Sequence record: PZ674596.1
Length of the DNA stretch: 64,000 bases
Strand: one strand, 5' to 3'
Origin: a phage
Shown: positions 1 to 64,000 of the stretch, piece after piece
Numbering within the stretch: the first letter of the stretch is position 1
Layout: each line of letters starts with the position of its first letter
Translations under genes and position numbers: made by a program
The notes under the pieces: generated by a model
The model's database searches: none
What the model was told of the DNA's origin: nothing
Seen by the model: the letters and a program-made list of their open reading frames with translations, nothing else

Positions 1-293
1 TGGATGGTGAAAGCATAGCCAGCCTTGCATCGTTATTTTCCGGTCGCTTGGAGGACAGGAAGATCATGCTTGTTCTGAGTGATGGCGCGCCGTGGGCTGT
101 TGGGAGAGGTTTTGACGCTCATTTGCGTTCAGTTGCGAAGCAAATTGAAACGCAGACTGATATTGATTTGATGGCAATTGGCATCATGACTGACGCACCG
201 GAGAGATTTTACTCAAATCATGCCCTGGTAACGAGCGTTGATAGTCTTGGTTCATCTGTAGTTACTGAACTATCTCGTATCATTTTAAAGTGA
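1..293 (+). CDS. vWA-domain protein, C-terminal fragment (CobT-like); 5' end lies outside window
   Basis: Open frame runs from window edge to stop at 293 (table ORF 48..293 is its tail); LVLSDGAP vWA-like motif; followed by an AAA ATPase as in phage cobT/cobS-like pairs. Confidence 0.4.
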   Translation, partial: DGESIASLASLFSGRLEDRKIMLVLSDGAPWAVGRGFDAHLRSVAKQIETQTDIDLMAIGIMTDAPERFYSNHALVTSVDSLGSSVVTELSRIILK

Positions 294-388
294 ACAAAAC
301 AGCCTTAATGATAAGTAACCACTTACGATAGATGATGATATATTTATATAAGAAGTTGAACGCTCATTAGAGAACAAAGGAAAAACGC

Positions 389-1624
389 ATGACGACTACT
401 GCACTGCAAAATGAAAAAAATCCTTCTGATTACCTTGTTTGCAAGTGGTGCGGCAAATCATTTCACTATTTTAAGTCCCATGTAGCCAATGGTAATTGCG
501 AGGGCATTCCTGAGTCAGTAAAAGATGCCGATCCTGACACCGTACTGAAAATGTACACAACGCAGTTTCCAGATGAACCAACGCTATCGAAAAAGGCACT
601 TGATGCAATTCAAGCTAAACGTGCCGAGCAAAAAAGCGAAATGGCCAAATCTTCTGGCTTGACCAGTAGCCCTGGCTACACAGGCACAGTTGAGTACAAG
701 ACAGATCTGGTCGCAGCTCACGAACTGCTAAACGTAACGGTGGAAGAACTCGGAACAAAACGTGGGACGCCGCTCATGGTTAGCGTCAACGTCAATACGC
801 CGTATCCAGAGTTCGTTCCCGAAGTGAAGAAAGGCTACGTATATGGCGACTTCGAACTGATCAAAGATATTTTCATGATGCTTGAACTTGGCATACCTGG
901 CTATTTGTGGGGTCATGCAGGAACAGGCAAATCGTCATTGCCTACACAGCTATGTGCTTTGCTCAATCGTCCGTTGATCCGTGCCCAACATACAGCATCA
1001 ATGGAAGAGGCACATGTTACGGGGCAAATTCTGGCGCGTGATGGCTCTACGTATTTCGAACCTGGCTTGCTTGCGCTCGCAATGAAGCATGGCTGGGTTT
1101 ACCTCGCGGATGAATACGACTTTGCGTTTCCACAAATTCTTGGCGTGTATCAGCCAGTGCTGGAAGGTGAAGCGTTGGTCATCAAAGAGGCAACTCCAGA
1201 ATGGCGTCGCATTACTCCGCATGAACGGTTTGCTTTCATTGGCACTGGCAACACGAACGGATCTGGTGATGAAACCGGCTTGTACCAGGGTACAAACATC
1301 CAGAACGCCGCGAACTTTTCGCGTTTTGGCATCGTTTCGAATGTGAAATACATGAGCAAAGACGCAGAGATCAACATGCTGACAAATGCAGGCATCGTGG
1401 ATGAATACGCTGAAAAGATGGTTAAGTTTGCCGGTATCGTTCGCGATGGATACGAAGAACACCTCATTAGTCAGCCAATTGGCCCTCGTGAACTTTTGTT
1501 GTCGGCCAAGATTGGAATGATGCGAGGCGACTTTGTGACAGGTATTGAGCGTTCTTTCATTAACAAACTCCCTTCAGCTTCTGCACAAGCGGCTCGTGAA
1601 GTTGTTCAAAAAATATTTGGTTAA
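389..1624 (+). CDS. AAA+ ATPase, CobS/MoxR-like
   Basis: 411 aa; ATG after AAAGGAAAAACGC; Walker A GHAGTGKSS; N-terminal CxxC...C zinc-ribbon-like motif. Confidence 0.6.
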   Translation: MTTTALQNEKNPSDYLVCKWCGKSFHYFKSHVANGNCEGIPESVKDADPDTVLKMYTTQFPDEPTLSKKALDAIQAKRAEQKSEMAKSSGLTSSPGYTGTVEYKTDLVAAHELLNVTVEELGTKRGTPLMVSVNVNTPYPEFVPEVKKGYVYGDFELIKDIFMMLELGIPGYLWGHAGTGKSSLPTQLCALLNRPLIRAQHTASMEEAHVTGQILARDGSTYFEPGLLALAMKHGWVYLADEYDFAFPQILGVYQPVLEGEALVIKEATPEWRRITPHERFAFIGTGNTNGSGDETGLYQGTNIQNAANFSRFGIVSNVKYMSKDAEINMLTNAGIVDEYAEKMVKFAGIVRDGYEEHLISQPIGPRELLLSAKIGMMRGDFVTGIERSFINKLPSASAQAAREVVQKIFG

Positions 1625-1804
1625 TCGTGCGTAAAGGATGTTTCGGCTCTCTTATCGCTGCTTCTGAAACTGGTAAGGCTTGTCTGGTGTGTCCAGACAA
1701 GCCCGATTGTCACCAATCAGCAAAAGAAGTTGCGATTTCGATGCATGGGAAGTTCGTAGGCTTCCCCAATGACAAAATCAAAAAAACCAGAAAGGTAAAA
1801 ACAC

Positions 1805-4800
1805 ATGAAGGCACTGATGGTTCGAACTGACTTCTCACTTGGGGAGTCGGCTCTAAAAGCAGAAAACGCGGTGAAGATTGCCAGAGAAGCTGGCTACACC
1901 GCTGTAATTTCAGCAGATAGCATGAATATTGCGAGCGTTATTCCACTACAACGTGCCGCTGGTGACGACATGGCGGTTATTTGTGGTGTGAAACTAAACA
2001 TTGTTGATGATCCCACATACGAGCACCGGGCTAAACTTGCTAAAGAATCTATGAGATGTATGGAATCATTAGAGCGAGGACGTAACTACTCGTTTACCGC
2101 TCTAATTAAAAATGAGAAAGGATATCGCGACATCTGCGAACTAATGACGGCGGCCAACACACGAGAACAGTTCTACTTTGTACCGCGTCTCTCGCTCGAA
2201 CAGTTGGTTTCTACATATGCCAAAGGCAACATCATCCTGCTTACTTCCGACATCGGTAGCGTGTTCCAACGCAACGATTTTGCAAAAATCATAAGCACAC
2301 TGATTACAGCGGGTGGAAAAGACAACTTCTATAGTGTGGTTTATCCGCACCCTACCCCATTCTACGACCAGATTAACGTCCGGGCGATGAAAGTCGCCAG
2401 CGCATTGAAAATAGAGCCAGTGGCGTTCTATCCCGCTTATTACGAATCGATCGACGATGCAGACATTAAAGACATTGCGCACATGGTTACGAACAACATC
2501 AAAATCGACCAGCCGCATCGTCTGCGTATCCCCCACCAGCGAGATAACGCCGTCAATGGTCGCCGCCATCTCCTTGAGGCGCTTAAAGCCTTCTCCGTTC
2601 GCATGGATGTGCCGGTAACAGCTGCAATGGCCTCAACAACGCAGGATACCATTATCGATGCCTGCACATGGCGCTGGCATGAATTGCCGCCAGCACTGCC
2701 AAAGATGGCAGACGACGAGCCTGCAACGCTGATGAAACTGGCTGTTGCAGGGCTGCGTAAACGTCTTACCACAAAAGAGTTTGGATACACACCACCTGCT
2801 TCTGAGAACAGGGTTTATGTTGAGCGGCTAAAGTACGAAATGGACACGCTGACTCGCCTGGGATTCTGTGGTTACTTCCTGATGGTACGCGATCTGATGA
2901 ATCACAGCCGTGAAACTGGCATTCCTGTCGGGCCTGGTCGTGGTTCCTCCGCTGGATCTCTGGTGGCATGGTGCATAGGCATAACCAACGTCGACCCAAT
3001 CCGTCACGGTCTTCTGTTTGAGCGTTTCATCAACCCTGAGCGTCTCGACTTGCCAGATGCGGATTTGGACTTCAGCCAGGCACGTCGCCATGAGGTGATC
3101 GAGTATCTGAATGAACGATACGGCGAAGATTACGTTGCAGGTATTCCTAACTTCACATATCTGGGCGCAGCCTCTGCACTACGTGACACCGCTCGTATTT
3201 ATGGTGTGGAGTCCGCAGATATGGCGGTATCAAAAGAGCTGAGGAACGTCGAGGATGATAGCCTTCCATTGGAAGAGCTGCGCGAACAACTGGCAAGTCT
3301 CGACAAATACGCGACAAAATACCCTGATGCATTCAATGCAGCCTGCAAGTTACAAAGCCTTATGCGTGGCTTTGGTAGACATGCGGCAGGGATGATTGTA
3401 GCAGGTGTTCCTCTGACAGAACGTACACCGGTTGAACGACGTGGTGACGCGCGTTGTATCGCATTTGACAAGCGTTACTGCGAGGCTATGGGCCTAATTA
3501 AGCTGGACGTGCTTGGCCTGGCAACTCTCGATTTGCTCGATAGTGCAAAACGCTACATAAAAGAGAACACAGGTGAAGATATCAATCTTGATGCCATTTC
3601 TCTTGAAGATCGCAAGGTGCTGGATGGTTTTGCTGCTGGGTACACTCAAGGTGTTTTCCAGCTTGAATCAGGCCCAATGCGCAAGCTGCTTAAAGATTTA
3701 GGTGGTGGAATTGAGCCAATGAGCTTTAAAACGGTCGTTGCTACGACTGCGCTCTTCCGGCCGGGGCCAATTCAGTCAGGCATGTTGGATGATTATGTTT
3801 CTGTCGCCAAAGGCTTTATGACGCCGGAATCATTACACCCCGTTCTTGATGAACTTACCGCAGAAACAAATGGCGTGATTCTTTATCAGGAACAGACGAT
3901 GAACGCGACTCGATTGCTTGCTGGCTTCACAATGGCTGAAGCTGACGGCGTTCGTAAAGCGATCGGCAAAAAAGACATGGAGAAAATGAAGAGCATGGGT
4001 GAGAAGTTCATCGTTCAGGCTCAAGCTGGCTGGATAGACGTTGAGCTGGAAGATGGCACTACACAGCGCATTCACCGTGCGGAACATTTTAAATGCGAAG
4101 ACGGAACACTGAAAACTGTCGAAGAGGCACTTGAGTACGGCGCAAAACTACCTATAAACGCAGTACGCGTTACAGCGTCACATCCAGGGCTATCAGAGAT
4201 GAAAGCGAAGGAGATCTGGACCGCATTCGAAAAGAATGGTGCCTACCAGTTCAACAAATCACACTCTGTTGCTTACTCCTTAATCAGTTATCAATCTATG
4301 TGGTTGAAAACTCATTATCCCGCAGAGTTTTTCGCTGCTGCTCTCACTATTCTTGGCGAAGATAAACACCAGGGGCTGGTTAAAGATGCGCTGACCTATG
4401 GTATTCGCGTATTGCCACCAGACGTTAACGTGTCATCTAACCGAATCGAGATCCGCACGCTTGAAGATGGCAGCCAGGTGCTGTATGCGCCCTTCTCTGC
4501 TGTGAAAGGGTGTTCTGAGAATGGCTGCCAAGCCATCATGAGAGCGCGAGAAAAAGTTGGCGGCAAATTCGAGTCACTGGCGCAATTCGAAGAAGCTGTC
4601 GAGAAACGTGCCTGTAATAGTCGAGTGCGCGAATCACTGCAAAAAGTAGGTGCGTTTGCATCCATCGAGCCAGGTAGTCTGCCAGCAACTGATCCAGAGC
4701 GTCTCCGCGACCAGGCTGAATTGATGGGAAACCTTGTCATAGACGCAGTTAAAGCCTCACGTCCGTTTGAGATGAACCCCAAACGTTCGGCTGAAATTAA

Positions 4801-5323
4801 CGCACTCATGACACGGATGGCGGCTGAAATGGGCTTAGGTGATGAACTAATCCGCCCCAGCATTGGTATTAAGCCGAAAATCATGATCATTCTGGACAAT
4901 GCGAACGGCAATGATGCTCGAACCGGTTACTTCATGGAGAACGGATACGACGACTTTAAGGCCAAGCTATTGACGGCTGGAGATTTACGCATGGGCGATC
5001 TCTATGTCACAGGCGTTTGCAAGAAGGTTAAAGACAAAGAAAAAGACTACACCAAAGACGAGATCGGCCAGTTCACCGACTTTATACGTGAAGAGATCAA
5101 TCTGGTGCGTCCGACCTATGTGCTGACGTGTGGCAGCCGGGCAACGGCATTGTTTAACAACAAAAACAAGCCATCCGATTTGGTCGGCAGGAAGGAGTAT
5201 CTTCCAGACCTTGACGTTACTGTCTTTTACGGGTTTAACCCCAACATTCTTTACTTCAGACCTGAAGAGGGAGAACGACTAGAAGCGATATTAGCCGACG
5301 TAGCAGAAACTATTAAGACGTGA
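1805..5323 (+). CDS. dnaE: DNA polymerase III alpha-subunit-like replicative polymerase (DnaE family) with divergent C-terminal ~170 aa
   Basis: 1172 aa; conserved DnaE core GYFLMVRDL...GPGRGSSAGSLVAWCIGIT..DPI..GLLFERFINPER; RBS AAAGGTAAAAACAC before ATG. Confidence 0.9.
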   Translation: MKALMVRTDFSLGESALKAENAVKIAREAGYTAVISADSMNIASVIPLQRAAGDDMAVICGVKLNIVDDPTYEHRAKLAKESMRCMESLERGRNYSFTALIKNEKGYRDICELMTAANTREQFYFVPRLSLEQLVSTYAKGNIILLTSDIGSVFQRNDFAKIISTLITAGGKDNFYSVVYPHPTPFYDQINVRAMKVASALKIEPVAFYPAYYESIDDADIKDIAHMVTNNIKIDQPHRLRIPHQRDNAVNGRRHLLEALKAFSVRMDVPVTAAMASTTQDTIIDACTWRWHELPPALPKMADDEPATLMKLAVAGLRKRLTTKEFGYTPPASENRVYVERLKYEMDTLTRLGFCGYFLMVRDLMNHSRETGIPVGPGRGSSAGSLVAWCIGITNVDPIRHGLLFERFINPERLDLPDADLDFSQARRHEVIEYLNERYGEDYVAGIPNFTYLGAASALRDTARIYGVESADMAVSKELRNVEDDSLPLEELREQLASLDKYATKYPDAFNAACKLQSLMRGFGRHAAGMIVAGVPLTERTPVERRGDARCIAFDKRYCEAMGLIKLDVLGLATLDLLDSAKRYIKENTGEDINLDAISLEDRKVLDGFAAGYTQGVFQLESGPMRKLLKDLGGGIEPMSFKTVVATTALFRPGPIQSGMLDDYVSVAKGFMTPESLHPVLDELTAETNGVILYQEQTMNATRLLAGFTMAEADGVRKAIGKKDMEKMKSMGEKFIVQAQAGWIDVELEDGTTQRIHRAEHFKCEDGTLKTVEEALEYGAKLPINAVRVTASHPGLSEMKAKEIWTAFEKNGAYQFNKSHSVAYSLISYQSMWLKTHYPAEFFAAALTILGEDKHQGLVKDALTYGIRVLPPDVNVSSNRIEIRTLEDGSQVLYAPFSAVKGCSENGCQAIMRAREKVGGKFESLAQFEEAVEKRACNSRVRESLQKVGAFASIEPGSLPATDPERLRDQAELMGNLVIDAVKASRPFEMNPKRSAEINALMTRMAAEMGLGDELIRPSIGIKPKIMIILDNANGNDARTGYFMENGYDDFKAKLLTAGDLRMGDLYVTGVCKKVKDKEKDYTKDEIGQFTDFIREEINLVRPTYVLTCGSRATALFNNKNKPSDLVGRKEYLPDLDVTVFYGFNPNILYFRPEEGERLEAILADVAETIKT

Positions 5324-5448
5324 TCCCATAAACATGGCCTCTATGGCCATGTTTTCCCTTATCCCCTCATATCCCCTATCCTCGAACTCCTTGCCTTATC
5401 ATCACAATGATATAATCAATATAAGATGATAAGTAAAAAGGAAAGCAC

Positions 5449-5880
5449 ATGATCACCGATATTTACGAGAAAATAATGTCTGATCTCGAGTTTGACCGAG
5501 ACAATCTGGAGGAAGTCTGGCGTAGACAACCCCGCCTTTTAATGGAGTATGGCTCAAAACTCGCTCATGCAGAAAGAAGTGTCGCAGAGGCAAAACTTAA
5601 CCTTGAAGCTGTTGAAGCAAAGCTATACGACACAGAGCGTAAGAACTTGAGTATGAACGGCATTAAGTTCAACGAATCTGTACTGGACGCTAAGGTTAAA
5701 ACAAACCCACAGTATCTGTCTAAACGGCAGAAGTTGGATGAAGCACGGCACATCGCAGACATATACAAACATGCTGTCGCCGCCTTTTCGCATCGCCGAG
5801 ACATGATCGTTCAGGCGTCAAAGATGGCCATCGTTGAATTAGAGCGATTAGGCTCTGAACGCTTTATTACTCCCCGTTGA
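5449..5880 (+). CDS. hypothetical protein (possible UvsY-like recombination mediator)
   Basis: 143 aa helical/charged protein; start context AAAAGGAAAGCACATG; lies between polymerase and SSB/RecA-like genes; homology not verifiable here. Confidence 0.45.
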   Translation: MITDIYEKIMSDLEFDRDNLEEVWRRQPRLLMEYGSKLAHAERSVAEAKLNLEAVEAKLYDTERKNLSMNGIKFNESVLDAKVKTNPQYLSKRQKLDEARHIADIYKHAVAAFSHRRDMIVQASKMAIVELERLGSERFITPR

Positions 5881-5997
5881 TTTTTGATAGATAATAAGTA
5901 AGTACTGATCTATCATTTAACAGCTCGAAAGAGCCACGAATGAACGAAAGCCCAACGCGCATAGCGCCATCGGCCAAATCACAACAAGGAGAAACAC

Positions 5998-7026
5998 ATG
6001 TCTAAGACATTACTTGATTTGCTTAACAAAACTCGTGAAGACATTGCCGCCAAACGTGGTAACAACGTTGATCTGACTCGCTTAAAAGACGGCGTCAACT
6101 ATATTCGCATCTTCCCGAATAAAGACGACCCAAACGGTAAGTTCTTCCAGACTTTCGGTATGCACTACGTTAAGTATCAGAACGAGGAAGGTAAAGAAGC
6201 AACCAACGCTTATATTTGTGAGCAACATACTCACGGTCGCGCTTGTCAGCTATGCGAAATGGTGATGGAAGGTCGCGCTCGTCACAAGGGTAACAAAGCA
6301 ATGGAAGAACGCATCGGTCAAATGCGTGCCACTCCTCGCTACCTGGTCAACGGCATTCTTTCTGCTCGTGAGGATTTCGCAGATGCTGAGAAATGCCAGT
6401 TAATCGAGCTGCCGTCTACTGTATTCGATGATATCTGCAAAGCAATCACCGAAGACATCGCTGATGATATCGGCAATCCACTGAGCAAAGAGGAAGGCTA
6501 CGCATTCCTGATTAAACGTACTGGCTCTGGTCGCGATACCAAATATGACGTCTCGCCTAAGCGTAAAGTCTACAAAGGCGATATCGAAGATAAATTCTGG
6601 AATACCCAGCATGATCTGATCGCATACGCAAATCAGGCTGATGAAACTCGTCTTCTGTCGACAGTTCGCACTATGGGTCGTCTGATTGGCATCGCTGCAC
6701 CAACTGCCGCAGCATCTGCACCAGCAATTTCCTCAACCGCGAAAACATCGGCTGCGGCACTACCTGGATTTGGCTCTGTCACTGGTCATACGGAGGGTGC
6801 GACTGCTGTAGCTACCGCTCATACCCCAGCTTCTGAACCAACCAGTCTGGTTGATGAAGAAATCCTCCGTGCCGTTGAAACTGAATTTAAACCAGAAGCA
6901 AGTCCCGCTGCCGTTGCAGTATCAGTCAAAGAGTCTGAAGCAGTCGCAGCGACATCTGTAGCAGCCGCATCTGCGACGGAAGATGAAGGTCTGGATGACC
7001 TACTGAGAGAGCTGGACTCTCTGTAA
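5998..7026 (+). CDS. ssDNA-binding protein, T4 gp32-like
   Basis: 342 aa; His/Cys zinc-site-like cluster CEQHTHGRACQLC; Ala/Ser/Thr-rich linker; acidic C-terminal tail DEGLDDLLRELDSL. Confidence 0.65.
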   Translation: MSKTLLDLLNKTREDIAAKRGNNVDLTRLKDGVNYIRIFPNKDDPNGKFFQTFGMHYVKYQNEEGKEATNAYICEQHTHGRACQLCEMVMEGRARHKGNKAMEERIGQMRATPRYLVNGILSAREDFADAEKCQLIELPSTVFDDICKAITEDIADDIGNPLSKEEGYAFLIKRTGSGRDTKYDVSPKRKVYKGDIEDKFWNTQHDLIAYANQADETRLLSTVRTMGRLIGIAAPTAAASAPAISSTAKTSAAALPGFGSVTGHTEGATAVATAHTPASEPTSLVDEEILRAVETEFKPEASPAAVAVSVKESEAVAATSVAAASATEDEGLDDLLRELDSL

Positions 7027-7043
7027 TCCCATTACGTGACCAG

Positions 7044-7072
7044 TAAGGCGTCTACGGACGCCTTACTTTTTG
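7044..7072 (+). terminator. Rho-independent terminator after SSB gene
   Basis: Hairpin TAAGGCGTC-tac-GGACGCCTTA followed by CTTTTT. Confidence 0.6.
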
Positions 7073-7086
7073 GAAGGAATGTACCG

Positions 7087-8031
7087 GTGAATTATCTCTT
7101 CGTAGATGGCAATAGCCTGGGTTATTACCACCAACAATCTGACAAATTGCACAACGGCGAAATGGAAGTACAGGCTGCTTTCGGCTTTGTTAAGAACGTC
7201 CGTCGTTATGCCTCCATCCTCCATGCCCGACCTATGATTCTTTGGGATGGATTTAGTGACAAGCGCCGCGACTTTTACCCGGACTACAAAGCAAATCGCG
7301 ACGACGATCCTGATATGAAAAAGATGAAGGAAGGCTTTGCTATCCAGAAGCCATACATCCTCAAAATGATGACCGCGCTTGGAGTTACCCAACTCATTGC
7401 AAAAGATGCAGAAGCGGATGATCTGGCCGGGCTGCTGGTAGCCAGCATTGCACCGCAGCCAATCGTTGAACACATCTATCTGTTAACAGGCGATAGCGAC
7501 TGGCTTCAGTTAGTTCGCGAAAACGTAAGCTGGGTAAGCCTGCGCGAAGACGCCAAAAACAAGCAGGTTAATTTTGAGCAATTTGCGGAACTGACAGGAT
7601 TCGCTACTCCTCGCGCATTTTTGGAAGCAAAAGCATTACAAGGCGATAACTCGGACAACATTAGCGGTGTTGGTGGCATTGGTGCTGGCGGTGCGAAAGA
7701 GCTGCTGCATGAATGGGGAAGTGTCGCAACGATGGTACGCGGCATCAACGACGGCTCAATCGTGGTTGACAAAGGACGCCATAAGACCGCCTTCAACAAA
7801 CTAGCGAAGAATGCCTTCAACGAGAAAACAGGCTGTCGAATGCTCGAAGCGTTCAAGAGAAACATCACGCTAATGAACCTGATTGAGACGAAGTTTCCGC
7901 CTACCGAAATCGAAACAATCAAAGGCAATCGTGACGTGAAAGCATTCGAGCAACTGTGCTACGAGCTGAATTTCCGTTCGTTCCTTGAAGACCTTGAAGT
8001 GTTTGTTCTTCCATTCGAAAGGTATTGCTAA
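7087..8031 (+). CDS. 5'-3' exonuclease / flap endonuclease (T4 RNase H / T5 D15-like)
   Basis: FVDGNSLGYY N-terminal nuclease motif and H3TH motif GDNSDNISGVGGIGAGGAKELL; start placed at in-frame GTG 7087 after GGAAGGA, because table start 7036 lies inside the upstream terminator hairpin. Confidence 0.8.
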   Translation: MNYLFVDGNSLGYYHQQSDKLHNGEMEVQAAFGFVKNVRRYASILHARPMILWDGFSDKRRDFYPDYKANRDDDPDMKKMKEGFAIQKPYILKMMTALGVTQLIAKDAEADDLAGLLVASIAPQPIVEHIYLLTGDSDWLQLVRENVSWVSLREDAKNKQVNFEQFAELTGFATPRAFLEAKALQGDNSDNISGVGGIGAGGAKELLHEWGSVATMVRGINDGSIVVDKGRHKTAFNKLAKNAFNEKTGCRMLEAFKRNITLMNLIETKFPPTEIETIKGNRDVKAFEQLCYELNFRSFLEDLEVFVLPFERYC

Positions 8032-8297
8032 TGCTTAAATCGATTATCAATGGCGCTACAACCACCCCTGCCCAACTGGCAAAAGAAATTGTCTTTTATC
8101 ACGGTGAGTACGCTGTCATCGCACTGCCGTCAATTCTAGGCGCTGCCGGAATGAAAGCGACAGATCGCGAGTTTGGATTAGTCAGCGAGCAGGTCGTAAA
8201 AATCCTCGCTCGTGTATCCAGACTCCTTAACCACGATGCGATTGTATTCGACGAATCCGCCGCTTTAAAACGAATCAACGAAACAAAAGGAGCCTGA
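8031..8297 (+). CDS. hypothetical protein
   Basis: 88 aa from ATG overlapping upstream stop (TAATG); table ORF starts 6 nt earlier at TTG. Confidence 0.4.
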   Translation: MLKSIINGATTTPAQLAKEIVFYHGEYAVIALPSILGAAGMKATDREFGLVSEQVVKILARVSRLLNHDAIVFDESAALKRINETKGA

Positions 8298-8299
8298 TC

Positions 8300-9373
8300 A
8301 TGGCAAAAGGAAAATCCGCACTGGCACTTGCTCTGAAAAAGAAAATCGGTAGCAACGACGAAATTCAGAAAGTAACTCATTGGATTGATACAGGCTTTCC
8401 ACCGTTAAACAAAGCTATTTCTGGTCGTTACGATGGCGGCTTCCCATGTGGTCGTATCGTCGAAGTATTCGGTCCTCCAAGTGCAGGGAAAACGTTCCTT
8501 GCAACAGCAGCGATGATCTCCGCTCAAAAACAAGATGGTCTGGCGGTATTCCTCGATCATGAAAACAGTTTTGACGTTGGCCTGGCTGTAGCCAATGGCC
8601 TGAACGCAGATGAGGATGACGGTCAGTGGGTATACAAGCAGCCTGATACCTTCGAAGACTCTGTAGAGTTGATCGGCACAATTCTTAAATTGGTACGTGA
8701 TGAAGAGCTTATTCCTGAATCAGCACCTATCTGTATCGTGGCTGACTCACTTGCGTCTATGGTTCCGAACTCCAAAGCCGAGAAGTTCGAAAAGATGGCT
8801 GAAGGCACTGCCAAAGACAAAGATCAGCTAAACATGAACGACAATACGGCACTGGCTCGTGCGACAAGTGCGAACTTCCCTACTCTGGCTTTGTGGGCAC
8901 GCAAATACAACGCCTGCATCATCTTCTTGAATCAGGTTCGCACAAAAATCGGTGTAATGTTTGGCGACCCTACTACGTCGCCAGGTGGAGATTCACCGAA
9001 GTTCTACGCTTCTGTACGTATCCGTCTTGGTGCATCGGTGATGAAGGATGGTAAAGAGAAGATCGGCCAGGACGTAGGCGCAGAATGCATCAAAAACAAA
9101 GTTGCACCACCGTATGGCAAATGCACCTGGAAATTCTACTTCGATCCTACTCGTGGCCTCGACGTTATCGAATCGCTCGTCGAGTACATGCTGGAAGAAG
9201 GATACCTGCCAAAGAACGCCAGCGGGCGAGTTGAAATTGGTGACAAGAAATACACCAAATCGCAGATCGTCGAGATGTATCGGGAGAAGCCACTGGCTGA
9301 AATCATTGCGGCTTTGCAGGCAATCGACGACCGAAGAGCAAAAGACAACCCCACCGAGTCAGTAGAAGAGTAA
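8300..9373 (+). CDS. RecA-family recombinase (UvsX/RecA-like)
   Basis: 357 aa; RecA-type Walker A VEVFGPPSAGKTFLA; RBS AAAGGAG. Confidence 0.75.
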   Translation: MAKGKSALALALKKKIGSNDEIQKVTHWIDTGFPPLNKAISGRYDGGFPCGRIVEVFGPPSAGKTFLATAAMISAQKQDGLAVFLDHENSFDVGLAVANGLNADEDDGQWVYKQPDTFEDSVELIGTILKLVRDEELIPESAPICIVADSLASMVPNSKAEKFEKMAEGTAKDKDQLNMNDNTALARATSANFPTLALWARKYNACIIFLNQVRTKIGVMFGDPTTSPGGDSPKFYASVRIRLGASVMKDGKEKIGQDVGAECIKNKVAPPYGKCTWKFYFDPTRGLDVIESLVEYMLEEGYLPKNASGRVEIGDKKYTKSQIVEMYREKPLAEIIAALQAIDDRRAKDNPTESVEE

Positions 9374-9377
9374 ACAC

Positions 9378-9402
9378 AAGGCGTCCACAGGACGCCTTTT
9401 TT
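9378..9402 (+). terminator. Rho-independent terminator
   Basis: AAGGCGTCC-aca-GGACGCCTT followed by TTTT. Confidence 0.7.
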
Positions 9403-9465
9403 ATCTCTTGAAAATATATAAGTACTTACTTATTATTTTCGCATAACAACCACATAGGAAAACAC

Positions 9466-9666
9466 ATGATCAAAATCTATCTATTGGCAGTAGCCACAGG
9501 CGTTTCAGTGGCTCTCATCTACGGTTTACTGGTTCCGTCGCTGATTTCTACCAAGAGTGATTTAGCCGTCATGTTTGGAGTTATCGTTGGTTTTGGTGCT
9601 CCTGTAATCGGTCTTATTGCTGGTCGTAAGTTTATCAACTCATTAATCAAAGCAAAGGGGAAATAA
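9466..9666 (+). CDS. small hydrophobic membrane protein (possible NfeD-like partner of SPFH protein)
   Basis: 66 aa, two hydrophobic helices, basic C-terminus; 3 nt upstream of SPFH gene. Confidence 0.45.
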   Translation: MIKIYLLAVATGVSVALIYGLLVPSLISTKSDLAVMFGVIVGFGAPVIGLIAGRKFINSLIKAKGK

Positions 9667-9669
9667 GTA

Positions 9670-10500
9670 ATGAAGAAAGGTTTACTTGCAGTTGCTCTGG
9701 CGGCTATTTGCACAATGGGTCTTACTGGCTGTGATCGCGTGGAGCCTGGATACGTTGGCATCAAAGTAAACAAATTAGGTGAAGACAAAGGGATCGGTGA
9801 AGTGGTTGGCGTTGGTCGCCAATGGACAGGTCTTAACACCGAACTTTACGTATTCCCGACCTTCAAACAAATGAAGACCTACGACGAACCGTTCACATTC
9901 CAGATGAGTGACGGTACTGCTATTGGTCACAAAATTGGCGTTGCGTATCTGGTTAATCGTGACAAGGTAACGACGGTGTTCCAGACCTATCGCAAAGGCG
10001 TAGACGATATCACCGAATCAGATCTGCGTCAGAAAATTGCCGACTCTCTAAACCGTTTGGCCAGCCGTATGACCACTGACTCATTTATCGACGGTGGTAA
10101 GGCGCAATTGCTGGACAACGCACTGAAAGATATTCAGAAAGAGATGTCTCCGGTTGGTATTGAGGTACTGAGCCTGTCATGGGTTGGAAAGCCTGATTAC
10201 CCAAAAACCGTCATTGAATCTATCAACGCCAAAGTAACGGCTAACCAGCGTACTCTGCAACGTCAGCAGGAAGTTGAACAACGTAAAGCTGAGGCGAATA
10301 TGCTACGTGAACAGGCTAATGGTGAAGCTGATGCTATCCGTGCTCGTGCGCAAGCAGAAGCAGACGCCATTCGTCTGCGCGGTGAAGCTCTGCGTCAAAA
10401 CCCGAACGTTATGGAACTGGAAGCCATCAATAAATGGAATGGCCAGTTACCGCAGTACATGACTCAAGGGGCTAACACTCCTTTCATTACAGTGAAATAA
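9670..10500 (+). CDS. SPFH/band-7 (prohibitin/HflC-like) domain lipoprotein
   Basis: 276 aa; signal peptide with lipobox LTGC; C-terminal A/E/R/Q-rich coiled coil typical of SPFH proteins. Confidence 0.6.
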   Translation: MKKGLLAVALAAICTMGLTGCDRVEPGYVGIKVNKLGEDKGIGEVVGVGRQWTGLNTELYVFPTFKQMKTYDEPFTFQMSDGTAIGHKIGVAYLVNRDKVTTVFQTYRKGVDDITESDLRQKIADSLNRLASRMTTDSFIDGGKAQLLDNALKDIQKEMSPVGIEVLSLSWVGKPDYPKTVIESINAKVTANQRTLQRQQEVEQRKAEANMLREQANGEADAIRARAQAEADAIRLRGEALRQNPNVMELEAINKWNGQLPQYMTQGANTPFITVK

Positions 10501-10516
10501 CTCCCCTAAAAAGTTC

Positions 10517-10542
10517 AGGCGTCCAGTTGGACGCCTTTTTTA
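10517..10542 (+). terminator. Rho-independent terminator
   Basis: AGGCGTCC-agtt-GGACGCCT followed by TTTTTT. Confidence 0.7.
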
Positions 10543-10591
10543 TCGCAATTATCTTATTAAGAAAATAATTTGTTTAAAAGGATAAGAAAAC

Positions 10592-11017
10592 ATGACAGCT
10601 ATTAAGAAACTCTACGATGCCGCAAACGTGGCTCTGGATGTTATTGATGATGAAGCAGCAAAAGGCTTTCCTGAACCTGATTGGGCGCATCAGCTACGAA
10701 ACGCTATCGCAGAAATGACCCCACCAGATCCAACCCCCGAGGAGACAGACTGGCAGCGATTCATCCGTATGTACGCTCAGGAAATAGGTCCAACGCCAAC
10801 GGCAGAGCAGGCAATGCTGCTGAAATACTTCAAAGAGGCGGGAGAGGATTTACCAATTGATGACTCAGCATATTGGTTCCACTGCGCATGGCGTAAGTAT
10901 GACGTGATATTCACACAAGGCATGGGAAGCAAAGATATGGTTGTGTGGCATCTACTCCATATAGACACAGCCGTTGACAGAGTTATTGAACAGTTTTTCC
11001 CTAAACAAGAAGATTGA
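10592..11017 (+). CDS. hypothetical protein
   Basis: 141 aa; ATG after GGATAAGAAAAC; no recognisable motif. Confidence 0.45.
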   Translation: MTAIKKLYDAANVALDVIDDEAAKGFPEPDWAHQLRNAIAEMTPPDPTPEETDWQRFIRMYAQEIGPTPTAEQAMLLKYFKEAGEDLPIDDSAYWFHCAWRKYDVIFTQGMGSKDMVVWHLLHIDTAVDRVIEQFFPKQED

Positions 11018-11072
11018 TCGCCTATTCATAACTAACAAAATAAGTAAACACTAACCACAAAAGGAAAAACAC

Positions 11073-11348
11073 ATGAGAGTTTTAGTTCGAATCGTTACCA
11101 CCACTGTCTATGACGTGTTTCCGCTTTTTATGGTCAAAGTCGATGGCCTTAACGATGAAGAAACTGACGCGCTGATCCAGCGTACTCTTGTTGAATATAC
11201 AGGTCATGACGCTGATTCAGTGATGGTTGATGACGATGGTGTTTGTTGGCATAACGGCAACTGTTGGTACGTAGAAGAGACTCAACAAATCAGTAATGAA
11301 GATGCTGAACATCTTGAGCGTATTTTAAGCATCAGCACTTTTGAGTGA
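11073..11348 (+). CDS. hypothetical protein
   Basis: 91 aa; conserved start context AAAAGGAAAAACACATG. Confidence 0.4.
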   Translation: MRVLVRIVTTTVYDVFPLFMVKVDGLNDEETDALIQRTLVEYTGHDADSVMVDDDGVCWHNGNCWYVEETQQISNEDAEHLERILSISTFE

Positions 11349-11563
11349 GTTTACAGTAAAGTTTATATAAGTTAGTATCTACCTATCATGAAGATTTTTA
11401 TTGAATACTTGTTACTCATCGTTTCAATAGCTTTTGTCATCGACTGCATTTTCACTGGTGTCATTCGTAAAGTCTTTTCCCCGGTGCACGACGTAGTCAT
11501 AAACGCTTTGGCTATCGTGCTCGTATTTAATTCAGCATTTGATGTAATCAAAGAGGTGGCAGC

Positions 11564-11899
11564 ATGAAGACCATTCCATTCGCGCTGTTGTTTCTTTCTT
11601 CGATCGTTGTGGCCGACACCACTGTTTATCAGTGTGAAATGTCTGTAGCCGACGTTAAGAATGGCGCTCTTACCGACGTCATAAAAGCACCATATGGAGC
11701 GATGGTCGTAGACAGCGGCGACCAGTTCTATGTTGTGCGTGACGATCGAGTGTTGTCATCCCCATATCTCACAAATCGTAATGGCAAATTAACCGGCGTC
11801 GGAGAAGACCACTTCGTATACAACAAATACAAGGGCTTCTATGGCGTTCACGCTTCTCAGCAAAGCTACCTTTTCGATGACTGCAAGGAGGTTGGGTAA
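11564..11899 (+). CDS. secreted hypothetical protein
   Basis: 111 aa; N-terminal signal peptide MKTIPFALLFLSSIVVA. Confidence 0.45.
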   Translation: MKTIPFALLFLSSIVVADTTVYQCEMSVADVKNGALTDVIKAPYGAMVVDSGDQFYVVRDDRVLSSPYLTNRNGKLTGVGEDHFVYNKYKGFYGVHASQQSYLFDDCKEVG

Positions 11900-12111
11900 T
11901 GGCATTAACACTGGCAGGTCTGGAAATCGAGAAAACAAGCGGCTACTGGCGTGCTAAGGGTTTCAAGCAGCCTGGCATTCTTGAGCGTCTGGAACGTGAA
12001 GATGGGTATATCGTCCACCAGCGGCGTGAATGGCGTATGTACGATCCAGAAACAGGAAAACTGACTACAAAAGCCGGAACACTTTGGGGTCTGTTAAAGA
12101 AAATACACTAA
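11899..12111 (+). CDS. hypothetical protein
   Basis: 70 aa; ATG overlaps upstream stop (TAATG). Confidence 0.35.
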   Translation: MALTLAGLEIEKTSGYWRAKGFKQPGILERLEREDGYIVHQRREWRMYDPETGKLTTKAGTLWGLLKKIH

Positions 12112-12158
12112 ATGCAAACTGACTGCGGCACGTTCCGCAGTCATATTTCATAGTCGTC

Positions 12159-12691
12159 ACCGCTGACAGCATACACAATCAACTACCGCTGATAGCATAT
12201 CGAGAGTCTATCTCACCGCTCACAGCATACTTTACTCGATTTTTTACCGCTGACAGCATACTTAAGAAATTGCATGAATAATGTGTCCCGGTATGGGTAT
12301 AACCAGAACAAAATTACCGCTGGCAGCATACGAATGTCTGACATATACCATTAATTACCGCTGATAGCATATCCAAACAAAAATTCCTCAATAAAACACC
12401 GCTGACAGCATACGTTCTATCAGGGAGTAGCAGGCAATAAATGCCTTTCACTACAAGCAATCAGCGCAATAGCAATAGAATGTTAGTGAGCGCAAACCTA
12501 TATGGAATGCACTCTTCGAGGTTAGTAACCACTGGGGAGGTATGACAGAGCATTGAGTGGTGATAGATGATTTACCGCTCACAGCATACGTTCATCTCAC
12601 TATACCGCTGGTAGCATATCTTTAACCGTTCACAGCATACTTTTCAGAAAAATAGCCGCTGATAGCATACATTTCACCGCTGACAGCATAT
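12159..12691. repeat. iteron array: 12 direct copies of 16-bp ACCGCTGACAGCATAC (incA-like, downstream of repA)
   Basis: Copies start near 12159, 12185, 12215, 12246, 12316, 12357, 12398, 12574, 12604, 12625, 12655, 12676; all in one orientation, 1-2 mismatches each. Confidence 0.85.
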
Positions 12692-13785
12692 CAAAGCAGT
12701 TTGAGACTATTGGAAAGGATCTCAATCATCTTGATATTTTCAGGCGTCAAATTCTGCGAAAGTTCGGTTATCTTGTTGATAATGTTCTGTTTGGCATCAA
12801 TTTCCCCAGCTTTCTCATCTGGTTTTTTGGGTTCGATGTCTTCAGGTTTTGGCGGTGCGACTTTGAGTTTTGGATTGCGGCTGTGAATCTGGATATAGAT
12901 CGACCGCCCACGCTTAATCTCGCTGTATTCGAGATAGCCCAAATCTTGGAGAGCTTTTAAGCCGTTACGTATAGTCTGATTCTGCGAGCTGACATTCCTG
13001 CTACTCAAATTGAGTCGCGCACGCAATCGAGCAAGCGATACCGGCGCAGGCTTGGTTGGAAGACTTTCGATGAAGGTGTACAGAGCCTGTGCTGTTTCTT
13101 TGCGTGGTAGCTTATTGATAACCTTTAACTGCAAAAGAACCTTATGGTCAAAGCGATATAGTTCGGCCAGCTTCGGTTCTGCATAGAACACCACCGTATC
13201 TTTCTGCTCGTTGTAGTCCACGCTATTGATGAGGTGCACCATCAGAAGCGAGATCTTGTTAGAGCCGTCGACGTTCTTTTCTTCATACGTTCTCTGGAAA
13301 GACAGAGTTGTACGCATGATCTTCAAAAGACTGTTTGTAAGCCGGTCGCGGAGTGTTTTGCGGATCTGTGACGATGGATAGCCACAAAACTTAGCAAATT
13401 TCGTGATGCTTAACTCGACACGACCGTTAGGTTCGCCGTATTCTGCCAGCGAACGCACAACGCCCACCCACGTTTTGAAATCATGATCCATGTCGAGACG
13501 AGGACCGGTTATCTTGATATCGGAATAGCCTTCAGAACGGGCTACTTCGAGCTGGACAAGCTCCTTTGAAGCATCGATCTCATTTGGCTTGTTACGTTTA
13601 CTGTATTTTGTTCCCTTAAGCGTGGGGACGAACAACCCCAGTCGCATCAACGCAATTGGTTGGACTGTATTGTTGCTATTAGGGACAAGTTCCCCTGTGT
13701 ACAATTCAAGGGAACCTTCTTCAAAGTTGTCGATGTTATCTTCTACTTCTTTGTTATTTTTACCTTTTTTATTTTTTGTGGACAT
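12691..13785 (-). CDS. repA: plasmid replication initiator RepA (P1 RepA / RepFIB-like)
   Basis: 364 aa from ATG 13785 (the table's N-terminal 40 aa is read-through of the iteron region); motifs SNNTVQPIALMRLG, DIKITGPRLDMD, LYTFIESLP, HSRNPKLK match my recollection of P1 RepA; flanked by iterons on both sides. Confidence 0.8.
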   Translation of the reverse strand: MSTKNKKGKNNKEVEDNIDNFEEGSLELYTGELVPNSNNTVQPIALMRLGLFVPTLKGTKYSKRNKPNEIDASKELVQLEVARSEGYSDIKITGPRLDMDHDFKTWVGVVRSLAEYGEPNGRVELSITKFAKFCGYPSSQIRKTLRDRLTNSLLKIMRTTLSFQRTYEEKNVDGSNKISLLMVHLINSVDYNEQKDTVVFYAEPKLAELYRFDHKVLLQLKVINKLPRKETAQALYTFIESLPTKPAPVSLARLRARLNLSSRNVSSQNQTIRNGLKALQDLGYLEYSEIKRGRSIYIQIHSRNPKLKVAPPKPEDIEPKKPDEKAGEIDAKQNIINKITELSQNLTPENIKMIEILSNSLKLL

Positions 13786-13805
13786 GTGGACACCTTTGTC
13801 ATTCA

Positions 13806-13907
13806 ACCGCTGACAGCATACTTGATTTGCCGCTGACAGAATACCAAAAACAGTTGGCAGCATACGGTGAACCGCTGACAGACTATCAATTACCGCTGAC
13901 AGCATAC
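13806..13907. repeat. upstream iterons (4 full + 1 half copy), incC/origin-like
   Basis: Same 16-bp iteron near 13806, 13829, 13871, 13892 plus half-site GGCAGCATAC near 13856. Confidence 0.75.
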
Positions 13908-13947
13908 ATGAACATGACTTCAGACCAGTCGTGGCGCGGGTTACAGC

Positions 13948-14020
13948 GATCGGGGATCTTATTTGATCTATATAAGGATCTATCTATGGATCTCTTTATT
14001 AGGATCTATCCTGTGGATAT
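13948..14020. promoter_or_regulatory. origin-like region: six GATC sites in ~60 bp plus DnaA-box-like TGTGGATAT
   Basis: GATC at about 13948, 13955, 13965, 13977, 13989, 14003; CCTGTGGATAT at 14010-14020; next to the iterons. Confidence 0.55.
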
Positions 14021-14106
14021 GTGAATAATTAAAACAGGCATTTACTACCTTCGGCGCACCTGGTGGGTTATCGTTGCCTCGGCTAACAATCACAGAAAAA
14101 TGACAT

Positions 14107-14751
14107 ATGGATCTAAAACGCACGCGCTGGGTTCGTCGTCTTGAAGACGGCTCCTACACTATCGAATCAAATTCCAACCTGAATAAGCAGAAGTTGCTTT
14201 GTGACATCTGCGGTATAGCGGCGAAGTGCCCGATCTACGAAACCAGAATTAAACTTGATAAGGCTGGTGTGAATTTTCATTTAAACAGTTGCATCAGGTA
14301 CGTTCCATTACTCGCATTTCGTAAACCGATCATCGGATTGGATGCCCCCTACTTCAACACACTCCGTTCAGGTGTGACGTGGCGAGATCGTTTATCACCA
14401 GACAAGCTGATTTGCCTCGTATCCGCAGACACAGGGAAAATCATCCGTTTTGGGAAAGTAGACAAGGTTTACTCAGGCCCAGTAGACGAAATGTTGCGGA
14501 AACACAGCCGGTTTAATCATCTCTGTATGGGTGGTGAGAAAATCGAGAAGGTAGAAGAAGTGATCCGCAAATCCTACGGACACTTTCTGACCAAAGATAG
14601 CCTGCTCACCGCAATCTACATCAGACATGTAAAACGTGAGTTCGACCTCGAATACCACAGCGAAGAAGAGCTTAACCTTGTTGACCCACGTCCAAAAGCT
14701 GGCGTCATAAGCATAAACGCAGCGCGTAAAAAGCCCACTGACGCGCTGTAA
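14107..14751 (+). CDS. hypothetical protein
   Basis: 214 aa; first gene after replicon; no recognised motif. Confidence 0.45.
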   Translation: MDLKRTRWVRRLEDGSYTIESNSNLNKQKLLCDICGIAAKCPIYETRIKLDKAGVNFHLNSCIRYVPLLAFRKPIIGLDAPYFNTLRSGVTWRDRLSPDKLICLVSADTGKIIRFGKVDKVYSGPVDEMLRKHSRFNHLCMGGEKIEKVEEVIRKSYGHFLTKDSLLTAIYIRHVKREFDLEYHSEEELNLVDPRPKAGVISINAARKKPTDAL

Positions 14752-15005
14752 CCCTCCAGATCGTATATTGGCGTAGATAGAATCTACGCCTCCTCAAAAT
14801 AGCTCTCATAGCGTTCTACAGTGATCCTGTCTTATTTTTAGTCATACAGACAAGCAAAGTTGCGCCACAATAAATAGGTATATACTTACTTATAAATTTT
14901 GTATATTAAGGCGCTCGTTTCATTCATAACATACCGTTATGCATAGTTGTTTACCTTCTCATTGCTCTTAAAATTTGTATCAAAATAACCACAAAGGAAA
15001 AACAC

Positions 15006-16091
15006 ATGACTTTGCCATACGGCGTCATTTCTGACTGCCACTACCACAAATGGGATGCGTTCTCCACGACGAACGCAGAGGGACTTAACTCCAGACTTGA
15101 AATACAGTTGGAAGCAACGAAAGAAGCAGCCATCGCCATGAAGAAGGCCGGTTGTAAGTACATGTTGGTTGCCGGTGATACATTTCACGTCCGAGGAACT
15201 GTGTCCCCTTCTGTTTTGCATTACGTAACTGAAACGTACAAGTGGATTATCAACGAGCTTGATCTGACAGTAGTAATGCTGGCCGGTAATCACGATCTTG
15301 AAACCAACGATTCAGTATATAGCGCCAACGCAGCAGCATCGCTGAGTTCTATCGGCGTGGTAATCGTATGTGGCAAACGCCCACACTCAATAAAAATTGG
15401 TGATGTGACTGTCCACCTGATTAGCTGGCGTAACAATCATGCGGAGCTTATCAGCGATCTGAAAGCATTACGTAAGAGCGTAGAAGGTGATAATCATGAC
15501 GTTGTTATCCATACATCCATTAACAAAGCCATTCCAACAATGCCTGACGTCGGTATCGATGCGCAGGAGTTAAAGGATATCGGCTTTCGTCTCGTGCTTA
15601 GTGGGCATTACCACAACCACAAAGAGGTCATTCCTGGAGTTATCAGTGTCGGTGCGCTGACCCATCAAAATTGGGGAGATGTTGGATCTCTGGCTGGTTA
15701 CATGATCGTAAACCCGGACGGCAGTTTCAGTCACTACGAAACCAGTGCGCCTAAATTCATTAACCTGGAAGATTATGTTGCCGATGACCAAATTCGCGGC
15801 AACTACGTGCGTTTCCGCGCCGTAATTGAGAACGATGAAGAAGGCATTAAGTACCAGAACATCCTCAAAACAATGGGTGCAAAAGGTGTCGTGTGCAACT
15901 TCATCCGTAAGTCATCAATGATGGAAGGGACAGCAAGCACAACGGAAACCAGCAAAATCGATAGCCTGGGAGAGTCGGTATCTGCTTATTGCAAGATTGT
16001 CCACGATACTGACGGCGGATTTGATCTGAGCAAGTTGGATATTTTGTGTCAGGAAATCCTCACCGAAGCGGAGAGTTCGGAGGCTGTGTGA
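15006..16091 (+). CDS. SbcD/Mre11-like nuclease (T4 gp47-like)
   Basis: Calcineurin-like phosphoesterase motifs DCHYH, GDTFH, GNHD, GHYH in order; start context AAAGGAAAAACACATG. Confidence 0.8.
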   Translation: MTLPYGVISDCHYHKWDAFSTTNAEGLNSRLEIQLEATKEAAIAMKKAGCKYMLVAGDTFHVRGTVSPSVLHYVTETYKWIINELDLTVVMLAGNHDLETNDSVYSANAAASLSSIGVVIVCGKRPHSIKIGDVTVHLISWRNNHAELISDLKALRKSVEGDNHDVVIHTSINKAIPTMPDVGIDAQELKDIGFRLVLSGHYHNHKEVIPGVISVGALTHQNWGDVGSLAGYMIVNPDGSFSHYETSAPKFINLEDYVADDQIRGNYVRFRAVIENDEEGIKYQNILKTMGAKGVVCNFIRKSSMMEGTASTTETSKIDSLGESVSAYCKIVHDTDGGFDLSKLDILCQEILTEAESSEAV

Positions 16092-16132
16092 GGCAAAGTC
16101 GTTATGGGAGCTTTCGAGACTTTGCCATCACG

Positions 16133-16324
16133 ATGAAAAGACTTGAACGAGGCCAGACGGTGATGTTTCACAAGCCCTACCCGCCACAAGGAAATCCCGT
16201 AGCGTTTTATCTTGGAAGGTTAACCAGAAAAGGCGTATTGAGGCGCAGATCCTTCCCGGCGCATACGGAGTTCAGATTGAAAGAAGGTCAAAAGCTAACA
16301 CACGGTATCAAAGGTGTTATATGA
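16133..16324 (+). CDS. small hypothetical protein
   Basis: 63 aa from internal ATG of table ORF 16046..16324, which otherwise overlaps the SbcD-like gene. Confidence 0.3.
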   Translation: MKRLERGQTVMFHKPYPPQGNPVAFYLGRLTRKGVLRRRSFPAHTEFRLKEGQKLTHGIKGVI

Positions 16325-18237
16325 AGTTTTTAAAGCTCCAGGTTGAGAATTTTATGGCTATCGCCAGCGCGGAGGTCGAGTTAGATCAGCGTGGTTTAGT
16401 GCTCATTCAGGGTGTTAATAGTGATGATAGTTCCGCATCAAGTAATGGCTCTGGAAAGTCAACGCTAATGAATAGCCTGATGTGGTGTCTTTATGGCGAA
16501 ACAGCTCATGGTGTGAAGGGTGACGATGTGTTGTCTACCGACCATGAAAAGAACTGTCGTGTTGCAGTAACCATCGAGGATGAAGGCAAGAGATATGCGA
16601 TCATTCGTCACCGTAAACACAAAGAGTTCAAAAATCGGCTTATCGTTCGTGGTGAAGACGGCGATATGACGAAAGGCAAAGATGCGCTGACGCAAGAGTT
16701 CGTCGAGCGTCTGATCGGTGCATCTAAAGAGGTTTTCATGGCTTCCATCTATGCGAGCCAAGAAGCTATGCCAGATTTACCTGGAATGTCCGACAAAAAC
16801 CTCAAAACCATCGTAGAAGAAGCCGCTGGCGTTGACAGACTGACACGCGCCTACGCTATTGCTCGTGAGCGAGCTAATGCAGCTGCCGCACGTATGGATG
16901 TGGTTAAAACCAAATTGGAGTCGACAATCTCGACCATTGAGGCAACACAGTCAGAAATTGAGTCAGCGAAAGCCTCCTCTGAATCATGGGAGCAAGAGCG
17001 TTCTAAACGTTATGACGATGCCCTGGCTGGGCTGGCCAGTGCCGAAGTTGAGTTAACGGAAGTTGAACTTGAGATCCGCACTCTTCCCGAACAGATCCGT
17101 GATACCGAGAAGGCAATCGAAAGTGAGCGCAAAAAGTTAGCCTCAAAAGAAGAACATGACGCCAAGTTGCTCAAAGTTCGTGGTGCGATAACTGATATTC
17201 GGGCAAGCATCAAAGCTACAGAAAATAGTCAGGCTGATGCAATGAGCCGCGCGCGTAATTTTAAGACCAAAGCAGAAGAGGTTGGTACTAAAGTGGGATC
17301 ACCATGCCCTACTTGTGGCAAAGCCTACTGCGAAGAAGATCTATCAACGGTGAAGGAGAATTTCATTGAACAAGCACGTCAGGAAATTGGTCAGGCGAAG
17401 ACACTTGCAGAGGCAATGGCTAAACACAAAACGAATCTTGAGAAAGCGTTAAGCATTGAGTCTGCCCTTGTTAAAACGACACCTGATGTAACGGCTATCA
17501 TTGCCCGGATTGAAGAGCTTACGAAACAACTCTCATCTTTGCGTCATCGTGAGAAGGAGGTTGTTGCTATTGAGTCTCTTGTGACTCGTGCTCGTACTGA
17601 GGTCGATCGTATATCAAAAGAGATTAATCCGTTTATTGCTCTTATCGCCAGACACGAAGATAACCTGGTATCCAGTAAGTCTACCTTCAAGTCCTTAAAA
17701 GATGAGTTGAAGGCTATTCAGGAACAAACGTTGCTATTGGAAAAAGCTCGTCAGGTCTACTCTCCTGCCGGGGTGCGTTCTCATATTTTGACGTCTGTTA
17801 CGCCTTTCCTGAATACACGCACTGCCGAGTATCTCAATACGTTGTCTGACGGGAATATTACTGCTGAGTGGTCGACGATGGATGTCACTAAAAAAGGTGA
17901 GTATCGCGACAAATTCAACATTAGTGTGCAGAAGAAAGGTTCAAGTAAGTCGTTCCAGACCCTCTCTGGTAGTGAGAAGCGGAAGGTTCGCATTGCGTGT
18001 TCTTTGGCATTGCAGGATCTGGTTAGTAACCGGGCGAGTAAAAACATCGATTTGTTTATCGGCGACGAAATTGACGATGCACTCGATACAGCCGGTCTTG
18101 AACGCCTCATGGGTATTCTGGAGTCCAAAGCTCGCGAGCGAGGTACTGTGCTGATTATCTCCCATAAAGAGATGAAGTCATGGTTCCGGGAAACTATTAC
18201 GCTGGAAGTTAAAGAGGGGCGCAGCTATGTCGTTTAA
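16321..18237 (+). CDS. SbcC/Rad50-like ATPase (T4 gp46-like)
   Basis: N-terminal Walker A NGSGKST, long coiled coil with central CPTCGK zinc-hook-like motif, C-terminal DEIDD Walker B. Confidence 0.8.
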   Translation: MKFLKLQVENFMAIASAEVELDQRGLVLIQGVNSDDSSASSNGSGKSTLMNSLMWCLYGETAHGVKGDDVLSTDHEKNCRVAVTIEDEGKRYAIIRHRKHKEFKNRLIVRGEDGDMTKGKDALTQEFVERLIGASKEVFMASIYASQEAMPDLPGMSDKNLKTIVEEAAGVDRLTRAYAIARERANAAAARMDVVKTKLESTISTIEATQSEIESAKASSESWEQERSKRYDDALAGLASAEVELTEVELEIRTLPEQIRDTEKAIESERKKLASKEEHDAKLLKVRGAITDIRASIKATENSQADAMSRARNFKTKAEEVGTKVGSPCPTCGKAYCEEDLSTVKENFIEQARQEIGQAKTLAEAMAKHKTNLEKALSIESALVKTTPDVTAIIARIEELTKQLSSLRHREKEVVAIESLVTRARTEVDRISKEINPFIALIARHEDNLVSSKSTFKSLKDELKAIQEQTLLLEKARQVYSPAGVRSHILTSVTPFLNTRTAEYLNTLSDGNITAEWSTMDVTKKGEYRDKFNISVQKKGSSKSFQTLSGSEKRKVRIACSLALQDLVSNRASKNIDLFIGDEIDDALDTAGLERLMGILESKARERGTVLIISHKEMKSWFRETITLEVKEGRSYVV

Positions 18238-18970
18238 ATTAAGCCGCTCGCAGTTTTTGCAGGTATTTGCAGTGATGCAGTCGATAAAACTGATCAATGG
18301 GCATACTTCCAATGGTGCGGCTCCACGTATTCTGTGGAGCAGCAACAATATTGACGGAGTACAATTCGCCGCGTTGCTTGGTCTAATATCCGAGACACCA
18401 TTGATGCAAAGTTTGAAATCACTACCACCTGGATGTATTGCGCCGATCCTGATTAATCCTTTTGTTGAGGGGGGATATCTTCCCAACGTCGGGCCTGGGT
18501 TTATTGCATCCCATGAAACTGAAGATCTTAACATTAATAGCGAAGGGTTCTTTGGGGGAATGGGTGCGCATCACTGTATGGCTTTCACGAACCTTATTCG
18601 ACTTGCCAATAAGCGGGTGGATAGTTTGGCATCGCCAGGTGATGCTTTTACTGGTTTCCTTATCCAAAGGAGGGATAAAAAGTACAGTACGGACAAACTA
18701 CAGTTTGTTGGTAAGTATGGAGAAATGGTAGAAATCGAACTTCAGCTCCCTCATGTTTTAGCAAACGATAGTGCAGACAGTCGGAGGCTGTTGGGCATCA
18801 TGCGTCATTTCATAGCAAGTGGTGTTAAACATGCCGCAGATAAACGTGTCACGCAGGAAAATGAGTATTCAGACTTTGCAAACTATCCCCAACCAACGTT
18901 GCAAACGGCAATAGTAGCCAATTCGTTGGAGGCGAGATTATTGGAAAACCCTATATGGGGAACATGGTAA
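18227..18970 (+). CDS. hypothetical protein
   Basis: 247 aa; start overlaps SbcC-like stop. Confidence 0.45.
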   Translation: MSFKLSRSQFLQVFAVMQSIKLINGHTSNGAAPRILWSSNNIDGVQFAALLGLISETPLMQSLKSLPPGCIAPILINPFVEGGYLPNVGPGFIASHETEDLNINSEGFFGGMGAHHCMAFTNLIRLANKRVDSLASPGDAFTGFLIQRRDKKYSTDKLQFVGKYGEMVEIELQLPHVLANDSADSRRLLGIMRHFIASGVKHAADKRVTQENEYSDFANYPQPTLQTAIVANSLEARLLENPIWGTW

Positions 18971-18979
18971 GGAGACTAT

Positions 18980-19549
18980 ATGAGTAAAAAAATCAGCGTA
19001 GTTGGTGTTGATCCCTCAATGAGCAACTTTGGGCTTGCTGTGGGCACTTTAGACCTTGAGACGGACGAACTTGAGATTCACGGCCTTACTCTTGTTGAGA
19101 CTAAAGCGGGGAGTAACAAAAAGACCGTTCGTGTGAACAGTGACGATCTGCGCCGAGCCAGTGAAATATGGCGTGTTGCGAAGCCAATCATTGATAAGGC
19201 AAATATGGTTTTTTGTGAGCTACCGGTTGGGAGCCAAAACTCTCGTTCGCAGACGTCTTACGGTATTTGTATCGGTGTACTTGCGTGTGTGGATAAGCCA
19301 TTGATCCAGGTTACTCCAAACGAAATCAAGCATTTTGTCGGCAATAAACTTACTACATCGAAAGAAGAGATTATCCAGTGGGCTACGAAAAAACACCCTA
19401 AAGCACCGTGGCTGCGTCGTAAGCAATCTGGACAGGATGTTCTCGTGAACAAAAACGAACATTTGGCTGATGCGGTGGCTGCCATCCATACCGGTATGCA
19501 AACAGATCAGTTCCGCCAGGTGCGCGATGTTCTTAAGTCTCTCATTTGA
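18980..19549 (+). CDS. RuvC-like Holliday junction resolvase
   Basis: 189 aa; N-terminal VVGVDPS..FG acidic motif and later E/H/D residues in RuvC-like order; RBS GGAGACTAT. Confidence 0.55.
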   Translation: MSKKISVVGVDPSMSNFGLAVGTLDLETDELEIHGLTLVETKAGSNKKTVRVNSDDLRRASEIWRVAKPIIDKANMVFCELPVGSQNSRSQTSYGICIGVLACVDKPLIQVTPNEIKHFVGNKLTTSKEEIIQWATKKHPKAPWLRRKQSGQDVLVNKNEHLADAVAAIHTGMQTDQFRQVRDVLKSLI

Positions 19550-19583
19550 TTTCATTGATAGGTAAGTGCTTATCTATTAACAT

Positions 19584-19614
19584 GGGCCACTATATTTAGT
19601 GGCCCTCTTTATTT
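19584..19614 (+). terminator. Rho-independent terminator
   Basis: GGGCCACTA-tatt-TAGTGGCCC followed by T-rich run. Confidence 0.6.
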
Positions 19615-19622
19615 GGTGATAC

Positions 19623-21938
19623 ATGATAAGCATCGTAAAACGTAACGGCCAAACAGAGCCGTTATCCGAAGAAAAATACAACCGCGTCGTAATGTATGGC
19701 GTAGAAGGCATTCGTGGTGTAAGCGCATCCGCTGTAGCAATGGGAGCTGCGGCCAGCATTTTTGATGGGATGACCACCAGCCAGTTGCATGAGGCTTTGG
19801 TTAAATCTGCCGCTGATTTGATCTCACCAGAAGCACCAAATTACTCACAGGTGGCTGCCCGCCTGAACATTTTTAAAATCCGCAAAGATGCCTTCGGTCG
19901 TTACGACTATCCGAACTTCTACCAACACATTGTCAAGAACGTTAACAAGGGCGTTTATGACAAGGATTTGCTGACACATTATTCGTTTGAAGAGATCGAA
20001 GAACTCGGCAATTACATTAAGCCTAAACGTGACGATCTTTTTGGCTATGCAGCTACGGTGCAGTTGCAAAGCAAATACCTCGTTCAAAACCGTGTTACTG
20101 GTGAGATTCATGAGGGGCCGCAACATATCTATATGCTGGTAGGCATGTGTCTGTTCCAGAATTGGGAAGACGACTGCGCTGGCAAAACACGTATGGAGAT
20201 GGTCAAAGGTTTCTATGACGTTACAAGTACGTTCAAACTGTCTCTGCCCACACCAATCATGGCCGGCGTCCGTACTCCAACCCGTCAGTTCTCCAGTTGT
20301 GTGCTGATTGAGTCTGGCGATAGTCTGAAAGGGATTAGTGCAGCTTCAGCCGCAATTATCGACTACGTTTCACGTCGTGCTGGAATTGGTATTGGTTTTG
20401 GCCGTATCCGTGCGCTGGGCAGCGAGATCCGCAATGGTGAAGCCACCCATACCGGAGTTATTCCATTCCTGAAGCATTTCCAGACGGCTGTTAAATCTTG
20501 TTCGCAAGGTGGTGTTCGTGGTGGCGCAGCAACAGCGTTTTACCCGATCTGGCATCTTGAAGTTGAAAGTCTGCTGGTGGTGAAAAATAACCGTGGTATT
20601 GATGAAAACCGCGTTCGCCATCTTGATTACGGCGTCATGAGTAACCGTCTAATGTACCGTCGACTCGTCAGAAGCGAGAACATCACTCTGTTCAGCCCGC
20701 ATGATGTGCCTGATATGTACGAAGCCTTCTTCACAGACCAGGAGCTGTTTGAAAAGCTGTACCATAAATACGAAGCCGATGATTCAATTCGCAAGAAGTC
20801 AGTACCTGCCATTGAGCTGTTCTCATCTCTGATGCAGGAACGAGCGTCCACGGGCCGAATTTATATTGCGAACGTCGATCATATTAATGAGCATGGCGCT
20901 TTCATTCCTGCTCTTGCACCTGTCCGCCAGTCAAACCTGTGTATGGAGATCACCCTACCCACCCGTCCACTGGCATTTACCGACGACCCGAACGGTGAGA
21001 TCGCGCTATGCACTTTATCCGCTTTTAACCTCGGAGCCATCCGTTCACTGGAGTCTCTTAAAGAGGTGGCGTTCTATGCCGTTGCTGCACTGGATTCGTT
21101 ACTGGATTATCAAGACTATCCGATGGAGGCAGCCGAAGTGCCTGCCAAAGCTCGTCGTAGCTTGGGAATTGGTGTAACCAACTTTGCTTATTACCTGGCA
21201 AAGAATGGCGTTCGTTATTCTGATACCGCTGGCAATAAACTGGTGCATGAAACGTTCGAAGCTATCCAGTATTACCTTCTTGATGCCAGCTGCCGACTTG
21301 CTGAAGCAAAAGGTGAGTGTGACTGGTTTGAGCAGACCAAATACGCAATTGGTCAGTTGCCGATCGACCATTACCGTTCTTCATTAGACGAAAGTGGCGA
21401 AACCAACTTTGAGTTAAAGATGCCGTGGGAAGAACTGCGTGAACGTATTGCAAAATACGGCCTTCGCAACTCCACACTGACGGCACAAATGCCATGCGAG
21501 ACTTCCAGCCAGATCACTAATTCCACCAACGGCATCGAACCGCCTCGTGGCCCGGTGTCGGTGAAATCTTCTAAGGACGGCATCGTTAAGATGGTCGTGC
21601 CTGAGTTTGAAAAACTGAAGGAACAGTATGAATACCTGTGGGATATGCCGGACAACCGCGGCTATCTGACAAAGGTGGCGATCATCCAGAAGTTCTTTGA
21701 CCAGGCTATTTCAGCCAATACCAACTATGACCCTTCTCGCTTTGAAGGCGATAAAGTCCCAATGATGACGCTACTGTCAGATTTGCTTCTCGCCTACAAG
21801 ATGGGAGTTAAAACGCTTTACTACCACAACACCAGAGATGGTGCAGGAAAGCGTGATGACGACGAACCGCAGAATCCACTGGCGCAAGCTGTAGCCGTCG
21901 AGCCAGAAGATGAGTGCGACGGAGCCTGCAAAATCTGA
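19623..21938 (+). CDS. nrdA: ribonucleotide reductase class Ia large subunit
   Basis: 771 aa; active-site region SNLCMEITLP and overall NrdA-like sequence. Confidence 0.9.
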   Translation: MISIVKRNGQTEPLSEEKYNRVVMYGVEGIRGVSASAVAMGAAASIFDGMTTSQLHEALVKSAADLISPEAPNYSQVAARLNIFKIRKDAFGRYDYPNFYQHIVKNVNKGVYDKDLLTHYSFEEIEELGNYIKPKRDDLFGYAATVQLQSKYLVQNRVTGEIHEGPQHIYMLVGMCLFQNWEDDCAGKTRMEMVKGFYDVTSTFKLSLPTPIMAGVRTPTRQFSSCVLIESGDSLKGISAASAAIIDYVSRRAGIGIGFGRIRALGSEIRNGEATHTGVIPFLKHFQTAVKSCSQGGVRGGAATAFYPIWHLEVESLLVVKNNRGIDENRVRHLDYGVMSNRLMYRRLVRSENITLFSPHDVPDMYEAFFTDQELFEKLYHKYEADDSIRKKSVPAIELFSSLMQERASTGRIYIANVDHINEHGAFIPALAPVRQSNLCMEITLPTRPLAFTDDPNGEIALCTLSAFNLGAIRSLESLKEVAFYAVAALDSLLDYQDYPMEAAEVPAKARRSLGIGVTNFAYYLAKNGVRYSDTAGNKLVHETFEAIQYYLLDASCRLAEAKGECDWFEQTKYAIGQLPIDHYRSSLDESGETNFELKMPWEELRERIAKYGLRNSTLTAQMPCETSSQITNSTNGIEPPRGPVSVKSSKDGIVKMVVPEFEKLKEQYEYLWDMPDNRGYLTKVAIIQKFFDQAISANTNYDPSRFEGDKVPMMTLLSDLLLAYKMGVKTLYYHNTRDGAGKRDDDEPQNPLAQAVAVEPEDECDGACKI

Positions 21939-22044
21939 CATATGGTGGGGGATATCCCCACCTTCTCTTTGATTTGTAAGCCTTGTTTAAACACATAAGA
22001 TAACAACTTGTTTAAACGCACCAAAAAAGAAAAAGGAAAAACAC

Positions 22045-23187
22045 ATGTCATATTCAACGTTCCGTTTGGGTGCTAATGATGCAACCAAAGAGCCTATGTT
22101 CCTCGGACAATCTGTCAACGTGGCACGTTACGATCAGCAAAAATACCGTGATTTTGAAAAGTTGATTGAACGTCAATTGTCTTTCTTCTGGCGGCCGGAA
22201 GAAGTTGATATTTCGAGCGATCGTATCGACTTCAACACGAAGCTGCGGGACCACGAACGTCACATTTTTCTGAGCAATCTCCGTTATCAAACGTTACTCG
22301 ATTCAGTTCAGGGACGTAGTCCAAATGCAACGCTGCTGCCGCTTATCTCTATTCCTGAACTGGAAACGTGGGTTGAAACGTGGTCTTTCTCTGAGACTAT
22401 CCATAGCCGCAGCTACACCCACATTATTCGTGGCATGGTGGACGATCCGAGCATTGTTTTTGACGGTATTGTTACGGATGAAGAAATCATCAACCGAGCG
22501 ATCAGTATCTCTGCTGAATATGACAGGCTTTATGGGATGACCTGCGAGCGCCAGTCGTTAGGTGAGAAGGAATTTGAGCGTCTGTACGTAAATGAATATG
22601 GCTGGGAGCCATACCCTTTGCATCGTCAGCTTTTCCGCACGTTGGTGTCCATTAATGCGCTTGAGGCGATCCGTTTCTACGTAAGTTTTGCATGTACGTT
22701 TGCCTTTGGTGAACGGAAGTTGCTTGAGGGTAACACCAAAATTATGCGCTTTATTGCCCGTGATGAAGCTCTGCATTGCGAAGGAACTGAACGCATGATC
22801 CGCTTCATGCGTACCGGTCGCGAAGGTTTATTGTGGAAAGAGATTGCTGCTGATGAAGAAAACGTCATTTACGACACCATGAAATCAGTCGCCGAACAAG
22901 AAATGAACTGGGCAGACTATCTCTTCAAAGACGGTTCGATGATTGGTTTAAACGCGGATATTCTCAAAACCTATGTAAAATACCGCACCAATCTGGCTAT
23001 GAATCGTCTTGGCCTGAAGGCTTTATTTCCAGAAGTTACCACTGATCCGCTGGTCTGGATGAACAAGTGGTTGTTAACCGACACACTGCAAATTGCACCA
23101 CAAGAGGCAGAGCAAAGCACATATCTGGTAGGTCAGATCGATTCTACCGTGGATAAGGCTTCTCTAAGCCAGTTTGCAGACCTGTAA
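22045..23187 (+). CDS. nrdB: ribonucleotide reductase class Ia small subunit
   Basis: 380 aa; di-iron ligand motifs SETIHSRSY and DEALHCEG; start context AAAAAGGAAAAACACATG. Confidence 0.85.
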
Positions 23188-23264
23188 ACCGATACAAAGC
23201 ATTATGTGGCCTGGCAACGCTGGGCCACAATGGATCACAAGAATTAAGAAGGAGCAAAACTAGC

Positions 23265-24134
23265 ATGAACTTTACCAAACTGACTGACCACCTGAAACTT
23301 GCCACCGATCGACTCATTGGATTTAAGCCAGAACCATATGAGTTGCATGAAGGCCATGGTGTAGCCACTGAAAGTATTTACAAGATGGTCGATCAGTTTC
23401 ATGAACTCTTCCAGCATCCGAGACGCGTTATGCCGACACCAGAGCTGCTTCGTCTCCGTGCAAGCCTGATTCATGAAGAAGCTGTAGTGGAAGGTATTCC
23501 AGCCGCAATGAATGGGGATATTGAGCAACTGCTGGATGCAATGGCCGACTTTTTATACGTTGGTGTTGGTACGATGGTCGCCATCAAAGGTGGTATTTCT
23601 ACCGGCATGACTTATTACACGCAGGAACAGAGCATTGATCGCTTTATGCAGACAATTTTTGTGCCTGGTAACACTGTTTTCGATGATATGGCAATGCCAT
23701 TTCAGGAAGCTCGTGAGGCGTCATGTATGCTCGAAGAGCTGGCAGATAAACTTGAGAAGAAGACTGTTAAGGATTCTGAGCTGATTCAGGAACTGCGCCG
23801 TGTAATGAACAAAATCTATGTGGCGTGCATGATGACTTATCGACTGGCTGATTTTCTCGGTATCAATGTCGTCGAGCTGGTTGGCGAAATTCATCGGTCC
23901 AACATGACAAAATTATGGCCTGCAGATGCCGAAGAGCGTCGCCATGCTGTGGCCAACTGCAAATACGACTCTTCTGACCTGGGATTTCGCCATGCTGATG
24001 GCACCGATAAGATGATCGGTTTTCGAATTTCCGATGGAAAGATTCTGAAGTCTCCAACCTATAGTGATGTCGATTTATCCTCCTTTGTTGAGCAAGCTAA
24101 AGCCTCAGCAATGTACGGAATGATCAAAAAATAA
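23265..24134 (+). CDS. putative MazG-like all-alpha nucleotide pyrophosphohydrolase
   Basis: 289 aa; EExxE..D-like acidic motifs (HEEAVVEGI..DIEQLLDAMAD; EELADKLEKK); tentative. Confidence 0.35.
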   Translation: MNFTKLTDHLKLATDRLIGFKPEPYELHEGHGVATESIYKMVDQFHELFQHPRRVMPTPELLRLRASLIHEEAVVEGIPAAMNGDIEQLLDAMADFLYVGVGTMVAIKGGISTGMTYYTQEQSIDRFMQTIFVPGNTVFDDMAMPFQEAREASCMLEELADKLEKKTVKDSELIQELRRVMNKIYVACMMTYRLADFLGINVVELVGEIHRSNMTKLWPADAEERRHAVANCKYDSSDLGFRHADGTDKMIGFRISDGKILKSPTYSDVDLSSFVEQAKASAMYGMIKK

Positions 24135-24203
24135 TTGTAGGTAGTTATCTATCTGTGTATATTGCGCTGGCGCGTTAAATTTCTGAAACAACTATTCGTT
24201 TTT

Positions 24204-24228
24204 GGTGGCCTATGGCCACCATTTTTTT
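24204..24228 (+). terminator. Rho-independent terminator
   Basis: GGTGGCC-tat-GGCCACC followed by TTTTTTT. Confidence 0.7.
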
Positions 24229-24305
24229 ATCTGTCTGGTCTTGTTCTCTCAATAAATGTAAACTCACGCAATGAATAAGTGGTTACTTATCTTTGTGAGG
24301 TTTTT

Positions 24306-25409
24306 GTGTCACTCCTTTTGAATCGTGAGCATACGAACGGTCAGGTAACAAACGCATCGTATGCAAAAGTTATTGAGACGGTGCTTAAAAGCGGCGTGCA
24401 GGCTGATGATCGCACAGGCACTGGTACTTTAAGCACCTGTTACGTTCCCTCTTACTACATGCTTACTGGTGGGACTGTGCCGCTTATTTCTGGAAAGGCG
24501 GTAAATCTTAAGCCACTGCTTGTCGAACTTGAGTGGTATCTGAAAGGCACGGGCAACATCCAATTTCTCAAGGATAACGGCGTTAAGATTTGGGATGCAT
24601 GGGCCGATGAGAATGGCGATTTGGGGCCGGTTTACGGTAAGCAGTGGCGTCGATGGGAAGATACCCGCATCGTGAGCCATAGTGAATATCTGAGCAAGAT
24701 CGCTACTTTCCGTGAACGCGGGTACAAAGTCGAGGGATACCTGGGTATCAGTGAAGATCGCGTAGTGCTGTCCCGTGAAATCGATCAGCTACAGCGTATT
24801 GTCGATACACTGCGCACGAACCCTACCGATCGTCGCATCATGCTTAACGCATGGAACGTAGGCGAGCTTGAGGATATGAAACTGCCACCTTGCCACTTTG
24901 TCTTCTCTTTGTGGAGTCGTGAGCTGGATTTTGAAACCCGTTTAACGATGGCAACTGACATTGGTCTTCAACACAGTCGCCTCGGTTACGAGTCTATCTA
25001 CACCAAGATGCTATACGATCTGGAGATAGACGGCAGTGTTACTGAAGCTGAACTGGATGAACTTGGAATCCCCAAACGCATCCTCAACTCCTGCCTCGTA
25101 CAGCGTAGCGTAGACACTTTTGTTGGTATGCCATTCAATATTGCTGGCTATGGCATTCTCACTCATTTTCTCGCGAAGATTACGGGTCACATGGCCGGTG
25201 CATTTGTGCATTTTGGCTTTGACGTGCATTTGTACAACAACCACATGGAAGGTGTGTGTGAGCTAATGCAACGACAGGCTCCAGAGCATTCAGATCCGGT
25301 CGTTATATTCCCTAATGAATGGTCTGAGCTGGATGATTTCAAATGGGACGAGATTCTTATTCTTGGCTATGCCCCTCTACCGTGGATCAAGGTTCCAGTG
25401 GCGGTGTGA
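24306..25409 (+). CDS. thyA: thymidylate synthase (ThyA family, with insertions)
   Basis: ThyA motifs DRTGTGT, DRRIMLNAWNVGEL, PPCH, GMPFNIAGY; start uncertain: placed at in-frame GTG 24306 after GAGG, since table GTG 24279 lies inside an operator-like palindrome. Confidence 0.8.
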   Translation: MSLLLNREHTNGQVTNASYAKVIETVLKSGVQADDRTGTGTLSTCYVPSYYMLTGGTVPLISGKAVNLKPLLVELEWYLKGTGNIQFLKDNGVKIWDAWADENGDLGPVYGKQWRRWEDTRIVSHSEYLSKIATFRERGYKVEGYLGISEDRVVLSREIDQLQRIVDTLRTNPTDRRIMLNAWNVGELEDMKLPPCHFVFSLWSRELDFETRLTMATDIGLQHSRLGYESIYTKMLYDLEIDGSVTEAELDELGIPKRILNSCLVQRSVDTFVGMPFNIAGYGILTHFLAKITGHMAGAFVHFGFDVHLYNNHMEGVCELMQRQAPEHSDPVVIFPNEWSELDDFKWDEILILGYAPLPWIKVPVAV

Positions 25410-25410
25410 T

Positions 25411-25824
25411 ATGGCAAGAGGTATGTATGTCTTATGCGAAATTGAAGGTGTGCTGGCAAATACCAGCCATCGTAAATCTGTATCTGACTCGGATGCAGGC
25501 CAATTCATTGCCGGTGATGAACTCATTTTCCCCACCAGCCGTATGTTGCGTGGTTTTGCTCGCTCAGGGGCTGAAGTGGTGCTTATCAGTAGCCGCTCTG
25601 AAACTCTTGAAGCGCCCACTAAACGATGGCTGAAAGATTTTGGTGTTGATTACGACTGGCTTCACCTCGTACCGAATAGCACCAGTTATGAGAAGCATAT
25701 TAAGCGCACATTAGCGGAGCATAAAGGCGATCTGCTTATCGCTGCGCTGGTGCACGATCCTCGACTCCGTGCCGCTTTAGCTGACTCTCATCATAGACCG
25801 GTCATCTATGAGGTGAGCAAATGA
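25411..25824 (+). CDS. hypothetical protein
   Basis: 137 aa from ATG overlapping thyA stop; upstream part of table ORF overlaps thyA. Confidence 0.4.
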   Translation: MARGMYVLCEIEGVLANTSHRKSVSDSDAGQFIAGDELIFPTSRMLRGFARSGAEVVLISSRSETLEAPTKRWLKDFGVDYDWLHLVPNSTSYEKHIKRTLAEHKGDLLIAALVHDPRLRAALADSHHRPVIYEVSK

Positions 25825-26297
25825 AGATGATAGCTGCTGTTGGCCGTAACTATGAGATCGGCATAGCGAACGAACTGCCCTGGCGTTGTTCTACCGATCT
25901 GAAGCTATTTAAGAGACTCACCAAAAACGCCACTGTCGTTATGGGGCGTAAAACGATGGAAAGTCTCAAACGCCCTCTTCCAGAGCGTCATAACCTCGTT
26001 TTGACGCGCTCTCATGGCTTTGTACCAAATGGATTCTACCCTGCTGGTGTGGATGATGTGTTGCGATTACCAGAGCCTGTGTGGGTGATTGGCGGGGAAC
26101 AAATTTACTCGCTATTCATGCCGCATGTTGAAGAGATTTGGCTCTCCCACATCGGCGTTGATGTGCCAAACGCCGATGCATTCTTCCCGGCAAGCATGAT
26201 GCGTAATTTAGGCTTTGTGCCTGTTGAAACAGCTTATACCCAACGAGCCAGCGAGGAAGAGCCTGGCTTTTCGCAGATCGTATACAGAAGGTCGTAA
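25821..26297 (+). CDS. folA: dihydrofolate reductase
   Basis: 158 aa; DHFR-like N-terminus MIAAVGRNYEIG..LPW and VVMGRKT; adjacent to thyA as in T4 td/frd. Confidence 0.85.
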   Translation: MKMIAAVGRNYEIGIANELPWRCSTDLKLFKRLTKNATVVMGRKTMESLKRPLPERHNLVLTRSHGFVPNGFYPAGVDDVLRLPEPVWVIGGEQIYSLFMPHVEEIWLSHIGVDVPNADAFFPASMMRNLGFVPVETAYTQRASEEEPGFSQIVYRRS

Positions 26298-26941
26298 TGG
26301 ATTACCGGATTGGGATCACTGGTGCTCAGGGCAGTGGGAAAACAACCCTGGCTAAATATATCGACAAACATTACGGAATCCCTTACGTGGATGCTGGTGT
26401 CGGAAGTTTGATGAGCCGCCTCGGTGTTCGAGTAGGTGATTCTATGCCTCTATATGAGCGGCTTCAGATTCAAATGGAAATAGCAAAGCATATAGAGCTA
26501 CTTACGCGTGGTGCTGAAGGCTTTGTTATCGATCGCACACCTGCTGATGTTATGGCCTACACGTTGGATTTGGTCGGCCATACAAATGAAGATCGGTGTA
26601 TTGAGTTAGCCCTCGATATCGAAAAGTTTTGCCACAAAACTGCTATTTCAAACTTTAACGCCATTGCTGGCCTACGCCCGGGGGGCGCTCTCTCAGAGCG
26701 AGATTACTTGCGGTCACAACGAGCATCATTAGACCGTCTGTATGTCGCTCGTATTGATGCGTTGATGTGCGGGGAACTGACAAAAATTCACCTGCATCCG
26801 CAAAGGGGAGATCTGCAAACCTTCGTCGTTTCCAACCGGTATCGCACAGTTGAAGCAAGAGCCAGATCAGTGATGAGAATGCTAGATAACGCTGTAGAAA
26901 AGATAGAAAACCGGTTCTGTGGCCGAGTGACCGTTCATTAG
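26297..26941 (+). CDS. P-loop nucleoside/nucleotide kinase-like protein
   Basis: 214 aa; Walker A GITGAQGSGKTT at N-terminus. Confidence 0.5.
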   Translation: MDYRIGITGAQGSGKTTLAKYIDKHYGIPYVDAGVGSLMSRLGVRVGDSMPLYERLQIQMEIAKHIELLTRGAEGFVIDRTPADVMAYTLDLVGHTNEDRCIELALDIEKFCHKTAISNFNAIAGLRPGGALSERDYLRSQRASLDRLYVARIDALMCGELTKIHLHPQRGDLQTFVVSNRYRTVEARARSVMRMLDNAVEKIENRFCGRVTVH

Positions 26942-27002
26942 AAATTGTTCGCCTCTTCGACATTGCGACAATAAAACTCTCAAAATGGGTTAAGGATAAA
27001 AA

Positions 27003-27422
27003 ATGTTTAGTGAAATGTTGCTTGAAGATGAACTGGATCGGAAAACAACAGAGGCTTTGATTCGTGTAGCGGACGAACATTCCCGGTCGCTTATGAGCGA
27101 TCGAGAGGCTCGTCTGGCTATTCGTGCCATATTCGAAACTGCGCAGGGGCTTGTTGGCGCACAAGTAGGTGAAGCCATTAACATCGCCATGTCTCAGTTC
27201 AGTGAAGACAGTAAAAAGCCTCTGTTTCCTATGCATTTGATGCTGGCTGGTGGCACGGTGCTTTATATCTCTGTTTGTCTGGATAGCAACCAAATCAATA
27301 TTCTCAACACTGCGTCAGGTAAGTGGAAAGATCCGATTGTCTGTGAAACCAGTGAAGAAACTTTGAAAAAAGCGGCTCAATTTGTACGTAGCGCACTACT
27401 TAAGGGCGCTAAGAAGTTGTAA
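27003..27422 (+). CDS. hypothetical protein
   Basis: 139 aa; no recognised motif. Confidence 0.45.
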   Translation: MFSEMLLEDELDRKTTEALIRVADEHSRSLMSDREARLAIRAIFETAQGLVGAQVGEAINIAMSQFSEDSKKPLFPMHLMLAGGTVLYISVCLDSNQINILNTASGKWKDPIVCETSEETLKKAAQFVRSALLKGAKKL

Positions 27423-27431
27423 GGAGTAGTA

Positions 27432-28226
27432 ATGGGACAACCGGTAGACATAACAGGTAAACGTTTTGGAAAGTTGGTTGCACTTAAATATTCCGGTATT
27501 TCAAACAAACAAGGGCGACTTTGGGATTGCATCTGCGATTGCGGCAACACCTGCCTGGTTAGTTACGGGAAGCTAAATCACGGGGCGACAATATCGTGTG
27601 GCTGTGTCTACAACGCACATCGCCGTAGCGTAAAGCCTCATGGTATGAGTAAAACGCCAATTTATCGTATATGGCTGGGTATGCGGGAACGATGTGAAAA
27701 ACCAACCCATCACGCCTATAAGTGGTATGGCGGCCGAGGTATCAAAGTCTGCGAGCGGTGGCAAATATTTGAAAATTTTTATGCTGACATGGGAGAGCGA
27801 CCAGAGGGGATGTCTCTTGATCGCAAAGATGTGAATGGTGACTACGAACCTGAAAATTGCAGATGGGCGACTTTTGAAGAACAGGCCAATAACACGCGTT
27901 CAAACTTAATTTTGGAGCATAAGGGGGAAAAGCTGACTCTCTCACAATGGGCTAAAAGAGCCGGGATTCAGACATCAACTCTTCACTATCGAATCAAGAA
28001 AGGGTGGCCATTAGATCGCGCGCTTAACGCCAGCGTCGACACGTATGCCAACCGAGATAGTAAGCGTCTGATCGAGTGTCGCGGCAGAACTCAGCGAATT
28101 ACCGAATGGGCTAGAGAGGTTGGCTTGACTGCGACCATTATCTCGCAGCGAATTTTGAGGGGGTGGGATGTTGAAGCTGCCATCTTCACACCGTCCAAAC
28201 GACCAGTAAAAGGAGATAAAAAGTGA
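27432..28226 (+). CDS. HNH endonuclease (homing-endonuclease-like)
   Basis: 264 aa; Cys cluster CDCGNTC..SCGC and HNH-like core DRKDVNGDYEPENCRWATFEEQANN. Confidence 0.6.
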   Translation: MGQPVDITGKRFGKLVALKYSGISNKQGRLWDCICDCGNTCLVSYGKLNHGATISCGCVYNAHRRSVKPHGMSKTPIYRIWLGMRERCEKPTHHAYKWYGGRGIKVCERWQIFENFYADMGERPEGMSLDRKDVNGDYEPENCRWATFEEQANNTRSNLILEHKGEKLTLSQWAKRAGIQTSTLHYRIKKGWPLDRALNASVDTYANRDSKRLIECRGRTQRITEWAREVGLTATIISQRILRGWDVEAAIFTPSKRPVKGDKK

Positions 28227-28771
28227 TTGCTACAGGGGTGGACATCGAATCAACAGGTCTTGATTTCCTCTCAGGCCATAAAATCATTGAAATCGCAATG
28301 GTGAAGTACGAAATTGAGACACAGACAATGGTTGATAGTTTTGTAATGCGGTTCAACCCGCGTCGCAGTATCGATCCGAAAGCGCAAGCGGTACACGGCA
28401 TCAGTCTTGAAGATTTAGCCGCCGAGCCGTTACTAGCCGATCACGCTTCATCTGTCGCTTCGTATCTCTCTTCTTCCGATATTTGGATAGCCCACAACGG
28501 CGAAGCGTTCGATATTCCGTTTATTAGGCATGAGCTGAAAAGTTACGGTTTTTCGCTTCCAGACATCCCATTGATTGACACTCTATTTTCCCTGTGGGCC
28601 ACAGAAGACGGTAAACGTCCCCGCCTTGAAGAGTTGGCCTTCTCTCTTGGCTTTATATACGATCATGCCAAAGCACATAGTGCCTTATATGACACAAACT
28701 TAATGATGCAATGCTTCTTTAAGGCACGTAATAAGTACGGATTTTTTAAATTACCCTCTGAAATTGTGTAA
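28223..28771 (+). CDS. DnaQ-like 3'-5' exonuclease (DEDDh)
   Basis: Exo motifs GVDIESTGLD, HNGEAFDIPF, H-x4-D (AHSALYD); GTG start after AAAGGAG. Confidence 0.8.
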   Translation: MIATGVDIESTGLDFLSGHKIIEIAMVKYEIETQTMVDSFVMRFNPRRSIDPKAQAVHGISLEDLAAEPLLADHASSVASYLSSSDIWIAHNGEAFDIPFIRHELKSYGFSLPDIPLIDTLFSLWATEDGKRPRLEELAFSLGFIYDHAKAHSALYDTNLMMQCFFKARNKYGFFKLPSEIV

Positions 28772-28775
28772 AACA

Positions 28776-28814
28776 AAAGCCTACTTTAAAAAGTTTAAAG
28801 TAGGCTTTCTTTTA
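28776..28814 (+). terminator. Rho-independent terminator
   Basis: 15-bp stem AAAGCCTACTTTAAA / TTTAAAGTAGGCTTT followed by T-rich run. Confidence 0.7.
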
Positions 28815-28929
28815 AAGAACAGTCGCCTTTCAATCATTTCCTGCCTGTATTTAATACTTTTCCGCCTGATAGGTTTAGTCAAAATGCAGCCATCGAAACG
28901 CAAATGTAACCAAACAGAAGGAGACTTAC

Positions 28930-29739
28930 ATGAGTTCGGTTGAAAATGTAATGACAAATGATGATCTGGACGAGCTGACAGCCATGTTGCAATCACTTGA
29001 TGAACCAGTAAAAAAAGCTGCACAGGTTGAAAATACTGATGATATTGACGATCTGCTGCTCGGCCTAGATGCTGGCGTAGCCATGAGTTCTGATGATGTT
29101 GCCGAAGAACTGTTCAATGAAGAAAAAGCAGGTGATTTCAGCTCTGCTTTAAATGAGTTGGAGTTAGCGCATGAGCCTATAAACATAATTAACGCTGAAA
29201 GTGTTGAAGCTGCCGAAAACGAGCCAGAACAATTGGGATTTATTGAGGTTGAAGAGTGTGTTGAGGTTAATGATGAATTAAAAGTTCAACAGTCAAATGA
29301 TAGCAATACAAATAAAAAAGCTCGTACTGCAAGAGGTCCTCGTTTTACTTTAAGTGATAAAGATGATTCGTTTTTCAATAAAGCGGGCTTAGAAAAAGAT
29401 ATTTTCTTAGACGCTTACGATAACGCGCCTGTCAAAGCAAAGGATAAGATATTAAACCTTCTTAATTGGTTTAGCGGAGGTCCAGATATTAGTGTTTACA
29501 CGGTAATTTCCATGAGACACCTTCTCACAGAAAAGAAGGCTACAAGTAATAGTATTAAGATTGCTTTAATGAGCAATCCAGAAAAACCGTATCCGCTTAA
29601 TACTGCGTCAACTCAGGCTGGGCAAATGATGGCTGTATTTCCAGCGACAGGAATTGCCGTTAGAGACGGTGGAAATCTAACATTGAACGAAGAATCACCG
29701 ATCGTTAAGAAGTTTGTCGCGGAGTACACTATTGGATGA
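28930..29739 (+). CDS. acidic hypothetical protein (candidate DNA mimic)
   Basis: 269 aa; N-terminal ~120 aa very rich in D/E; RBS AAGGAG. Confidence 0.5.
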   Translation: MSSVENVMTNDDLDELTAMLQSLDEPVKKAAQVENTDDIDDLLLGLDAGVAMSSDDVAEELFNEEKAGDFSSALNELELAHEPINIINAESVEAAENEPEQLGFIEVEECVEVNDELKVQQSNDSNTNKKARTARGPRFTLSDKDDSFFNKAGLEKDIFLDAYDNAPVKAKDKILNLLNWFSGGPDISVYTVISMRHLLTEKKATSNSIKIALMSNPEKPYPLNTASTQAGQMMAVFPATGIAVRDGGNLTLNEESPIVKKFVAEYTIG

Positions 29740-29813
29740 CGTTCCCCTACTTAAAATAAAGCCCATAGAGAGCTTTATAGTACTGGGTAAGCCAATCACA
29801 TACCCAGCACCAC

Positions 29814-29860
29814 AAAAACGCGCCAGAGAGCTTCTCGTTTGCATTTCTGGCGCGTTTTAT
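29814..29860. terminator. bidirectional hairpin terminator
   Basis: AAAACGCGCCAGA...TCTGGCGCGTTTT perfect inverted repeat. Confidence 0.6.
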
Positions 29861-29922
29861 TTGATTGCCAGACATAAAATCAAATGCAAAAATAGGTATA
29901 TACTTACCTATCGAGAAAGAAG

Positions 29923-30516
29923 ATGATTGCAGCCGAAAAAATCAAACAGCGAAAGCGCGACAACTCTCTTCGTGACCTCTGGAGAACACCTGACTGGCTG
30001 TTTTCTGCCATTCAACGTTATCTTGGAGTGACATTTGATGTTGACGTTGCCTGCAACAAGGACAATGCAAAGCTGCCTAATTTCATAGGCGTTGAGCGTG
30101 ATGCTTTGAAATCTGAATGGGGACAGCCAGGTACAATTGCCTTCCTCAATCCACCCTACTCCAAAATCTACCCCTGGATTGATGCGGCTATACGTGAGCA
30201 GGCTCGTGGAGTTACAACAGTGATGCTAATTCCTCAATCCCTAGATACAAAGTGGTATGAGCGTGCAACAGAGTGTGCGAATGAGACGATTATTCTGTCT
30301 GGTGGCCGCGTAGCGTTTGTCGAGCCTGACGTAAATCTGGGTCAGGTAGAAGTAAACATCAACCCAGGTGGCAGTATGCTCGTTGTTTTTCGAGGATTCT
30401 GTCAGGACGCTGGGCACTCTATAAGCAAGATCCCTTTGGACGTCATGAAAAGTCTGGGAGGGTATGATCCTGCGAATGTGATCAGGAAAAAAAGACCATC
30501 AAAGAAGGCTGCTTAG
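29923..30516 (+). CDS. phage-type N6-adenine DNA methyltransferase (Dam-like)
   Basis: 197 aa; catalytic motif FLNPPYS; small size typical of phage Dam family. Confidence 0.75.
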   Translation: MIAAEKIKQRKRDNSLRDLWRTPDWLFSAIQRYLGVTFDVDVACNKDNAKLPNFIGVERDALKSEWGQPGTIAFLNPPYSKIYPWIDAAIREQARGVTTVMLIPQSLDTKWYERATECANETIILSGGRVAFVEPDVNLGQVEVNINPGGSMLVVFRGFCQDAGHSISKIPLDVMKSLGGYDPANVIRKKRPSKKAA

Positions 30517-30537
30517 TTTGTTCTGGCGTCTGTAATT

Positions 30538-30595
30538 AGCCTGCTTCTGTATATATAAATAACTACATATTAATTATTAATATACGGAAGCAGGC
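30538..30595. repeat. large AT-rich palindrome (copy 1 of 2)
   Basis: AGCCTGCTTCTGTATATATAAAT...ATATACGGAAGCAGGC; near-identical arms recur at 63197-63251. Confidence 0.7.
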
Positions 30596-30701
30596 AGCTT
30601 TGTATCAGAGACTCCAGACCTGAACATCACTACAGAATCCACTAGAACCCCTTCCCAGACGCTTTAAAATCGATTTTATGAACCACTTTAAGGAAACCAA
30701 C

Positions 30702-30932
30702 ATGTCATACCCGACTAATGTCGTTGCGCTCGTAGAGAGCGATTTTCTGGCCCAGGCTCGTGAAATGATGAAAGATCGTGAGCAGGCTTTCAACTTGTAC
30801 GAATGGGCAATTAAGTGCTTGCATCTTGGCGAGCATCGCGAACTTGTTGAACAGCTTTTAGGTGAGTTGATCAATGAGGTGTTTGCCTTGAATGTTCAAC
30901 TACATGGTAGAGAAAATAATCAATCACAATGA
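30702..30932 (+). CDS. hypothetical protein
   Basis: 76 aa from ATG after AAGGAAACC; table ORF starts 24 nt earlier. Confidence 0.4.
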   Translation: MSYPTNVVALVESDFLAQAREMMKDREQAFNLYEWAIKCLHLGEHRELVEQLLGELINEVFALNVQLHGRENNQSQ

Positions 30933-31514
30933 TAGATAAGTACAAACTATTCATAAAGTGAATTGTAAGTGCTAAGATCTGATAGTTTCCAGTCGTAGAC
31001 TGGAGACTCGACCTGATGGGTGGGGGTAAGCGTCACTGGCGTCAGGTTTAAAAAAGCTCACTACCAGCGTAGAACTGGTGCCGTTTAGGTGTCGGGGAAG
31101 GGGGAACCAAAGTGAGCAGAGACAAGGGTCACTTTATGATTGTCGAGTCTGGGGTGTTTCGAGAGGTTGAATCCAGTACTCCCCTTCATAAAGTGTGGGA
31201 AGATCTCGGTTCTGGGGTGCTGTCATCCATAACTTCCCAAGTCTAAGCTGGCAGTAGACTTAGACCATAACTTTTCAGGTTATGAAACGACCAGGTTGGT
31301 GAGAGATTTTTATACTCACCTCCCTGGGAGAGTATTACCTGAAAAGACAACCTCTCACTTCGTTCGAGGTGAACTTCACTCACTTCGTTCGTTCAGTTCA
31401 GGTTTATAAAAACCTGTTCTGGGAAGTAATTTGTTTATTTTAATAATTATTAACACGCACGCGTGTGCGCACGCGCGAGGAAAAATCGGCGCGGCGCTTG
31501 ATTCAGGAGTTTAT

Positions 31515-32105
31515 ATGACGACGAAGACACCAGCCCGATCGCAAGCAAAAACTCGCAAAAAAGCCAAAAACAAAAATTCCCCCCGCACCAATCCCACAAC
31601 GCCTGTCGTAGAGTTCAATCCCCAGCTTAAAACCGTGAAAATCTTTAGTGATGGCTCTTGCCTTAAAAATCCGGGTGGCCCGGGCGGTTACGGTATCGTT
31701 CTCCAGTATCGTGGTGAGGAACGCGAGTTCTCAGATGGTTTTCATAGCACCACCAATAACCGCATGGAGATGATGGGGGCACTTATCGGGCTGGAGCGTT
31801 TGAAATATCCATGCAACGTTATTTTGCACTCTGATAGCCAGTATCTGAAAAACGGCATGACACAGTGGATGAAATGGTGGAAACGCAATGGATGGATGAC
31901 TTCTGACAAAAAACCGGTAAAGAATGTTGATCTGTGGAAGCGTCTGGATGAGGCCGCAAGTCGACATAATGTTCGCTGGAAGTGGGTTAAAGGTCACGCC
32001 GGGCATCGTGAAAATGAAATATGTGATCGACTCGCGAAGATCGCAGCTTTTTCAGCAGCAGATATGCCTCACAAGAAAGATATTGGTTTTGTTTATAATA
32101 AATAG
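31515..32105 (+). CDS. rnhA: ribonuclease HI with basic N-terminal extension
   Basis: Near-complete match to RNase HI core ([35 protein letters not shown]); start at ATG 31515 after CAGGAG. Confidence 0.85.
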
Positions 32106-32253
32106 TAAGTAAGTGTTTACCTATCATTTTAAATCATGTATCTTATCGGCGTCAGGATGACAATGTGTCGGTAAGACACAGTTCCAGGATGGAACGAGAA
32201 AGGCGGCTGGCAATCGCCAGCCGCAACTCTTTCTGACACTGGATGGAGTCCAC

Positions 32254-32748
32254 ATGGCACGTCAAACCTATTTCACTTCTGTAACTAAACGCCCTCGTTC
32301 TTTACGTCAAATTTTGGCCGAATTATTTAGCGGTCGTGTTATGTCACGCCTTGAAGAACTAGAGACTACCGTTCGGTTGCTGAATGAACGTTTAGATAAT
32401 CAAGCGTCAGTTGTTGCGAACGTGGGGGCGATTGTTGCCTCTGGCTCTTCACGCGAAGCGAAAAATGCACGGCCTTTAGTGAAGGAGAAAAACAACAAGG
32501 ACAGTTCGAATGGAAAATTTTCAAAGAAAGAGGCTGAAACCAATGGCCTACGTTCTCATTATAGTTTCACTGGCGACGGTAGCCGTTCCAGCCGGTCAGA
32601 GCCTTTTGATGCCGGATTCATCCATCACCACACCTTCGTCGACGACAATTACCACCACTCCAGTGGAGCGTCCTGTCACTCTGGATGGGATGGCGGTGGA
32701 TGCGATACCTCAAGTTCATCCAGTTACTCAGGATCATGCTGTGACTAA
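32254..32748 (+). CDS. hypothetical protein (frame uncertain)
   Basis: 164 aa; 3' part is low-complexity S/G/C-rich and overlaps an alternative frame 32510..32761. Confidence 0.3.
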   Translation: MARQTYFTSVTKRPRSLRQILAELFSGRVMSRLEELETTVRLLNERLDNQASVVANVGAIVASGSSREAKNARPLVKEKNNKDSSNGKFSKKEAETNGLRSHYSFTGDGSRSSRSEPFDAGFIHHHTFVDDNYHHSSGASCHSGWDGGGCDTSSSSSYSGSCCD

Positions 32749-32757
32749 GGCGGTTGT

Positions 32758-32946
32758 ATGAACTGGTTTTCAAATCACTTTGGAAAAATTTGGCTGGCAA
32801 TTCTTGCCCTTATGGCCGCCGGTTGGGTATCGAACATTATAAAACTTGTTTGCTCTGGCGATCTCCAGTTTCAGGCTGGCATGACCTTGGCTCGTGTAGT
32901 TGGGATTTTTGTTTTTCCAGTTGGTTCGGTACTTGGTTATTTCTGA
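32758..32946 (+). CDS. small membrane protein
   Basis: 62 aa with two hydrophobic segments; overlapped by alternative ORF 32754..32984. Confidence 0.35.
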   Translation: MNWFSNHFGKIWLAILALMAAGWVSNIIKLVCSGDLQFQAGMTLARVVGIFVFPVGSVLGYF

Positions 32947-33039
32947 CGGCTGTTAGTGCATATGCATTGACCATCTCTGCGTAAGCAATTTATGTAATTA
33001 GAAAACAACTTGTTTTGACAAATAATAAAAGGAAAGCAC

Positions 33040-33465
33040 ATGTTAGGTTTCTTCAAAAAGAAAACTCGTAAAGCTGTTATCGAAGTCAAAAAAATGGAGA
33101 ACCGTGATGCGGTTGAGGCCACCGTGTGGGGCGCGTACATGATCTCCTATGCCGACGGCACATGTGACGCAAAAGAAATTGCCATTCTTGAGAAGACAAT
33201 TGCAGCTCTGCCTGCGTTTTCTCCGTTTGCTGGTGAAATTGCCCAAATGAGCGCCAATATCCGTGCTCGTTACGAAGCGTCCCCTCGTTCTGCTAATGCA
33301 CAGGCTATTCGTGAGCTGTCTGATATTGCGGGTACTCCAGAGGCGGTCGATGTTCTGTGTCTGTGCCTTGATATTGCCGATCAGGACGGCATTGGTGAAC
33401 AAGAAGAGCAGGCACTGAAAAAGATCGCCCAGGCGCTTCAGTTGTCACTGGATGCTTATCTCTAA
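33040..33465 (+). CDS. TerB-like (tellurite-resistance-type) domain protein
   Basis: 141 aa; size and helical acidic pattern reminiscent of TerB; start context AAAAGGAAAGCACATG. Confidence 0.4.
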   Translation: MLGFFKKKTRKAVIEVKKMENRDAVEATVWGAYMISYADGTCDAKEIAILEKTIAALPAFSPFAGEIAQMSANIRARYEASPRSANAQAIRELSDIAGTPEAVDVLCLCLDIADQDGIGEQEEQALKKIAQALQLSLDAYL

Positions 33466-33623
33466 TGCTTGAGAGATTCCGGCTTGTGATCGTCATTGCT
33501 CTTCTGGTGATGGCGGTGTTGGTGGATTTTACGGGAAAGATGATGTCTGTCATTTCTGATGGCGTCCTCATTGGTCTGGCGATCTACTTCGCTTATCCGT
33601 TAGTTCGTAAAGCAAAGTGTTAA
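33465..33623 (+). CDS. small membrane protein (52 aa, not in ORF table)
   Basis: ATG overlaps upstream stop (TAATG); translation MLERFRLVIVIALLVMAVLVDFTGKMMSVISDGVLIGLAIYFAYPLVRKAKC; followed by a terminator hairpin. Confidence 0.4.
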   Translation: MLERFRLVIVIALLVMAVLVDFTGKMMSVISDGVLIGLAIYFAYPLVRKAKC

Positions 33624-33626
33624 TGA

Positions 33627-33653
33627 CAAGGGCCAAATGGCCCTTGTGTTTCG
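33627..33653 (+). terminator. Rho-independent terminator
   Basis: CAAGGGCC-aaat-GGCCCTTG followed by TGTTTCGTT. Confidence 0.6.
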
Positions 33654-33762
33654 TTGACCGAAATAGAGAGTTTGCACCTTTACGTTTAGCTTGCTCCCCT
33701 TTTATGCCACATCACAATAAAGCCAATAAGAAAACAACTTGTTTAAGCATTAGGAAAAACAC

Positions 33763-34329
33763 ATGTGCAAGAAATGCAAAGCGATAGCTGATGAACAAAA
33801 CGCCTTATTCGAAGAAATGGATGCTAATGAACTGGTCAAAATGTTAGCCATTCTTCGAGGAATAGAAGACGTTTCCATATTTGAGAGACTGTTTACAATA
33901 CTTAATTTTAATTCCACCTTTGAAGAGCCAACTCAGATTGTAGCTTTGGCACACCATTTCGGTGTTCATTACCTTGCTGAAAAAGAGAGAGCTGATAAGT
34001 TGCAAGCGACTTTGGATATGGTGAGCGAGACTCAAGAAACTGATGACGGTAACAAAAGTGAGACGATTATTGCCAGCAAAGATCGTGAAATTGCCGGGCT
34101 TAAATCCTCTCTAACGATGTTGATGTCTGCAATCAACCTTATGTCTTCTAAAGCAGGTTCTAAAATGCCATCACTAAACAGCGACGATCCGATGGCCGTT
34201 CGCCAGCTTTTAGGTGCAATGGCCGACCAGCTCGACGACACAAAGAGTCGCCTTGAAGACATGATGCGGGAGCTCACGCATCGCCATGACTTGAATAAGC
34301 AGCCGCACAAAACGCAATACGCACTCTAA
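33763..34329 (+). CDS. hypothetical protein
   Basis: 188 aa; start context AGGAAAAACACATG. Confidence 0.5.
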   Translation: MCKKCKAIADEQNALFEEMDANELVKMLAILRGIEDVSIFERLFTILNFNSTFEEPTQIVALAHHFGVHYLAEKERADKLQATLDMVSETQETDDGNKSETIIASKDREIAGLKSSLTMLMSAINLMSSKAGSKMPSLNSDDPMAVRQLLGAMADQLDDTKSRLEDMMRELTHRHDLNKQPHKTQYAL

Positions 34330-34346
34330 TACAGCACCAGTCGACA

Positions 34347-34369
34347 GGGGGCGACAGCCCCCATTTTTA
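34347..34369 (+). terminator. Rho-independent terminator
   Basis: GGGGGC-gaca-GCCCCC followed by ATTTTTA. Confidence 0.65.
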
Positions 34370-34470
34370 CGCCTTAAATCTGCTGTAACGCCTATGAATG
34401 CAGCTTTTATGCCTTTTCAAGTTTGCGATAATTACACCAATCAGAAAACAAATTATTTAATGGTGTAATT

Positions 34471-36156
34471 ATGAATACAGCCCTTTCCATCATCGACGAT
34501 GCCAGCTCAAACACGGCTATCGACTATCGTCAGGAAATGAATGTCATCCACGAAATCGTGGCCGAGTGCGAGAAAGAGATCGCCTTCATGTATCAGGTAC
34601 ACGACTTCGTTTATGGCGACGAACGCCACAACATGATTAATCGCCTGCTGAGACTAAACCATCGACCAGATGAAGATCGCTCGCGTTTAAATCGAGGTTG
34701 GTTGGATAAAGTCGATCTGGAATGGGTGAAACAGAATATTTGGGCCGAGTACTGGAGGAAGGTCACGGACATGACTAACGTTTTGCTGATCATGCCAGCT
34801 TCCCGTCGAGATGAGTGGCGCGAGCAGTTTATAGAGGGCAAACAGGAAGTCATCAAAACTGACAGAACCGGCTACCAGATGAAGGTTAAAGAGTTCGTTG
34901 GTGTACCGGAGTTCAAAGCAGAAACGGTCATACCCACGATGCTTAATTTGCTGAATGACAGGCACAAATATCTCTCTGAGCGCGTGTATGGCTTGTTTAA
35001 GGCGCTGAGTCCTGCGCACAAGACAAATAAGACAAACGGTTTCAGCGAGCGGCTGATAATCGCTGACTGCATTTCTGATTTCTGGCGGGACAGCGTTAGC
35101 GTGAACTATCGCAAAGAGGACTACATCGACGATCTGCGTGTCTTGCTTCATTTCTTCGCGCACAAAGAATTTATTACCATCAACCGCACTGCTGAGGTGC
35201 TATCAGCTGCGTATCGGGCAAACGACTGCCAGACCGGTGACTGGATGAACGTCGATGGAAATCTGATGCGCGTGAAGATGTTCAAGAACGGCAACGTTCA
35301 CTTTGAAATACATCCTGACGTGGCCTGGAAGTTGAATGAGGTGCTGGCTTACAGTATGCCTGCTGCAATCCCCGCGCCATGTCGCACCGCGCCAAAAACA
35401 CGGGCACCAAAGCAGTTCGGGTTAATCCAGAAGACGATCTCCGTGCCGGTTCGCACTGCGCTTCGTGACGGGCGATTGAGCAAAGACAAAGGCGTATGGT
35501 ACTTCTCTGATTCAGCTCTCCAGAAGTCGCAGGTGGAAGAGCTTGAGCGCACACTGAGCTTCATTGGCGGCGTGCAGGAGAAAAAACACTGGCAGTTCCC
35601 GTATGACATCGTCCATACGCTAAATACGATTGTGGCTACCGGATTAATACCGGATACAAAATCACACCAGTTCTACCCTACCCCACGCTTGATTGCTGAG
35701 TACGTTGCCAGAGCCACTGAATTGAAGCCTGGTGAGAAGCTGCTGGAGCCTCAAGCCGGACGTGGGGATCTTCTGGCCTATATTAACGCCGATCTGGAAG
35801 ATGTTACCTGCATAGAAATCGCACCTCTCTTCGCTGATATCCTGCGTGGAAAAGGGTATACGAACACGATTTGCTGCGACTTCATAAAGTGGTCTGAGGA
35901 CAACGCAGGTTATCAGTTCGACAAAATCGTTATGAACCCGCCGTACTCGCTTGGTCGTCATAGAGAGCACACTCTGGCTGCGCTTGGGCATCTGAAAGTC
36001 GGCGGGCGTCTTGTAGCAGTATTGCCGGGCACTGCGCCAATACTGGACTGGATGACGATGGATAATTACGTTTATGCCAGAGGGAAGTCGTTTACCAACG
36101 AGTTTGAAGACACAGGGATCACAGTCAGCGTATACGTTTTCAAACGCGTTAAATGA
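34471..36156 (+). CDS. large protein with C-terminal N6-adenine DNA methyltransferase domain
   Basis: 561 aa; SAM-binding-like LEPQAGRGDL then catalytic VMNPPYS near C-terminus; ~400 aa N-terminal region of unknown function. Confidence 0.6.
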   Translation: MNTALSIIDDASSNTAIDYRQEMNVIHEIVAECEKEIAFMYQVHDFVYGDERHNMINRLLRLNHRPDEDRSRLNRGWLDKVDLEWVKQNIWAEYWRKVTDMTNVLLIMPASRRDEWREQFIEGKQEVIKTDRTGYQMKVKEFVGVPEFKAETVIPTMLNLLNDRHKYLSERVYGLFKALSPAHKTNKTNGFSERLIIADCISDFWRDSVSVNYRKEDYIDDLRVLLHFFAHKEFITINRTAEVLSAAYRANDCQTGDWMNVDGNLMRVKMFKNGNVHFEIHPDVAWKLNEVLAYSMPAAIPAPCRTAPKTRAPKQFGLIQKTISVPVRTALRDGRLSKDKGVWYFSDSALQKSQVEELERTLSFIGGVQEKKHWQFPYDIVHTLNTIVATGLIPDTKSHQFYPTPRLIAEYVARATELKPGEKLLEPQAGRGDLLAYINADLEDVTCIEIAPLFADILRGKGYTNTICCDFIKWSEDNAGYQFDKIVMNPPYSLGRHREHTLAALGHLKVGGRLVAVLPGTAPILDWMTMDNYVYARGKSFTNEFEDTGITVSVYVFKRVK

Positions 36157-36217
36157 TAGGTAAATACTTACCTAATTTGTGTAAGAATGTAGTTACTAAA
36201 CGATAAGAGAAAAACAC

Positions 36218-36922
36218 ATGAACAACCTCCAGTTAGAGCATTTTAACGTCACAGGCCATTCTGATTTTCCTTTCAAGTTTACATTGAAAGGTTATGCAGA
36301 GGATGCGGTAGGCCAGATCATTATTGATAAAGGCATCGTTAAGTTTGAGGGGAATTTTGATGAATCCGCGAAAACATTCATAGACTTCGTTGCCAAACGT
36401 TGGAGCGAGCAATGGAAAGACCTGGAAAAGCGCGCTAATGAGTTTGATCGGTTCATGGATGCAATGGATACAGCAAAAGAGGCTCTTGCTGCCGGGACTC
36501 CGTTAGATCTGGAGTCACTTTTCAACGGCGAAGTGGCCTCTGCGATGTTCGCCACCATGTTCGCGGGTGAGTTCGTCCGCAGCGGTGCCAAAAACTACCT
36601 TGAGCTGGATTACAACGTCCCTGCAATTGGCGACTTCGTCGTTACCATCCAACGCAAAGAAGGTAAGACGCCAGGTGAACGCGTCGCAGAGCTTGAGGCC
36701 GTTGTGGATCAGCGTAACGGAGAGTGTGACCGTTTGATCAACGAGCTTCATGCACTTCGGGAAGAAAGAATATGTGCGGGTAGCAATACACGTAATGCTG
36801 CGGATATCTACTTCCAGTTAGTCGAGGAATGCCAGATTCCACCAGGTGGCTCTCTTGTCGATTACGTCAGACATTTAATGGCGGAAGTTAACTCCAGCCA
36901 TAAAGATGGTGAGGTGCGCTGA
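36218..36922 (+). CDS. hypothetical protein (shares C-terminal module with 39406..40098)
   Basis: 234 aa; C-terminal NTRNAADIYFQLVEECQIPPGGSLVDYV also present in a second protein. Confidence 0.5.
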   Translation: MNNLQLEHFNVTGHSDFPFKFTLKGYAEDAVGQIIIDKGIVKFEGNFDESAKTFIDFVAKRWSEQWKDLEKRANEFDRFMDAMDTAKEALAAGTPLDLESLFNGEVASAMFATMFAGEFVRSGAKNYLELDYNVPAIGDFVVTIQRKEGKTPGERVAELEAVVDQRNGECDRLINELHALREERICAGSNTRNAADIYFQLVEECQIPPGGSLVDYVRHLMAEVNSSHKDGEVR

Positions 36923-37302
36923 TGTTTGGCATTGACGCACAGCGTGTAGCCGCTTTTGCAAAAAGCCCTCTTGATAATCCCTTGTCTCGTAGTGAGCAAA
37001 TGGAGCTGGCAAGGCTTTTTCTTCACATTCAAAAACAGGCAGACATTTTCAATAACATGCCTAATCAACCTATTCTGGATGGTCACATCCAGATGGTCAT
37101 TAACAGTCATGAGAAAGGCTGGGCTGCAATCGTCCCCTGCACAATTACATACAAGTTGGCGAAAGAGGTTCAAGAGTTTCGAAAAGCCAGTGTCGAATCG
37201 GAGGCTACCAAAGCCGCAATAAACACTCTTATTCGCATGGGGTTCACATGGAACGGTGGAGCCTACTGGCAAGCACCTCACCCCATTTTATCCGGCAATT
37301 AG
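36922..37302 (+). CDS. hypothetical protein
   Basis: 126 aa; start overlaps upstream stop. Confidence 0.45.
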   Translation: MFGIDAQRVAAFAKSPLDNPLSRSEQMELARLFLHIQKQADIFNNMPNQPILDGHIQMVINSHEKGWAAIVPCTITYKLAKEVQEFRKASVESEATKAAINTLIRMGFTWNGGAYWQAPHPILSGN

Positions 37303-37332
37303 ACGCTACAAATCCTTCGGCATGAATAAATA

Positions 37333-37395
37333 AAGGCCATAAGTTGTGGCCTTAAATAAATTGTTTTCCACCTTTTCTTATTTGTGAAAATAACC
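37333..37395 (+). promoter_or_regulatory. conserved terminator-promoter cassette
   Basis: Hairpin AAGGCCATAAGTTGTGGCCTT followed by AAATAAATTGTTTTCCACCTTTTCTTATTTGTGAAAATAACC; related copies near 42960, 46910, 50971, 51577. Confidence 0.55.
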
Positions 37396-37421
37396 ACAAC
37401 TAGAAAACAACGGAGTTAAGA

Positions 37422-38063
37422 ATGTCTAGTATTTCCGAAGCTCATATGTTCGCCGCTGGCGCTCATGGTGGCGTTGGTCAGAAAAGAAAATATACCGGCG
37501 AAGACTACATCAACCACCCGGTTGCGGTCCGAGAGATTGTTGCATTGCATGACGGAACCGTGGAGATGCAAATCGCGGCGCTTCTGCATGATGTGGTCGA
37601 AGACACCCATGTAACCATAGAGATGGTTCGTGATCACTTCGGTGAGCGCGTAGCTGAAATGGTTCAGGCTCTGACCAACATTGCAAGGCCAGAAGACGGC
37701 AATCGAATACAGCGTTTCATCATCAATGTCCGGGAGCTGGAGCAAAATCTCGACATGCAGACGCGCATGATCAAGCTGGCTGACCTGCTCGACAATACCT
37801 CTTCTATCGTGAGTCGCGATCCCGAGTTTTCAGCTGTCTACCTCGCAGAGAAAGAACTGATGCTGGACGTACTCTTTCACGGCAAAGAGATTGGTGCCAA
37901 CGCTGATGTTGTCGAGTACATGGAGAGGATAGGTATAGAACACCCGTTGCTATTAAGCGCAATGGCGAAAGTCACTGAAGGTATTGCGCTTCTGAAACCG
38001 GTACACATCAAACGTTATGAAAAACACAAATCGCTGATCTGGAGCGCGTGGGAGGCTGCATGA
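37422..38063 (+). CDS. SpoT/RelA-type HD-domain (p)ppGpp hydrolase-like protein (small alarmone hydrolase)
   Basis: 213 aa; aligns to RelA/SpoT hydrolase domain: EDYINHPVAV..IAALLHDVVEDT..FGERVAEMV..IKLADLLDN. Confidence 0.7.
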   Translation: MSSISEAHMFAAGAHGGVGQKRKYTGEDYINHPVAVREIVALHDGTVEMQIAALLHDVVEDTHVTIEMVRDHFGERVAEMVQALTNIARPEDGNRIQRFIINVRELEQNLDMQTRMIKLADLLDNTSSIVSRDPEFSAVYLAEKELMLDVLFHGKEIGANADVVEYMERIGIEHPLLLSAMAKVTEGIALLKPVHIKRYEKHKSLIWSAWEAA

Positions 38064-38602
38064 AGGTCGAAAAAATAGATGTTCTTTCCTTTGTGCTGAC
38101 GGATCTGGAACGCCTCGATCCGGTTCGAGTAATGATTGAAAACTACGAACCTGGTAAGGGAAGAATCACCATCATCTGCTACGGAAAAGCGTGGACTGCG
38201 GCTTGGTTTGCTATGGGCGGTGATGATGTGCAGACGTTCATTAAGCGGGTCAGCAACGAGTATCTAATCGGCTATTTCGACTCTCAACTGCGAAGCACGG
38301 TCGACGATGACAACGATGCAAATCTGCTTTTCGTGAAGTCAGAAATCATAAAGTTACGAAGAGAGAGAGAAATCGACGCCGTACTGGCTCGTGAAATGTG
38401 GGACGAGGCGGAAAACGCCGATGACGTAAAAGAAAGCTGCTGTTGTTTCGGCGTCGGTAACAAACTGCTGAATCTCTTTGGTGATGATCCGTGGTATGCC
38501 GACTGGCCAACGGTACCAAACCCGAAATACCAGTATCTGGAACGCATTGTGAACGCGGTACGTGAAGGGCTGAAAGAGTTAGACAAGTTAGAGGCATCGT
38601 AA
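38060..38602 (+). CDS. hypothetical protein
   Basis: 180 aa from ATG 38060 overlapping upstream stop. Confidence 0.45.
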   Translation: MKVEKIDVLSFVLTDLERLDPVRVMIENYEPGKGRITIICYGKAWTAAWFAMGGDDVQTFIKRVSNEYLIGYFDSQLRSTVDDDNDANLLFVKSEIIKLRREREIDAVLAREMWDEAENADDVKESCCCFGVGNKLLNLFGDDPWYADWPTVPNPKYQYLERIVNAVREGLKELDKLEAS

Positions 38603-39108
38603 TGAGAGAGAAAATCAAGAACCCGGTCGTCGTATTGTATAAACGGGAAACCAGCGATTCTTATGCGGTATCCATCACTGATGGAAGCCAGAACATGCAC
38701 GATGGTCTGCTAATGGCCGCCGTATCTCCTGATGATTCGGACTACCCTTTCGCCACTTTCGCTATGGTTGGTTACTACATGGCTGCCGAAATTGAGAAGT
38801 TGCGGGCGCAGAGAGACGCATTAGCGGCGGAGAATGTGGCATTGCGATCTAAGGCTGCGGAACTGGCACATGAAGCGTCAAAAATTTACTCGGCATATAA
38901 CGCCACTATCACAGAGCCTGACGGGGATTTTATGGACATGCAGACATTGCATGAAATGCAGTGCATAGAAACTCCAGCCACCGACGCTTTTCTGGCTGAA
39001 GTACGTGCGCAGGGCGTGGAGATGTTTGCGGAGTGTGCATACACACTTGAACATCATGATCACGCATTAGCTTTTGCCGCCGAGCTACGTGAAGGAGGCA
39101 ACCAGTGA
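38602..39108 (+). CDS. hypothetical protein
   Basis: 168 aa; start overlaps upstream stop. Confidence 0.45.
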   Translation: MREKIKNPVVVLYKRETSDSYAVSITDGSQNMHDGLLMAAVSPDDSDYPFATFAMVGYYMAAEIEKLRAQRDALAAENVALRSKAAELAHEASKIYSAYNATITEPDGDFMDMQTLHEMQCIETPATDAFLAEVRAQGVEMFAECAYTLEHHDHALAFAAELREGGNQ

Positions 39109-39404
39109 CTGTATGTCTTATTGATAAACGTCGACGTGGGCAACAAATACCATCTGTTGAAATGCCGAATCACACATGGTTTTGCGTACTTGATATCGAT
39201 GGTATCGATACGTTGATCGACACTCGTCATTACTGCGAAACCGCAACAGCTACTCCTGCAAAAGCAAAGAAAATGGCTGCTCTGATAGAAAACTGGACTC
39301 CACCTGATGGTTGGTGCAATGGGAATGATCGAGATTGGCACGAAAAAATGAAGGGCTATATCTGCGATTTTTTACGTAAATGCAACGGATTCAGGGTGAT
39401 GTGA
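39105..39404 (+). CDS. hypothetical protein
   Basis: 99 aa; GTG start after GAAGGAGG. Confidence 0.4.
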   Translation: MTVCLIDKRRRGQQIPSVEMPNHTWFCVLDIDGIDTLIDTRHYCETATATPAKAKKMAALIENWTPPDGWCNGNDRDWHEKMKGYICDFLRKCNGFRVM

Positions 39405-39405
39405 T

Positions 39406-40098
39406 ATGACCAACATTAACTATCAGGCACTGCGTGAAAAGGCAGAAAAAGCAACGTGGGGAGACTGGGACTCATATAAACCACACCGTGGCGCACGTGG
39501 TTATAAGGTCCGACTAAGTGGTCAGGCCATTGCGCAACACGTTCTGAAAAACAACGCTGAATTTATTGCTGCCTTTAATCCAAAGGTTGCTTTGGCATTA
39601 CTGGATGAACTGGAAAGAAACCAGCAATACATCAAACGCCGTGACCAGGAGAACGAGGAAATTGCGCTAACGGTAGGGAGGCTTCGCGTTGAGCTGGAAG
39701 GCAAAGACAGCAAAATAGCCAATCTTACCGCCGAACGCGATGCTCTTCGTGAAGGTGAGATGGGCGACGCTAGGCATAGCAACACACGGGCCGCAGCTGA
39801 TATCTACTTCCAACTGGTCGAGGAGTGCGAAATTCCTGCTGGCGGTTCTCTGGTCGAGTACGTTGACGATATGCGCGAGAAGTTGGAAGCCGCAGAGAAG
39901 CGCATTGCAGAGTTAGAAAGTGGTTCTCAGGCACAAAAGTTAGTTGAAGCAATCATTGTTGCGATAGAAAACGAACAGGAAAGGCTTTTTGATGAAGATT
40001 ACCTAATGGATTCGAAAGAATGCATTGACGTAATTCGTGAAGAAGTAAAGCGATGGAATGATTCCCGTGCCGCTGGCATTCGCATCAAAGGAGAGTGA
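39406..40098 (+). CDS. hypothetical protein (paralogous C-terminal module)
   Basis: 230 aa; NTRAAADIYFQLVEECEIPAGGSLVEYV matches C-terminus of 36218..36922. Confidence 0.5.
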   Translation: MTNINYQALREKAEKATWGDWDSYKPHRGARGYKVRLSGQAIAQHVLKNNAEFIAAFNPKVALALLDELERNQQYIKRRDQENEEIALTVGRLRVELEGKDSKIANLTAERDALREGEMGDARHSNTRAAADIYFQLVEECEIPAGGSLVEYVDDMREKLEAAEKRIAELESGSQAQKLVEAIIVAIENEQERLFDEDYLMDSKECIDVIREEVKRWNDSRAAGIRIKGE

Positions 40099-40099
40099 T

Positions 40100-40363
40100 A
40101 TGGCAACTTTGACAAAAAAAGAACAAGCATGGTTGAGCGAATTACAGGACGTTCTTGATCGCTGCCCATCACCGAAAAAAATTGGTTTTTACACCATTGG
40201 CGATAAAAGCATTTACCTGTATGACCTGCGCCGCATGGATGAAATCATGGAGGCTCTTGATAATCGTTCGTCGATGGATTGGTGTGTTGCTGTCCATGAT
40301 ATGAATGCCGGATTTGATGAAAGGATTTTGTTCCCCTCGTCAGTTGAAAGCACTGCGGGTTAA
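40100..40363 (+). CDS. hypothetical protein
   Basis: 87 aa from ATG 40100 after AAAGGAGAG; table ORF extends into upstream gene. Confidence 0.4.
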   Translation: MATLTKKEQAWLSELQDVLDRCPSPKKIGFYTIGDKSIYLYDLRRMDEIMEALDNRSSMDWCVAVHDMNAGFDERILFPSSVESTAG

Positions 40364-40373
40364 GGAGTAACAC

Positions 40374-41213
40374 ATGACCACTATAACCGATAAGAAACAG
40401 TATCCAGGCGAGCAATATCTTAATGAGCTAATCACCAACATAGAGTTTGCTGCAAGGGCACCAGTTGAAGTCGTGAGAGCGATGGCAGCAGAGCTACAGA
40501 AGCGGCGCGAAGCTGATAGTGCAGAACCTGCAAGTAATCATGAAGAGTTGCCGCTTGATTATCTCCAAGGTCAAAAAGATGGTCTTGAATGGGCTGCGCA
40601 GCTTGCAGAAGCAAATCACCCACAAACTGGCGACTGGCTTTACGATGACCCGCTGGAGCTGGCTAAAGCTATCAGAAAAGGTCCTGACATGCCCGAATTC
40701 GATGGACCAACTCCGGTAACTCCGGATGGTTGGATAAGCTGTAGTGAGCGAATGCCTGTAATTGGCGAGCTAAATTGGAGAACTAGTTTTCCTTTACTGG
40801 TTATGTGTGAGATCGGCGTTATACCTGCTTATTACGGCTTTGTGAGCGTTAATGGTGATAGGCATTATGGCTTTATGGAGAGTCTTAAATACGGAGACGA
40901 TAACGGCAACCATCCTCAAACTAATGAATATGGTCTGATTAGCAATGTCACACACTGGATGCCACTACCAGAACGCCGCAGGAGTCGAACAGTGAATAAA
41001 GCAGAGTTATTTCAGAAAATATCGGCTCTCGCGACTGAATGTCACGCTATAGCATCTGAGCTTGATGTTGGCGGTGAACGAACCGAGATGTTCGAAATAT
41101 ACAGTGTGCTGCGCAATCTCTGTCGGCGTGGCTACGCTACTCAGGTAGGGCGAATGACTAACCCACTACTTTCATTCTGTGATGAGGATGACTCGGATGA
41201 GGATGACGAATGA
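40374..41213 (+). CDS. hypothetical protein with acidic C-terminal tail
   Basis: 279 aa; ends DEDDSDEDDE; central W..C..RMP / THWMPLP segment. Confidence 0.45.
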   Translation: MTTITDKKQYPGEQYLNELITNIEFAARAPVEVVRAMAAELQKRREADSAEPASNHEELPLDYLQGQKDGLEWAAQLAEANHPQTGDWLYDDPLELAKAIRKGPDMPEFDGPTPVTPDGWISCSERMPVIGELNWRTSFPLLVMCEIGVIPAYYGFVSVNGDRHYGFMESLKYGDDNGNHPQTNEYGLISNVTHWMPLPERRRSRTVNKAELFQKISALATECHAIASELDVGGERTEMFEIYSVLRNLCRRGYATQVGRMTNPLLSFCDEDDSDEDDE

Positions 41214-41593
41214 TGCATAAATCAGTAGCCGGTGAGCTTCAGAAGGAAGTCGATAATACCACTGATCTATTGGACGATATTTTAAGCATTCTCGCGCTGC
41301 TTGAGGCTGGTGATTGGTCAGAACATTGCACTAAAACAGAGCTAGGCGGTCGGCTTGAAAGAGAGATTACACGACTGATTAGCGATGCCCAAAATGATTT
41401 GTCACCTGAGCATCTCCCCTGCGATGTAGTTCTTGTGCCAGGGATGAGGATACACGAAGGCGTCAGAACGAAAACATTATTAACCGCATTACAGAGAAGA
41501 GCCGAACTAAGCTCGCGGATAAAGTTGATGCCATCCAAAATATTTGATGTCGTCAAATTTACGCCATCGCAACATACTGAGAGAGATAAATGA
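41210..41593 (+). CDS. hypothetical protein
   Basis: 127 aa; start overlaps upstream stop. Confidence 0.4.
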   Translation: MMHKSVAGELQKEVDNTTDLLDDILSILALLEAGDWSEHCTKTELGGRLEREITRLISDAQNDLSPEHLPCDVVLVPGMRIHEGVRTKTLLTALQRRAELSSRIKLMPSKIFDVVKFTPSQHTERDK

Positions 41594-42405
41594 GCACGGT
41601 AGCGAAAGATCTCACAGAAGATATTCTCAATGAAATTATTGCTGGTGCAAATACCTCGCTTGAGCAACTTCTTGCGTTAGCACTGAGAGCCGAACGTCGA
41701 GACAGAAATCGTTTTTATGAGCGATTACCAGGGAAGCGACCAGATAGATCGGATGAAGAAGGTTGCGATATAGACTACATGGAGCCTTCAGAGATTTATC
41801 AACTTGGTAAAGATGACGGCTGGAACGCTTATCACGATGCTGTGATGAAGTTGGATGAAAAAGTTAAACCTCTTTCTCGACCGGTAGATCACGGTTTCCG
41901 CGATAACTGCGAATGCTCTAGTTGCCAGACCACGGCCCGTATTTGTTCCGAATTGACAGATAAGTCCAGCCTAATCTACGAAGTTAATGTAGGCGGTAAT
42001 ACATGGGTCGAATGCACAAGAGCTGCATACGTAAGAGCAAAAGACAAGGGTGAATTAACCAGAGTTGTTACCCATCACCCAAATAATGAGCTTAAAGATC
42101 ACCAGATTAGAGAACTGGTGAACGAGTTGCGGGATATTGCGGTTACGTATCACGGAACGCAGCAATTGCGGGAGAAAATTGCCAGAGCAGTGAACAACTC
42201 GCTCAAAGGTGGACAATCCCAACCGAAACGTATACGAATTACACATATAGGTGAAAACGGAACAGAAATCCCCCAATTTTCTGTTGGGGACATCTTTGAT
42301 GTACATGGAGAAGAGTTTGGCGAGCCTCACATCACTATGCCTAGTGGCCATGTTTATTGGCTAAGAGCTATGGAGAAATATGGTGATAAATGGGAAGTGT
42401 TATGA
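41590..42405 (+). CDS. hypothetical protein with Cys-rich motif
   Basis: 271 aa; CECSSCQ..C motif; overlaps next gene start. Confidence 0.45.
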   Translation: MSTVAKDLTEDILNEIIAGANTSLEQLLALALRAERRDRNRFYERLPGKRPDRSDEEGCDIDYMEPSEIYQLGKDDGWNAYHDAVMKLDEKVKPLSRPVDHGFRDNCECSSCQTTARICSELTDKSSLIYEVNVGGNTWVECTRAAYVRAKDKGELTRVVTHHPNNELKDHQIRELVNELRDIAVTYHGTQQLREKIARAVNNSLKGGQSQPKRIRITHIGENGTEIPQFSVGDIFDVHGEEFGEPHITMPSGHVYWLRAMEKYGDKWEVL

Positions 42406-42418
42406 GGGATGCGAAGTT

Positions 42419-42943
42419 ATGACTAAATTTGGAAAGCTGGAAGCTCATTTGCTAACTCGTAACTACCGCCATGATGTGCATCCATATAGACAGTGGATCG
42501 ATGAAAGCGAAGGAGTTGTTACATTCCCTCTATACAGGTTTGATGGGATGTTGGCCGGGTATCAGACATACAGACCAGGCGCTCCTAAGCAGCATAGCAA
42601 TCCGAAGATGGCCCGGTATTTCACACGAGCGCACGGCAGACAGCTACTATGGGGAACCTATCTTCCTTTAAAAGATGGACCGATATGGATAACTGAGTCG
42701 ATTTTTAAAAGTGCAGCAGTGCACAACGCGGGCGGAAATTCGTGGGCGCTGTTAGGTTCGACTTTCTCAGCAGGATTACGTCGTCAACTGGCAATGCTGC
42801 CGTATGACTTTCGCGTAATAGGTGACAATGATGCGGCTGGTGAATCACTTGTGAAGTCTTTCGGAAAAGGTTTTGTGGCCCCGGATCTTGACGAGCTACA
42901 ACCAAATGAAGTGTCTCATTTGATTTTTAGCCATAGCCAATAA
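42419..42943 (+). CDS. Toprim-like domain protein (tentative)
   Basis: 174 aa from ATG 42419; acidic motifs ITESIF and GDNDAAGE spaced like Toprim E and DxD. Confidence 0.4.
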   Translation: MTKFGKLEAHLLTRNYRHDVHPYRQWIDESEGVVTFPLYRFDGMLAGYQTYRPGAPKQHSNPKMARYFTRAHGRQLLWGTYLPLKDGPIWITESIFKSAAVHNAGGNSWALLGSTFSAGLRRQLAMLPYDFRVIGDNDAAGESLVKSFGKGFVAPDLDELQPNEVSHLIFSHSQ

Positions 42944-42959
42944 GCATCCCTTCTCCATT

Positions 42960-43022
42960 AAGGCCACTAGTTGTGGCCTTAAACAATTTGTTTTCTACCT
43001 TTTCTTGTTCGAGAAAATAACG
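42960..43022 (+). promoter_or_regulatory. conserved terminator-promoter cassette
   Basis: AAGGCCACTAGTTGTGGCCTT followed by AAACAATTTGTTTTCTACCTTTTCTTGTTCGAGAAAATAAC. Confidence 0.55.
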
Positions 43023-43079
43023 TTCATTTGTCTGGTGCTATGTACCGATCAGTTGCACTGAGTGAGCTTCTTTCATGTA

Positions 43080-43099
43080 TACTGTATAAATGAACAGTA
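43080..43099 (+). promoter_or_regulatory. LexA (SOS) box upstream of humD-like gene
   Basis: TACTGTATAAATGAACAGTA fits CTGT-N8-ACAG; 17 nt upstream of ATG 43116. Confidence 0.7.
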
Positions 43100-43115
43100 T
43101 TGAGGGCAAAACGCT

Positions 43116-43505
43116 ATGGGCTTCCCTTCTCCTGCGGCGGATTATGCTGAGAGCCGTATTTCTCTTGATCAGCAGATAATTAGACATCCTTCAGCGACCT
43201 ACTTCATGAGAGCGGCTGACAGCCATCATCGTGAGGGAATATTGCAGGGCGCATTGCTGGTGGTCGATTCCTCACTTACCCCGGTTGATGGTTCTCTGCT
43301 TGTATGCGCTCTGGATGGGGAATATCGCGTAAAAAGATACCGGAAGTATCCACGTCAGCATCTGGAGGATTTAAGAACTGGTAAGAAGGAAGCATTGCCA
43401 AAGGATGACGATGGATGCACGGGCAGCAATGCCGTGTTTGGTGTGATCACTCACATTATCAACGACGCAAGAAGTGGCGAGTTTGATGATTGTCCCGTGA
43501 TGTAG
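43116..43505 (+). CDS. humD: UmuD'-like protein lacking the N-terminal arm (HumD-like)
   Basis: 129 aa beginning MGFPSPAADY, i.e. at the UmuD Cys24-Gly25 processing site; Ser and Lys of the catalytic dyad alignable (ADSH; VKR); P1 HumD has the same form. Confidence 0.75.
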   Translation: MGFPSPAADYAESRISLDQQIIRHPSATYFMRAADSHHREGILQGALLVVDSSLTPVDGSLLVCALDGEYRVKRYRKYPRQHLEDLRTGKKEALPKDDDGCTGSNAVFGVITHIINDARSGEFDDCPVM

Positions 43506-43516
43506 GAGAACTGATT

Positions 43517-43542
43517 AGGCGGTGCATTGCACCGCCTTTTTA
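43517..43542 (+). terminator. Rho-independent terminator between convergent humD and mrp
   Basis: AGGCGGTGCA-tt-GCACCGCCT followed by TTTTT. Confidence 0.7.
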
Positions 43543-44643
43543 TCACACTGCGCGGAATGCGATTTCGCCAGGTATTACTTCACCTTGCCAATACATTTGG
43601 GCAGCAACGCGATCTGCGAGGTCACGATAAATAGCTGTAAATTCGCTATCTGGACGACTAATAACGGTTGGTGTTCCGTTATCCAGATCTTCACGAAGAG
43701 AGATATGAAGTGGCATTTGGCCTAACAACTGCGTGTTGTATTTCTCGGCCAGTTTCTGTGCGCCACCGGTGCCAAAAATTGGCTCGTGATGACCGCAGTT
43801 ACTGCAAATATGCACACTCATGTTTTCAACGATACCCAGTACCGGCACTTCGACTTTTTCGAACATCACAATGCCTTTCTTCGCATCGATCAGCGCGATG
43901 TCTTGCGGCGTAGTTACCACAACCGCACCAGTTACAGGAATGTTCTGCGCCAGCGTCAACTGAATATCACCAGTGCCCGGCGGCATATCGAGAACAAGAT
44001 AGTCCAGATCAGGCCACAATGTTTCCTGCAACATCTGCATTAACGCCTTGCTCGCCATCGGTCCACGCCACACCATTGCATTGTCGTCGGTGACCAGATA
44101 ACCAATAGAGTTGGTTGCCAGGCCATGAGACATGATAGGTGCCATGTGAGTACCGTCAGGTGAGGTTGGACGTTGGTTTTCCGCGCCCAGCATGGTTGGA
44201 ATTGATGGACCATAGATATCGGCATCCAAAATACCAACTTTCGCACCTTCAGCAGCCAACGCCAGTGCCAGGTTTACCGCCGTGGAGGATTTACCCACGC
44301 CGCCCTTGCCTGAGCTGACGGCGATAATGTTCTTAACGCCATTAATGCCTGGTTGGTTTTTGACGCGCTTAAGCGTGGCAATGTTGTACGACAGCTTCCA
44401 GTCAATAGCCTTTGCGCCAGTGATACGGAGCAGATCACCACTACATTGCTCTTTCAGGTCTTCAAAAGGCTTATTCCACACGAAAGGCATGATTAGTTCG
44501 ACATGCAGTGTGTCATCCATCAACGCAACATGGTGTAACGCTTTAAGCGTAGTCAGGTTGTGTTTCAGGGTTGGGTGCTGAAAATTAGCCAGCGTACCGG
44601 CTACCATTGCTCTCAGGGCATCCGGCGATTTGGACTCGCTCAT
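43543..44643 (-). CDS. mrp: Fe-S cluster carrier ATPase Mrp/ApbC (host-type)
   Basis: 366 aa; deviant Walker A SGKGGVGKSS; matches my recollection of enterobacterial Mrp. Confidence 0.9.
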   Translation of the reverse strand: MSESKSPDALRAMVAGTLANFQHPTLKHNLTTLKALHHVALMDDTLHVELIMPFVWNKPFEDLKEQCSGDLLRITGAKAIDWKLSYNIATLKRVKNQPGINGVKNIIAVSSGKGGVGKSSTAVNLALALAAEGAKVGILDADIYGPSIPTMLGAENQRPTSPDGTHMAPIMSHGLATNSIGYLVTDDNAMVWRGPMASKALMQMLQETLWPDLDYLVLDMPPGTGDIQLTLAQNIPVTGAVVVTTPQDIALIDAKKGIVMFEKVEVPVLGIVENMSVHICSNCGHHEPIFGTGGAQKLAEKYNTQLLGQMPLHISLREDLDNGTPTVISRPDSEFTAIYRDLADRVAAQMYWQGEVIPGEIAFRAV

Positions 44644-44800
44644 CCCGTCTCCTTTATTTTAATTTGCGCAATTGTCGCCTTGTAGTGTACTCCAGCTACG
44701 ACATTTAATCATTTATGAGAAATGCTGTTATCACATGGCAGACATAAGGCCATTTTGTTACTATCAAGCCCCTTTTCACTACAAAGAAGTAATGCCTACT

Positions 44801-46834
44801 ATGACCCAAGTCGCGAAGAAAATTCTGGTGACGTGCGCGCTGCCGTACGCTAACGGCTCAATCCACCTCGGCCATATGCTGGAGCACATCCAGGCTGATG
44901 TCTGGGTTCGTTACCAGCGAATGCGCGGCCACGAGGTTAATTTCATCTGTGCCGACGATGCCCACGGTACGCCGATCATGTTGAAAGCACAGCAGCTTGG
45001 TATCACACCGGAGCAGATGATTGGCGAAATGAGTCAGGAACATCAGACTGATTTCGCAGGCTTTAACATCAGCTATGACAACTATCACTCGACGCACAGC
45101 GAAGAGAACCGTCAGTTGTCCGAGCTTATCTATACTCGCCTGAAAGAGAACGGTTTTATTAAAAACCGCACCATCTCTCAGCTGTACGACCCGGAAAAAG
45201 GCATGTTCCTGCCGGACCGTTTTGTAAAAGGCACATGCCCGAAATGTAAAGCGCCGGATCAATACGGCGATAACTGTGAAGTCTGCGGCGCTACTTACAG
45301 CCCGACTGAACTGATCGAGCCGAAATCGGTAGTTTCTGGTGCTACGCCGGTAATGCGTGATTCCGAACACTTCTTCTTTGATCTGCCTTCTTTCAGCGAA
45401 ATGTTGCAGGCATGGACCCGCAGCGGTGCGTTGCAGGAGCAGGTGGCAAACAAAATGCAGGAGTGGTTTGAATCTGGCCTGCAACAGTGGGATATCTCCC
45501 GCGATGCGCCGTACTTCGGTTTTGAAATTCCGAACGCACCGGGCAAATATTTCTACGTCTGGCTGGACGCGCCGATTGGCTACATGGGTTCCTTCAAGAA
45601 TCTGTGCGACAAACGCGGCGACACTACCAGCTTCGACGAATACTGGAAGAAAGACTCCACCGCCGAGCTGTACCACTTCATCGGTAAAGATATCGTTTAC
45701 TTCCACAGCCTGTTCTGGCCTGCCATGCTGGAAGGCAGCAACTTCCGCAAGCCGACCAACCTGTTTGTTCACGGCTATGTGACGGTGAACGGCGCGAAGA
45801 TGTCCAAGTCTCGCGGCACCTTTATTAAAGCCAGCACCTGGCTGAATCATTTTGACGCCGACAGCCTGCGTTACTACTACACTGCGAAACTCTCTTCGCG
45901 CATTGATGATATCGATCTCAATCTGGAAGATTTCGTTCAGCGTGTGAATGCCGATATCGTTAACAAAGTGGTTAACCTGGCCTCCCGTAATGCAGGCTTT
46001 ATCAACAAGCGTTTTGACGGCGTGCTGGCAAGCGAACTGGCTGACCCGCAACTGTACAAAACCTTTACTGATGCCGCTGAAGTGATTGGCGAAGCATGGG
46101 AAAGCCGCGAATTTGGCAAAGCTATCCGTGAAATCATGGCACTGGCTGACCTGGCTAACCGCTATGTTGATGAACAGGCTCCGTGGGTGGTGGCGAAGCA
46201 GGAAGGACGCGATGCCGATCTGCAGGCGATTTGCTCTATGGGCATTAACCTGTTCCGCGTGCTGATGACGTACCTGAAACCGGTACTGCCGAAACTGACT
46301 GAACGTGCAGAAGCATTCCTGAATACAGAACTGACCTGGGATGGTATCCAGCAACCGCTGCTGGGCCATAAAGTGAATCCGTTCAAGGCACTGTATAACC
46401 GTATCGATATGAAACAGGTGGAAGCACTGGTGGAAGCATCCAAAGAAGAAGTGAAAGCCACAGCTGCACCGGTAACTGGCCCACTGGCTGACGACCCGAT
46501 TCAGGAAACCATCACCTTTGACGACTTCGCCAAAGTTGACCTGCGTGTGGCGCTGATTGAAAACGCGGAGTTTGTCGAAGGTTCTGACAAACTGCTTCGC
46601 CTGACGCTGGATCTCGGTGGTGAAAAGCGTAATGTCTTCTCAGGCATCCGTTCCGCTTATCCAGATCCACAGGCACTGATTGGTCGTCACACCATTATGG
46701 TGGCTAACCTGGCACCACGTAAAATGCGCTTCGGTATCTCTGAAGGCATGGTGATGGCTGCTGGCCCCGGCGGGAAAGATATCTTCCTGTTAAGCCCGGA
46801 TGCTGGTGCTAAACCTGGCCACCAGGTTAAGTAA
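44801..46834 (+). CDS. metG: methionyl-tRNA synthetase (host-type)
   Basis: 677 aa from ATG 44801 (table ORF has spurious 43-aa extension); [16 protein letters not shown], Zn knuckle CPKCK..CEVCG; near-identical to enterobacterial MetG as I recall it. Confidence 0.95.
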
Positions 46835-46856
46835 TTAAACAACCTCTCTTCGCAAT

Positions 46857-46880
46857 GCCCGGCAACACGCCGGGCATTTT
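46857..46880 (+). terminator. Rho-independent terminator after metG
   Basis: GCCCGGC-aacac-GCCGGGC followed by ATTTT. Confidence 0.7.
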
Positions 46881-46995
46881 CATATAGACACAATCCCTCC
46901 TGATTTACACAAGCCCTAAAACAATTTGTTTTCTACCTTTTGTTGATTGAGATAATAAGCCACATAAGAAAACAACTTGTTTTGGAGTAGTTGAA

Positions 46996-47295
46996 ATGTT
47001 GAACATTACCCAAGCCTACCAGGTGGCATTGATCAGTTCATCTCATACATCAGAGGAAGATGCTCGCCGATTCATGATCGCAAGCAATGAGCTGGATTGG
47101 GTTTCACAAATTGATGGCGGTTGTATTGTTCACGCCGGGTTACAGGATGATGTCTGGAAAGACGACTTGCGTCGATATGGTATATCCGAAGGCGCGATTG
47201 CTAACATTCAGAAAGTACTTGATGTAGGCTTTGACTCTGTACATTTTGATTGTGGAGCACCAGTCGTTGAAGGGCTTGAGTGCTGGAACTGGTAA
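46996..47295 (+). CDS. hypothetical protein
   Basis: 99 aa; preceded by AAAACAACTTGTTTT palindrome and GGAG. Confidence 0.45.
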   Translation: MLNITQAYQVALISSSHTSEEDARRFMIASNELDWVSQIDGGCIVHAGLQDDVWKDDLRRYGISEGAIANIQKVLDVGFDSVHFDCGAPVVEGLECWNW

Positions 47296-47340
47296 CAGAT
47301 ATTAAAGCATTGGTAGTTTGTTTTTAGGATTATCAAAGAA

Positions 47341-48075
47341 ATGAAAAAGTTGAAAAGTTTAGAAATCCCTGGGACTGGTTATAAATTCTTTATGGACAAC
47401 GCGGAGTGTGCGCCTAACGCGTTGGAAAAAATACAAAGTCTTATCAACAGCCTTACTGAAGAAGCGAAAGAACTGAAGAGCGAGGCGACAAAGGACAATA
47501 CAGCTAAAATCCAATGCTTAAATCTCGTTTCTTATTGTTTATATCAAGTGTCCAAAACACTGATTAAAGGCAATATCTATTACGACGATGAAGACACCTC
47601 GACACCTGAAGAAAAAGATAGCGATGAAGAACTCTATGAAGATATCTCTACCAGTGCGGGTCACGCTGCCTTCGATGCTATGGGTGAATCGTCAGGCATC
47701 AGATCGTTTGTTGAACAGAACAATTCGACAATAATGATTGAGTACTGTGAACAAACAAGCTCCAAGGCCATACATGTTCTTCACGATGTTGCTGCAGGGG
47801 TTCGCTGTGAGGCTGAAGCGGTCAGAAAAGATGTATTTGGTGCAGACAGTAATACCGTGAAAGCGTTCATCAACAGTGCTCTGCTAAATTCTTACTCAAA
47901 CCTTATCGTCAATGCGGCACTATGCGCAAATTCAGGTGAAGAACACATTGTCATAACTGAAACCAAACATGAGCATCAACAGTCACCAACCATAGAAGAG
48001 GTAACTGCATTGGCTATCAAACAGGCGAGTGAAATTAGTGATGAAATTCTCTCTCTGCTAAACAAAACTATGTAA
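47341..48075 (+). CDS. hypothetical protein
   Basis: 244 aa; acidic central region. Confidence 0.5.
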   Translation: MKKLKSLEIPGTGYKFFMDNAECAPNALEKIQSLINSLTEEAKELKSEATKDNTAKIQCLNLVSYCLYQVSKTLIKGNIYYDDEDTSTPEEKDSDEELYEDISTSAGHAAFDAMGESSGIRSFVEQNNSTIMIEYCEQTSSKAIHVLHDVAAGVRCEAEAVRKDVFGADSNTVKAFINSALLNSYSNLIVNAALCANSGEEHIVITETKHEHQQSPTIEEVTALAIKQASEISDEILSLLNKTM

Positions 48076-48189
48076 AACATTGATAATGGCGGTCAAAATT
48101 TGATTCTTTTCTATAAGAATCCGTTGATCGCCACTACTCCCCTTCCATACCTGCAATCATACCCTTAAATATCAATAGGTTATGGTTGT

Positions 48190-48935
48190 TTATACAAATA
48201 AGAAAACAACTAAATAACAGATCAACGAAACGTCAACGCTTTCACCCGATTTGGTCTAAAAAATTGACGTTTTCACACATCACTTCTTATACCCGTAACT
48301 CTACGCAGCAGACAGCGCCACAGCGTCCAATTTTCACCACAGACGACCCAACACACTACCAACAAAAACACACGCTCAAAATCGCTCCCGTTGCGTTACA
48401 CAACCATATAAACAACTTATTTTCAGGCATAACAAAACAACTAAATAACACACATGCCATTCCCAAAAACAACCAACCTCTTTATGGCAGGCTACCGAAA
48501 AGACCCACCTCTTCTCCCCAGGCTACCGGACAACCAACCTAACTTTCACAGGCAATCCGAAAACATTCATACGCGCGATACCCACGACACGCCATTCCCC
48601 AAACAGCGAAGAAACACCAGAATCACTGAAACCCCAACGAAGCCTGTAACCGCAAGGATTCTCTCAATCCCAAAAGACACGAAACAGAACAATCACGGGA
48701 AACGCCATTACCCAATACACGAATAACTACAAAAGCCTTTCACACACTCCAGACAAACAACTCAAACACAATAACGAAAGGAATCGCCCACCTGCCATTA
48801 CTCCATACACGGAGAAGAACAATCACCAAAACGACGAGAACACCCCATAGAAGAACCACCGCAAAACGAACGAAACCACATACACCGACAGAGAAAACAG
48901 CACACCCAATTCACCAACAGAAATAGTCGCCGTAT
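48190..48935 (+). repeat. G-depleted A/C-rich low-complexity tract with dispersed direct repeats
   Basis: ~750 bp with almost no G on plus strand; 17-mer AAAACAACTAAATAACA twice (near 48199 and 48434); GCCATT(C/A)C(C/T)C-type repeats near 48456, 48591, 48704, 48794. Confidence 0.7.
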
Positions 48936-49127
48936 AGAACATTCTGGAAGGAGTGAGCATTAACGCCTATAGAGAGGTTGAGACAGATAAAACACAACAT
49001 GTATAGCGAAGAAGCCAGGTATGTATAAGTGGGGAGGGAAGGAGGGGTGTCGCCTCCTTTTTCGTATTTATTCAACTCCTGATTTTATCCCCCGTAACAC
49101 CCCTACGGTCAGCCTTCGGTCCATACA

Positions 49128-49266
49128 GGGAAAAGGCTGCATCCCGCTACAGAAACGGCTGGGTTGCCTTCGGGGAACGGCTGGGGATTTTCAGGGAAAC
49201 GGTCGAGTTGCCTGTGTGGATTTCGGGAAAAGGCTCGATGCCGGTTCAGGAACGGTGGCGTACCGG
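49128..49266 (+). repeat. tandem imperfect repeats RGGAAAMGGCT (6 copies, ~21-31 bp period)
   Basis: GGGAAAAGGCTGCATCCCGC, AGAAACGGCTGGG, GGGGAACGGCTGGGG, AGGGAAACGGTCGAG, GGGAAAAGGCTCGATGCCGG, AGGAACGGTGGCG; related 20-mers at 52353-52395. Confidence 0.7.
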
Positions 49267-49616
49267 TATAGCGAGAGGGAGAGTTGCGGCTACCCACCTG
49301 TAATGTGCGGGAAGAAGAGAGGCGCTCACGTAGGCGGACTTGCTTACCGCTGGATTCCCTCTGAATGCCCAGCTACAGCGTAATTGTGCCAGACAGCCAA
49401 CGGGTCACAATCGATTTCAGTAGGTTTTTGGGGAGAGGATTACTCTGCCACCAGCCACTTTCGGCCACTAAATCAGAATAATGTAAAAAGTGTACTCGGT
49501 ACTGAACCTGAAAACTCACTGCCAAAACCACATTCACCGGAATAAAATCCTTTTTCGCCTGTGCGTTATTGCGATAATAACACCATCAAGAAAACATGTT
49601 GTTTAAGGATTGCTTT

Positions 49617-49946
49617 ATGTTTACAAACATCGACATCAACCAAATCAAGAAATTAACTCAAAAAGAGTTTGATCAGTTTTATGAGTTAGAAGGTTGGTCT
49701 TCCACTCTGATCAATTCAAGATGGGTGCTGGAACTGATGACTCGTGATGACGCACCTGCTTTGATGATTTGCGACATGGGTGAAGATGCTGACTTTATGG
49801 ATATGAGCGAATTTTGTGTGGACACATACAACCGCAGCCAGAAGTACTACTTCACATGCGATAGCGAGAATGACGTTATTTCTAAGGTCTATCTTCACCT
49901 TGTCCAGCATTGGGACGTTCAGGAGTTTCTTGAAGTATTCGAGTAA
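49617..49946 (+). CDS. hypothetical protein
   Basis: 109 aa from ATG 49617 after AAGGA; table start 49596 lies in the promoter palindrome. Confidence 0.4.
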   Translation: MFTNIDINQIKKLTQKEFDQFYELEGWSSTLINSRWVLELMTRDDAPALMICDMGEDADFMDMSEFCVDTYNRSQKYYFTCDSENDVISKVYLHLVQHWDVQEFLEVFE

Positions 49947-50099
49947 CCCCAACCAAAGCCAGCATTGCTGGCTTAATTTCTCTATAGCCGCAGGGAAGAA
50001 CCTGCATATCGCTCATGCACCTGATCAATATGCTTTGTAGCCGTTTTCTTACTGGTATTATTTACGCCATTGAGAAAACAAGTTGTTTACGGAGTTGTA

Positions 50100-50411
50100 A
50101 TGAAAAAATCATTGGTTCTTGGTCTGGACAAAGACCAGAAGAGAAAAGAGAAGCCTGCGCTGGTTGCTCAATTAACTTTGCTGGACATCGTTGCCAATGG
50201 AACCTCTATTCGTCTGTTCCGTGAAACAGCGGTGTCTTTCGATAAAAACACCTTTACTCGTTATGTAATGAATGTTCGTCGCCAGCGTGGAAAAGGCTGG
50301 GTGGCATTTCAAAGAATGTGGCCGGAACATCAGCTCGAACTGGCTTTGATGGAAGTTAACCGCGTGGCCCAGCAAGAGATTCAGAGAGCATCAGTGATGG
50401 CAATAGCCTGA
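50100..50411 (+). CDS. hypothetical protein
   Basis: 103 aa from ATG 50100 after ACGGAG. Confidence 0.45.
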   Translation: MKKSLVLGLDKDQKRKEKPALVAQLTLLDIVANGTSIRLFRETAVSFDKNTFTRYVMNVRRQRGKGWVAFQRMWPEHQLELALMEVNRVAQQEIQRASVMAIA

Positions 50412-50446
50412 TAATGTGCAAGTGGCAATTAGTCGACAGTACGACA

Positions 50447-50473
50447 GCCCCGCCATCCTTACGGGGCTTTTTT
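50447..50473 (+). terminator. Rho-independent terminator
   Basis: GCCCCG-ccatccttac-GGGGC followed by TTTTTT. Confidence 0.65.
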
Positions 50474-50537
50474 GTATTGTAAGTACATACTTACGATCAT
50501 AGAATATAAAAATAATCAAAACACTACGGAGAGTGAA

Positions 50538-50933
50538 ATGACCGTTAAACGCGAAAAACTGACAGTTGATGTTTACTATGCCTCTGAAACCGCCGAAGGT
50601 AAGAATGTGGCAAAAATCACCGTTGTTACGTACAACACCGAAACTGGTGCCGAAGTACAGGCCAGTACGATCGTGCGTAAAGGTGATGCCTCCGGCGGCG
50701 AGTACGCGACTCAATACCAGTCCATTCTCGATGCAACTGACCCGCTGCTGCTGAAAATCGAGAACTACTTCCGCCAGGTTGATGAAGAGGTGTTTGAAAC
50801 CATGATGAATATGGTTAACACCGTATTCGCCTCCAGCCTGAATACCAACACTACCTGGATTGGTCAGTACGGCCTGCGCATTACCTCTGGCATTCCTGCC
50901 GACACCTTAATCCCTGAAAGCGTATTCGCTTAA
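50538..50933 (+). CDS. hypothetical protein
   Basis: 131 aa from ATG 50538 after GGAGAG. Confidence 0.5.
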   Translation: MTVKREKLTVDVYYASETAEGKNVAKITVVTYNTETGAEVQASTIVRKGDASGGEYATQYQSILDATDPLLLKIENYFRQVDEEVFETMMNMVNTVFASSLNTNTTWIGQYGLRITSGIPADTLIPESVFA

Positions 50934-50942
50934 TCCTCTTTA

Positions 50943-50970
50943 AATGGCGCGTAAACCGCGCCATTTTATT
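50943..50970 (+). terminator. Rho-independent terminator
   Basis: AATGGCGCG-taaac-CGCGCCATT followed by TTATT. Confidence 0.65.
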
Positions 50971-51050
50971 AAGCCCGATAACAATTTGTTTTCTGCCTTA
51001 TCTGATTTGTGAAAATGATTTCACTGAAGCAAGTTAATAAGGAAACCATC

Positions 51051-51425
51051 ATGGGACTTGATATCTATATCGAGACACAGCCTAAAAACGATCTGAATAA
51101 CGAGGCATCCAGAAAGCAGGTTGCTTACTTCCGTAAGTTCAATGCGCTCGTTGGGTGGATGGAGCGCAACGTAGGTGAAGTCGAAAATTGTGAGCTTTTA
51201 GAATTAACGATGAATGACATTTGTTTTCTGAAGGCTCATTTGATGCACATAAACGAAAGTAATTGCGAAGAGTACTTGCCTACCCGGGAAGGTTTTTTCT
51301 TCGGCAGTCAGGAGTACGATGAAGGTTACTGGCATGATGTGGGGCAGTTGAAAGAGCTTGTGGAAGATCTGATTAAGAACCACGACTTTCACAATAACAG
51401 ACTGACCTTCTGCGCCTGGTGGTAA
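51051..51425 (+). CDS. hypothetical protein
   Basis: 124 aa from ATG 51051 after AAGGAAACC. Confidence 0.45.
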   Translation: MGLDIYIETQPKNDLNNEASRKQVAYFRKFNALVGWMERNVGEVENCELLELTMNDICFLKAHLMHINESNCEEYLPTREGFFFGSQEYDEGYWHDVGQLKELVEDLIKNHDFHNNRLTFCAWW

Positions 51426-51775
51426 ATATGGGCGATTTCAAGAAACGCCTGAAGGAAAGAGCCGAGATGGTCAGAAAGCAAAACGCCTCTTCTGTCATCA
51501 GATACGCAAGGCAGTTTAGTCGCAACAACAAATCAGTTGAGGAAAAGATCCTTAGCGTAATCGTGCGATAATTATTAAGGCCACCAGCATTGGTGGTCTT
51601 AAATGACCATCCTGTTTCCCTCAGGCTAATAACACCAACCTCTTACCTCCAGGCAACCGACAAACCCACCTGTTCCCGTCCGGCTACCGCAACTTTCCAC
51701 TTTGACGCCTTATTCGTACAACGATAATTAACGCCAACAAGAAAACAATTTGTTATTTACGATAAGGAATTAATC

Positions 51776-52258
51776 ATGAATTTTATCGCTACTGTAAACG
51801 CACCCGCACATGGCAATATCGCTGTAACGTTCTCTGACATTGAAAAACGAGTACTTGGTGCATGGCGCGACAATGAGACGGTAGAACTGTCAGCACAAGA
51901 AAAATGCATTATTGCACGCGACATCATTGGCAATCGTCGTTACTCGAGGGTATTTGAGAAAGCATATGTGGTAAATTCTGGATTCGGAACGTTCGTCTTT
52001 CCGGTGCGCTCCGGGCGATTCTGCCAGTCCAAGCTGATTGAGTTCGCTACGCAGATTTCTTTCTGGATTAAAACTCAATCGTCGTTCAAATTTTCCGACG
52101 ATGAAGCAGTATCGCAGGGGATGCGGATCGCCAACAATGCGATTAAATGCAAAAACATTACGTATACCGCTGGCGTTGATACATGGAAACTGTTTTGCGC
52201 TAACTTTATGCTGAATGTATACGCAAGCAACCGCATCCACATCCTTGATGGCGTGTAA
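51776..52258 (+). CDS. hypothetical protein
   Basis: 160 aa; ATG after AAGGAATTAATC. Confidence 0.5.
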   Translation: MNFIATVNAPAHGNIAVTFSDIEKRVLGAWRDNETVELSAQEKCIIARDIIGNRRYSRVFEKAYVVNSGFGTFVFPVRSGRFCQSKLIEFATQISFWIKTQSSFKFSDDEAVSQGMRIANNAIKCKNITYTAGVDTWKLFCANFMLNVYASNRIHILDGV

Positions 52259-52267
52259 CTGAGAAGA

Positions 52268-52288
52268 GGGCCAGAAACGGCCCTTTAT
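52268..52288 (+). terminator. Rho-independent terminator
   Basis: GGGCC-agaaac-GGCCC followed by TTTAT. Confidence 0.6.
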
Positions 52289-52511
52289 CTATAGCCACCA
52301 GCTGCCGCAGGGAAATTTTCAGAAGCGGCGAGGAACGTATTCATGAGCCGACGGGGGAACGGCCAGGATTTTTTCGGGAAACGGCTGCATTCGCCTTTGT
52401 GTAGAAAAAACATCGGGAAGCTGGTGGAATCCAACCAGCGGTTGTCGGACAGGTGAGCGGGGAAAATTATGATGACTTTCGTCACCTGAGACATCCAGAT
52501 TTCTTTCGTAG

Positions 52512-52557
52512 CATAATCACATACGTGATTAAGTGGTGTGATTAAGTGAAAAATCAC
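52512..52557. promoter_or_regulatory. two adjacent operator-like palindromes (GTGATTA / TAATCAC family)
   Basis: TAATCAC-atac-GTGATTA and GTGATT-aagtgaaa-AATCAC, with direct repeat GTGATTAAGTG x2. Confidence 0.45.
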
Positions 52558-52804
52558 GCGCACATAATACGCGAGCGGATACAGAACAAAACAAAATACC
52601 GATCCGCACCGACAAATAAGCGCGGATCACATAGCAAGACTAAAAGCCAATGATTAACCATACTCTATAGCGCAATATAACGCGTTTTAAGCGCGTTAAT
52701 GTGTTAAGTAATGGGCATGTACTGGTAAGGATATAAAAGCGCGTCTATGGCGTTATTTTGGCGCTTATTTTTATGTTGTTGGAGTGAGTTAAAGACAATA
52801 AAAA

Positions 52805-52871
52805 ACGCGCCATCAATGGCGCGTTATTGTGGAAGTATTGGAAACGAAAAAAGCGCCCATAGTGGGCGCTC
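52805..52871 (-). terminator. tandem hairpin terminators downstream of minus-strand island genes
   Basis: AACGCGCCAT-ca-ATGGCGCGTT and AGCGCCCA-tag-TGGGCGCT, each with A-run on plus strand (T-run on minus); second hairpin recurs near 53347. Confidence 0.55.
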
Positions 52872-52875
52872 GATT

Positions 52876-53106
52876 TTATTTGTGTAAACTGATTTTAAAT
52901 CCCATTTCTACGAACGCTTTTAACATTAAAAATATATCAGCGTCGTTCACGTCTGCTTTTTTTCGCTCCTGGTCGCTCAATAAGTCAATTTTGCGCGTCG
53001 TTTCATCTATAAGCTCGACTGCGCGCCCAGCGTAACCAGCGATCCCAGCGATGCGATTAACATAATATTCATTATGGACGTTAACGCCAGCGATAAGAAC
53101 AAACAT
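52876..53106 (-). CDS. small hypothetical protein
   Basis: 76 aa; RBS AAGGAG 6 nt upstream of ATG. Confidence 0.45.
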   Translation of the reverse strand: MFVLIAGVNVHNEYYVNRIAGIAGYAGRAVELIDETTRKIDLLSDQERKKADVNDADIFLMLKAFVEMGFKISLHK

Positions 53107-53126
53107 GATTAAGCTCCTTAAAAAAA

Positions 53127-53330
53127 TTAAATAGAATTTTGAAGTTTTCCGATTAATGCGCTTAAACGTAAGTATTCACGTTTGCGCTTGCAATCTCGCT
53201 TGCTGTTAAGCAAATCAGAAAACGTAAAATTTAATTGGTCGCGTTGCGCGATCAAATCATCGATTAATTCCAGTTTATAAGCGCGATACTTTGCGCGATA
53301 TTCTGCGCGGATCTTGTCATAGCTGACCAT
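53127..53330 (-). CDS. small basic hypothetical protein
   Basis: 67 aa from ATG 53330 with RBS AAAGGAG; table N-terminal extension covers a hairpin. Confidence 0.4.
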   Translation of the reverse strand: MVSYDKIRAEYRAKYRAYKLELIDDLIAQRDQLNFTFSDLLNSKRDCKRKREYLRLSALIGKLQNSI

Positions 53331-53378
53331 TTTTAAAGCTCCTTTAAAGCGCCCATAGTGGGCGCTTGATTCCATTAA

Positions 53379-54029
53379 TTACGCTTTGAAAGCATCAGCT
53401 AAATAATTGTAGAAATCATTTTTAATGAAGCGATATTGCTGAGTACCAGCTTTTGCGCTCCCAGCTCCTTTGACTTTCTCAACAAGTCCGAGACGTTCGC
53501 AAAGATTGATCAACTGGTTGGCTTGAGTATAGCCAGCGTCCAATTTAATTTCGCACGCTTTTTTAGCTTCATTCATTAAATCGAAAACAGCGCCATTAGT
53601 GAACGTGTCGATCTCGTCGTTAATCATATCGATTAAAGCGAATACACGAGATCCTGACATATCAGCGACGGAATAAACGCATTTACCAGCTTTAATGGAT
53701 TTAACCAGATAAACCAGTTTTTCCAGTGAATAACTATTAGTCATTGCATCACGGAAAAATACTTCTGGCGCTTGTTTGCTTGCTTTAATCGCATAGTAGA
53801 AAACAGAGCATAATTTTTCGTCTTCAACAGCGTTTACAACGTTGTTGATGAAGTAAGCAAGTTTAGTGGTAGCAGCTTGCATATTTGCTTTATCTGCTTT
53901 GGTGTGCGTACCATTTTTATAATGTTCGTTATATGTTTGAGTTGCCAGATCTGCTTTTTCTTTTAATTCATTTGTTACAACACGCGCAGCTTCAACGATG
54001 GATTTTTTAGATAAGATAATATTGGTCAT
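53379..54029 (-). CDS. hypothetical protein
   Basis: 216 aa from ATG 54029 with RBS AGGAA; low-GC coding region. Confidence 0.5.
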   Translation of the reverse strand: MTNIILSKKSIVEAARVVTNELKEKADLATQTYNEHYKNGTHTKADKANMQAATTKLAYFINNVVNAVEDEKLCSVFYYAIKASKQAPEVFFRDAMTNSYSLEKLVYLVKSIKAGKCVYSVADMSGSRVFALIDMINDEIDTFTNGAVFDLMNEAKKACEIKLDAGYTQANQLINLCERLGLVEKVKGAGSAKAGTQQYRFIKNDFYNYLADAFKA

Positions 54030-54322
54030 GGTTTTATTCCTTACAAAAATTAAAATGAATTTATTTTTTACTGTCGTTAGCCAGTTCGCTTTCGACGAGT
54101 TCAATTATCGATACGCAAAAAAAGATTGCAAGTGTTTTTTTTAGTTTTTTGCAGGGACGAAAGTCCTAGAAATAAAAGCGAGATCGTCGAAGGTGTTCCC
54201 TAAATAAATAATTAATTCCGGCTTATAACCTTATATGTTTATACGGAGTAGAATTGGAGGTGTATTTAATAAATGGCATTTAAAAAAATAACCGGACTTA
54301 GCCGGTTATTACCCTTATACAT

Positions 54323-54619
54323 TTATCGGACTGATTCTACAGCCTTACGATTGGTGTCAAATAACGCATCAACGAACTGCACAGAAGAGTTGTTCGATTC
54401 ACATGGTTCATAATTTTCCACTTGTTCACATAGTTGAGCGGTCTTACCAATGTTTATCCCTAATTTTACAGCTGCTGAAAGTTTAAACATGCAAACTGGT
54501 ACATTCTGAGACGTTGAGCATACGTCATTCATCAGCGACTGAATAATTGCGATATCATCCTTTGCATTGGCCGAAATTGAGTAAACTAAAAATAAAGATG
54601 TCAATAGTATCGATTTCAT
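54323..54619 (-). CDS. small secreted Cys-rich protein
   Basis: 98 aa; signal peptide MKSILLTSLFLVYSISANA; six Cys in mature part. Confidence 0.5.
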   Translation of the reverse strand: MKSILLTSLFLVYSISANAKDDIAIIQSLMNDVCSTSQNVPVCMFKLSAAVKLGINIGKTAQLCEQVENYEPCESNNSSVQFVDALFDTNRKAVESVR

Positions 54620-54622
54620 AAC

Positions 54623-55144
54623 TCAAAACGGTAAAATTCGTTCAACCCAATCGAAGAATACAAGTGTTTTTCTGCCGTCTTCTAACTTAAGAGTGACCTG
54701 GCAAGCATCAACGCCTCTTGATATCCCTTCTATTTCACGACCGTCTGCCATGTAGACCCTTATAGATTTGCCGTTTTGGTAAGCCTGACGACATATCTTA
54801 AAAAAGTCACGACGTGATGGCTGATTGTCAACATAGTCTGGATGTATTGTTAGCCTACCTTTGAACTCGCGAGCAATGCCATCGATTACACCTGATTCAA
54901 TTGTGCTAATGCGCTCAAGTGGGAGTCTTATACGATTTTCTTTATCATATGGAAGCGGGCATAAATCTAGCTTATTGCGGGAAGGCATTGTCCCCTGAAC
55001 GTACATGCAAAACACCTGACCGTCTTCAAGCGTGACTCTTACAGGAATGTTGTTTTTCCGCCAGAACATAAGTATGTTTTCAGCATGTTCGTAGTCTCGT
55101 GGCCAGACTTCTGCTGGAATGCCGTAGGTGATGTCTTTAACCAT
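54623..55144 (-). CDS. hypothetical protein with internal tandem repeat of ~80-aa domain (weak Sm/Hfq-like signature)
   Basis: 173 aa; halves share R..N.IPVRVTLEDGQV / GKSIRVYMADGREIEG pattern; ends 3 nt before the secreted-protein gene. Confidence 0.45.
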   Translation of the reverse strand: MVKDITYGIPAEVWPRDYEHAENILMFWRKNNIPVRVTLEDGQVFCMYVQGTMPSRNKLDLCPLPYDKENRIRLPLERISTIESGVIDGIAREFKGRLTIHPDYVDNQPSRRDFFKICRQAYQNGKSIRVYMADGREIEGISRGVDACQVTLKLEDGRKTLVFFDWVERILPF

Positions 55145-55246
55145 AGTCTACCTTTTTAAGTCTTTTTTGGTCATTATATACATCTCTATGATGCGTAGAC
55201 AGACTAACCGTACATTCCAACAAAAATTGATTATGGAACAAGTTTC

Positions 55247-56047
55247 ATGAAGAATGGGGTGAATAAAAAATACTCATTAGCATTGTTAATAGCGGCTTTA
55301 CTATTAACAGGTTGTGATTCTGATGAAGAGCGAGCCATAAATCTGGTCGAGAAGGATATTCGCTCTACACTGCTAGATCCTGATGCTGGTCGGTTCACGA
55401 ATATGCGAGCTATTCAGTTAGGTGAAAATAGCTATTCATATATGGTATGTGGAGAGGTGAATGGCAAAAACGTCTTGAACGCCTATACAGGTGCGACCGC
55501 ATTCAATGCACACATCTTTGATGTTCGTGAACGTAACCCGATTGTATTCGTTGCAATGGATAAAAATACCAACTCGGCAAGAGAACGATTACGTTTTGAA
55601 CGCCAAAATCTAGCATGTAAAGAAAATGGTGTGAAACTTTATCTGGAAAACGAATCTAATATCAGGAAGGAAAAAGAGAAAATAGATGATTTAAAAAAAA
55701 CTCCATTAGGTCAGGCTGTGTTTGATGCTGCAAGTGATTCGACATATGTGAGTAGAGAGTTGGGCGAATCGAGAGGTGTTAGTGAAGTGTATGCAAGAGA
55801 AAATGATAAATATGCTCTTGTTAGCGTCACCAATTATGACACTCCTGACTTTTACAAATTTAGGAAAAAAGATAACGGTGAACTAGAACCTGTTAGAGGA
55901 CTGTCTTACACCGGCTATCCATTCGCGGTTACACTGTGCCATTCTGAACAAACAGATTATGACAAATGCATAACAGAAGAAGAAATCAAGTTGCTTCGAG
56001 ACGAAAAGAATAAGCTGGATGATTTTGTCGTGCCACCAGAAGAATAA
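55247..56047 (+). CDS. lipoprotein of unknown function
   Basis: 266 aa; signal peptide with lipobox LLTGC; only plus-strand gene in the low-GC island. Confidence 0.55.
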   Translation: MKNGVNKKYSLALLIAALLLTGCDSDEERAINLVEKDIRSTLLDPDAGRFTNMRAIQLGENSYSYMVCGEVNGKNVLNAYTGATAFNAHIFDVRERNPIVFVAMDKNTNSARERLRFERQNLACKENGVKLYLENESNIRKEKEKIDDLKKTPLGQAVFDAASDSTYVSRELGESRGVSEVYARENDKYALVSVTNYDTPDFYKFRKKDNGELEPVRGLSYTGYPFAVTLCHSEQTDYDKCITEEEIKLLRDEKNKLDDFVVPPEE

Positions 56048-56106
56048 CATATACAAAATATTTAATTGCTGTTAACATTTAATCGTTCAGACATAGGGAA
56101 AGTCCT

Positions 56107-56144
56107 ATGCCCTCGACAAATCTTTCTGGTATTGTCGAGGGCAT
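56107..56144. terminator. bidirectional hairpin between convergent genes
   Basis: ATGCCCTCGACAA...TTGTCGAGGGCAT inverted repeat. Confidence 0.6.
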
Positions 56145-56169
56145 GTTTCACATTTATAGGTAGATAGCG

Positions 56170-57303
56170 TTAATTGGCGTTTTCGTTCTTCTCTTTTTTG
56201 CTAATTTCATCACATGCAAGGTTCATTATGTCTATGTTTTCTTGTTTTTGAAGGTTGCCGACAATTTTTTGGCGCAATTCATAAAATCGCTCGCGTGGTA
56301 TAGCTTCCTTGTTGCCGCTGATGTGAAGTATTGCGTGACAGCTAGGGCAGACGGCAATCAGATCTGTTTTTGGGTTCACGCTTCGTGCACCTTCGCCTTG
56401 TGAAAGTGGGATGATGTGGTGAGCGTGTAGCAGCGTTTTCGTTTCTTTACCGTCAATTTCCTTGCCGTATATTTCCGACATCGTTCTGCAACATAGTTGA
56501 CACCTGTAGTCTGCGTTTGCCAGAACGTCATTCCTTAACCCGGATACGCGGCTACGATGTTGCGACTGGATTAATCTTGTTTCGCCCTCTATATATTCCT
56601 CAACTTCTTCTTTCTGGAGGTCGTAGCTGATTTCTTCTTGAGTTACGTTGTCTTCTGCTTTGGCTGAGACTGCATGAATCTCTTTCTTATTCAACGAGAA
56701 AGGTGATTTGAGAGCATCAGCACTGTTTTGCCCTCTTGAATGTTGTGATTTTAGAGCAAGATTGTAAATCTCTTTTAATTTGACATTTTTTTTGTTTGTT
56801 CTAAAGAACTTTCTGCTCTCTACTTGTGAGATAATCCCTGATTCTATATATTGAATTAACACACGAAGAAAATGTTCTATAGATTTTTTACTTTTGAATG
56901 AAAAGGAATAGCCGACTTTCTTTCTCAACTCGTTTTCGCTAAAGAACTCTTTCAGATTTTCGTCGTCAGTCAGGTTAATGGTTGCACCTGCCCAGGTTGA
57001 AGCTTCTACAATTTCAGGAATAACCTCTTGGTCGCCAAGCTGATTGTTTATTTCATCCAGCATTTTAAAGACTGTCAATATTGGATACGGATTCGTCACC
57101 AGACCGTTAGAGGATTTCGTTCTAGGCCCATTCTTTTTTATAATGATGGGGTGCTGTTGAGAAGTTTTCTTTAATTGTAAATAATAAAGGTTTATATTAT
57201 TATTCGTTGATATACCTGCCGGTTTTATCAAGGATAATTTTTCATCACATGCAATATCATCTATTATATTTCTTAGGTCACACGTTTTTATAAATTGACG
57301 CAT
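56170..57303 (-). CDS. HNH-nuclease-domain protein with unknown N-terminal domain
   Basis: 377 aa; C-terminal CQLCC...HAHHIIPLS...CPSCH HNH signature; low GC; RBS GGAGGA lies in a CCTCCGAA/TTCGGAGG hairpin. Confidence 0.6.
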   Translation of the reverse strand: MRQFIKTCDLRNIIDDIACDEKLSLIKPAGISTNNNINLYYLQLKKTSQQHPIIIKKNGPRTKSSNGLVTNPYPILTVFKMLDEINNQLGDQEVIPEIVEASTWAGATINLTDDENLKEFFSENELRKKVGYSFSFKSKKSIEHFLRVLIQYIESGIISQVESRKFFRTNKKNVKLKEIYNLALKSQHSRGQNSADALKSPFSLNKKEIHAVSAKAEDNVTQEEISYDLQKEEVEEYIEGETRLIQSQHRSRVSGLRNDVLANADYRCQLCCRTMSEIYGKEIDGKETKTLLHAHHIIPLSQGEGARSVNPKTDLIAVCPSCHAILHISGNKEAIPRERFYELRQKIVGNLQKQENIDIMNLACDEISKKEKNENAN

Positions 57304-57443
57304 ATATCCTCCGAATTTCTTCGGAGGCGGAGCCTACAAATATCGTTCAGCCAATCAAGAAATTTTTTCAGCCGGAGGTGTACATTTCAAAAAATGTGAC
57401 GAATGTCACATGCAGGTGCTCTCATACACCTGCATGTAGACTA

Positions 57444-58010
57444 TTAATCATTCAATAATCTATATTTTCTTTTGATTAAATCTTCACCTTTTTTGGTGAA
57501 CACAAAACCAAATTGCGATTTTTTGTTTAGACGAAGGACTCTGTTATCCAACGCATCGGTTGATGGAATCAATGTTTGATCATCTATCCAATTAAGTAGC
57601 GTAAGAAAGTTCAGCAGCCTCAACGTTGTTGTGCGAAGCTCTTTCGATATATTTTCAATGCTGGCAATTCGTCTTTCTTTTTTCTCAGGTGGTACAGATA
57701 ATTGTTCTTGAGGTTTCGTGGATAGATAATCAATTTCGTTTGCTGCATCGAATGATATGTGTGGCGTAATTTTGCTAAAAAAGCCTTTCGCTGACTCACT
57801 TGATAATAAACCAGACCTATTCATATCGTTTGTTATTCTGTACAGGAGTGGACTGTGTTTCATTTCAGGATAACGTTGATAAAAGTTAAGCAATTCAAAA
57901 GCAGCATTAGCGCCAACAAGAAAATCAGAAGGATCGCTGACTTTCCAGAAAGAATGATTTTTCTTAGCGCCAGTGGTGTCAACAAATGATAATTCTTTTA
58001 ACCAACTCAT
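57444..58010 (-). CDS. hypothetical protein
   Basis: 188 aa from ATG 58010 with RBS AAGGAG; inverted repeat GATGTGCTC-N13-GAGCACATC overlaps the RBS. Confidence 0.45.
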   Translation of the reverse strand: MSWLKELSFVDTTGAKKNHSFWKVSDPSDFLVGANAAFELLNFYQRYPEMKHSPLLYRITNDMNRSGLLSSESAKGFFSKITPHISFDAANEIDYLSTKPQEQLSVPPEKKERRIASIENISKELRTTTLRLLNFLTLLNWIDDQTLIPSTDALDNRVLRLNKKSQFGFVFTKKGEDLIKRKYRLLND

Positions 58011-58075
58011 GATGTGCTCCTTTCTAACAAGTGAGCACATCATAGAATTAGTAGATAGGGGGTAAATATGAAATG

Positions 58076-58354
58076 TTACGGCAACCTGCTCAGTATTTCC
58101 TCTAAATCTTTTTTTGTCATATTGGAGTTTTCATAGATGCGCATGATTTTCTCACGCGTCTTAGCGGAAACCCCAACGGCAGATGTGACTTTGTCAAATT
58201 CAGCCATAGTCATCGTCTCCAGAATGGCATTGATAACTTCAGCCTTAGACATCTTGATTTTTTTCTCTTTGAGTTTTATTTGAAATTTTCCAAGTTTTTC
58301 ATTGGCCTTATCAGACAATGCCACTTGGCAATAAGTTGTTTTTTTTTCGCTCAT
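58076..58354 (-). CDS. small hypothetical protein
   Basis: 92 aa, Lys-rich; starts 2 nt after helicase stop. Confidence 0.4.
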   Translation of the reverse strand: MSEKKTTYCQVALSDKANEKLGKFQIKLKEKKIKMSKAEVINAILETMTMAEFDKVTSAVGVSAKTREKIMRIYENSNMTKKDLEEILSRLP

Positions 58355-58356
58355 AA

Positions 58357-59916
58357 CTAATCTCGTTTCAGAATTCCAAAATCGAATGCGCCATCAACAG
58401 GCAATACACCTTCCGCAAAGCCAGGTGTGGTGTCGATGATGTGTTTTCGCTCATAAGAGTGAGACAACAGGTATTTGTTGCTAGTGTCAATGAAATCAGT
58501 GATAAAACACACGTTTGCCTGATTCTTCTTGGCTCGTAAGCCACGACCGACACGCTGCCTCATTTCAACTTCTGCTTTCCCACCACCAGCCAGAATGACC
58601 GCACCAACGCTTGGCACATCAACACCGACATCCAGAATAGTCGAGCCTATTAAAACATCTATGTCGCCAGACGCTAAACTGTTCAGCTTTGCTTGCCTTG
58701 TCGACTGGTTCGATTCCCCATAAATGAAGTCAACTCTAAGGCCGGACTCTTTCATCATTTCCATCAGGATTTGCCCGTGGCGTTTAAGACGAACCAGAGT
58801 CATACAATTGAGAGAATGTTGCTTATAGAGCAATGCTTCGCGAACAATGGCCTCATTACGTCCCAAATTATACACGATCCCCAACTGATAAGCCTTTTGG
58901 TAGGCAGTGCTCATACCTACTCTAAAATTGAGGTATTTGTTGGCAAGTTCTGCCTTGATTCTGGCCTCGTCCGGCTTGTAGGCAACTTTATGATAAAGGA
59001 AGTATGGTTTTGCCAGAATGCCTCTATCAATCAGGTACTTTTCTGTGACTTTAATTTCAATTCGCCCGGCCACCGCCATCAGGCGCATGTTGGCTTCCGT
59101 CGAATCCTTCATGAACGGCGTGGCTGTAAGCGCCAGACGATAGTCTGCGTTCACACATAATCTGGCGATGTCATAGAAATTTGAGCCTGAAGACTCATGC
59201 GCCTCTTCCAGAATAAGAAGAGAGACACTTGAAAGGAAGCGTTTCACCAACTCCCGACGTTTGAGGTGGTAGCTTTTCTTATCTGGTGTTGCATCGCGTG
59301 GTGGTTCTTCGAGGAAACTTGCAAGAGTTTGAACTGTAGCGACGTTGATATGTCGTGATACCTGGAACTCACCCGAGCCAATGACTCCAACCTTTTGGTC
59401 CTTTAACCACGGTTCGCCATTTTCGGCGCGGTAGTCGATGGATCTCTGGAAGTTTTCGGCCATTTGAAACATCAGAACAGAGCGGGTTGTTAAAAATAAT
59501 GTCATTCGACCGATACGTGCAGCTGCTTTGCAGGCAACGTTAGATTTCCCACCACCAGTAGCGATCTGGGCAATCATCATTCCCTCGCGAACTAGTGTTT
59601 CCACAGCCTGATCCTGATATGCATAATCAGGATTGTATGGGAATGGGTTAACCGCCGGATTTGGCTTTCCAAGCGCCGGGGCTTTGTCTTTGCGGATATG
59701 AACACATTTGATGCCCGCCTTGTTCAAGTTCGCCGCTACAGGCTTGGCAAAGCCAGCAGGGAACGAGTTTTTACTCCAGTTGAACATCGTGCTTGTGCCC
59801 TTCCAGTCGCCAGTCTCGACTTCGTAGCTCAACATTTGCTGCACCAGTTGCTTTACCTTGTCATCTGCGCCAGAAATAAGCGCATTTACTGCGTTAGATA
59901 CAATCCGAACAGTCAT
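58357..59916 (-). CDS. SF2 helicase (UvsW-like, tentative)
   Basis: 519 aa; motif I ATGGGKS, motif II ILEEAHE, motif III TATP, motif VI QRVGRGLR; N-terminal region loosely resembles UvsW N-domain. Confidence 0.65.
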   Translation of the reverse strand: MTVRIVSNAVNALISGADDKVKQLVQQMLSYEVETGDWKGTSTMFNWSKNSFPAGFAKPVAANLNKAGIKCVHIRKDKAPALGKPNPAVNPFPYNPDYAYQDQAVETLVREGMMIAQIATGGGKSNVACKAAARIGRMTLFLTTRSVLMFQMAENFQRSIDYRAENGEPWLKDQKVGVIGSGEFQVSRHINVATVQTLASFLEEPPRDATPDKKSYHLKRRELVKRFLSSVSLLILEEAHESSGSNFYDIARLCVNADYRLALTATPFMKDSTEANMRLMAVAGRIEIKVTEKYLIDRGILAKPYFLYHKVAYKPDEARIKAELANKYLNFRVGMSTAYQKAYQLGIVYNLGRNEAIVREALLYKQHSLNCMTLVRLKRHGQILMEMMKESGLRVDFIYGESNQSTRQAKLNSLASGDIDVLIGSTILDVGVDVPSVGAVILAGGGKAEVEMRQRVGRGLRAKKNQANVCFITDFIDTSNKYLLSHSYERKHIIDTTPGFAEGVLPVDGAFDFGILKRD

Positions 59917-59998
59917 AAACCTCTTTCCTTAGTGCCTTTTGTATGTTATTTGGCTATTATAATAAGTAAGTGATTACTTAGTGGATTGTAGCAATAAA

Positions 59999-60679
59999 AT
60001 GGATGTAAAAATCACGATTTTGCAGGTTGATGTTGCCAACCTTCGCCCGAATACCTGGAACACCAATTCGGTTGGTGCGCAGAATTTTGAAAAACTGAAA
60101 GGTTCTATCGAAAAATTGGGCTTTTTTAAGCCAATTTTGGCTCGTGAACTTGAAGATGGATTTTTTGAAATCCTCGGCGGCGAACATCGCTGGCGTGCTG
60201 CTATTGAGCAAGGAATTTCAACGGTTCCGGTGCTTTCTGTGGGCAAAATTAGCGATGTCGTAGCTAAACAGATGTCACTGGTGGACAACGAGCGATACGG
60301 TGAAGACGACCAAATCGCATTGCAACGCTTCATTGAAGAAATTCAGTCAGAACTTGACTATCAACTGTCTGAAATCGCCCCGTATGACGACGAAATCTCG
60401 ATGGTTTTAGCAAAAGAGGCGGCAATCGACCTTGAAGCACTGGAGGCGTTGTCTCGTGGTAGTGATGAGCCTGTCGATACCGACAAACGAGAGAAAACCG
60501 AACGTGTGGGTGCGGAACATCAGACCATGCGCTTCAAAGTAACTTTCGATGCGTCAGATCGTGTTGCAGAAACCATAAAAAACATCATCAAAGAGCAGGC
60601 TATTAACACCGGTAATGAAATGGAGAACGCTGGTGAGGCTCTGGTGTGGCTGGTCGACTACTACAAGGAGCGTATGTAA
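59999..60679 (+). CDS. ParB N-terminal-domain (ParB/Srx-like) protein 1
   Basis: GGEHRWRAA ParB box-II-like motif; start uncertain (ATG 59999 or GTG 59981). Confidence 0.5.
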   Translation: MDVKITILQVDVANLRPNTWNTNSVGAQNFEKLKGSIEKLGFFKPILARELEDGFFEILGGEHRWRAAIEQGISTVPVLSVGKISDVVAKQMSLVDNERYGEDDQIALQRFIEEIQSELDYQLSEIAPYDDEISMVLAKEAAIDLEALEALSRGSDEPVDTDKREKTERVGAEHQTMRFKVTFDASDRVAETIKNIIKEQAINTGNEMENAGEALVWLVDYYKERM

Positions 60680-61347
60680 TGACCAAAAAGTTTGAAATCG
60701 TATATCGCGACCCGGCAGATCTTATTCCCTATGAGATGAATGCCAAAAAGCATGATGAACAGCAGATCCGAGATCTGGCCGCAGCCATTAAAAAGCGCGG
60801 ATTTGACCAGCCAATTACGGTCGATAAGAACGACGTAATTATTACTGGCCACGGCCGCCGTGAGGCTGCAATTTTTGCTGGACTTGAGCGCGTACCGGTT
60901 ATTGTTCGCGATGATCTCAGTGATGACGAGGTTCGTGCGAAGCGCCTTGAAGATAACCGACTTGCCAGCATTGATTACGATGCAATTAAGCTACAGAAAG
61001 AGCTTGAGTCGCTTGTTCTGGACGATATCGAGGTTTTCGGCTTTGAAGAGCGTGAGTTGAATGTTCTCGTTGGCAGTATGACAGAAGAAATGGACACCGA
61101 TTCGCTAGTTATCGATCTTGGCGAAGAAACTAAACGACAGAAGGATGAACACACCGAGATCAGTCGTGAAGTTGCAGCGGAAGAAGTACGTGTTGTCGAC
61201 GTATTGGGCTTTAAAACGCTCCCTGCTGGCTCTGCCATTGTTGTTGGTGATTTGCTTGCCCACATGGAAGAAATGACGGGAGAAAGCGGGGTAGACGCAT
61301 TTGTGGCATATGCGGAGAAGATCTCTTCCGGGGAGATGGCTGCATGA
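60679..61347 (+). CDS. ParB N-terminal-domain (ParB/Srx-like) protein 2
   Basis: 222 aa from ATG overlapping upstream stop; ITGHGRREAA motif; acidic C-terminal half. Confidence 0.5.
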   Translation: MTKKFEIVYRDPADLIPYEMNAKKHDEQQIRDLAAAIKKRGFDQPITVDKNDVIITGHGRREAAIFAGLERVPVIVRDDLSDDEVRAKRLEDNRLASIDYDAIKLQKELESLVLDDIEVFGFEERELNVLVGSMTEEMDTDSLVIDLGEETKRQKDEHTEISREVAAEEVRVVDVLGFKTLPAGSAIVVGDLLAHMEEMTGESGVDAFVAYAEKISSGEMAA

Positions 61348-62009
61348 GCAAATACATCATCAACGTATCGTTTCAGACACGCGTAAATAAAACCACGCGC
61401 ACGTTGGAAATCGCTGAGTCGTTCGGGCTTGGCCTGGACGAAAAAGAGTGGACGCTTTACGACAATCTGGAGCTGGAAGTGAAGCAGGGCGATGTGGTGT
61501 ACATCACCGGCCAATCCGGTTCTGGCAAATCCGTTGTGCTGCGCGAGTTGCAACGCCAGATGAAGGATGAAGGGCTTTCTGTAGCCTCCATCGATGATTT
61601 TACCTTCGATAATGAGGTTAACGTCATCGATCAGTTGGGCAAAACGACCAGTGATGCGCTTGGGTTGTTATCTATGGCTGGTCTGAACGATGCATATCTG
61701 TTTGTTCGCAAGCCTTCTGAAATGTCAGACGGCCAGAAATATCGTCTCAAGATTGCCAAACTGATTGAGTCAGGCGCTAAAGTGTGGGCTGCTGACGAGT
61801 TCGGCGCTGTTCTCGACCGTGTAACCGCTCAGGTTGTGGCGTCTAACCTCCAGCGTGCCGCTCGAAAGGTTGGTGCGACGGTAATGGTGGCGACGACTCA
61901 CGAAGACCTGAAGAACGCGCTGCGCCCGGATATGCAGATCACCAAGCACTACAAAGAACGCGTGAAGGTGGAATATCACAATGGTAGTCACGATGAGGTC
62001 CATTCATGA
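61344..62009 (+). CDS. soluble ABC-type ATPase
   Basis: 221 aa; Walker A GQSGSGKS, signature-like SDGQKYRL, Walker B VWAADEF, H-loop TTHED; no membrane domain. Confidence 0.55.
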   Translation: MSKYIINVSFQTRVNKTTRTLEIAESFGLGLDEKEWTLYDNLELEVKQGDVVYITGQSGSGKSVVLRELQRQMKDEGLSVASIDDFTFDNEVNVIDQLGKTTSDALGLLSMAGLNDAYLFVRKPSEMSDGQKYRLKIAKLIESGAKVWAADEFGAVLDRVTAQVVASNLQRAARKVGATVMVATTHEDLKNALRPDMQITKHYKERVKVEYHNGSHDEVHS

Positions 62010-62896
62010 CGGACATCATCATTAAACGCTACCGCCCTGAAGAGTTTCCGCGTCATCTGGACTTTCTGGAGCGAATGACTGTTACAAAGGGAACTGTAGA
62101 GGACTGGCACGCTCTTAAGTCGCTTCACTACAAAACAGACGGCAAACCTTTCGCGCCAACTTACTATCGCTGCGAACTTGATGACCGTCTGGTGGGCGTC
62201 GTGGTTATGGCTTACCCGAAACTACTGTTGGCACCTCGCCACCGCATGTTTCCTAAGTTGAAACCAACCACTAATACCACCGTGGCTAACCAGTACTGGG
62301 GTCGGTACGTGAATAACAACTTTGCGGTGATCAGTCGCTCAGTTGTGGATACTCAGTATCGTGGCGTAGGCGTCTCTTATCGAATGATTAACCTGGTTAG
62401 CAGGATGCATGACCGGCCAATCATTGAGATCCAGTCCTCGATGAGCAAATACAATCCCTTCGCCATGAAAGCAGGGTTTAAGTTCATCCGCCCTGAGCGA
62501 CCGAAGAGCTATGAAAGTGCACTGCGTGTATTCCAGCGCCATTTCCGTTCTGACCCGGGTAATAACGAGGCGATCGTCAAAGAGTTGTTCGCAATGAGCG
62601 AGTCTCGTCGTCGCCGTGCACTGCGTGATCTGGTGGCGGACTACCACAAGAACAGTTCCCTGGCAAAAGCTGGGCGGAATCGTGGCACGACGATTCAGGA
62701 CATTGCCGACAGTCTGGTGGACGAGGCCAGCATTGTGAAGCTGCTCAAGGACATTCACAACCTGAGCTTTACGTCTCCGTTGTATGGTGTGTACCGAAAC
62801 CCTGACTTTGGCCGTCGACTGCCTGACACGCTGCCACTGCTGGCATTCGACAAACAACCTTTGGATAAACCGTTAGAAATTGCTTTACCGGCATAA
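62006..62896 (+). CDS. hypothetical protein (possible GNAT-like fold)
   Basis: 296 aa; RSVVDTQYRGVGVSYRMINLV resembles acetyl-CoA-binding motif; overlaps ATPase stop. Confidence 0.4.
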   Translation: MTDIIIKRYRPEEFPRHLDFLERMTVTKGTVEDWHALKSLHYKTDGKPFAPTYYRCELDDRLVGVVVMAYPKLLLAPRHRMFPKLKPTTNTTVANQYWGRYVNNNFAVISRSVVDTQYRGVGVSYRMINLVSRMHDRPIIEIQSSMSKYNPFAMKAGFKFIRPERPKSYESALRVFQRHFRSDPGNNEAIVKELFAMSESRRRRALRDLVADYHKNSSLAKAGRNRGTTIQDIADSLVDEASIVKLLKDIHNLSFTSPLYGVYRNPDFGRRLPDTLPLLAFDKQPLDKPLEIALPA

Positions 62897-62905
62897 GGAT
62901 TTGCC

Positions 62906-63172
62906 ATGACGTTAACCGACAAACAAAAGGACATCATCAAAACGCTCAATCTCGGTTATGAGCGAGGTCATCTACTTGATCTGGACGAATTGCTTGAAGT
63001 TTTGCCGTACAAGACAACAAAGCAAAGTATCCAGTTCTCAATTCGCGCTCTGATAAAAAAGGGGCTGGTGGAGAAAGGGCATACGCGCCAACGCAGTGAC
63101 AATCGCTATCACCGCCGGACTCTTGGGTTAACCACTTTAGGTCGAGCCAAAGCGAAGTTACTGGTGATGTAA
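62906..63172 (+). CDS. small basic protein, possible winged-helix DNA-binding
   Basis: 88 aa; helix-turn-wing-like segment; last gene of operon. Confidence 0.4.
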   Translation: MTLTDKQKDIIKTLNLGYERGHLLDLDELLEVLPYKTTKQSIQFSIRALIKKGLVEKGHTRQRSDNRYHRRTLGLTTLGRAKAKLLVM

Positions 63173-63196
63173 TCGGTCTGGGAGCTTATTTAAAGA

Positions 63197-63251
63197 CCTG
63201 CTTCTGTATATATAAATAATAAGTAACTTATTAAATATATACGGAAGCAGG
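63197..63251. repeat. large AT-rich palindrome (copy 2 of 2)
   Basis: CCTGCTTCTGTATATATAAATAATAAGTAACTTATTAAATATATACGGAAGCAGG; centre is ATAAGT-A-ACTTAT. Confidence 0.7.
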
Positions 63252-63368
63252 CTTAGTAAGACATGCCCAGACCTAATTAAACACCCCAGAAAACAAGTTG
63301 GTTAGCATACGCAGTAAACAAGTTGTTTTAGAGCGCATGGACGCGCTCTGTGTGTTTTAGAGGGATCT

Positions 63369-64000
63369 ATGACGGTCGAAAAAGACGAGGTAAAAACTCG
63401 CCTGACACCAGCGGAGTGGGCCGAAGCTGAAGCCAAATGGACGTCAGGCGAATATACACTCTCAAAGCTGGAGGAAGAGTACGGCATTCGTCGTGAAACA
63501 CTCTCCAGACATTTCAAAAAGCGAGGATTAGAGAAAGGCGCGGACTCTGTTGGGAAGATGGTTCGTGAGTCTCTTAAATCTGACGCAGAGCTTCGCGCTA
63601 AAGCTCGTGCGGAAAAGATAGAAGAACGTCGTACACGTTATGACGGCTGGGCGTATGCGTTGGGGCAGATGGTGATGGTCGAAGTCACTACGGCCAAACG
63701 TGAGGGTAAGCCTTTAGGGGCGATTGAGGATTCTCTCAAGAGCTTACAGAGAGCCAGTAATACCCTTGCAAAATGCTTTGAAGTTTCGTCCAAAGCATTG
63801 GGCATGGATCATGCGGAAAATGACGAGGAAGAAATTCCGAACCTGGTATTTGGTGAGCTTACGCCTTCCCAGGTGGCGAAATTACGTCAGGAAGACGACG
63901 AGCCTGAAATCATCGATGACGAATTGCTTGAGACGTTGGAAGAAGAAGCTCTAAGCGAATTTGATGCGACAGATGATGGAAGTGAAGGGGAGGACGAATA
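63369..64000 (+). CDS. hypothetical protein, 3' end outside window (possible DNA-binding / terminase small subunit-like)
   Basis: Open frame from ATG 63369 to window end (not in ORF table); very acidic downstream part; preceded by AAACAAGTTGTTTT motifs. Confidence 0.4.
   Translation, partial: MTVEKDEVKTRLTPAEWAEAEAKWTSGEYTLSKLEEEYGIRRETLSRHFKKRGLEKGADSVGKMVRESLKSDAELRAKARAEKIEERRTRYDGWAYALGQMVMVEVTTAKREGKPLGAIEDSLKSLQRASNTLAKCFEVSSKALGMDHAENDEEEIPNLVFGELTPSQVAKLRQEDDEPEIIDDELLETLEEEALSEFDATDDGSEGEDE

Follow-up and report, generated by a model that had tools for sequence, protein, structure and literature searches.

A phage-plasmid of the SSU5/pHCM2 type from Escherichia coli carries, directly upstream of its packaging genes, an operon for two ParB-like proteins, an ABC-type ATPase, a GNAT-fold protein and a small, probably winged-helix protein; by sequence comparison, the ATPase and the GNAT protein correspond to the two halves of the fused ABC-GNAT proteins of viruses (COG2401/MK0520 architecture), divided here between two genes. 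We propose that the operon encodes a late, ParB-assisted, ATP-dependent acylation system for the phage's own DNA, a reading to which we give about an even chance. Our analysis shows the domain identities, the relation between split and fused forms, the recurrent linkage of ParB, ABC-GNAT and terminase genes, and the acyl-donor and ASCH genes of sibling cassettes; that DNA is the target, with which chemistry and when, and that the modification counters restriction, we infer. DNA acylation by ABC-GNAT proteins has been predicted before, and the operon is the local version of a widespread phage cassette whose function is known as a prediction only.

Organization of the operon and its surroundings

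The window analyzed here is the whole 64,000-nt stretch of phage-plasmid DNA. The operon and its neighbors comprise the following features.

58357..59916, minus strand: UvsW-like DEAD/ResIII helicase (Pfam ResIII, DEAD, Helicase_C)
59917..59998, no strand: divergent intergenic region, 82 bp (sequence and motif search)
59999-60679, plus strand: ParB-1 (Pfam ParB_N, phrog_723)
60679-61347, plus strand: ParB-2 (Pfam ParB_N, phrog_930)
61344-62009, plus strand: soluble ABC-type ATPase (Pfam ABC_tran)
62006-62896, plus strand: GNAT-fold protein, 296 aa (matches the C-terminal half of fused ABC-GNAT)
62906-63172, plus strand: small, probable winged-helix (wHTH) protein, 88 aa (phrog_900; weak wHTH-family matches)
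63196..63254, no strand: near-perfect palindrome of about 59 bp, centered at 63225 (sequence, inverted repeat)
63291..63328, no strand: the 13-bp element AAACAA-N-TTGTTT in two copies, 5' of the TerS-like gene
63329..63350, plus strand: terminator-like element (GC-rich hairpin, then a T-run) dividing operon and TerS-like gene
63369..64000, ending 1 nt beyond the window, plus strand: TerS-like DNA-binding protein, 210 aa (phrog_867)

The five plus-strand ORFs reported in the initial annotation were all found in place. That annotation had the operon begin at GTG 59981, a start now displaced by ATG 59999, which is most likely the ParB-1 start and is annotated as such in phage Cyrano and in RefSeq plasmids. 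Its description of five genes overlapping by 1–4 nt holds for the first four, whose junctions are TAATG (1-nt overlap, with ParB-2 starting at ATG 60679), ATGA (4 nt) and ATGA (4 nt); the fifth, the wHTH gene, is merely close and follows a 9-nt spacer containing AGGA. The helicase gene is transcribed divergently and occupies the same position in records L004–L007, nickie and RHEph10, being a conserved neighbor of the operon throughout the clade; whether it belongs to the system is uncertain. The intergenic region between them is the presumed promoter/operator of the operon. It contains AATAAGTAAGTGATT, which a motif search related to the core of the palindrome at 63196..63254, and a simple scan found no consensus sigma-70 site in it. 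The window also contains a methionyl-tRNA synthetase gene, and relatives of SSU5-family phage-plasmids occur among plasmids of Klebsiella, Enterobacter, Salmonella and Yersinia.

Directly after the operon lies the palindrome, which contains the point (window position 63233/63234) where the linear GenBank sequences of SSU5 and Cyrano stop; its candidate functions are those of a bidirectional terminator, a site of protein binding or a genome terminus. The AAACAA-N-TTGTTT element found between the palindrome and the TerS-like gene is spread window-wide. The gene at 63369 is the first of the packaging/structural block: its product matched phrog_867 (E = 7e-100, measured on the identical protein of L002), and genes for TerL and the portal come next in the near-identical records L002 and L003, so that the location of the operon just upstream of a packaging gene, suspected initially, was confirmed.

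The ATPase and the GNAT protein

The ATPase passed Pfam ABC_tran with 50.1 bits (cut-off, 25) and contains a Walker A motif GQSGSGKS (residues 56–63), a signature-like MSDGQ (127–131), a Walker B D151-E152 and H186, in agreement with the earlier assignment of classical ABC motifs rather than a deviant Walker A. It is 40% and 48% identical to the N-terminal domains of the fused proteins P0168 and P0205, respectively, and matched the HMM of the fused family at positions 1–218 (E = 4e-86). The database label "ABC transporter" is a misannotation. We rejected a role as a transporter subunit because no permease is encoded alongside and the partner is a GNAT, which is fused to the ATPase in relatives; neither the operon nor its conserved neighbors yielded a match to a membrane-protein family. 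The ATPase sequence is nearer to transporter-type cassettes than to the DNA-binding SMC/Rad50/UvrA branch, which counts against DNA acylation.

The GNAT protein matches the C-terminal half of 450–500-aa ABC-GNAT fusions. Its GNAT fold spans residues ~20–165, followed by a conserved helical C-terminal domain (170–296), and the acyl-CoA motif A (the pyrophosphate-binding Q/R-x-x-G-x-G) is intact. Invariant residues include W34, H41, Y42, K43, R78, H79, R111, D115, R119, G122, Y125, N129 and E141. The original label "GNAT-like" thus holds, given the homology to the C-terminal domain of the fused family and the intact motif A.

The family (COG2401/MK0520) bears the description of an ABC-type ATPase joined to a predicted acetyltransferase domain, and acylation of a DNA nucleobase by GNATs coupled to ABC ATPases was predicted by Iyer, Aravind and colleagues (2013, NAR; as given in PMC7824862). 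We found no experiment on the function of the COG2401 family in the literature searched; the function is a prediction. The fused protein was present in more than 1,000 viral contigs and in archaeal-type proviruses, in which it directly follows TerL. In one fusion it is joined to a family B DNA polymerase, within a replication module of phages (35 collection blocks), and it also adjoins Pol III alpha; one ABC-GNAT has an intein in its ABC domain, and one archaeal form bears a TFIIB tail. We count these settings, typical of DNA transactions, in favor of DNA acylation. In distant members of the clade of the operon, 0–3 small ORFs separate the ABC and GNAT genes, both of which are always present.

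The 88-aa protein has homologues in records L004–L006 and nickie (E = 1e-19 to 2e-7) and is conserved across the SSU5/nickie clade; its matches to wHTH families (Lrs14/Sta1, LexA_DNA_bind) are weak, and the earlier designation as a small wHTH protein is retained with this qualification. It is probably a winged-helix DNA binder, with modification, regulation or packaging as candidate roles.

The two ParB proteins

Both ParB-like proteins passed the gathering score of Pfam ParB_N (49.9 bits for ParB-1, E = 3e-13, and 35.2 bits for ParB-2; cut-off, 26.3), which upholds their initial identification. ParB-1 consists of a ParB/Srx N-terminal domain (GGEHRWRAA, DNERY), an acidic linker and a C-terminal domain of ~50 aa; ParB-2 has the same layout (GHGRREAA, EDNR), with an FGFEEREL motif in the acidic linker. 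ParB_N is the only Pfam domain in either protein, and the ~50-aa C-terminal domain is common to both in the paralogue alignment. The N-terminal domains align with the CTPase domains of Spo0J/ParB, including GxxRxxA-like and (E/D)N-x-x-R-like motifs. Searches of Pfam, NCBIfam and PDB sequences revealed no HTH/parS-binding domain in either protein, and both scored far under the cut-offs of TIGR00180 and Noc.

Full-length homologues of ParB-1 occurred only in 31 phage records, all of which also have the GNAT gene, and ParB-1 is, on this distribution, taken to be an extra paralogue specific to the SSU5/nickie clade. The single ParBs beside ABC-GNAT in Streptococcus 315.4 and Pasteurella Pmp13 matched ParB-2 with E = 1e-26 and 1e-20, respectively, but ParB-1 with E of only about 1e-9, and they have the motif GF(E/S)xxE(L/I) in common with ParB-2. 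These similarities point to ParB-2 as the ancestral partner of ABC-GNAT.

Recurrence of the cassette among phages

A ParB gene abuts or overlaps ABC-GNAT in the Gordonia phages Axumite and Jace, Streptococcus 315.4, Leptospira LE3, Pasteurella Pmp13 and the SSU5/nickie clade, and a ParB-2-like gene adjoins ABC-GNAT in at least six unrelated lineages of cultured phages. The same neighborhood was found in IMG/VR metagenomic data, where ParB lies next to ABC-GNAT in 59 of the 69 loci with room upstream of ABC-GNAT, and a TerL-like gene begins within 4 kb downstream in 34 of 58. ABC-GNAT lacks a ParB neighbor in archaeal-type proviruses, pT24, phiE255, P12024S and VmeM-32, which counts against ParB-assisted DNA acylation. 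Conservation of the gene neighborhood had been suggested as a check on the operon, and the linkage of ParB, ABC-GNAT and terminase genes does recur across unrelated phages. The initial annotation could match the operon to no module that it could name; with the ATPase and GNAT read as a split ABC-GNAT, the combination with ParB and terminase proves to be a common phage cassette. PADLOC defense models gave generic matches only (the ParB N-terminal domain of ParB-MTase fusions, P-loop).

Sibling cassettes encode further enzymes. An aspartate decarboxylase and a CoA-transferase-III-like protein occur in the cassettes of Jace and four metagenomic loci, and a Formyl_trans_N-like protein in those of phiE255, Axumite and a Porphyromonas phage; we read these as enzymes for producing or tailoring acyl donors, and their presence favors DNA acylation. 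ASCH/DUF3850 proteins account for 7 of 137 downstream ORFs and are also found in 315.4. ASCH proteins hydrolyze N4-acylcytosines (PMC6972931) and erase ac4C from tRNA (bioRxiv 10.64898/2026.02.27.708502). The operon in the window contains neither an acyl-donor nor an ASCH gene, which counts against DNA acylation.

Proposed function and its alternatives

In the proposed mechanism, the ABC ATPase and the GNAT, which are fused in an ancient viral protein and encoded separately here, would form the catalytic unit. From an acyl-CoA, in the window version probably acetyl-CoA or another common acyl-CoA, the GNAT half would move an acyl group to an exocyclic amine on a base of the double-stranded DNA of the phage, while ATP binding and hydrolysis by the ABC half would drive clamping or base exposure, by analogy with the ATPase domain of TmcA. 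ParB-2, aided in the SSU5/nickie clade by ParB-1, may load or hold the enzyme on DNA or switch it on, in the manner of the ParB-like proteins that accompany phage thymine dioxygenases and DpdA. Because the cassette heads the packaging operon, progeny genomes would be marked just before or during packaging, and the mark would protect them against restriction by the host in the way that Mom protects phage Mu. We consider it possible, if only tentatively, that SSU5-family virion DNA bears an undescribed acyl mark, e.g., an N4-acylcytosine or N6-acyladenine derivative, written by ParB, the ABC ATPase and the CoA-dependent GNAT; no report of a modified base in SSU5-type phages was found in the literature searched, which counts against DNA acylation.

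The same machine might instead acylate a protein (TerS, the portal, a histone-like protein or a host factor), which we hold to be unlikely. Modification of host RNA polymerase by phage GNATs is known (PMC7824862), and the phiKMV Rac GNAT, which acetylates RNA polymerase, sets a precedent; furthermore, the CoA-type motif A is intact and the cassette adjoins terminase and portal genes. However, a protein target leaves unexplained the bespoke acyl-donor enzymes, the ASCH proteins that act on acylated cytosines, the fusion of ABC-GNAT to a DNA polymerase and the presence of a ParB partner resembling those that activate enzymes of DNA modification. An RNA, notably tRNA, could be the acceptor if the pair were an ATP-dependent acyltransferase like TmcA, which forms N4-acetylcytidine, retuning translation late in infection. 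The logic of an ATPase plus a GNAT parallels that of TmcA. In addition, ASCH proteins are erasers of tRNA ac4C (bioRxiv 10.64898/2026.02.27.708502), and the window has a methionyl-tRNA synthetase gene, as nickie has tRNA genes beside the module; with no TmcA-type domain detected by Pfam and with DNA indicated by the ParB partner, the fusion to a polymerase and the linkage to terminase, we regard an RNA target as very unlikely.

The linkage to terminase genes fits a packaging role equally well, in which the ParBs would recognize or nick DNA near pac/cos and ABC-GNAT would aid terminase assembly or genome-end processing, with acylation of DNA not its purpose. The cassette stands immediately before TerS/TerL in many unrelated phages and right after TerL in archaeal-type proviruses, the SSU5 and Cyrano records are linearized at a large palindrome interposed between operon and TerS-like gene, and some ParB/Srx proteins are nucleases (PMC12839542). 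These phages, however, already have TerS-like and TerL genes of their own, ABC-GNAT is found in replication modules and behind tail genes, at a distance from terminase, as well, and the invariant features of the GNAT catalytic site together with the linked acyl-donor enzymes favor real acyl-transfer chemistry. Moreover, the slot before terS is the usual place of phage DNA methyltransferase genes as well, and a packaging accessory is, in our estimate, quite unlikely. Plasmid partition was rejected, as the same operon is carried by non-plasmid phages and a ParA-type gene exists apart from the operon on a near-identical plasmid. In favor of partition, the phage-plasmid is of low copy number, its two ParB_N proteins have ParB-CTPase-like motifs, and public annotation names them partition proteins; on the other side, the operon occurs in the non-plasmid phages nickie and RHEph10 and in Stenotrophomonas and Xanthomonas phages, the cassette is also found in integrated prophages and small temperate or lytic phages, the ParBs have no HTH/parS-binding domain, the ATPase is of the ABC type, and the ParA-type ATPase (MipZ/AAA_31/CbiA) of the near-identical plasmid lies elsewhere with a small downstream gene. 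We therefore agree with the initial annotation that this is not an ordinary parAB locus, judge the phenotype of plasmid stability that it had considered to be unlikely, and find partition or ParB-type silencing with the ABC ATPase in place of ParA extremely improbable.

If SSU5-family DNA does bear such an acyl mark, sibling cassettes would install chemically different groups, such as beta-alanyl-derived (aspartate decarboxylase plus CoA-transferase) or formylated ones (formyltransferase), and the cassettes would represent an unexplored family of DNA hypermodification ranging from archaeal viruses to enterobacterial phage-plasmids.

Comparison with known systems

The operon resembles type I ParABS in its ParB_N domains with GxxRxxA-like and (E/D)N-x-x-R-like motifs, and differs from it in having neither a ParA with the deviant Walker A KGGxxK[ST] nor a parS-binding HTH. 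With the COG2401 family it shares homologous ABC, GNAT and C-terminal domains, the order of ABC then GNAT and the viral context, and pT24, the example of the cited paper, is a detectable homologue. Unlike the fused proteins, the operon unit is encoded by two genes that overlap by 4 nt, preceded by two ParB paralogues and followed by a wHTH gene; its GNAT has a long helical C-terminal domain, which the ~365-aa fusions of bacterial phages do not have.

TmcA/NAT10 couples an NTPase to a GNAT and carries out acetyl-CoA-dependent N4-acetylation of tRNA/rRNA cytidine. The operon is similar in outline, with an NTPase-GNAT pair predicted here to acylate a nucleic-acid base, whereas the ATPase classes are unrelated (helicase-type in TmcA/NAT10 and ABC here), the substrate of TmcA/NAT10 is RNA and no accessory domain is common to both: DUF1726, the helicase-type ATPase, GNAT_acetyltr_2 and tRNA_bind_2 were not found by Pfam in the operon proteins.

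Mom of phage Mu is a GNAT that moves glycine from Gly-tRNA to N6-adenine of dsDNA, is expressed very late and evades restriction (PMC13219725). The operon GNAT is likewise phage-encoded and late in gene position, and its W...HY motif and the conserved Arg that ends beta-4 line up with Mom residues in a weak profile alignment; in Mu-like phiE255, ABC-GNAT follows the tail-fibre genes, where Mu has mom. We rejected membership in the Mom family, since no operon protein matched PF25680 at E ≤ 0.1 and hhalign against the Mom alignment gave probabilities of 0.6% for family alignment A1 and 8.8% for A2 (E = 0.0038). In low-confidence alignments only, W34, H41, Y42, R111, D115 and Y125 stand opposite Mom W48, H58, Y59, R111, D149 and Y159, and Mom R151 faces the non-conserved Q117. 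Unlike Mom, which works alone and does not have the acyl-CoA pyrophosphate-binding motif Q/R-x-x-G-x-G, the operon GNAT keeps this motif and has separate ATPase and ParB partners.

DNA thymine dioxygenases depend for their activation on phage ParB-like proteins that consist of an N-terminal and a C-terminal domain and have no DNA-binding domain (PMC13229309), and DpdB, as summarized in PMC12839542, is a ParB-like ATPase required together with DpdA. The operon ParBs share with the 5mYOX-associated ParB (PMC13229309) and DpdB the ParB N-terminal NTPase-fold domain plus C-terminal domain, the absence of a canonical DNA-binding domain and a gene that directly adjoins that of the modifying enzyme (here a predicted one) in phages, a pairing that recurs across lineages. 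They differ in that the enzyme partner is ABC-GNAT rather than a dioxygenase or transglycosylase and that this operon encodes two paralogous ParBs.

Organization of the operon and its genomic setting

The window is an SSU5/pHCM2-type E. coli phage-plasmid, and its region 59900-64000 is 99.8% identical to the plasmid NZ_CP117002, 98-99% identical to the phages CMS-2020a, PhiR41_1 and Cyrano, and 85% identical to Salmonella phage SSU5. Plasmid records that match this region number 792 and come from Klebsiella, Escherichia, Enterobacter, Yersinia, Salmonella and other genera, and approximately 790 sequenced enterobacterial plasmids of the SSU5 supergroup (including the pHCM2 and pMT1 groups) bear the cassette family. 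All five ORFs of the operon proposed in the initial annotation were found at that place on the plus strand:

59999-60679, plus strand: ParB-1, ORF with ParB_N
60679-61347, plus strand: ParB-2, ORF with ParB_N
61344-62009, plus strand: ABC ATPase, ORF with ABC cassette motifs
62006-62896, plus strand: GNAT-like protein, ORF with an acyl-CoA motif
62906-63172, plus strand: 88-aa protein, ORF with weak winged-helix matches

The tight overlaps hold at the first three junctions (TAATG, ATGA and ATGA), but the fifth gene follows a 9-nt spacer containing AGGA. The annotated start of ParB-1 is the ATG at 59999, whereas the GTG at 59981 that had been chosen initially lies 18 nt upstream in frame. Upstream of the operon is a DEAD/ResIII helicase gene in divergent orientation. 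On the 3' side, a 196-bp gap with a palindrome of about 59 bp, a 13-bp element present twice and a terminator-like hairpin (63329-63350) is followed in turn by the TerS-like, TerL, portal and capsid genes, in agreement with the earlier placement of the operon just upstream of a possible packaging gene.

The ATPase and the GNAT-like protein as a split fusion

Profile searches bore out the motif assignments of the initial annotation: the ATPase is a compact ABC cassette with the full set of classical motifs, and both ParB-1 and ParB-2 exceed the Pfam ParB_N threshold. NCBIfam had nothing specific for the operon proteins, and the ATPase scored far under every transporter cut-off. The acyl-CoA motif QYRGVGV and a set of basic/aromatic residues are invariant throughout the GNAT-like family; a PDB sequence search with the GNAT-like protein as a query gave no match. 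Many of the 893 cluster representatives found with the family profile are proteins of 450-500 aa with an N-terminal ABC_tran and a C-terminal GNAT-like region, an architecture named 'ABC-type ATPase fused to a predicted acetyltransferase domain' by annotation pipelines. With the N-domains of two such fusions the window ATPase shares 40% and 48% identity, which brings it far closer to them than to any transporter. The two window genes are a split form of the fusion (hereafter ABC-GNAT in either form).

These long fusions bear Nitrososphaerota/Thermoproteota names. The only archaeal-named fusion with a readable context, P0184 (on two contigs), is encoded in a provirus immediately 3' of TerL, and in a set of 80 IMG/VR loci with long fusions, TerL is the closest large ORF on the 5' side in 38 of 68 cases. 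One copy has an intein within the ABC domain, another has a TFIIB tail, and in other lineages the gene adjoins Pol III alpha. A 1260-aa PolB-ABC-GNAT triple fusion (comparison loci L008/L009, 10001-13783), in which the family B polymerase has exonuclease and polymerase domains, was seen in 35 collection blocks and lies in a phage replication module with Prim-Pol, RecA and a 5'-3' exonuclease.

In the IMG/VR loci (L014-L093), the long fused gene points outward within 300 bp of the contig end in 23 of 80 and within 2.5 kb in 49 of 80, while less than 2.5 kb is present on the 5' side in only 3 of 80. Many contigs stop exactly at the stop codon of the gene, a pattern that looks like the trimming of proviruses at gene boundaries rather than a physical genome end.

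Small unrelated ORFs separate the ABC and GNAT genes in RHEph10 (gp080, L095 5393-5695) and in two distant relatives (L005 8961-9999 and L006 9598-9997), and the inserts in distant clade members include DUF2829, Phage_gp49_66 and RyR-domain proteins; moron insertion is therefore tolerated at this junction and translational coupling of the two genes is not obligatory. The 88-aa protein is conserved across the clade.

ParB-1 and ParB-2

ParB-1 (motifs GGEHRWRAA and DNERY) and ParB-2 (GHGRREAA and EDNR) can be aligned to the CTPase domains of Spo0J, ParB and Noc, and both lack an HTH/parS-binding domain. In both, an acidic linker leads to a common C-terminal domain of about 50 residues. This domain had no Pfam match, and in a profile search of the PDB gave a weak helix-hairpin-helix-like match to topoisomerase V (E = 0.28); an initial guess of a ribbon-helix-helix fold found no support in profile searches of PDB and Pfam. 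The AlphaFold model of ParB-1 is poor, with a pLDDT of 60 for the whole protein and less than 50 for the C-domain, since the 120 homologues among the matches listed are all 85-100% identical.

Among cultured phages, the records with full-length ParB-1 homologues are the 31 that also have the split GNAT gene, and they comprise SSU5-like, Pseudomonas nickie-like, Rhizobium RHEph10-like, Stenotrophomonas and Xanthomonas phages. Outside this clade, the single ParB partners of fused ABC-GNAT are much nearer to ParB-2 than to ParB-1 and have a GF(E/S)xxE(L/I) motif in common with ParB-2, so that ParB-2 is the ancestral partner and ParB-1 an additional paralogue of this clade. In ParB-2, this conserved peptide is the predicted docking element.

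Generality of the ParB-ABC-GNAT-terminase linkage

More than 1,000 viral contigs carry the ABC-GNAT family. The neighborhood, whose conservation the initial annotation had proposed to check, is retained: the order of the five core genes is unchanged in nickie and RHEph10, where a few small ORFs intervene, and also in relatives at 42-46% identity that come from other environments. Beyond the clade, a shorter fused ABC-GNAT (about 365-400 aa) with an abutting or overlapping upstream ParB is present in five phages, namely Gordonia phage Axumite, Gordonia/Rhodococcus phage Jace, Streptococcus prophage 315.4, Leptospira phage LE3 and Pasteurella phage Pmp13, and TerS/TerL usually come next. A metagenomic scan found this shorter family on at least 590 viral contigs. 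Among the best 80 of these loci, a same-strand upstream ParB_N ORF ending -60 to +400 bp from ABC-GNAT was found in 59 of the 69 with room upstream, and a TerL-like ORF started within 4 kb downstream in 34 of the 58 with enough downstream sequence.

No ParB neighbor was found for the ABC-GNAT genes of archaeal-type proviruses, pT24, phiE255, P12024S and VmeM-32. The view that the ParB link is clade-specific, based on its absence near archaeal-type fused loci, was overturned by the bacterial-phage loci. The operon, for which no module could be named initially, is a split, two-ParB, wHTH-bearing variant of a predicted cassette. What is new here is how general and how strong the ParB-ABC-GNAT-terminase linkage is, together with the recognition of ParB-2 as the ancestral partner, the acyl-donor and ASCH accessory genes and the polymerase fusion.

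Accessory genes in sibling cassettes

Recurrent families were counted among 137 ORFs just downstream of the cassette.

Recurrent families among the 137 downstream ORFs
DUF5681: 7
Aspartate decarboxylase: 4
CoA-transferase III: 4
ASCH: 4
DUF3850 (which we take to be ASCH-like): 3
TerS families: Terminase_4, 3; Sf6_terminase, 2; Terminase_2, 1

In Jace (gp87-gp88, L107 4559-5670) and in four metagenomic loci (L138, L140, L161 and L178), ParB-ABC-GNAT is followed directly by a conserved pair of neighboring genes, one for the PanD-like aspartate decarboxylase and the other for gp88 of Jace or its homologue. From equal counts and matching ORF sizes, we infer that the gp88-like proteins are the four CoA-transferase-III matches, and the pair suggests a beta-alanyl-CoA donor for the GNAT in those phages. 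A Formyl_trans_N-like protein follows ABC-GNAT in three unrelated phages, Burkholderia phiE255 (gp29-gp30, L104 3426-5158), Gordonia Axumite (genes 2-3, L099 603-2452) and a Porphyromonas phage (L103 3393-4996); the Axumite protein carries the annotation 'tRNA-methyltransferase'. In the Mu-like phiE255, the pair lies behind the tail-fibre genes, in the slot of mom in Mu. Prophage 315.4 (L100 3354-5358) encodes, in this order, ParB, an ABC ATPase, a GNAT fragment that seems to be separated or frameshifted, and an ASCH protein, with TerL just after.

Enzymes of the decarboxylase, CoA-transferase and formyltransferase kinds make or tailor acyl donors, and ASCH proteins hydrolyse N4-acylcytosines (PMC6972931); together, these point to acyl transfer on a nucleic-acid base. 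A single-sequence search found no ASCH gene in the window, which is weak evidence of its absence.

Regulatory elements and other genes of the window

The 13-bp palindrome AAACAA-N-TTGTTT has 40 matches in the window with both strands counted, as compared with 5.3 +/- 2.3 expected. Copies lie at 22001, 33003, 33732, 42981, 46919, 46970, 48410, 49592, 50076, 50979, 51743, 58329, 63291 and 63316, and weaker ones at 10563, 34446 and 37354. Most are 20-40 nt 5' of ORF starts and two precede the TerS-like gene, while the window scan gave no copy upstream of ParB-1. The element looks like an operator or promoter used phage-wide. It is found in the close relatives L002 and L003 and missing from distant ones, and was therefore set aside as a part of the cassette and regarded as lineage-specific regulation.

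A near-perfect palindrome (63196-63254, centre 63225) lies directly 3' of the wHTH gene, and its core, AATAAGTAA, is repeated with two mismatches at 59961, upstream of ParB-1. Within the palindrome, at window position 63233/63234, lie the ends of the linear GenBank entries for SSU5 and Cyrano. Its possible roles include those of a terminator, a protein-binding site and a genome terminus.

Among the other genes, a full methionyl-tRNA synthetase (44672-46834; Pfam tRNA-synt_1g, E = 5e-166) and a divergent ApbC/Mrp-type Fe-S carrier ATPase (43543-44643, minus strand) are host-like. A 377-aa HNH endonuclease ORF (56170-57303, minus strand) in the lowest-GC stretch of the window (0.38) lies between a lipoprotein gene and a 199-aa gene; in Cyrano (L001), the equivalent interval is shorter by about 1 kb, and other genes occupy the position in close relatives. 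The site looks like a variable hotspot. Nucleotide-pool genes, namely a PF04447 dATP/dGTP pyrophosphohydrolase-like gene and dCMP deaminase genes, lie near the module in relatives (L006 1573-1998, L004 4695-5183 and L005 3108-3569). The window itself has a 376-aa thymidylate-synthase homologue (24279-25409) matched by its Pfam model in two separate stretches, a MazG-like PRA-PH protein (23265-24134), NrdAB and, per the annotation of the near-identical plasmid, DHFR.

Possible function and comparison with known systems

The best-supported reading of the operon is late, post-replicative acylation of phage DNA, to which we give an even chance; we infer each of the DNA substrate, the chemistry and an anti-restriction role. 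The GNAT would take an acyl group from acyl-CoA, the ABC ATPase would clamp the DNA or expose a base in an ATP-driven manner, and ParB-2 with ParB-1 would load or activate the enzyme on DNA. Transfer of the acyl group to a protein is unlikely, and TmcA-like acylation of RNA is improbable. An accessory role in packaging, next to whose genes the operon lies, is distinctly doubtful.

Plasmid partition or silencing is very improbable. The operon also occurs in non-plasmid phages, it has neither ParA nor an HTH domain, and a ParA-type gene lies elsewhere on the near-identical plasmid; a partition system was rejected on these grounds, and the earlier statement that this is not an ordinary parAB locus stands. 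Outside the window, NZ_CP117002.1 32228-33255 encodes a 222-aa ParA-type ATPase (MipZ/AAA_31/CbiA) and then a 117-aa ORF, which are likely the true partition cassette of the phage-plasmid. A known defence system was likewise dismissed, as PADLOC matches were generic only.

DNA acylation by the cassette, if true, would bear on restriction escape and between-host spread of SSU5-type phage-plasmids, give the ParB-CTPase fold a further role and flag a source of sequencing and cloning artefacts. Even with a non-DNA target, thousands of 'ABC transporter' and 'partition protein ParB' labels are wrong and need correction. The acylation idea is already known to specialists from a 2013 prediction, and the cassette is predicted but never characterised; our literature searches turned up no experiments on the ParB/ABC/GNAT cassette itself. 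SSU5, Cyrano and PhiR41_1, which carry the system, are culturable phages of E. coli and Salmonella, and so the prediction is directly testable.

Known systems offer several parallels. ABC-coupled GNATs have been predicted to acylate a DNA base, and the published example is Tenacibaculum phage pT24 (PMC7824862), which has a detectable homologue of the window family. A subclass of DNA thymine dioxygenases strictly requires activation by ParB-like phage proteins that have an N-terminal NTPase fold and a C-terminal domain but no DNA-binding domain (PMC13229309), and DpdB is a ParB-like ATPase that acts together with DpdA (PMC12839542). Mom, itself a GNAT, uses Gly-tRNA to acylate N6-adenine of dsDNA (PMC13219725). 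Beyond the fold, its resemblance to the ABC-GNAT family is weak: in low-confidence alignments, a W...HY motif and the Arg that closes beta-4 line up between the two. The CoA-binding motif is kept in the ABC-GNAT family, unlike in Mom. The hhalign match between the two was weak (E = 0.0038, probability 8.8%), and specific kinship was not adopted, the motifs being suggestive and the statistics weak. Should the cassette acylate DNA, Mom alone would precede it as a kind of GNAT-based DNA base modification, and it would be the first such writer to require an ATPase and a ParB partner.
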